A stretch of DNA of 29,429 nucleotides, from contig JBDRNJ010000062.1 in the NCBI GenBank assembly GCA_043811375.1, positions 1 to 29,429 of the forward strand, written 5' to 3'. The stretch's first letter is position 1, and every line of letters starts with the position of its first letter. This document shows, in pieces, positions 1 through 29,429 of this stretch. Position numbers and translations under genes: made by a program. Below the pieces are notes generated by a model. It saw nothing but the letters and a program-made list of their open reading frames with translations. It was not told where the DNA came from and searched no databases. The DNA is from a bacterium (GTDB taxonomy: Bacteria; Zixibacteria; MSB-5A5; GN15; FEB-12).

Positions 1-172
1 TGAAAGGATAGTATACACTCAGGTAATTGAACTGAACCAAAGACTCAGGGAAAACCACATAACTCAATTTACACAATAATCCTTGCACTACCTTGTATAG
101 CAGTGATGTGGAAATTCGCAATGAAATCGATAAATGCCGCATCAGCAGCGACATCAAGGCGCGTCGAGGGAC

Positions 173-508
173 TCAGCCTTTGAAAAGCAGAACCAGTGAA
201 CAAGCGGTAACCGTCACCGGCAATAACATGAAAAACGAATAAGGCATAAAAAAGCTGCCCAGAAAGGCCAGCGCTACCGCCGGCAATACCAGGTATCTGG
301 CCGTGGCAAAACCGATTTTGGCCAACCGTGATACCACCACCAGGATCAACGCGGCTGCCACGATATAGGCGGCAATCAGGCCGTTAGATCCAAAGTGCTC
401 AATGATCACGGCCTTGACTGACCCGAAAACACCTGAGTATTGGTCCATTTGCTCAGAGACCTGCTCGGTGATTCGACCGGCTTGATTTAGCAGCGTCAGT
501 TTAGACAT
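173..508 (-). CDS. small hypothetical membrane protein (~111 aa, about 3 hydrophobic segments)
   Basis: ORF track 173..523; likelier ATG at 508 overlaps the end of the upstream ORF (GATGTCTAA). Hydrophobic stretches GLIAAYIVAAALILVVV, YLVLPAVALAFLGSFFM, FFMLLPVTVTACSLVLLF. Confidence 0.75.
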   Translation of the reverse strand: MSKLTLLNQAGRITEQVSEQMDQYSGVFGSVKAVIIEHFGSNGLIAAYIVAAALILVVVSRLAKIGFATARYLVLPAVALAFLGSFFMPYSFFMLLPVTVTACSLVLLFKG

Positions 509-728
509 CTTCCATCTCATCAACCGGTTCGATGGTCAGGGATGATTCTCCCACCCGATCAAGACCGACCATCCGCCCGGTGAGAAAGTTCCTGGAGGTG
601 ATCCACTGGTGAGAGACCTCAAGAATCTCAGACTGATCCATCTCGGATTCCCAGAGTAAAACAACCTGATCAATACTTCTTTCGTCGACGACCAGGTCAT
701 CCATTGTGAGAACAAACTTGACTTTCAT
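501..728 (-). CDS. small acidic hypothetical protein (75 aa)
   Basis: ATG at 728 (MKVKFVLTMDD...) lies downstream of the sigma54 site at 787-802, which makes the track start at 803 unlikely. Overlaps the start of the next gene. Confidence 0.7.
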   Translation of the reverse strand: MKVKFVLTMDDLVVDERSIDQVVLLWESEMDQSEILEVSHQWITSRNFLTGRMVGLDRVGESSLTIEPVDEMEDV

Positions 729-786
729 ACCCAAACCATCCCGTGGTGTCTCAAGTTGCAATTCACTATTGTTCTGTCCACGGAGA

Positions 787-802
787 TGCAAGCATAATGC
801 CA
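787..802 (-). promoter_or_regulatory. sigma54 (-24/-12) promoter for the 728..501 / 508..173 operon
   Basis: Minus strand reads TGGCATTATGCTTGCA: GG-N10-GC, close to consensus TGGCAC-N5-TTGCA. Confidence 0.8.
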
Positions 803-939
803 CTGTGGGTGGGGTTCTTGTGTTTGTCGGGTAACTTGTTGTATGATTGGAGCTTACAGGACAATGCCGGGGGTGGAACAGCCTGCCTCAGACATTGACC
901 CGGCGAGATAGTATTGGGTTACCCCCCCATTATGTGGGG

Positions 940-978
940 TAAGATAATTACCGGCGACAAGTTATGCCGCCGGTAATT
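940..978 (-). terminator. probable intrinsic terminator of the 1410->940 transcript
   Basis: 11-bp perfect inverted repeat AATTACCGGCG (946-956) / CGCCGGTAATT (968-978), extendable with a G-U pair on the minus strand. The U-tail is weak (AUUAUCUU). Confidence 0.5.
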
Positions 979-979
979 C

Positions 980-1260
980 GTACTACGGATTTCGATTGTT
1001 CGTTTTGAAACCCCCGGGTAGATCCCCGGTTCCGGATGGCCTTTGACACCGGATGATAGATGAGCGTACTCGTGGTGTCCGTATCAGGAGGGCTCCTGAC
1101 GGGGTCTTTCCGTGACCCTCAGGTCGTACCGGAGCGGACAAGACCGCCCAGGTGCTTCAAGTCGTGTGCGTTGGTCTTACGCTTTCCTCGTTCAAGTGAC
1201 CCAATCAGTCGGATGCCCGATTCCTGACGGGTCGTCTCATTACATAGGCAAACCCTCCTT
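980..1260 (-). ncRNA. candidate structured non-coding RNA (family not recognised)
   Basis: Series of stems: 1045-50/1074-79, 1084-89/1094-99, 1102-06/1114-18, 1134-37/1144-47, 1168-71/1179-82, 1198-1202/1229-33. No credible long ORF. Flanked by a sigma70-like promoter and a terminator-like hairpin. Confidence 0.45.
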
Positions 1261-1262
1261 CG

Positions 1263-1412
1263 TCAAAATACGCCCCCTGTCCAACGGGAAGGGGTCGTCT
1301 GCATGGAACTCTGCTGTCCAGCATAAAAAGCCATCAAAAAGCCAATGATGAGGAAGAGTACAAAAAAAATACTAAATGCTCTCGAGGAGAGACCGGTGGG
1401 GGCCAGCCTCAT
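1263..1412 (-). CDS. possible 49-aa single-pass membrane peptide (not in ORF track)
   Basis: Hand translation MRLAPTGLSSRAFSIFFVLFLIIGFLMAFYAGQQSSMQTTPSRWTGGVF*. ATG lies 4 nt after the -10 box with no SD. Confidence 0.3.
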   Translation of the reverse strand: MRLAPTGLSSRAFSIFFVLFLIIGFLMAFYAGQQSSMQTTPSRWTGGVF

Positions 1413-1416
1413 TATG

Positions 1417-1446
1417 AATATACCCTGCAGAGGTTGTTTTTGTCAA
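1417..1446 (-). promoter_or_regulatory. sigma70-type promoter, divergent from fumC
   Basis: Minus strand TTGACA (1446-1441) - 18 nt - TATATT (1422-1417). Confidence 0.6.
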
Positions 1447-1593
1447 GTGAAAAAATGCTCACGCGCTCACTTTTTCGGAAGATACATCCGGCTGCACTTG
1501 CACCCGGCGGCATAAATAGTATATTGGCGGGCCTGTCAATGCCAAGGCAGTTATGTCGACTATAAATGATTACGTCACCCTATGGGAGGTGCT

Positions 1594-2985
1594 ATGAGTT
1601 ATCGCACTGAAACCGACTCTATGGGACAAATCCAGGTCCCGACTGACAGATACTACGGTGCCCAGACGGCCCGTTCTCTGAAAAACTTTCGTATCGGCAG
1701 CGAACGGATGCCGCGCGAATTGATCCGCGCTATGGGAATTCTCAAGAAGGCGGCGGCTATGGTCAATATGGATCTGGGCACACTCCCCCCGGAAAAAAGC
1801 GAATTGATCGTCAAGGCGGCCGACGAAGTGATCGAAGGCAAGCTGGACGATCATTTCCCGCTGGTGGTCTGGCAAACCGGCTCCGGCACCCAGACCAACA
1901 TGAACACCAACGAGGTCATCTCCAACCGGGCCATCGAAATCTCCGGCGGTGAACTGGGATCAAAAAAGCCAATCCATCCCAATGATGACGTCAACAAGGC
2001 CCAGTCATCCAACGACACTTTCCCCACTGCTATGCACATCGCCGCCGTGGAGGAAATCCATCGGCGGTTGATCCCGATGATTACCCTGCTCAGGGATACG
2101 CTACATGAGAAATCAAAAGCGTTTGACCAGGTTATCAAGATCGGGCGCACTCACCTGATGGATGCCGTGCCGCTCACTCTCGGTCAGGAATTCTCAGGCT
2201 ATGTAGCTGCCCTGACGCTCGGTCTGGAGCGCATTGACGACACCCTCAAACGCCTCTATCCCCTGGCGCTGGGCGGCACAGCCGTCGGCACCGGCCTGAA
2301 CACCCACCCGGAGTTTGCCGACAAGGCAGCCGCCACTATTGCTAAATTGACTGGTCAGCCGTTCGTTTCCGCTCCCAACAAGTTCGAGGCGCTGGCAACT
2401 CATGATGCCGTCGTCGAAGCGTCGGGCGTCATGAAGACCCTGGCCTGTTCTCTGATGAAAATCGCCAACGACATCCGCTGGCTGGCTTCCGGCCCGCGCT
2501 GTGGTCTGGGCGAACTGAGTCTTCCTGCCAACGAACCGGGATCATCTATCATGCCCGGCAAAGTCAACCCGACCCAGTCGGAGGCGATGACGATGGTTTG
2601 CACCCAGGTGATCGGCAACGATGTCGCCGTCAACGTGGGCGGCGCCTCGGGCAATTTCGAGCTGAACGTCTTCAAGCCGGTTATGATCTACAACCTGCTG
2701 CAGTCGATTCGTCTACTGGCCGACTCCTGTGAGATGTTTAATGAAAACTGCGCCGTAGGTATCGAACCGAACCGGGCCAATATCGACAAGCACCTGACAA
2801 ATTCCCTGATGCTGGTAACGGCCCTCAACCCGCATATCGGTTATGACAACGCCGCCAAAATCGCCAAAAAGGCCCATACTGAAGGCACTACACTGAAAGA
2901 AGCGGCGGTGGCGCTGGGTATTCTGACCGAGGAGAAGTTCGACGAGATCGTCCGTCCGGAAAAGATGACTGGACCGAAGGCGTAG
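1594..2985 (+). CDS. fumC: class II fumarate hydratase
   Basis: [11 protein letters not shown] signature, [19 protein letters not shown] and [10 protein letters not shown] motifs. SD GGAGGT precedes ATG 1594. Confidence 0.97.
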
Positions 2986-3079
2986 ACAATCTGCGAGGCA
3001 GAGGTCTCATTCAAACCGTGCGTTGAATAGCAGCGAGAACTGCCAACAGTGGTGATGCTCGCAGGAATGGAGGATCAGA

Positions 3080-3547
3080 GTGTTAACCCACCTTGACCCA
3101 AAGGATAATCGGGAGTTCTTCGACATCATTACGGCGTCTAACAGCGTAATGGATGAATGGAACAACATCAACAATGAGTTGAGCATGCATACAAGCGGTC
3201 CATTCTATTCATGGAACCGTAAACGAGAACTGAAGAAACTAGCGAAGCGATTCGGCGATCTGCAGAGGCAGTGGCTTGAGGACCAGAAAGCTGCGATCCG
3301 GTTTGCTGTGAATCCACAGTTCACATTTCCTGCCGACACAGACTCCAGTGTGGCATTTAACCTTAACCATCGGTTGCTCTTAGACAGAGTGAACCAGTTG
3401 CGCTCGGATATGATCGTACTGACGACGAACTTCAACATACGTATGGCAGAAGTTGAACATTCCCGTGATTTCACTATTGCTATCGTGTCTGCCGCCATGG
3501 GTTTCGCTGGGTTAGCAATGAGTCTGCTGTATATCTTCTTAATGTAG
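3080..3547 (+). CDS. hypothetical helical protein with C-terminal transmembrane anchor
   Basis: GTG start after GGAGG; 155 aa; hydrophobic C-terminus FTIAIVSAAMGFAGLAMSLLYIFLM; lower GC than neighbours. Confidence 0.7.
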   Translation: MLTHLDPKDNREFFDIITASNSVMDEWNNINNELSMHTSGPFYSWNRKRELKKLAKRFGDLQRQWLEDQKAAIRFAVNPQFTFPADTDSSVAFNLNHRLLLDRVNQLRSDMIVLTTNFNIRMAEVEHSRDFTIAIVSAAMGFAGLAMSLLYIFLM

Positions 3548-3615
3548 TGGTTGTCAACACGTAACCGCTATTCGCGTATCACAAACGCCTGACACTTGCC
3601 CATCCCACTATCCCC

Positions 3616-3645
3616 TTGACAGGCAGCGATTTTGTTGTTTATTGT
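3616..3645 (+). promoter_or_regulatory. sigma70-type promoter of the propeller-dockerin gene
   Basis: TTGACA (3616-3621) - 18 nt - TATTGT (3640-3645); strong SD AAGGAGGA before ATG 3718. Confidence 0.5.
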
Positions 3646-3717
3646 GGAGTGTGCGGGACGGTAGCCGGTCATATCAGATCGCCCGTCGATTACACATCTT
3701 AAGGAGGATGACCTACC

Positions 3718-4899
3718 ATGACTCCGCGACAGTTTTTAATGCTTCTTGCGATGGTTGCCATTATTGGTTCGGCAAGTTCAGCCAATGCTCAGCTATACGT
3801 TTTCAACGGTACCGAATCGCAGGTGACAACCGACTCCGCCGATCAGTTTGATCCACATGTCTCATCGCAGTTGATCGTATACTCGGATCGACGCGGTGCC
3901 GATGCTGATATCTACGCCTGGGATCTGGTCGCCGATTCTGAAATCCAGATCACTTCCGGTGGCGGTGACCAGTTCTTTAACGATGTCTGGGAACACCGTG
4001 TTGTCTACACCGACTTCGGCAGCGGCCAGGCGGATATCTACCTGTATAAGAGCGTCACTCAGCCACAAGTGCAACTGACCAATGATCCGGCCAACCAGCG
4101 CAACCCCGCTATCGACGGCGAATATGTTGTCTACGAGGATGACCGCAACGGCAATTACGACATTTACCTGGTTGACATCACGACTCTTGGGGAGACCCGC
4201 ATTACTACCGACACCAACCACCAGCGCAACCCGGCTATAAACGGCGATATTATTATCTGGGAGGACTACCGCAGCGGCAACGCCGATATTTATGCCTATG
4301 ATATCGGCGGCGACAGCATTTGGGCGGTAACAAACGACCCGGCCCAGGATCGCGAACCGGATATTGATGGTGACATTATTGTATTCGGTTCCAACCGCAG
4401 CTCTCTGGGAGATATCTACTGCTACCAGATAAGCGCCGGGACCACCTTTGCGGTTACATCCGGAACTGACTATGAACGCAACCCAGCGGTTTCAGGTGAC
4501 TTCGTCGCCTACGAGAGTTACGCCGGGGGGGATGCCGATATTTATCTGTACAGCATTCCCTTGATGATTTCAGAACAGGTCACACTTGACTCGGACGAGC
4601 AGTACTTGCACGACCTGTATGACAACCGTATCGCATACACAGACAATCGCAACGACAATCTCGACATCTATGAGTTCGTGTTCCAGTTCGAGGGCTACAT
4701 CTGCGGTGACGTCGATGGCAGCGGGGGTAACCCCGATGTCGGTGACTTGACCTACCTGGTGGCTTACCTGTTTCAAAGCGGACCACCACCACCGGTTCTC
4801 AAAGCAGCCAACGTCGACGGCAGCACCACTATCGACGTTGGTGACCTGACCTACCTGGTCGCCTACCTGTTCCAGGGTGGACCGCCACCGGTTTGTTAA
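3718..4899 (+). CDS. secreted 7-bladed beta-propeller (TolB-like / Methanosarcina surface-protein type repeats) with C-terminal dockerin-like domain
   Basis: Signal peptide ending ANA-Q; seven ~42-aa repeats (QxxPAIDGxxVVYxDxRxGNxDIY); duplicated GDVDGS..DVGDLTYLVAYLF..GPPP tail. Confidence 0.88.
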   Translation: MTPRQFLMLLAMVAIIGSASSANAQLYVFNGTESQVTTDSADQFDPHVSSQLIVYSDRRGADADIYAWDLVADSEIQITSGGGDQFFNDVWEHRVVYTDFGSGQADIYLYKSVTQPQVQLTNDPANQRNPAIDGEYVVYEDDRNGNYDIYLVDITTLGETRITTDTNHQRNPAINGDIIIWEDYRSGNADIYAYDIGGDSIWAVTNDPAQDREPDIDGDIIVFGSNRSSLGDIYCYQISAGTTFAVTSGTDYERNPAVSGDFVAYESYAGGDADIYLYSIPLMISEQVTLDSDEQYLHDLYDNRIAYTDNRNDNLDIYEFVFQFEGYICGDVDGSGGNPDVGDLTYLVAYLFQSGPPPPVLKAANVDGSTTIDVGDLTYLVAYLFQGGPPPVC

Positions 4900-4934
4900 C
4901 GACCTTCCGGCACCTCCGTGGGTCAATGTTATTA

Positions 4935-4963
4935 TTGACAACAGCGACCAATTCGGCTATCTT
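4935..4963 (+). promoter_or_regulatory. sigma70-type promoter of the second dockerin gene, overlapped by a palindrome
   Basis: TTGACA (4935-4940) - 17 nt - TATCTT (4958-4963); GTCAAT-N6-ATTGAC at 4922-4939. Confidence 0.55.
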
Positions 4964-5074
4964 AATGTTGACACCGGCAGAATGGTGCACCTCTCCCCCA
5001 CGGCGTTGACGACAACCGCCAACCGAGCGCCGAGCGATGCTCTGAGGAGAAAGTTCAAGCAGGTGGAGGTCGGT

Positions 5075-6325
5075 ATGAAGTTCAGGATCATTATTGCAGC
5101 CGCCGTTATGACAGTAGCGGCCACAATGGGCAGTGCTGAGAGTGCGGCGGTGCCCGTCTGGGATACCATAAGCACTAACTGTACCAGGCTGATCGTCAGT
5201 AACACCGGCAACTTCGGTATGCAGGGAATCGGCGGCGTTAACATGGATTACGTTGACGCCGGTGACTGCGACCCCACCGCAAATGTCTATCTGTATGACG
5301 GCTCGATTGTGATCGGCTATGTCCGCAACGGCAACGACACCGTGGTCAATTTCTCGATCTTCGGTACCGGCCCGGCCGATTCCAATGGCTTTGTGCCGGT
5401 GGGGGAACACACACCGACGACCGATTACGGTGACTACGAACTGTTTCAGACCGGCAAATTCGTCACCCACGACTCCCTGATCGCCATCGAGATTGACTGG
5501 TATGCCCCACGCAACAACCCCGACACCTGCAGCTTCATGGTGCAACTGATCACGGTTTACCTCAATGACACCACGCAACCGCCGCCTACCGGTATCCGCA
5601 TTGGGGAAGTGGTTGACTTCAATATCCCGGCTGATACCGGCTACCGCAACCACAGCGGCTTTGATTACCCACACAACCTGGTCTATCAACAGGGGTCAGA
5701 GGAAGACGGCATCGGCTGCCAACCGAATGACCTTCGCTATGGCGGCATCGTCTTTGCACTAACCATACGTCTGGGCATCTGCGGTCCCGCAATCGTGACA
5801 GATTTCCCCCACGGCGGTTACACTCGGGACAATGCCAGTTGCATTGATCTGGCCGGAGATTACATCGAGGACTCTCTGTACAGATACATGGCCAATAGTG
5901 GCTACAACATATCCGATTCCGTCAACGGTGACCTGCACACTGTGATGACTTTCGACACCTTGGAAATGCTGCGACCGGAAGACACCATTATCTGCCTGGT
6001 GGGACTGGTGACCGCGGAAAATGGGAACTTGTCCGTCTTCCTGAACGATGTGGAGGAGTACTATGACTGGCTTGGGGATTATATCCTACCGCCGTGCCCG
6101 CAGTGTGGCAAGGTACGCGGCGACGTCGACCACAGTTACAGCATCGACGTCGGTGACCTCACTTATCTTGTGGCATACCTGTTTCAGGGCGGTCCCAGTC
6201 CCGCCTGCGGAGACGAAGGTGATGTTGATGGCTGCGGCAGCATAGACGTAGGTGACCTGACATACTTTGTCGCCTACTTGTTCTCCGGAGGACCGGCGCC
6301 TCCTTCACTGACCTGTTGGTACTAA
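5075..6325 (+). CDS. secreted Cys-containing protein of unknown function with C-terminal dockerin-like domain
   Basis: SD GGAGGT then ATG 5075 (MKFRIIIAAAVMTVAATMGSAESA, signal peptide); C-terminal RGDVDHSYSIDVGDLTYLVAYLF...GDVDGCGSIDVGDLTYFVAYLF. Confidence 0.88.
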   Translation: MKFRIIIAAAVMTVAATMGSAESAAVPVWDTISTNCTRLIVSNTGNFGMQGIGGVNMDYVDAGDCDPTANVYLYDGSIVIGYVRNGNDTVVNFSIFGTGPADSNGFVPVGEHTPTTDYGDYELFQTGKFVTHDSLIAIEIDWYAPRNNPDTCSFMVQLITVYLNDTTQPPPTGIRIGEVVDFNIPADTGYRNHSGFDYPHNLVYQQGSEEDGIGCQPNDLRYGGIVFALTIRLGICGPAIVTDFPHGGYTRDNASCIDLAGDYIEDSLYRYMANSGYNISDSVNGDLHTVMTFDTLEMLRPEDTIICLVGLVTAENGNLSVFLNDVEEYYDWLGDYILPPCPQCGKVRGDVDHSYSIDVGDLTYLVAYLFQGGPSPACGDEGDVDGCGSIDVGDLTYFVAYLFSGGPAPPSLTCWY

Positions 6326-6341
6326 GCTTCTGACCATTGCC

Positions 6342-6419
6342 AGTGGCATAATCGATGTGGGTGACCTGACCTACCTGGTCACTTACTTATTTCAGGGTGG
6401 ACCGCCACCGGTTTGTTGA
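6342..6419 (+). pseudogene. orphan 3' fragment of a dockerin-like coding sequence
   Basis: Reads SGIIDVGDLTYLVTYLFQGGPPPVC* with no start codon. 6351-6422 matches 4831-4902 at 64 of 72 nt. Confidence 0.8.
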
Positions 6420-6454
6420 CGATGGAATCAGAGTAATCGTTGCAGTTGCTGCGC

Positions 6455-7915
6455 CTATTGAATCCCTACCGGCACAAAAAGGAAGGATGAGATTCTCAAT
6501 TCAACGAACGGCACGGTCTTGTTTATTCCCGCCGAGTGATCGAAGTTGCGAATCCACTCCACGCCACCGTTGATATCAAAAAAGAAGTGACCTTGCCAAA
6601 AGCCCTTCAAGCCGACTGCGGTAGTCATCCTTTTCTCAATGGTACCGGTGGGGAATGATTCCTCGTAGTCGCCACTCGTCGATAACCAGGGAGCTGTCCA
6701 CTCGGAGATGACCTGACCCTCACCCTGTCGATAATATCGCCAGTGAAGTGAGGCAGCCGTAGCGCGTGCCAACCAGTGGGTAATCGTCGCTTCGGTCAGA
6801 TCGTAGTCATTGCCCAACGCACCGCCGATGAGCCGGTCGTTGTATGTGTACCGATTACGCTCTTGCACCTGGTTGAAGGTCCAGTTGGTCACCCGGCTGT
6901 GCTCCAACTGAAAATCAAGATTCGGCACTACGTTGACCCAGTGCAGACCGGTCAGGAAAGCGATTTCATCCGGTTCCTCATCGACCTGGGTTTCGCGATC
7001 AATCTGGAAATCATCGACCAGTAACTGTCCGTATAATCTGATTCGCTGCCTCGGTTGCAGACTGAAATCCAGTCCGAGGAAGGTATTGTCATCGATGCCC
7101 TCGTTTAACTGGGTACCGTGATAGAAAAGGATTGGATTGAGATAGAACAGGTCTATCTGACGACCCGGTCCGCCGAAAACGACAGTTTCAAAAAATCCCA
7201 ATTGCAACCAGGTGGCGGCATTAATATCCAGCCGGTGACCGGCCAGGTAGCGGTTTTCGAATTGTTCGCTGCCGTCGCGGTCGGGATTAAGCCCGTCCAG
7301 CCGTGCCAGTCGATAGGACAGCGTTAGTCTCCCCCAACGGAAAGTATACCCAAAGCCGTCCAGCGGCTTTTCTGCTGACAGCACCAGCGAGTTTCGCGGT
7401 CCCCAAAAAGAGGCGAAACGTCCGGCAGTGACAGCCAACGGTCCCGAGCGGTAGAGTAAAAATGCCTGCCGGACATCCCCGGCCAGACCACGCCACTTCT
7501 TGCCCCGGTAGGTGGGGTCCTGGGCGAGTTGTTCATCGAGTGAAAAATCGGCGTACATATACAACCTTCGCGCCGGCATCCCCACCAGCCCACCGCGAAA
7601 TGATTCCCACCCGCGACCGACTTCAGCCCGGGCGGCACGGAAGTTCTCTCCAAAGAAACCGAACAGGTATACCTGCTGCTGATCGAGAGATTTCAGATCA
7701 GCAAACGGCGACCAGGACAAGTCGATATCTTCCAGTGCGTATGGTCCCAGGTGGAAAACCAGCGGCTCATCCCGTTCGACGGCCGTGCGCTCTGCCCGGT
7801 CATAGACAAACTGATATTCCAAATCATTCGGGGGCAGTACACCGGTGGTGGACCCATCGGCAGCCGCCATTGTCAGTATAGCCAGAAAAAGTGTGGTTAA
7901 TGATCTGCAGTTCAT
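6455..7915 (-). CDS. wzi: capsule assembly Wzi-family outer-membrane protein
   Basis: Signal peptide; motifs AGR..FWGP, RYLAGHRLD, LGFFETVVFGG, YLNP, DN..LGLDF, LYGQLLVDD; SD GGAGA; EPS context. Confidence 0.8.
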   Translation of the reverse strand: MNCRSLTTLFLAILTMAAADGSTTGVLPPNDLEYQFVYDRAERTAVERDEPLVFHLGPYALEDIDLSWSPFADLKSLDQQQVYLFGFFGENFRAARAEVGRGWESFRGGLVGMPARRLYMYADFSLDEQLAQDPTYRGKKWRGLAGDVRQAFLLYRSGPLAVTAGRFASFWGPRNSLVLSAEKPLDGFGYTFRWGRLTLSYRLARLDGLNPDRDGSEQFENRYLAGHRLDINAATWLQLGFFETVVFGGPGRQIDLFYLNPILFYHGTQLNEGIDDNTFLGLDFSLQPRQRIRLYGQLLVDDFQIDRETQVDEEPDEIAFLTGLHWVNVVPNLDFQLEHSRVTNWTFNQVQERNRYTYNDRLIGGALGNDYDLTEATITHWLARATAASLHWRYYRQGEGQVISEWTAPWLSTSGDYEESFPTGTIEKRMTTAVGLKGFWQGHFFFDINGGVEWIRNFDHSAGINKTVPFVELRISSFLFVPVGIQ

Positions 7916-7963
7916 ACCAGTCTCCTATTCCGGATAGAACCATGTTGCCGGTGGCGCCGCCCG

Positions 7964-9583
7964 TCAGGACGCGCCGGTACCTTTTATGACTGCCGGTAGA
8001 GTGCGAGCCAGAATCCTGGCGTCCAGCCACAACGACCAGTTGTCGATGTACTCCAAGTCCAGCTCCATCCACCGCTCAAAATCTATGTTGTTGCGCCCGT
8101 TGATTTGCCACAGGCACGTCACACCCGGCTTGACCGACAATCGTCGACGCTGCCAGGGTTGATACTTCTCCACCTCGGAGGGAATCGGCGGACGCGGTCC
8201 TACCAGTGACATGTCTCCGCGCAGAACATTGAAAAACTGCGGCACCTCATCTATGGAGCACTGGCGAAGGATTCGACCGATCCGGGTAACCCGGGGGTCG
8301 TCCTTGGCCTTGAAAACCGGACCGGACATCATATTAAGGTCTTTCAGCAGGTGCTTTCGCTTGTCGGCTTTGTTGTACATGGTTCGGAATTTATAAAGCA
8401 TGAAACGCTTCCCGTTGACTCCGCACCGTTCCTGTCTGAAGAAGACCGGTCCCCGGCTGTCGAGTTTGATGGCCACCGCCGTCAGCAACATGAGAGGCGC
8501 CGACAGGATAATACCAACCAGCGCACCGATTTTATCGATGATATTCTTGACGATTTCTGCCCTGCGCCCGGACGGTGCCGCATGATATATCAGCGCCGGC
8601 GAGCCGTTAACGCCCGACAGTTGCGGCCTGGTCAGGTGAGCCTGGAAGATATCGGGCATGAAATACAGAGCTACGCCCATCTTCTCAGCGGTTTCAAACA
8701 ACCGACGGGTACGCAATAAATCTTTCACATCTACATCCACCACCACCGCATCAACCTGTTCTTTCAAAACGAAGCGTTCCAGTTCATCCGGGTGTCCCAG
8801 GAGAGGAATGTCCCGATAGCGCCAGAGCCCACTTCGGCGGTAATCCAGAAACCCCTTGATCGAGAGACCGGAATCGGGTGAGTCCGCTACGGAGTCAGCA
8901 ACAGCACGGGCTTTCTTGCCGGTACCAATAATGATGATTTCCTTGAAACCTCCACGGTTGCTGTTGGGAGCCCCCCCGCGCGTAAGAACCCGCAAACCCA
9001 GGCGAGTAGCTGAAAGAACGACCAGTTGCAGCACAATATCCGTCAACACAAAGACGACGGCGGTTGCTGCGGTCAAATGCCATCCAGCCAGTGAGGTAGC
9101 AGCCACCAGCACCAGGCAGACTTTCAACTCAAAGCCCACCAGGTACCGGGCTCGCTTTATTGCCGATGGCAGTGAAAGTGTTGATCGGCGACCCCGGGTG
9201 AAATAAAGCAATACCCTCACCGCTACCAGCATTCCGACTAGTCCCAGCAGGGAATATCCGGTTTCACCGGCGACTACCAGGCTTACCCAGAGGGCGACAA
9301 TCGACAGACCGGTAGCTCCGACACCACCCGGCAGAACAGTCAGTACTTGCCGCCACTTATCACTGAGTAACCGCCGGTCGGGACGGAAAGATCGCTGATG
9401 TCGGGTTGTCGATGTCGGCCAGCGCCGATCTCGTTGGGGTTCTGAACCACGTTTCGAACGGAACCGGTCTCGTCCACCGGGTGGAAGACCGCCTCCTGGT
9501 GTTGATGCCGGTACTGTCTCAATAGTGGAGAACTGATGGGAAGTTGTCTCGTTTGTTGCCTGCGCAGCATCTGTCCTAGCCAT
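7964..9583 (-). CDS. priming sugar transferase (WcaJ/WbaP-type polyprenyl-phosphate glycosylphosphotransferase)
   Basis: C-terminal KFRTM, DPRVTRIG, SIDEVPQFFNVLRGDMSLVGPRP, VKPGVTCLWQ, DLEYIDNWSLWLD; N-terminal TMs and Rossmann-like IIIIGTG. ATG 9583 follows SD AAGGTGGA. Confidence 0.93.
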   Translation of the reverse strand: MARTDAAQATNETTSHQFSTIETVPASTPGGGLPPGGRDRFRSKRGSEPQRDRRWPTSTTRHQRSFRPDRRLLSDKWRQVLTVLPGGVGATGLSIVALWVSLVVAGETGYSLLGLVGMLVAVRVLLYFTRGRRSTLSLPSAIKRARYLVGFELKVCLVLVAATSLAGWHLTAATAVVFVLTDIVLQLVVLSATRLGLRVLTRGGAPNSNRGGFKEIIIIGTGKKARAVADSVADSPDSGLSIKGFLDYRRSGLWRYRDIPLLGHPDELERFVLKEQVDAVVVDVDVKDLLRTRRLFETAEKMGVALYFMPDIFQAHLTRPQLSGVNGSPALIYHAAPSGRRAEIVKNIIDKIGALVGIILSAPLMLLTAVAIKLDSRGPVFFRQERCGVNGKRFMLYKFRTMYNKADKRKHLLKDLNMMSGPVFKAKDDPRVTRIGRILRQCSIDEVPQFFNVLRGDMSLVGPRPPIPSEVEKYQPWQRRRLSVKPGVTCLWQINGRNNIDFERWMELDLEYIDNWSLWLDARILARTLPAVIKGTGAS

Positions 9584-9682
9584 GAGCGTCCACCTTCTCG
9601 TTAAGAAGTTGCGGGCTGACAAGACCTGGTCTGTCCATCGGACCAAAAGAGTCCCGACGGAGGTAACAAGGTCGCACCCCTT

Positions 9683-10780
9683 TCACTCTTTCTCGGCCAC
9701 TTGCTTTTGGTTCTTAACCCAGCGCGGCGGCATCGCCACAGACGCTTCCGATATCGGCGCCACCGGAGCGGACTTGTTACCTTTTTCTGATGAAGATACT
9801 TCACCTCTCCGGCGCAGTTTAACCGTACGCCGATCAAGCGTTTTCATCCGGTAGTATTCGGTCGGCATCTTCCTGAACGCCTCCAGCAGCTTGTCATTTG
9901 AGTACGGCGATTGAACCTGGTAGCGCAGATAATTTTCGAGCTGAGGGTAACCATGAAGGTTATCAACCGGTGTTTTGTAGCCGGCCATGAAGTTTCCGAC
10001 CCGTTCGGGATCGGCCACTCGCAGCAGCAGAAAATCGGTAGACGTGATACGGCACTGCACTTTCAGACGATTGAGCTCAGTAGCCAGACGCAGCGACTCA
10101 TCATGAATGACCTGCAGGTGTGATGCCAGAGCCTCCCCATCAATCAGGGTAGCCAACATTGTCTTGCGAACAGTGGCTGAAATCGGCTGATTGAGACAGG
10201 AGTTCTGAACGGTTTCGATGTTCGCAGGACTGGCCAGCAGGAACCCGGCATCGGAAGAAGTTATACCAAAAGATGCCGTAAAAGACCTCAGTACAATTAC
10301 GTTTGTCAGCAGATCTACCAGAGGAAAACCTGATATCCCGTAGTGATCGAAATAATATTCATCGATAAACAGCATCCCCTGAGGCACCGCCCGCGCCAGT
10401 TGTTCCAACTGGGAAAGCGAGATACCTGTGCCGGTTACTCGATTGGGATTGGCCACGTAAATCAGATCCCGGGGGGATCGCACAGTTTCGACAGCACCTT
10501 GCGAATCTGCCGAGAAAGTGGATGGACCCAGTCTCTCGACCAACTCCACATCCGCTTGATTGGCCGCGATCTCAACGTCCGGAGTTACGTGTCCGGTACA
10601 AACAAACCGACAACCGGGTGTATCCCAGGTCCGGATCAGTTCTGTCAGAATGGATGAGAGCTTGACAAACGGCAGGATATTTCTCCTGGTGGTCAAAACC
10701 TTCTGAGCCACCAAGGCCGTCAGTTCGTCAATCGCCATGCCGGTGGGTGTCGTTGATAACGCCATAGTCTTTACCTTCAT
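9683..10780 (-). CDS. HisC-like class I/II aminotransferase-fold protein, probably catalytically degenerate
   Basis: ANPNRVTG (cf. NPNNPTG), IDEYY (cf. DEAY), NVIVLRSFTASFG (cf. LRTFSKAxG; Lys absent), STDFLL (cf. SxANF), NYLRY. Confidence 0.8.
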   Translation of the reverse strand: MKVKTMALSTTPTGMAIDELTALVAQKVLTTRRNILPFVKLSSILTELIRTWDTPGCRFVCTGHVTPDVEIAANQADVELVERLGPSTFSADSQGAVETVRSPRDLIYVANPNRVTGTGISLSQLEQLARAVPQGMLFIDEYYFDHYGISGFPLVDLLTNVIVLRSFTASFGITSSDAGFLLASPANIETVQNSCLNQPISATVRKTMLATLIDGEALASHLQVIHDESLRLATELNRLKVQCRITSTDFLLLRVADPERVGNFMAGYKTPVDNLHGYPQLENYLRYQVQSPYSNDKLLEAFRKMPTEYYRMKTLDRRTVKLRRRGEVSSSEKGNKSAPVAPISEASVAMPPRWVKNQKQVAEKE

Positions 10781-10896
10781 ATTCCGGAAACAGTCAACTC
10801 ACCCCGGATGCGATCAGACGTGCTGAAGACTTTGGCGACATCGCGAGGTCGCTAACCATTCCCTGATTGATCAGTCCGTTTTTTACCAACGATAAA

Positions 10897-10912
10897 AGCA
10901 AAGGCGGTGCCG
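10897..10912 (-). promoter_or_regulatory. sigma54 promoter for the HisC-like / sugar transferase / wzi operon
   Basis: Minus strand CGGCACCGCCTTTGCT = GG-N10-GC; lies between the wza terminator and ATG 10780. Confidence 0.78.
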
Positions 10913-11053
10913 CTTTGTTCAACCGATGCACAGCACTCTGGTAAGACCGTGCCGATCAGAGTGTTACGATAGTACGGCTTTCACCGGGATGCCGGCCAGC
11001 AGGGAACCCTGGCTGAGCTTTTTTCCGTAAGCGACTGAAAAGAATTCCCTCTG

Positions 11054-11094
11054 AAAAAAAATACCGCCGGCGGACTCATGCGCCCACCGACGGT
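11054..11094 (-). terminator. intrinsic terminator after the SLBB/Wza gene
   Basis: Minus strand ACCGUCGGUGGGC-GCAUGA-GUCCGCCGGCGGU followed by A and U8. Confidence 0.85.
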
Positions 11095-11140
11095 TCTGGG
11101 AAGGCAAGAACGGTAAAGAGATAGTTTTCCTGATGCCTGG

Positions 11141-13519
11141 TTACAACTTCGATACAATATAGATTGATGTCAGCACACCCGTAGTAGCGGTCAGGGCAGT
11201 GGTGACGGTTTTCAACCAGTTGCGTTCTTTCTCTATTTTAGTGGGGACAATGATAACATCCCCCAGATATACTTTCTTACCCAGACAACCACGCCCGGAA
11301 ATCACTTCACCACCGGCGCGCATCAGGCGTACTTCTTTCTTATCCGCCTGACGAGTGAAGTTGCCGGCCCATTGGATGTAATGCTTAACCTTTTTGTTGG
11401 ACTTAAACTTGATGGTTCCGTTGGCCCCAACGGCACCCATCACTGAGATTCCCGTCGGCACTGAAGGAACATAAATGTGGTCACCCGGCTTGAGTACCAG
11501 GTCTCCTTCCCGCCCGTCGCTGTCCACGATTTTCTCCAGGTCAATAATCACCCGATTCATAGAGGCTAAGTCGTACCGGGAGATGTTATGTTTGACGATA
11601 TTCCCCAGCGAATCTTCAGTCACCGGCCGTGATCTCTCCAACAGGTCCGGCACTTTCAGTCTTTGAAGGTGGTGCTGAATTGATTGCCGCTCAAAGACAA
11701 TCCCTCGCGGAAAGGCATTGGGAGTAAAACCGCCGGCCCGCAGCAGCAGTTGGTACAAGGTCTCGTCTTTGCCGGCCAGGGTGTATCCCCCGGGATAGTT
11801 GACCTCACCCTCAATTGTCACAGCCTGATGAAGATGCCATTGCGGAATCTGGCGGATATATACGTGATCGTCTTCGCGCAGGATAGTTGGCGGGCTGTTC
11901 GGCGAATCCAGATCGGCGAAGATCATTGTGACATTGCCGATAGAATCAATGCGGGCGATTTCCGCCTCGTGACGCACCGCACCCCGGGTAAACGAACCGG
12001 CCAGAAAAATTATATCCTGAACCGTCATCATGTCATATAGGGGATATGGTCCGGGCGTTTTGATCTCACCTTCAATGTAAACCCGTTTATCTCGCTGTAC
12101 CTCATTAATGGCATATATGTGCAATGAATCCCGGTCCTGCAGGAGGATGTCGGAATCCGGCGGGCCGGACAGAATCTTGTGGAGATTGATCGGTGTTACC
12201 TCCGCCCGACGATCAGGATAATAACGGTAGAGGTCGGCACGCTCGAAATAGACATCATACGGCTGTAGTTGCCCCTGCCGTACGAGATCGGAAACACGGG
12301 TGGAATCGTTGCGTTCATAGTATCCGGGATGTTTAACACAACCGGCAACGGCCACCCTGTTGGTGGTAACGTCAAAGATTGAGAAAACCGTCAATCGATC
12401 ACCGTCAAGCAACAGTATATCATCCGTTTGAGAGCTATCCTCCCGGTTGAGATTGAGATCCCGTACTTCTCTTTCGCCGTCTGCTGTGATTCGTTCCAGC
12501 ATGACCCTGTTCAGATGGGCCTGTGCGGTAGGGTTACCCGCCAGAGACAGCAGCGTCAGCGCGGTTTCGTCACCCTTCAATTCGTAGATGGCAGACCTGT
12601 TGATTTCACCCCTGACAGCCACTCGATCTCCGGCCACCGGCACAAAAACAACATCGCCGGTCTGAAGTCGAGCATCGGTGGAGTTATCCCCCGCTAGCAA
12701 CAGGTTGTACAGATCCACTTCGGCCTGGACTTTTCCTCGGCGCATCAGCTTGATATGCCGCATGGAGCCCCTTTGATTGGGTCCTCCAGCCAGGTAGATG
12801 GCATTAAACAGGGAAGTTAGTGACGAGACACTGTAGGCTCCGGGTTTTTTCACTTCACCGGTGACGTAGATTCTGATAGATCGAATCTTGCCCAGTGAGA
12901 TGGTCAGATCGAACTCCGAATAGGCTTTGGAAAACAGCTTTTTCACTCTTTGTTGAAACTGCTGCAGGGTCAATCCCCAGCCGATGATCTCACCGACCCT
13001 CGGGATGAACACCTTGCCTTCCCGGTCCAGCGTCAGGTTGTATTCCTTCTCAACGCGCCCCCACAGGTAAATGATCAGATTGTCACCGGGACCCAGCATA
13101 TAGTCGGCCGCAGAAGCGATGTCAGCCGGAGGTTCGTAATCCGGGGGAGCATCGAACAGCTCCATCCCGAACGGCCGCAATTGGTCAAAATCCTGTATCT
13201 GATCCGCCGCGACCATCAAGCCGGAGTCATTAGCGGAGATGCTGTCAAGAACCGCATCCCTTCCGGAAAGTGACATCCCCCCCTTCAGACTGTCTCCGGG
13301 TATATGTTGAGACCGATTCTTGTCACTGTCAAAAATCTGAGGGCTCCGGTAGTACTCGGACTCTTTCCTGTCAGCAAGGCTATCGCGATACTTCTTAAGT
13401 AGTTGCTGCTTGTCCAGCTTCTCAAGGCTGGAGAGATCCTGTGCCACTACGGTCCTGAACCAGTTAAGCGACACCAAAACTATCATCAGCAGCAGCAGGA
13501 TGAGTAACTTGGCTTTCAT
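11141..13519 (-). CDS. polysaccharide export protein with multiple SLBB domains (Wza/KpsD-like)
   Basis: PFGMELF, YMLGPGDNL, LDREGKVFIPRVG, repeated V.GEV..PG.Y SLBB motifs, C-terminal amphipathic helix. Start reassigned to ATG 13519 (SD GAAGGAAG, signal-like MKAKLLILLLLMIV), downstream of the sigma54 site. Confidence 0.9.
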   Translation of the reverse strand: MKAKLLILLLLMIVLVSLNWFRTVVAQDLSSLEKLDKQQLLKKYRDSLADRKESEYYRSPQIFDSDKNRSQHIPGDSLKGGMSLSGRDAVLDSISANDSGLMVAADQIQDFDQLRPFGMELFDAPPDYEPPADIASAADYMLGPGDNLIIYLWGRVEKEYNLTLDREGKVFIPRVGEIIGWGLTLQQFQQRVKKLFSKAYSEFDLTISLGKIRSIRIYVTGEVKKPGAYSVSSLTSLFNAIYLAGGPNQRGSMRHIKLMRRGKVQAEVDLYNLLLAGDNSTDARLQTGDVVFVPVAGDRVAVRGEINRSAIYELKGDETALTLLSLAGNPTAQAHLNRVMLERITADGEREVRDLNLNREDSSQTDDILLLDGDRLTVFSIFDVTTNRVAVAGCVKHPGYYERNDSTRVSDLVRQGQLQPYDVYFERADLYRYYPDRRAEVTPINLHKILSGPPDSDILLQDRDSLHIYAINEVQRDKRVYIEGEIKTPGPYPLYDMMTVQDIIFLAGSFTRGAVRHEAEIARIDSIGNVTMIFADLDSPNSPPTILREDDHVYIRQIPQWHLHQAVTIEGEVNYPGGYTLAGKDETLYQLLLRAGGFTPNAFPRGIVFERQSIQHHLQRLKVPDLLERSRPVTEDSLGNIVKHNISRYDLASMNRVIIDLEKIVDSDGREGDLVLKPGDHIYVPSVPTGISVMGAVGANGTIKFKSNKKVKHYIQWAGNFTRQADKKEVRLMRAGGEVISGRGCLGKKVYLGDVIIVPTKIEKERNWLKTVTTALTATTGVLTSIYIVSKL

Positions 13520-13590
13520 TTTCTTCCTTCCCATGGCTTTGCCTTCAGCAGCCCGGCTGTTGATGGCCGGGTCAACCGACATCAGATATA

Positions 13591-13606
13591 AGCAAGGCTG
13601 ATGCCG
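13591..13606 (-). promoter_or_regulatory. sigma54 promoter for the SLBB/Wza gene
   Basis: Minus strand CGGCATCAGCCTTGCT = GG-N10-GC, about 70 nt upstream of ATG 13519. Confidence 0.78.
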
Positions 13607-13991
13607 GATGCGGCTGTTCACGTAAGTGGTTGTGACATTTGGTGATAGTTGGTAGTCGCGGCATTTGCTACCATCTGCAGGCAGTGCTGTGAGTAATGAC
13701 TTCCACATCAAAAGGGAACATTTTTCCGGTAAGGTGGCGCTACCGGCACGGGTATTTGTTCCAACGGCACGCAAGGTTTGGCCTGGTCTGTTTATCGCTT
13801 CCCCCAGGGGATATCAGCCGTGATCCCGGGGCTTGTTGATAAAGTCACTTCGGGCAGCTTATATCGATCTTCGGGCGCTCCGCCTGATGGATATTGACTC
13901 CACGTTTTGAGGTCACTACACGTCTGTGAGGGCAGTATTGGTCGGGTCGCGCTGTCGGTATTTCGTGACCACTTAAAAAGAGGCATAGCGC

Positions 13992-14020
13992 TTGACAACG
14001 ATCAGCCGTTTCAGTAATTT
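13992..14020 (+). promoter_or_regulatory. sigma70-type promoter for the FadL-like operon
   Basis: TTGACA (13992-13997) - 17 nt - TAATTT (14015-14020). Confidence 0.5.
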
Positions 14021-14163
14021 GACGGCCAACTTTAACAGGGTCAACCTGGGTGGAAGAAAGGAATACGTAGCTTGGCGGTTTTTCGGGTTGGTGCAACCTG
14101 AGATCGCTGTTGATGAAATTATTGGTCAAATGACGTTTCATTGATAGAAATACGGAGATGAGA

Positions 14164-15657
14164 ATGAGAATTGTGAGGTTTTGTGCTACTCTGCTGATGA
14201 TGGTAGCTATACTGTCGCCGGGACTGATCGCCAGCGGGTTTGAAAACTCAGGTGTCGGTGTGAAAGCTCGGGCGATTGGCGGAGCTTTTCGTGCCATCGC
14301 TGATGACTGGACAGCGGCATACTACAACCCGGCGGGGTATGGCTTCGCTTTCGACAACCAACTCGGCGGCAATATGGCACTGGTCCATCTGCGCCACGAG
14401 TTGGTGCCGGACTACCGGTGGGGCGGTGAATACGAATCCGGAGTTTTCAACGACCGGGTTAATTACAACACCCACGACATCTTCTCGTTGCCTTCGGCAG
14501 GATTTATCGTTCGACTGCCGGTCTGGGGCGAAACGGTGTTCGGCCTGTCGGCTTACCAACCTTTTGACTACAATATCAGATGGAATCTATTTGAACCGTT
14601 GCGGGGCTATAGCACGATGGCCAATATCCCCGACAATCAGTACCACAACAATCTCGATGTGGTGGCTATTCAATTGACGGCGGCCAGGGAGTATATCGAG
14701 GACAAACTGGCTCTTGGTATCGGCCTGCAAATTCTCAGGGGAGACCTGGTCTTCAGCAGCATCATTTTTCGGGACAATCCGGTCAAGGAGTTGGAAGGCG
14801 CCGACCCCGACATGTGGATTCGGCCTATGGAAAAAATCAGCGTATTCAACCACCAGGATGGTCGCGGCTTGGGATTGGGTATCACAGCGGGTGCTCTGTG
14901 GCGCGCCAGTGAAAAACTTAACCTGGCGGCCACGGTGGATATTCCCTTTAGTTTAACGATTAGCGGCAAGAGCCTGAACGAATACTACATGCCATCGTGT
15001 TCAACTCTGTGGCACAATGCTGATTCGGCAGCAATCGGTGATGAGGGCACTATAGGCCAACTGTTCCTTTCGGGTGAACAGGTGAATGATCACGCAGAGT
15101 TTTCAACCAAGCTCAAGTTGCCGCCGTCACTGGCACTGGGACTGGCCTACGCGGCTGGTGAGAAACTCACGATAAGTTTCGATGCGCAGTACACGTTGTG
15201 GTCGGTATTCGATGGTTTCGCGTTTACATACACTGATCACTATGGTCCGCCGGAGGTGGTCACGACAACGGCCTGGGCGCGCAGCTTTGTTGAAAGTGAT
15301 GTAACCTACCAGGTAGACTGGTCCAACACCGGTAAGGTGATGTTGGGCGCCAGTTATGACTATTCCGAGTACCTGACGCTGATGGCCGGTGCTTCAGCCG
15401 ATCAATCCCCGGCTCGCAGCACCAAACAGTTCTCACCTTTATTTGTCGATACCGGCGACAAGTATGGTCTCAACGGCGGGTTGGTGGTGCATTTGGAAAG
15501 ATGGGACTTGGGATTGGCCACCAGCTACCTGCACTATCCCGATCTGGAGGTGGCAGCACCAAGCACTTTTGGCCAGGAAGAAGACCTGGTCTACTTCCCG
15601 GGCGACTATCGAGCTGCTGCCTACGAGACTATCCTGTCATTCAACTACCGGTTTTAG
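14164..15657 (+). CDS. outer-membrane transport barrel, OmpP1/FadL/TodX family
   Basis: G..ARAIGGAF.AIADD.TA.YYNPAG hatch motif, KLPPSLALGLAY, YTLWS.FD, DWSNT, ADQSP, terminal YRF. Start 14164 fits the SD GGAG better than 14158. Confidence 0.88.
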   Translation: MRIVRFCATLLMMVAILSPGLIASGFENSGVGVKARAIGGAFRAIADDWTAAYYNPAGYGFAFDNQLGGNMALVHLRHELVPDYRWGGEYESGVFNDRVNYNTHDIFSLPSAGFIVRLPVWGETVFGLSAYQPFDYNIRWNLFEPLRGYSTMANIPDNQYHNNLDVVAIQLTAAREYIEDKLALGIGLQILRGDLVFSSIIFRDNPVKELEGADPDMWIRPMEKISVFNHQDGRGLGLGITAGALWRASEKLNLAATVDIPFSLTISGKSLNEYYMPSCSTLWHNADSAAIGDEGTIGQLFLSGEQVNDHAEFSTKLKLPPSLALGLAYAAGEKLTISFDAQYTLWSVFDGFAFTYTDHYGPPEVVTTTAWARSFVESDVTYQVDWSNTGKVMLGASYDYSEYLTLMAGASADQSPARSTKQFSPLFVDTGDKYGLNGGLVVHLERWDLGLATSYLHYPDLEVAAPSTFGQEEDLVYFPGDYRAAAYETILSFNYRF

Positions 15658-15669
15658 AGGAGATCAGAG

Positions 15670-17223
15670 ATGCGTATAATTTCGAGATTTATTTTACTGC
15701 CGGCGGCTCTGATCATGGTTCTGCTGATCAGTTGTACTGATCGTGGTCCCAACACACCCGATCGGCCAACCAGCCTTGGGCACTATACCGGTCAGGGGGG
15801 GCATGATTTCATAGAAGATTTCCTGCTACAGATCGGAAGTAACGGCAGCTTCCAAGGCCCCCCTCGTATACTAAAGCACATATGGACCTACTATCCTGAA
15901 GTCGGCATTCCCCCTATCACGGGCGGAGAACCGCAGAAAGTGCCGTTGTTGATACTGCTGGCGCCTCAGTTTGGCGACGAATGGTATTTCTTTAATCACG
16001 GACTACAGGAACTGGCCAACGAGCTTATCGCCGAGGGAACTATAGAACCAATGGCAATTGCGTGTGTGCCCAACGACAACATATTCGGCGGCTATTTCTA
16101 TGCCGGCAGCAGTGACCCCGCCGGCCACTGGGATTCATTCCTCAGCAGCACGTTGTTGGAATACCTTTACTTATTCGTCGGTTCATGTTTGTCTGATCGC
16201 CTGCCGGTTGGCATCGGCGGCGTCGGCCAGGGTGGCTACGGCGCTTTTCGCGCGTCTATACTCAACCCAGGTATGTTTGTCTCGGTCTCTGCAACCGACG
16301 GTCCCATGGATTTTGACGGTTCGGCCGGGTACGCTGGGTTGGATGAACTGTTTGATGACTGCCTGACCGAACAGAATCTTCTGGGCGGTGTCACCGATCC
16401 ACCGGTTATCGACACTACCTGGCTGTGCAACATCTGGGACACTACGGCATGGGACTCGATATACCAGGTAGACTCCACCGACACCGTTGACTGGCTCTGT
16501 ACCGATGACAGTATCGATGTCGGCACCGGAGATACAATTTGTATTGATTCGTTGCCCCTGTTTGATTCCACACTTGTCGATTCTATACCCTCTGATTCTG
16601 TATGTCTTAACTCGTCCATAAGCAGAATTGATACTACCTGGCCTCCCTCCTGGCGTGAAGAGTTTGACACATCCTACGCCCATCCGCTGTCCTGGCTGTT
16701 CATTGGCGGCGCGCTGGCTTTTTCGCCCAATGATACGCTGATTGATACCGTCGGTATCTACCGCCCCGGAGGCTTAGACAATTATTCCATCACTCTACCA
16801 GATTCTCAGAGATACCAGATCGACGACACGATGACACTGATCACAGAAATCATCTCCCAGGAACAGTTTGATTTTGACTTCCACCTGCCCTTCGACAGTA
16901 ACGGTAACATCTACAGTCTTATCTGGAATATGTGGCTGGACGACAACCTGGAGAACCTGCTGACGAACAATGCCAACTCTCTCGACAGCATTCAGATGTA
17001 CGTTGTCTCCACTCCCGAGTTTGCGTATGCCAACTACCGGCCGCAGACACAATCCTGGATATCAACGTTGCAAGGATCACCATACAGTTATACCGCCCCG
17101 CAACTGCAGGTAGTCGAGTACAACGGCTACACCGGCAACCCGGCTACTAACGATCAATACCTGTATGACCTGATGCGTGACATATTGATCTTCCATTCGA
17201 AGGCGTTTGAAGCTCAGAGGTGA
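15670..17223 (+). CDS. lipoprotein with alpha/beta-hydrolase (esterase-like) fold, nucleophile Ser absent
   Basis: Lipobox LISC; PLLILL, LIAEGTIEPMAIA, GIGGVGQGGYGA (cf. GxSxGG), NPGMFVSVS; starts 12 nt after the barrel gene with SD AGGAG. Confidence 0.8.
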   Translation: MRIISRFILLPAALIMVLLISCTDRGPNTPDRPTSLGHYTGQGGHDFIEDFLLQIGSNGSFQGPPRILKHIWTYYPEVGIPPITGGEPQKVPLLILLAPQFGDEWYFFNHGLQELANELIAEGTIEPMAIACVPNDNIFGGYFYAGSSDPAGHWDSFLSSTLLEYLYLFVGSCLSDRLPVGIGGVGQGGYGAFRASILNPGMFVSVSATDGPMDFDGSAGYAGLDELFDDCLTEQNLLGGVTDPPVIDTTWLCNIWDTTAWDSIYQVDSTDTVDWLCTDDSIDVGTGDTICIDSLPLFDSTLVDSIPSDSVCLNSSISRIDTTWPPSWREEFDTSYAHPLSWLFIGGALAFSPNDTLIDTVGIYRPGGLDNYSITLPDSQRYQIDDTMTLITEIISQEQFDFDFHLPFDSNGNIYSLIWNMWLDDNLENLLTNNANSLDSIQMYVVSTPEFAYANYRPQTQSWISTLQGSPYSYTAPQLQVVEYNGYTGNPATNDQYLYDLMRDILIFHSKAFEAQR

Positions 17224-17242
17224 AGAGTTTCGACAACAACTG

Positions 17243-17276
17243 GCCCGGAAGAACAAACCTCTTCCGGGCTTTTTTT
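17243..17276 (+). terminator. intrinsic terminator
   Basis: GCCCGGAAGA / TCTTCCGGGC 10-bp stem followed by T7. Confidence 0.9.
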
Positions 17277-17287
17277 AATTTGGTTTT

Positions 17288-18010
17288 ATGATGCCACAAT
17301 ATAAACTCGACCTGCTGGCTGTCGGCTCCCATCCCGATGATGTTGAAGTCGGCGCCGGCGGGGTGCTGGCCGGCTTGACACGGAGCAGCAAAAAATGCGG
17401 TATTGTCGTTCTCACACAAGGTGAAATGGGCACCGGGGGCACACCCGAAATCAGGGCTCACGAAGTAGAGAAAGCGGCCGGTATTCTCGGTGCCGTGGTA
17501 GTTAAAACTTTTGACTGGGGCGACACCCGTCTCGATGACGACTATGACAAACGACAACAACTGGCAGCGGTGATCCGTGAAACTCAACCGGCGATCATCC
17601 TGGCGCCCTGTCCACTGGTCGGGCACGGACGCCGGCAATCGCACCCGGACCATGTAGCTGCCGGAGTGATAGCCATTAATGCCGCCAGCCTGGCCTCTCT
17701 CAAAAAAGCCGACCTGCCCGGTCAGCCACACCAGGCAAGACGGATCTTTCATTACTTTCTGCCGCCCGGCCTCTCCCCCACGTTTGTAGTGGACATCACC
17801 CCCCATTTTAAGCAGTGGCTTAAGGCACTGTCAGCCCATAAGTCGCAGTTTCTCAACCCGGAGAAAACCAGGGACTACCTCGAAACCATCACTGCCATGG
17901 CGCGTTCGTTCGGCTTGCAGGCAGGCTGCCGGTATGGTCAGGGATTCTATGCGGTTGAGCCGATACGGGTACACGACATCATGTCGCTGGTAGCCGAGCG
18001 GGGGGACTGA
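17288..18010 (+). CDS. bshB1: PIG-L family N-acetyl sugar deacetylase, BshB1-like
   Basis: SHPDDVE and HPDH metal motifs, LTQGEMGTGGTPEIR, FVVDIT, AHKSQF. Substrate assignment is by resemblance only. Confidence 0.75.
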   Translation: MMPQYKLDLLAVGSHPDDVEVGAGGVLAGLTRSSKKCGIVVLTQGEMGTGGTPEIRAHEVEKAAGILGAVVVKTFDWGDTRLDDDYDKRQQLAAVIRETQPAIILAPCPLVGHGRRQSHPDHVAAGVIAINAASLASLKKADLPGQPHQARRIFHYFLPPGLSPTFVVDITPHFKQWLKALSAHKSQFLNPEKTRDYLETITAMARSFGLQAGCRYGQGFYAVEPIRVHDIMSLVAERGD

Positions 18011-18096
18011 CGTGCGGCGATGTAGTCTACCGGCTTAGGGGTAAACCGCGATCAAAGATCGCGGCCACACCGGTCTGTGCAGAGATATATCAGGCG

Positions 18097-18163
18097 ATGT
18101 CGGGTTCACAGTTAGTCGAAACCACCCTTCGACAAGCTCAGGACAGGCAGGGGTTTCCGACAT
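18097..18163. repeat. REP-like palindromic element(s) between convergent genes
   Basis: CCCTTCGACAAGCTCAGGACAGGC (18125-18148) resembles a widespread REP-type repeat. It is nested in inverted repeats ATGTCGG/CCGACAT and GTCGAAACC/GGTTTCCGAC. Confidence 0.55.
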
Positions 18164-18165
18164 TG

Positions 18166-18211
18166 ACTTGTGGCCTAAGTGCCACTTGTGGCTTAAGTTC
18201 CACTTGTGGCT
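18166..18211. repeat. 18-bp tandem repeat, about 2.5 copies
   Basis: ACTTGTGGCCTAAGTGCC / ACTTGTGGCTTAAGTTCC / ACTTGTGGCT. Confidence 0.85.
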
Positions 18212-18216
18212 GGCTG

Positions 18217-18693
18217 TCAGTCTCGGGTTATCTTGAGAATCTCGTATTTGAGTATCCCGGCCGGGACGGTTATCTCAACCACATCACCCACTGCTTTACC
18301 CAGCAGCCCGGCTCCGATAGGGGACTTGACGGAGATGACGTCGTTGTCGACATCGGCTTCTTCCGAGGGGACAATAGTATAGAGGATTTCTTCGCCGTCT
18401 TTGACGTCTTTGACCAGCACCCTGGCAAAGAGATAAACCTTGTCGCTGGGGATCTGGTCGGTATCAACTATACGAACCCGGGTAAGCTTGTACTCCAGTT
18501 CGGAAATCTTACGTTCCAGGTGTTCCTGAGTTTCCTTGGCGGCATGGTACTCGGCGTTTTCCGATATATCGCCCATCTCGCGGGCGCGCTTGATCTCCGC
18601 CACCAGTATGGGGCGCTCCTCGCTCTTCAGGCGCCTGAGTTCGGCCTCCATTTTGAGGAGGCCTTCTTTTGACAGGTATATTGGTTCAGTCAT
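18217..18693 (-). CDS. greA: transcription elongation factor GreA
   Basis: AREMGDISENAEYHAAKE and ISVKSPIGAGLLGK motifs; 158 aa. Confidence 0.96.
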   Translation of the reverse strand: MTEPIYLSKEGLLKMEAELRRLKSEERPILVAEIKRAREMGDISENAEYHAAKETQEHLERKISELEYKLTRVRIVDTDQIPSDKVYLFARVLVKDVKDGEEILYTIVPSEEADVDNDVISVKSPIGAGLLGKAVGDVVEITVPAGILKYEILKITRD

Positions 18694-18711
18694 AACTATA
18701 GCTAAAGTAAT

Positions 18712-20109
18712 CTATTCTTTGCTTCCAGGCAAGACATCCCGGCTTCTTTGAGCATATCGGATGAATATGATTAATGAACAGAGCAGGCCGGGGAAAATCG
18801 GCTGCAGGCCGAACCAGAAGTCACCACTGTCAGTGCCGTACTGCGACAGAAACCACACCAGCGAGATACCGCCACTGAGCACAATGGATGCCATTGCCAT
18901 TCGTGGCGGCAGGCGACGCCGGCCGACAAACGAGAAAAATACCGGCAACAGCAGAGCCGGTGTGCCGATCGAGCCGAAGACATGCCAGATGTCCACCACC
19001 GAGCGGAAAAAGAGCGCGAGCAGTACCGCCAGCAGCGCCGACACAACCAGGCCCAGGCGAGTGTAGCGCATTATACCGGCGGCATCAAGTCGCCTCAGGC
19101 GACCGACAATGTCGTTGCCGAACGTTGTCGCCGCCAGAAAGGAATATGAGTCGACTGTTGACATAACGGTCGACAGCAGCGCCAGCGCGAAGAGACCCAT
19201 CAATCCCGCCGGTAGTATCTGCATCGCCAGGGCCGGGTAGGCTCCAATCGGGTCGGCCAGCGTCGGCAGGACTGCCCGAGCATACAGACCGCAGGAGGTA
19301 GTCAAAAAGTCAAACAAAGCCCAGCAGACTATGGAAATAAAAATCCCCCGCCGAGCTATACCAGCGTTCCGGGCGGCATAACATCGCTGGAAAAATGCCG
19401 GCTCAATCAACGTTGCCAGAGCAATAAAGTACCAGGTGGCAACGTACCACCCCGACCGGCCGCCATGCCAGGTAAGATGGTCTGCGGGCAGGGCTGAACG
19501 TAGAAAACCGAGACCGCCGCAGGCAACTCCCACAGCGATCAACAGCACCGCAAACCCGACAAACATAAGAGCGAATTGCAGCAGGTCGGTACGAACCACC
19601 GATGAAAACCCGCCCAGGTAGACGTAGCAGATAGAAAAGAACGTGCCCAGCACTATACCCACCCAGAACGGCCAACCGAACAGGTACTGGCACAGTACAC
19701 CCAGCATCAGGATATAAGCGGCGGGGATTGTCATCAGGTAGATTATTACCGAACCGGCTACCGCTGTCCTGGTATCATAAGCCTGAGCCAGACGATCAGG
19801 AATGGTAAGAACTTCCGACTCCCTGGCTTTCCGGGCCAGAAAAAGGGCAAACAGAAAAGCAGCCAGATAGTAGGGCACGCCAAATACCAGCCAGTTGGAC
19901 AGACCGTGATTGAAGCTGTATTCGCCGACACCCAGAATGCCGCCATACCAGGTCGACACCAGGCTGGCCACGAAAGCAGGCAGGGTGAGCGCCCGGCCGC
20001 CTATGATCAGTTCACCGGTGGTACTGCTTCCCTTCAGTCTCCGGGCCAGCCCCAGGTAAAGCAGGAGCGCCAGGTAAGCCAGGATCAGACCATAGTCAAC
20101 GAGATGCAC
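18712..20109 (-). CDS. sodium:solute symporter family protein, probable thiamine or thiamine-precursor transporter
   Basis: Many TM segments; GGR.L...F.ASLVSTW.GG, GGFSSVVRTD..Q, FFQRCYAAR, STVMSTVDS; second gene behind a TPP riboswitch. Confidence 0.88.
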   Translation of the reverse strand: MHLVDYGLILAYLALLLYLGLARRLKGSSTTGELIIGGRALTLPAFVASLVSTWYGGILGVGEYSFNHGLSNWLVFGVPYYLAAFLFALFLARKARESEVLTIPDRLAQAYDTRTAVAGSVIIYLMTIPAAYILMLGVLCQYLFGWPFWVGIVLGTFFSICYVYLGGFSSVVRTDLLQFALMFVGFAVLLIAVGVACGGLGFLRSALPADHLTWHGGRSGWYVATWYFIALATLIEPAFFQRCYAARNAGIARRGIFISIVCWALFDFLTTSCGLYARAVLPTLADPIGAYPALAMQILPAGLMGLFALALLSTVMSTVDSYSFLAATTFGNDIVGRLRRLDAAGIMRYTRLGLVVSALLAVLLALFFRSVVDIWHVFGSIGTPALLLPVFFSFVGRRRLPPRMAMASIVLSGGISLVWFLSQYGTDSGDFWFGLQPIFPGLLCSLIIFIRYAQRSRDVLPGSKE

Positions 20110-20118
20110 ACCGGACCT

Positions 20119-22611
20119 CTAAAACATTTGAAGTCTGGCTTGTGTATAGAAAGTCCGCTCCGCACCGACTATATATGCGTTCCAGGCATCAATGACCACC
20201 GATTCACCCGGCCGACGGGATGCATTCTGCAACGCCCAGCCGGAAGTCTCAAACTTCTCACCAAAGAGATTGTCCACCCGCATTGACAGTGTCAGACGTC
20301 CCACCCTCAGGAAATCGTCGATATTAACTGCCAATCCCACCGAAAATGTTGAATACGGATCGATAGCCAACTCCTCGATGTTGTACAGGTCTACATACTG
20401 CTTGCCGACGAACCGGCCGCGGCAGGTCAGACGGAGCCAGTGGTACCGGTAATCCAGCATCAGGTTACCCAGGTACGACGGAAACAGCGGTGTCGTCCTG
20501 TCGTCGTAGTCAACACAGACACTTTCATACAGCGTGATTGTATCCGGTGGCGCAATGGAATCGACGGAGTAGAACAGGGTAGTGTCATATTCGGTGATGC
20601 GGTTTCGGCTGAGAGCCAGGTTGCCGCTGATCGTAAGATCATCCACCGGCCGCACACTGCCGGTCAACTCTATCCCGGCATGAACCGAGCGATCCATAAA
20701 AATTGTAATCTCCCGCCAGTCAGCATCGTAGCCGCCTTCGAAGATGTTCTCATTCTCAAAGAGCATCCAGTAAAGGTTGACTCCCCACCGGTAACGATTG
20801 CCCCTGTGATCAAGTCCGATTTCAGCATCATAGACGCGCTCCTTTGCGACAGTCGGATCGCCAAACTCATAGAGCGTGTCGCCGTAATTGAACAGAATCT
20901 CCAACTGAGGGAACTTGTCCGGATCGTCTCCGTCGTAAATGGCGGCATCATCCGGCTCCCGCGACGAGAAGGCGAAACTGGTGTAGGCACTGGTTTGTTC
21001 ATCGAAAGTGTACGTCAAACCAACGCGCGGCGACAGGAAGAGCCAGTTGAGATCATACTGGTGGCCAAGAAAAGCACCCATTTTGGTTTGCTCGAAATCA
21101 TACTTCAGGTATTTCAGTTGCAAACTGGCTGTCACTACAACCTGCTCACCAAAGTGCCGGCTCTCGTTGGCAAAGAGCGAAGCTAAGTATTTCTCGCCGA
21201 AGTACTCGTAGTAGCGGTGACGGGGATCAATGCCGCCGGCCAGGTTCTCGGCCCAGACCACCTGGCCATAATGCTCAGACCGAAAGTAATACAGTGCGCC
21301 TCCAAAGGTAGCCCGGCCCTGTTGGTGATGCCAGTCCAGTCTCGGATTCCAACCATACTGCTGCTTGTTGGCCCATTTCTGACGCACCAGGTTGATCTCT
21401 GTCATGGTGGGATCCGACAGGAACGGCGGCGGTATATTGTATTCGTCGTAGTCGCAATCATCCTTAAACTGTTCATAGTAGCCCTTGCCCCGGATGTAGT
21501 ACAGGGTGTTCTTCAGAGTCAGCCGGTCGTTGATATCATAAGTGTGATGCAGTTCATAATGAGGCTGGTTGTAGGGGCCGGTCTGGTTCCCATAGGTAAA
21601 GGGATTGAAACGCCGGTTGGTTTTAAGAGAGTCCCGGCTGATGCCGTAATAGGCCAGGTGGTAGTTAACCGGTCCTCCATAAATGTTGAGAGTGGTCGTC
21701 ATGCGATGATCGAGACGCGACATGCTGAAGAAATAAGACCAGCTGTCAAACCAGGACTGTTGTCGGTACCCGTCCGAATACTGTTTGGAATATCGCCCCG
21801 AGACCGACCAGCGCCCGTCGACCAGCCCCGAGGAGAACGCCACCGACTGCTTGCGCATATCGCCGATATAGTTGCTGCCCTCATAAATGCCGCCAAAACC
21901 TGTGGTCAATGTCACCTGACGCGGCCGGGCAATGTCGCCGGAGGCTATGTTAATCGAGCCACCAAAAGAGGCATCACCGTACATCGACAGACCCACTCCA
22001 CGCTGGACCTGGATATCGGTCACTTCGGCGGCAAAATCGGGAATGTCGACAAAATAGGTGGCGTGATCCTCCGGGTCATTCAACGGTACCCCGTCGATAT
22101 AGACGGAGATTCGCTTGGAATTATAGCCGCGAATTTTGAACTCTACCTCGCCCAGGCCGCCACCGGTGTTGGAGAAGGCGTAGAAGTTGGGAGTGGACTC
22201 AAGCAACAGTGGTACGTCACCCATAGTGTAGTCGCGTTCGATTTCACTACCGGTGATATTGTCAAACGCCACCGGTGACAAGCCCCGCTCCGCTCTGCCG
22301 GCAGTCACCACAATCTTCTCCTGCGGGTAGTACATCAGTTCCAGAACTACCGTGTCCGGCAATTGTCCTCGACTGAACTGCCGGGAGCGGTAACCAATCG
22401 ATGAAAAGGTAATCCTCGTTACTCCGTCATCTGACTCCAGACGAAACGCGCCGTCCTCATCGGTTGAAGTACCGATACCACCGATGTTGGTAACGACCGA
22501 AACATCGGCCAGCGGCCGGTTCTGCCGGTCGGTTACCACACCGTCAAGCGGCGCCGCGACGACCACCGGAGCCGTCAGTAGCACCATTGTCAGGATTGCC
22601 AGCCATCTCAT
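20119..22611 (-). CDS. TonB-dependent receptor, probable thiamine uptake
   Basis: Signal peptide, N-terminal carboxypeptidase-regulatory-like domain, IVVTA TonB box region, IRG...RISVYIDGVPLNDPED plug, IQVQRGVG, DNLF, terminal Phe. Confidence 0.92.
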   Translation of the reverse strand: MRWLAILTMVLLTAPVVVAAPLDGVVTDRQNRPLADVSVVTNIGGIGTSTDEDGAFRLESDDGVTRITFSSIGYRSRQFSRGQLPDTVVLELMYYPQEKIVVTAGRAERGLSPVAFDNITGSEIERDYTMGDVPLLLESTPNFYAFSNTGGGLGEVEFKIRGYNSKRISVYIDGVPLNDPEDHATYFVDIPDFAAEVTDIQVQRGVGLSMYGDASFGGSINIASGDIARPRQVTLTTGFGGIYEGSNYIGDMRKQSVAFSSGLVDGRWSVSGRYSKQYSDGYRQQSWFDSWSYFFSMSRLDHRMTTTLNIYGGPVNYHLAYYGISRDSLKTNRRFNPFTYGNQTGPYNQPHYELHHTYDINDRLTLKNTLYYIRGKGYYEQFKDDCDYDEYNIPPPFLSDPTMTEINLVRQKWANKQQYGWNPRLDWHHQQGRATFGGALYYFRSEHYGQVVWAENLAGGIDPRHRYYEYFGEKYLASLFANESRHFGEQVVVTASLQLKYLKYDFEQTKMGAFLGHQYDLNWLFLSPRVGLTYTFDEQTSAYTSFAFSSREPDDAAIYDGDDPDKFPQLEILFNYGDTLYEFGDPTVAKERVYDAEIGLDHRGNRYRWGVNLYWMLFENENIFEGGYDADWREITIFMDRSVHAGIELTGSVRPVDDLTISGNLALSRNRITEYDTTLFYSVDSIAPPDTITLYESVCVDYDDRTTPLFPSYLGNLMLDYRYHWLRLTCRGRFVGKQYVDLYNIEELAIDPYSTFSVGLAVNIDDFLRVGRLTLSMRVDNLFGEKFETSGWALQNASRRPGESVVIDAWNAYIVGAERTFYTQARLQMF

Positions 22612-22711
22612 AACTGTACCCTCGGTTTAATGGTTTAGTACTACCATTTAGTTCCGTCCTGATTCGATGGGTATGTCTTTACAAAAAGGGCTAAAAGATA
22701 CATCCGTCATC

Positions 22712-22794
22712 TCCGTTTTCCTACGCCGGTATTACCCGGATCAGGTTTGGGGGTATGATCTCAGGCGGCTTTTTATTACGCCACCCCCAACGGA
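22712..22794 (-). ncRNA. TPP (thiamine pyrophosphate) riboswitch aptamer
   Basis: Minus strand UCCGUU-GGGGGUG...GCCUGAGA-UC-AUACCC-CCA-AACCUGAUCCGGGUAAUACCGGCGUAGGAA-AACGGA carries the hallmark motifs, with P1 UCCGUU/AACGGA. Confidence 0.96.
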
Positions 22795-22995
22795 ACTATG
22801 TCTTCAACAGCTATATACTTGATACGAAGAACCGGCGCAAGCAAAATCGTGTCAATGTGGCCGGAGGGCAAGCACTGCGTAGCCGGGTCATCCAACCTGT
22901 TACGGGCTCAACAGCACAAGATAAGAAGGACGTTGCCATCTCCGGTCTGTTTCGCTAAGTTGTGGTGGCGGGTTGCATAACAGCCGTCAACAGAC

Positions 22996-24882
22996 ATGAA
23001 AAAGAAGAGATCAACGAAGGCTAATCGCCGAAAAGAAGCACGCGAAAACAGTGCCGTCACTATCAGGCACCTGGGGATACTCCTGGCTGCGGGGGTTTTG
23101 CTGCGCGTCATCTATGATATTGGGTTGGCTGACAACATCTTCCTGGGAAATTACATTCTTGACAGCCTGGTCCTGCATTCCTGGGCGATGGACATACTGA
23201 ACGGCAGGACCGCCGACATCGCCTTCTTTCGCGCTCCCCTGTACCCTTATCTGCTGGCACTGGTGTACAAAACGTTTGGCGTTTCCCCATGGTCGGCGAT
23301 TCTATGCCAGAATCTGCTGGGGTTGCTGACGGCCGTAATCAGCTACTTCTTTGCGCGGAGGCTGTTTGGAAAAGGCGTCGCCTTTTGGGCGGCATTGCTC
23401 GTGGCGGTATACCCAACCCTCATCTATTTCGAGGGAGAGACAATGATTACCACTCTCGCGGTCTTCCTTTTCACGCTATCAGCCTTTCGTCTCTATATGG
23501 CGGTTGAGGAACCAACTGCGAAAAACGTGGTCAAAGCCGGTCTAATCCTGGGTGTGGCGGCAATCACACGACCCACTATTCTTCCTCTGGTAATCATCAT
23601 CCCGGTAGCCTTTCTGGCCAAATATGGAGTAAGGGCATTTACGGGGGGGGGGTGGATCAAGAGTTTGGTAATCGTTGCGGCCATGTTCATCCCGATCTTG
23701 CCTGTGACGTTCATCAATCTGGTCAAAGGAGGGGAATTCGTACTTATTTCCACTCAGGGTGGGGTCAACTTCTATATCGGGAACTCAAAGGACGCCGATG
23801 GCATCACTGTGGTCGCGCCGGGACCAAACCTGCGCATCGGACCCTATAATGACAATATCTGGACATCATCAATGGATGAAGCCGAGCGGCGTACCGGCAG
23901 GGAACTGTCGCAATCCGAGGTATCTTCTTTCTGGTTCCATCAGACATTTAGTGACATCACCGATGACGTCGGCCATGCAGCGCGGCTCTATCTCAAGAAG
24001 TTCTATCTCTTCTGGCATGGTCAGGAAATCTTCAACAACAAGTCACTGTACTATGCCGGAGAGTATAGTACACTGATGAAAGCATTGCTATGGAAGAAGG
24101 TAGTTAATTTCCCCTCAGGTACCCTGTTCCCTCTGATGTTTGCCGGTCTCTTTTTTGCGTTTCGGGACAGACGAGACGTTTTAATCCCCGCGCTGTACGT
24201 AATCATGTTCGCGCTGGTGGTTGCATTATTTTTTGTATGCGCACGGTTTCGACAACCCCTGATACCGTTTGCTATCATGCTGGCGGTGTATGGTACAGCG
24301 ACACTTGGGCGTCTTTTTAACCGGAGCCGCGGGCATTTCTTAATTGCATGCGGTGCCGTGGCGGTCATGACATTTGCACTTAATGCCGGTGGCACTGTCG
24401 AATCTAAGCAGAATCTCTCGCAGTTTCACGTAGGCGTTGGCAGCGTATATCTCAAGAGAAAGGATTACGCTAACGCTGTCACTCACCTCGAAAGATCTCT
24501 TCAGGTGTTACCTGATAACATGGGTGCCTACGATTTGCTGGGGCAGGCCTATCTGAATTCGCGTCAGATCAGGGAGGCCGAGGCAACGTACCTAAAAGCC
24601 AAGGAGATGTTCCCGACGTACGCACCATTCAACTTCAACCTGGGCCGCATTTCGCAAATGCGAAGTGAGCTAGACAAAGCCAAAGAGTACTATCATCTTA
24701 CGCTGGAATACGCCCCCGATTTTGCCTTGGGACTCGCGCAGCTGGGCAATGTCTTCGAGCAGCAGCAACAACTCGATTCAGCACTGTACTACTTCCGAAG
24801 GCTACAGCAAATGCAACCCCGCGATACCCGGTTGAAAGAGAAAATCGTAGAATTAGAGCGGGCACAAGACTCTGCGAATTAA
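22996..24882 (+). CDS. GT-C fold membrane glycosyltransferase (PMT/ArnT, GT39-like) with C-terminal TPR repeats
   Basis: LDS...SWA, FFRAPLYPYLLA, YFEG, GGVNFYIGN, ARFRQP, many TMs, TPR-like helices (AYDLLGQAY, FNLGRI, AQLGNVF). Confidence 0.85.
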   Translation: MKKKRSTKANRRKEARENSAVTIRHLGILLAAGVLLRVIYDIGLADNIFLGNYILDSLVLHSWAMDILNGRTADIAFFRAPLYPYLLALVYKTFGVSPWSAILCQNLLGLLTAVISYFFARRLFGKGVAFWAALLVAVYPTLIYFEGETMITTLAVFLFTLSAFRLYMAVEEPTAKNVVKAGLILGVAAITRPTILPLVIIIPVAFLAKYGVRAFTGGGWIKSLVIVAAMFIPILPVTFINLVKGGEFVLISTQGGVNFYIGNSKDADGITVVAPGPNLRIGPYNDNIWTSSMDEAERRTGRELSQSEVSSFWFHQTFSDITDDVGHAARLYLKKFYLFWHGQEIFNNKSLYYAGEYSTLMKALLWKKVVNFPSGTLFPLMFAGLFFAFRDRRDVLIPALYVIMFALVVALFFVCARFRQPLIPFAIMLAVYGTATLGRLFNRSRGHFLIACGAVAVMTFALNAGGTVESKQNLSQFHVGVGSVYLKRKDYANAVTHLERSLQVLPDNMGAYDLLGQAYLNSRQIREAEATYLKAKEMFPTYAPFNFNLGRISQMRSELDKAKEYYHLTLEYAPDFALGLAQLGNVFEQQQQLDSALYYFRRLQQMQPRDTRLKEKIVELERAQDSAN

Positions 24883-24911
24883 CACTCACACTTACATAAG
24901 AGACGCAAAAG

Positions 24912-26084
24912 ATGAATTTCCCCCGGATACAGGATTACTTGAAGCAAGCCGAGATCGATGGCTGGTTGCTGGCAGACTTTCACGGCCGCAACAGCGTGGC
25001 AGTGGCATTTCTGGGTTTGTCAGGTCTGGTCACCCGGCGGTCGTTTTACTTCATTCCGAGAGAGGGCACGCCCACCGGCCTGGTACATGCGGTAGAGAAA
25101 GATAAGTTCGACGGATTACCGGGCGAAATCAAAGCCTACTCCGGCTATCGAGAACTGGAGCGGGAACTGGCTGCCGCCCTATCGAACTGCACACGCGTTG
25201 CGATGGAGTACTCTCCAAAAGGACGTCTCCCCTACATCGGTCTGGTTGACGCCGGTACAGTGGAGTTGATCCGCAATCTTGGTGTTGAAATTGTTTCTTC
25301 CGCCGACCTGGTGGCCAGTTTCCAGGCCCGGCTCTCAGATGAACAGATCGCCGCCCACTATGATGCTGCCGAAAAAGTTTCGCAGGTAAAGGACAGTGCT
25401 TTCGCACACATAGCTATGGCACTGACTGAGAGCAAAAGCGTCACCGAGTACGACGTCACGCGGTTCATCCTCGATCAGTTTGAACAACTGGGCATGACCA
25501 CCGATCATCCGCCTATCTGCGCCATCGACGCCCATGCCGGCAACCCGCACTACGAACCGCAGGCAGACAAATCAGCCACAATCAAAAGAGGACAACTGAT
25601 CCTGATCGACCTCTGGGCCAAAGTCAATACCTCCAACGGCGTCTATGCCGACATCACCTGGATGGCTTATGCCGGACACCAAAACGAGATTCCTCAAAGA
25701 TACGTTGATATCTTTGCCATAGTAATGGCGGCTCGGGACAGAGCGGTTGCATTCTTGCGGGATAATCTCAGCCGGGACCCGGTGCGCGGGGCGCAGGTTG
25801 ATGATGCCTGCCGGGCGATTATTGAGAAAGCCGGTTTTGGCGACAGTTTCGTGCATCGAACCGGGCATTCTATCACCTCCGAAGGTCACGGCGCCGGCCC
25901 CAACATCGATAACCTTGAAACTGAGGACAAACGTCTGCTTCAACCGGGGCACCTGTTTTCGATTGAACCGGGTATCTACCTGTCTGACTGCGGCTTCCGT
26001 AGTGAGATTAACGTTCTGGTAACCGAGGACGGACCAGAAGTAACCACTCAGCCGGTCCAGACGGAAATCCTGCCTCTTTTCTGA
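24912..26084 (+). CDS. M24 family metallopeptidase (Xaa-Pro peptidase-like)
   Basis: Metal ligands LIDLW, YADIT, HRTGHS, SIEPGIY, RSE; GNPHY. Confidence 0.93.
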   Translation: MNFPRIQDYLKQAEIDGWLLADFHGRNSVAVAFLGLSGLVTRRSFYFIPREGTPTGLVHAVEKDKFDGLPGEIKAYSGYRELERELAAALSNCTRVAMEYSPKGRLPYIGLVDAGTVELIRNLGVEIVSSADLVASFQARLSDEQIAAHYDAAEKVSQVKDSAFAHIAMALTESKSVTEYDVTRFILDQFEQLGMTTDHPPICAIDAHAGNPHYEPQADKSATIKRGQLILIDLWAKVNTSNGVYADITWMAYAGHQNEIPQRYVDIFAIVMAARDRAVAFLRDNLSRDPVRGAQVDDACRAIIEKAGFGDSFVHRTGHSITSEGHGAGPNIDNLETEDKRLLQPGHLFSIEPGIYLSDCGFRSEINVLVTEDGPEVTTQPVQTEILPLF

Positions 26085-26085
26085 A

Positions 26086-26658
26086 ATGTACGTTACCGAA
26101 ACGATAATCGATTCGCTGTCTGAACTTTACGGAGTACCGCAGCGGGCGGAACTGACGTTTCCCGTGAGTCGAGACGAGTACGATCGCATCCGCGCTTCAC
26201 AGAAGAATGGTCGCCAACATGACTTCACCTTGTACATTGTCAAAGATCACCGGATCGTGGTTATCGCCAAGCACTTCTATCCTCCCGGACTTTACCGCGC
26301 CCCCTCGGGCGGCGCTCAACCGGGCGAGGAAATTCTTGATGCGATTCATCGCGAGGTAATGGAAGAAACCGGGTGTTATATCAAGCTGGAGAAGTTCCTG
26401 CTTCGCACTAAGGTAGTTTTTACCTGCTCTCCCTATGAAATAGCGTGGAACTCTTTTGTCCTGCAAGCCGCCTATATCTCCGGGGATTTTAAGTTCACTG
26501 ATCACCGTGAGATTCGGGAAGTCCGCCTGGCAGAGCCGGTTGACTTCCAGCAGTTCTCTGCTATTATGAGAAAATCGAACATCGGCGGTCTTCATTACCG
26601 TGCGGCCCTTCATGACCGAGTGAAAATTCTCATGAAGCTTCAGCCAACGTCATGGTAG
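26086..26658 (+). CDS. NUDIX hydrolase
   Basis: Nudix box GGAQPGEEILDAIHREVMEETG; starts 1 nt after the peptidase stop. Confidence 0.9.
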   Translation: MYVTETIIDSLSELYGVPQRAELTFPVSRDEYDRIRASQKNGRQHDFTLYIVKDHRIVVIAKHFYPPGLYRAPSGGAQPGEEILDAIHREVMEETGCYIKLEKFLLRTKVVFTCSPYEIAWNSFVLQAAYISGDFKFTDHREIREVRLAEPVDFQQFSAIMRKSNIGGLHYRAALHDRVKILMKLQPTSW

Positions 26659-26671
26659 CGATAGTTTTGGC

Positions 26672-26700
26672 TTGACTTAAGCGGTTCAACTTCATATATT
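26672..26700 (+). promoter_or_regulatory. sigma70-type promoter with ~230-nt leader before the TSP3 gene
   Basis: TTGACT (26672-26677) - 17 nt - TATATT (26695-26700). Confidence 0.6.
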
Positions 26701-26938
26701 TCCAAGTAAGTCTTAGGATTAAAGAGAGAGGTTCGTCACTGGTGCAGTACATCACCGGGAGCTAATTGCCAGACACAATAGCATTGGTTTTCATTACCTT
26801 CGAAGCGACACAAGTACACGCTGTCTAAAAGAACATTGGAAATCTGCACGTCTGCGTAGCCGGTGAGTGTCTCTCCACAATAGTGTTTGACATTACTATG
26901 CTCAGGTCCGTTAACCGTCACGACAGGAGGAATGTTTC

Positions 26939-29429
26939 ATGAAAGTGAAGATCTTGCTGGGTCTGGTGGGGCTGCTGGCCCTAACCGCACCGCATGCCAA
27001 CGCTCAGGATCCGGGAACTCCGGATACAGTGGCTATGGTATTCTCGGTATGCCCTGATGCTAACCCCACCCAATTACAGGTACAGGTTGACCTTTGGGTA
27101 TTCACCGATTCGGTTCTGCGGGCGACAACGATGGGGTTCAACTGGGACAATCCTAACCTGCAGATGGACAGCGCTAAAGGTACACCCTATATTACCGGCC
27201 TGGGTAATAACCTGGGTCCGTTCTTCTATGAAAACAGCAGCATCGCTGTCACTAACGCCAATCAGCGTTTCCTTTGGGGCTGGGCTCAGATGGCGGGCTC
27301 GAAGATTCCCGCTAATCCCACCCGACAGCACTGGGGCAGCTACTTCTTCACGCTGTCAAACTGGAGCGCCGGCGACTGGATCGTACTCGACACGGGTACC
27401 TTCAACGACGGCTCCAAGTGGCGGTTTAACGGGGACTCATCCGGGACCATCATTTACTTTGAACCCCAGTGGGAAGGCACAGTGGTAATAGGTAACGAGT
27501 GTGGTCCGACGTGCGTGGATTATGACGGCGACGGTTATGGCGAGCCCGGTTATCCGAACAGTAATTGTCCCGACGACAACTGTCCGGACGTATATAATCC
27601 TTCGCAGCAGGATAGTGACGGCGATGGAATCGGCAACGCCTGTGACAATTGCCCGGACGACTATAACCCCGGCCAGGAAGATAACGACAACGACAGCCTG
27701 GGCAATGTCTGTGACAACTGCCCGGACGACTACAATCCTCTTCAGGAAGACAGTGACAGCGATGGGATCGGTGACTCCTGTGACGTCTGCCCTTTTGATC
27801 CCGACAACGATATCGATGGCGATGGTGTCTGCGGTGACGTGGACAACTGTGTAACCACGCCCAATCCCAACCAGGAAGACTATGACTCCGACGACCTCGG
27901 TGACTCCTGCGACAACTGCATCGAGGTGGCCAACCCGGGTCAGGAGGATGGCGACTCTGACGGTATCGGCAATGCCTGTGATAACTGCCCGACCAACTAC
28001 AATCCGGGTCAGGAGGATGGCGACTCAGATGGCATCGGCAATGTCTGCGACAACTGCCCGGACGATTACAATCCCACCCAGGAAGATGTCGACGCCGACG
28101 GCGTGGGTGACAGTTGCGACAATTGCCCGACCAACTACAATCCGGGTCAGGAGGACTTCGACGGCGACAACGTCGGTGACTCCTGTGACAATTGTATCAC
28201 TACTTCCAATCCGGGCCAGGAGGATGGCGACAGTGACGGTGTGGGCAACGTCTGCGACAACTGCCCTACTGATCCCAACTCCAACCAGGCTGACAACGAC
28301 ACCGACGGCCTTGGTAATGTCTGTGATAACTGCCCCGACGACGCCAACCCGCTTCAAGAGGACAGTGACAGCGACGGTATCGGTGATTCCTGCGACGTCT
28401 GTCCCTTTGATCCCGACAACGATATTGACGGCGACGGGGTATGTGGTGACGTCGACAACTGCGTAACTACTCCCAACCCCAGCCAGGAAGACTATGACGG
28501 CGACAACATCGGTGACTCCTGCGACAACTGCATCCAGACGGCTAACCCGGGTCAGGAGGACGGCGACAGTGACGGTGTGGGTAACGTCTGCGATAACTGC
28601 CCCACTGATCCCAACTCCGATCAGGCTGACAACGACACCGATGGCCTTGGTAATGTCTGCGACAACTGCCCCGACGACGCCAACCCGCTTCAGGAGGACA
28701 GTGACAGCGACGGTCTCGGTGACTCCTGCGACGTCTGTCCGTTTGATCCCGACAACGATATCGACGGTGACGGGGTTTGCGGCGACGTCGACAACTGCGT
28801 AACTACTCCCAACCCCAGCCAGGAGGACTATGACGGTGATAACGTCGGTGACTCCTGCGACAACTGCATCACCGTAGCCAATCCGGGTCAGGAGGACGGT
28901 GACTCCGACGGAGTCGGGGATGCCTGTGACAACTGTCCGACCGACGCCAACCCCGCTCAGGAGGATATCGATGCGGACGGTGTCGGTGATAGTTGCGACA
29001 ACTGCCTCACTATTGCCAACCCCGCTCAGGAGGATGTCGATGCGGACGGTGTCGGTGACAGTTGCGACAACTGCCCCTCCGATTACAACCCCAATCAGGA
29101 AGATGCTGACTTGGATGGACTGGGTAACGTCTGCGATAACTGCCCCGACAACAACAATCCAGCTCAGGAGGACATCGACACTGACGGCGTCGGTGATAGT
29201 TGCGACAACTGCCTCACCGTTGCCAACCCCGCTCAGGAGGATATCGATGCGGACGGTGTCGGTGACAGTTGCGACAACTGCCTCACTATCGCCAACCCCG
29301 CTCAGGAGGATGTCGATGCGGACGGTGTCGGTGATAGTTGCGACAACTGCCTCACTATTGCCAATCCCGCTCAGGAGGATGTCGATGCGGACGGTGTCGG
29401 TGACAGTTGCGACAACTGCCCCTCCGATT
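26939..29429 (+). CDS. large secreted protein: possible cohesin-like beta-sandwich followed by thrombospondin type-3 Ca2+-binding repeats (3' truncated by the window; absent from ORF track)
   Basis: SD AGGAGG, ATG 26939, [31 protein letters not shown]...; frame open to the window end; repeats DNCPxxxNPxQEDxDxDGxGDxC. Confidence 0.92.
27575..29429 (+). repeat. coding tandem array: 24 x 69-nt and 3 x 60-nt units plus a partial unit
   Basis: Units start at 27575, 27644, 27713, ... 29342, 29411; short units ([20 protein letters not shown]) at 27782, 28394 and 28730. Confidence 0.92.

Follow-up and report, generated by a model that had tools for sequence, protein, structure and literature searches.

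The described systems closest to the RNA unit studied here each share some of its features. CsrB and RsmZ, and likewise the Campylobacter flaA leader, resemble it in carrying an ANGGA in a hairpin loop and a GGA that overlaps the Shine-Dalgarno (SD), as far as the available parts of the sources go (PMC7652899, PMC4894983). In our case, too, the host encodes CsrA in a flagellar cluster. The unit, however, usually has one hairpin site and no enrichment of GGA, possesses a real AUG-stop and contains further conserved motifs; its host, moreover, appears to have FliW. Yfr1 of cyanobacteria, which according to the accessible part of its description blocks the ribosome binding sites of mRNAs for outer-membrane proteins (PMC2796815), has a short conserved single-stranded CU-rich motif, ACUCCUCACAC, comparable to CCUCAC and CUCAYCUAUCAUCC in our unit. 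The 11-nt Yfr1 motif is not a consensus here, the unit is about 450 nt long and has a dummy start, and no cognate pairing with the leader of a beta-barrel gene was detected. We regard Yfr1 as the closest working analogue for the putative CU-rich seed. STAB-SD elements and 5' ribosome roadblocks, in the excerpts available (PMC8309854, PMC3997798), have like the unit a strong SD far from a protein start, and this design also occurs in leaders of beta-barrel and flagellin genes of the genomes considered here. Unlike them, the unit has an AUG-stop on a protein-less RNA, and its order is one where RNase J was not found (61 genomes). The CreT RNA toxins (10.64898/2026.06.02.729485) and the start-stops of E. 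coli (10.1101/520783), each known to us from part of its text, combine SD, minimal ORF and hairpin, as does the unit. It differs from CreT by the lack of fixed codons, of a CRISPR link in the loci read, by being a core chromosomal single copy and by its long 3' domain, and from the E. coli sites in that these lie within genes. 6S RNA (RF00013, RF01685), finally, is conserved, structured and stand-alone as well, and the host has no detectable 6S; the unit, however, obtains no score with the 6S models, has a branched domain and an SD-AUG, and is more than twice as long as the model.

In the window (the whole stretch of DNA analysed, 29,429 nucleotides), the unit constitutes an RNA gene that stands alone, encodes no protein and has the architecture of an mRNA leader (Table 1). 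Direct observations are how the gene is laid out, that it is conserved, that it does not depend on the downstream gene and that RNA contigs are confined to it. It is a real RNA family, apparently undescribed, whose dummy start is unusual and whose function we infer below. The promoter given in the original prediction, TTGACA-18-TATATT, is present and constitutes the best-scoring site within positions 1-3000 of the window; from its spacing, transcription is predicted to start at about 1411. The 5' part carries CCCCCAC at 1402-1396 and CCUCA at 1353-1349, where homologues have CCUCAC/CCCCAC motifs. As had been claimed, there is no long ORF, the longest ones on the minus strand within the unit being 49 and 52 aa. 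The former is probably incidental: it is private to this genome, comparable ORFs in 3/67 homologues are mutually unrelated, and in RNA contigs of relatives it is interrupted by a 1-nt insertion, either at 1264 or at 1272. Reading the unit as a whole as protein-coding was rejected since reading frames shift among homologues.

Table 1. Positions of the features of the RNA unit and its surroundings in the window.
Feature	Position	Strand	Basis
-35 box TTGACA, sigma70-type	1446-1441	-	promoter scan, 11/12 match
-10 box TATATT	1422-1417	-	18-nt spacer from -35 box
Entire predicted RNA, ~470 nt	940-1411	-	fold, homologue lengths, RNA contigs
5' part, CU-rich, weakly folded	1263-1411	-	homologue fold z median -0.64
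49-aa hydrophobic ORF	1263-1412	-	non-conserved
Strong Shine-Dalgarno AAGGAGGG, also ANGGA (CsrA-type) site	1253-1260	-	A at -2 of GGAG
AUG-UAA start-stop in GCCUAUG context	1240-1249 (AUG 1245-1243; AUG-UAA 1245-1240)	-	sequence
P1 hairpin, immediately 3' of mini-ORF	1198-1233	-	P ~1.0, one pair 0.48
Small hairpin, ACCA-containing loop (subgroup feature)	1168-1182	-	P 0.93-0.97; pattern in 4/30 loci
P3 5' arm (helix closing 3' domain)	1154-1160	-	pairing with GUUUC motif
Hairpin with ACGGA loop, CsrA-type site	1102-1118	-	ANGGA loop enrichment, covariation
Local hairpin, its CCCUCCU alternatively pairing with SD (this genome only)	1084-1099	-	base-pair probabilities
P6 helix GACACC/GGUGUC, 23-nt loop with motif M2 (1066-1051)	1045-1079	-	homologue helix test
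P3 3' arm, GUUUCAA	1005-1011	-	arm pairing across homologues
Motif M3, consensus UCCGYAAUACGA, directly before terminator	978-989	-	homologue match
Terminator hairpin and tail	940-978	-	fold; RNA contigs end at 966-968
Inverted repeat, outside RNA	912-932	.	kept upstream of 75-aa gene where RNA missing
Sigma54-type -24/-12 promoter of downstream operon	787-802	-	GGCA-N6/7-TTGC pattern
75-aa conserved protein gene, usual downstream neighbour	501-728	-	genome search
fumC, divergent neighbour, inconsistently linked	1582-2985	+	annotation; first two homologues

The terminal hairpin anticipated at 946-978 exists; read on the minus strand it has 14 pairs, of which 12 reach a P of at least 0.94. It is absent from the terminator-scanner output for the window; its U tail is weak here and stronger in the homologues. 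The notion that G-U pairs favour the minus strand held for 47/67 homologues, which were sense-favoured, but not for this genome, where the plus strand is more stable by 4.1 kcal from AUG to M3. G-U asymmetry is thus a weak strand signal, and the assignment to the minus strand is based on promoter, SD and terminator tail. Upstream of the promoter, a 12-nt stretch at 1502-1513 is complementary to the 5' arm of the terminator and adjoins a second promoter-like site (1545-1518); it was not seen in the two closest homologues.

A blastn search in 100 genomes returned two true relatives of the unit, and a third match (G028) turned out to be a chance resemblance to the terminator. Since blastn gave just these two, homologues were collected by synteny. 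Ninety regions upstream of the gene for the 75-aa protein were examined and 68 with an SD and ATG 400-580 nt before this gene were retained; one was dropped as its terminator lay beyond the search range, leaving 67 homologues, 54 of family f1 and 13 of f4. The 22 regions left out were ten of f3, three of f2, one truncated, one with an assembly gap, one without ATG, one displaced by an insertion and five without the RNA. SD and ATG are therefore selected for in the set of 67, whereas the choice put no constraint on the length of the ORF, on the flanking bases or on motifs further downstream. The homologues, all from the same order, have a median length of 455 nt (range 329-554) and a mean column identity of about 31% (3' parts of 41 aligned members). 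What they have kept is the promoter, a 5' part rich in CU, a 3' domain that is folded, the 12-nt motif and the terminator, with TTGAC 140-235 nt upstream of the AUG in 66/67. Judged from sequence, the RNA family is conserved across most of one order and its helices are kept by different sequences, which strengthens the case made by the original prediction.

A model built from M3 and the hairpin gave one match in this genome and matches in 123/150 genomes at E<=0.05, some of them false; at E<=0.003 it gave none in 80 genomes (72 of other orders and eight of this one). Unlinked matches with weak E values were, among those displayed (20 fetched), ordinary gene terminators, and two viral matches lay within apparent coding sequence without the other parts of the unit. 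In other orders no RNA was detected upstream of the 75-aa gene in 33 loci, five of them seen in part, and seven matches to the start motif proved unrelated. In f3 (L130, L133, L134, L135, L136, L143), the same locus is occupied by a longer non-coding region that has a TTGACA promoter and resembles the unit in its 5' motifs; its structured 3' part differs and it has no SD-AUG. This may be a sister family of RNAs. In five f3 loci a promoter and a 5' part of CCUCAC/CCCCAC type were recognized, again without SD-AUG; they were least clear in a further one, G084. In f2 (L138, L140-L142) the RNA is longer too, its AUG and terminator lying about 520 nt apart, and M3 is a variant.

The most distinctive conserved part of the unit, absent, like the ANGGA loop, from the original prediction, is its dummy start, SD-AUG-stop. 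The ORF has at most 3 aa in 37/67 homologues (33/57 after dereplication), the other two frames giving 20 and 6, and only 34 of 742 strong SD-ATG sites genome-wide give an ORF of at most 4 aa. Among the 67, mini-ORF lengths reach 53 aa. Outside this defining set, 2-3 codon ORFs were present in 6/6 further f4 loci and in 4/5 f2 loci, the fifth being cut by a contig end; these counts were read off the sequence output. RNA contigs of relatives likewise show a two-codon ORF, by way of a change at 1242. The context GC(C/G)UAUG is found in 35/67 homologues, while the second codon (E18, G9, V8, D7) and the stop (UGA35, UAA21, UAG11) vary. SD, mini-ORF and hairpin, the combination seen in CreT, could make the unit a translation sink, i.e., an abundant minigene RNA that slows translation by occupying ribosomes, initiator tRNA or release factors, like a tame CreT. 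We consider this improbable. CreT, in the part of its description available, requires specific codons (10.64898/2026.06.02.729485), and its fixed rare/proline codon pair has no counterpart where second codon and stop vary; furthermore, the same element precedes an ordinary gene and the 260-nt 3' domain would have no explanation.

This ordinary gene emerged from a search for the pattern SD-GCSUAUG-codon-UGA, which gave 65 matches in 48/160 genomes as compared to 10 for the reversed pattern. Of 29 inspected matches, 24 precede one conserved gene, the product of which has a predicted fold resembling outer-membrane beta-barrels; this resemblance is a lead only. The element, either SD plus two-codon ORF or a bare AAGGAGGU, is situated 75-170 nt upstream, as exemplified by the SD-AUG-codon-stop at G000:C84:43986-44006 (L292; also L262-L345). 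When leaders were picked by the beta-barrel protein, an upstream SD-ATG was found in 25/30 f1 leaders and an ORF of at most 3 aa in 21/30; the corresponding numbers were 6/8 and 3/8 for f3 and 0/3 for f2. In f4 no such mini-ORF was present, and 6/6 listed leaders had a bare AAGGAGGU. The gene is located downstream of what we take, from its translation, to be a mazG-like gene. The two-codon start element occurs a third time (G000:C74:62456-62474, L293) in the leader of a secreted-protein gene, where a CCCUCAC motif follows it. The flagellin leaders (G000:C72:26790-27100; L247-L251) have in common an upstream SD-like site; 5/6 contain a GGAAGUGAC-type motif and several have an ANGGA hairpin before the SD.

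Our preferred reading, held tentatively and at somewhat less than an even chance, is that the unit is a ribosome-protected, CsrA-binding, base-pairing regulatory RNA. As a first step, the strong SD-AUG would recruit ribosomes, which would come to a halt immediately and thereby likely protect the RNA. That the same element occurs upstream of the conserved beta-barrel gene is our reason for seeing in the dummy start a ribosome-loading stabiliser, and by analogy with STAB-SD (PMC8309854, PMC3997798) we take its role to be ribosome loading and RNA protection. Against this protection step, RNase J, the classic target of SD roadblocks, stayed under the cut-off in 61/61 genomes, with weak partial matches in 33. 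RNase E/G is present, and protection would therefore need to act against RNase E/G or another nuclease.

The second step would involve CsrA. Hairpins with ANGGA in the loop were found in 32/67 homologues, as opposed to 6.9 ± 2.5 in shuffles (maximum 13) and 6 on the reverse strand, and ANGGA came out on top of 256 loop cores, the next best scoring 17. In 36 sites chosen by CANGGA, 73.9% of the cells pair versus 61.1%, with 24 double changes versus 8.9. Broken down by family, the hairpin occurs in 28/54 f1 and 0/13 f4 RNAs, and similar ones were seen in single f2 and f3 RNAs. The SD has an A at -2 of GGAG in 58/67 homologues as against 37% of 596 starts genome-wide. CsrA is encoded in 152/160 genomes of the order; since it is also found in 69/72 genomes of other orders where the RNA was not detected, this co-occurrence is uninformative. 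Reading the translations, we take the genes adjoining csrA to be flgK, flgL, a fliW-like gene and flagellin genes. Flagellin leaders of this genome carry similar ANGGA hairpins. The ANGGA sites of the unit fit the CsrA consensus as given in the available parts of PMC7652899 and PMC4894983. CsrA would thus be likely to bind both the hairpin and the SD, competing with the ribosome; through this competition, the level of the RNA would come to depend on free CsrA and, by way of it, on the FliW-flagellin switch.

Could the unit be a CsrA decoy and nothing else, an mRNA-leader mimic soaking up CsrA as does the Campylobacter flaA leader, in FliW-bearing bacteria? A hairpin of high-affinity type together with an SD-overlapping ANGGA corresponds to the glgC/hag design, insofar as the accessible text describes it (PMC7652899, PMC4894983); at least two sites are present in 33/54 f1 RNAs, AUGGA stands at the start in 24/67, and the hairpins in single f2 and f3 RNAs point in the same direction. 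We nevertheless judge this explanation unlikely. Total GGA is not enriched (374 versus 360 ± 13) and hairpin sites usually number one, which also led us to reject the many-GGA-loop design of CsrB/RsmZ, of whose features the unit shows an ANGGA in a hairpin loop (in f1 only among the f1/f4 set) and a host with CsrA. The ANGGA hairpin is missing from f4. CsrA binding alone leaves M2, M3 and CCUCAC unexplained, and since these are the more widely conserved parts, we favour a base-pairing regulator over a pure decoy. A bolder proposal, which we put forward as speculative and rather unlikely, is that the unit represents a novel class of mRNAs lacking a protein product, its translation serving solely to sense how ribosomes and CsrA compete, and acts as the RNA antagonist of CsrA in bacteria that have FliW as well, linking flagellar assembly to the envelope genes that share the two-codon dummy start.

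In the base-pairing reading preferred here, the output would be pairing of the P6 loop, M3 or CCUCAC with mRNAs, without Hfq, which was not found in G000. Of the features of a trans-acting sRNA, the unit shows a promoter and a terminator of its own, the lack of a protein product and a conserved accessible seed-like motif. Conserved, accessible motifs of this kind are M3, CCUCAC and M2, the last in a helix-closed loop. M3 matches at 9/12 positions or more in 55/67 homologues, CCUCAC occurs in the 5' part of 41/67 where 3.7 are expected, and M2 has a mean unpaired probability of 0.66. Seed scans over 2941 starts of the own genome revealed no striking target. Cognate beta-barrel leaders gave pairing that did not surpass the pairing with foreign ones (z -0.67 and -1.23, 23 leaders). 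That no target was found speaks against the preferred reading, as do the absence of the ANGGA hairpin from f4 (0/13) and an f3 5' part without SD-AUG.

The minus strand from 1412 to 940 folds with -174.6 kcal/mol (z -3.56), and 0/100 shuffles were equally stable; the plus strand of the same interval gave z -2.61. Among the homologues, the median z was -1.91 for the region 3' of the AUG, that of P1, with values below -2 in 30/67, and -2.27 for the middle region, as compared to -0.23 for a downstream control. Of the stems listed previously, P1 and the GGGUC/GACCC hairpin (1118-1102) were recovered at P of about 0.9-1.0, except for one P1 pair at 0.48. For the GACACC/GGUGUC helix, P6, folding of the full-length RNA gave a P of only 0.12; a fold of the isolated 3' domain does contain it, and it is kept in homologues, where at least 6 bp surround the M2 loop in 17 of the 27 RNAs having M2, in both f1 and f4 and by differing sequences, versus 27% of swapped flanks. 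The GAG[UACG]CUC hairpin claimed inside it is weak (P 0.06-0.59), and UACG is altered in RNA contigs of relatives. P3 is formed by a GUUUC-type motif before M3 that pairs with AUG+89..103 in 15 of 26 RNAs having the motif and closes a domain of 150-170 nt. Cognate P3 arms show the better pairing on average, compared with swapped ones (-31.3 versus -24.8 for 13 chosen RNAs, -24.9 versus -20.2 for all 67). Cognate arms rank as the best pair in just 2/13 and 7/67 rows, respectively, and this, like the 0 consensus pairs that RNAalifold returned on a plain sequence alignment of 16 domains, weighs against the preferred reading. The terminator covaries (86 cells versus 21.9), but its hairpins had been selected as hairpins. 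Pairing of M3 with the AUG region was dismissed, at 0.37 expected pairs.

The P3-closed domain might itself be the working part of a protein-binding structured RNA, possibly a stand-in for 6S RNA: 6S, including 6S-Flavo, was found neither in the own genome nor in 101 genomes of the order, and the domain is of 6S size and closed by a long bulged stem. This, too, strikes us as improbable, since the unit has no 6S-model score, its domain ends in a multi-hairpin junction without a central bubble and searches of other orders did not recover the RNA. Identity with 6S itself was rejected, the covariance models giving no score and the predicted folds being multibranched instead of a rod with central bubble.

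The original prediction had further suggested a conformational switch driven by direct repeats. The repeats themselves are where they were reported, a 10-nt one at 1094 and 1222, GTGACCC at 1112 and 1196 and TTCAAGT at 1156 and 1191, and the 10-nt sequence has three copies in the window against 0.10 expected. In this genome the SD can also pair with 1092-1086, displacing a local hairpin. Yet the mutually exclusive pairings thought to result found no support: repeat-swapped pairings have P<=0.01, the repeats are unconserved (repeats of at least 10 nt in 3/67 homologues, versus 2.5% of shuffles), and SD sequestration as a conserved switch was dismissed with 0.36 versus 0.34 in shuffled flanks (34/67 RNAs tested). 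We find such a switch barely credible.

The position next to fumC, in divergent orientation, holds for the window and is incidental: the gene is divergent in one of the first two homologues and not shown in the other. The usual downstream neighbour encodes the 75-aa protein, which has no Pfam match and Atlas matches below 0.8; within the order 147/160 genomes contain it, and within the phylum 265/285. GGCA-N6/7-TTGC occurs about 60-90 nt before this gene in 80/90 loci; going by the sigma54 consensus, we take it to be a sigma54-type promoter. The inverted repeat between this promoter and the unit is likely the activator site of the downstream gene. Upstream of this gene, 787-932 of the window contains a conserved TATGGG...CCCATA-type palindrome, and some genomes have a second paralogue of the gene. 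A cis-acting leader or attenuator controlling read-through into the downstream operon would account for the fact that in most f1, f2 and f4 genomes the RNA precedes the same gene, and for its uORF and terminator. It is very improbable, as a separate sigma54-type promoter serves the gene, other orders have the gene but no RNA before it, the complete unit lies away from the gene in G049 and G111, and no conserved antiterminator pairing was seen. A riboswitch or cis attenuator was rejected on the same ground, the position upstream of a regulated gene not being obligate. The unlinked copies in two genomes, together with the neighbour's own promoter, indicate that the unit likely acts in trans.

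As to INDEPENDENCE and expression, RNA-library contigs from four runs of three studies align only within 966-1368. They derive from four of 14 listed runs, found by match to 800-1600, and carry no strand, end or level information. One covers 966-1181 with identical sequence; the others cover 968-1368, 998-1368 and 1074-1313 and are 94-96% alike. Two align up to 1368 and continue for 22 further loose letters. Nine substitutions are listed for the stretch from 1003 to 1215; as we read the folds, each affects a loop, a linker or a terminal G-U pair. A further 18 differences over the covered stretch are outside this listing. The four runs gave no cover on 1-900 or 1401-1600, which does not prove silence.

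No known family was recognized, as the original prediction had it: Rfam 15 gave a best E of 0.1 in 800-1600, far below gathering, and no match in 16 homologous loci. tmRNA, RNase P and SRP RNA were each located on another contig, and ARAGORN found no tmRNA in the window. Together with the order-wide conservation, the kept helices and the confined RNA contigs, this upholds the earlier view of an undescribed structured RNA; the idea of a switch based on repeats was abandoned. Our literature search, outside which most subscription papers fell, found no such RNA, nor any RNA family described for the uncultured host phylum. The phylum is unmentioned in the main text of two 2026 language-model surveys of ncRNA, by a term search of the parts available, and their supplements could hold the RNA. 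What sets the unit apart is that its selected feature is an initiation site without product. Joint control of CsrA by FliW and an sRNA is undetermined for any species according to the accessible part of a review (PMC7652899), and the unit is a candidate for it, with three defined sites. The SD-AUG-codon-stop common to it and the beta-barrel leader is a second, simple candidate for an RNA-stabilising cis element where RNase J was not found. Elsewhere in the window, Rfam identified a TPP riboswitch at 22701-22798 (minus strand, 70 bits), and 6455-13774 (minus strand) harbours capsule/exopolysaccharide genes encoding a Wzi-like protein, a sugar transferase, an aminotransferase and a polysaccharide export protein.
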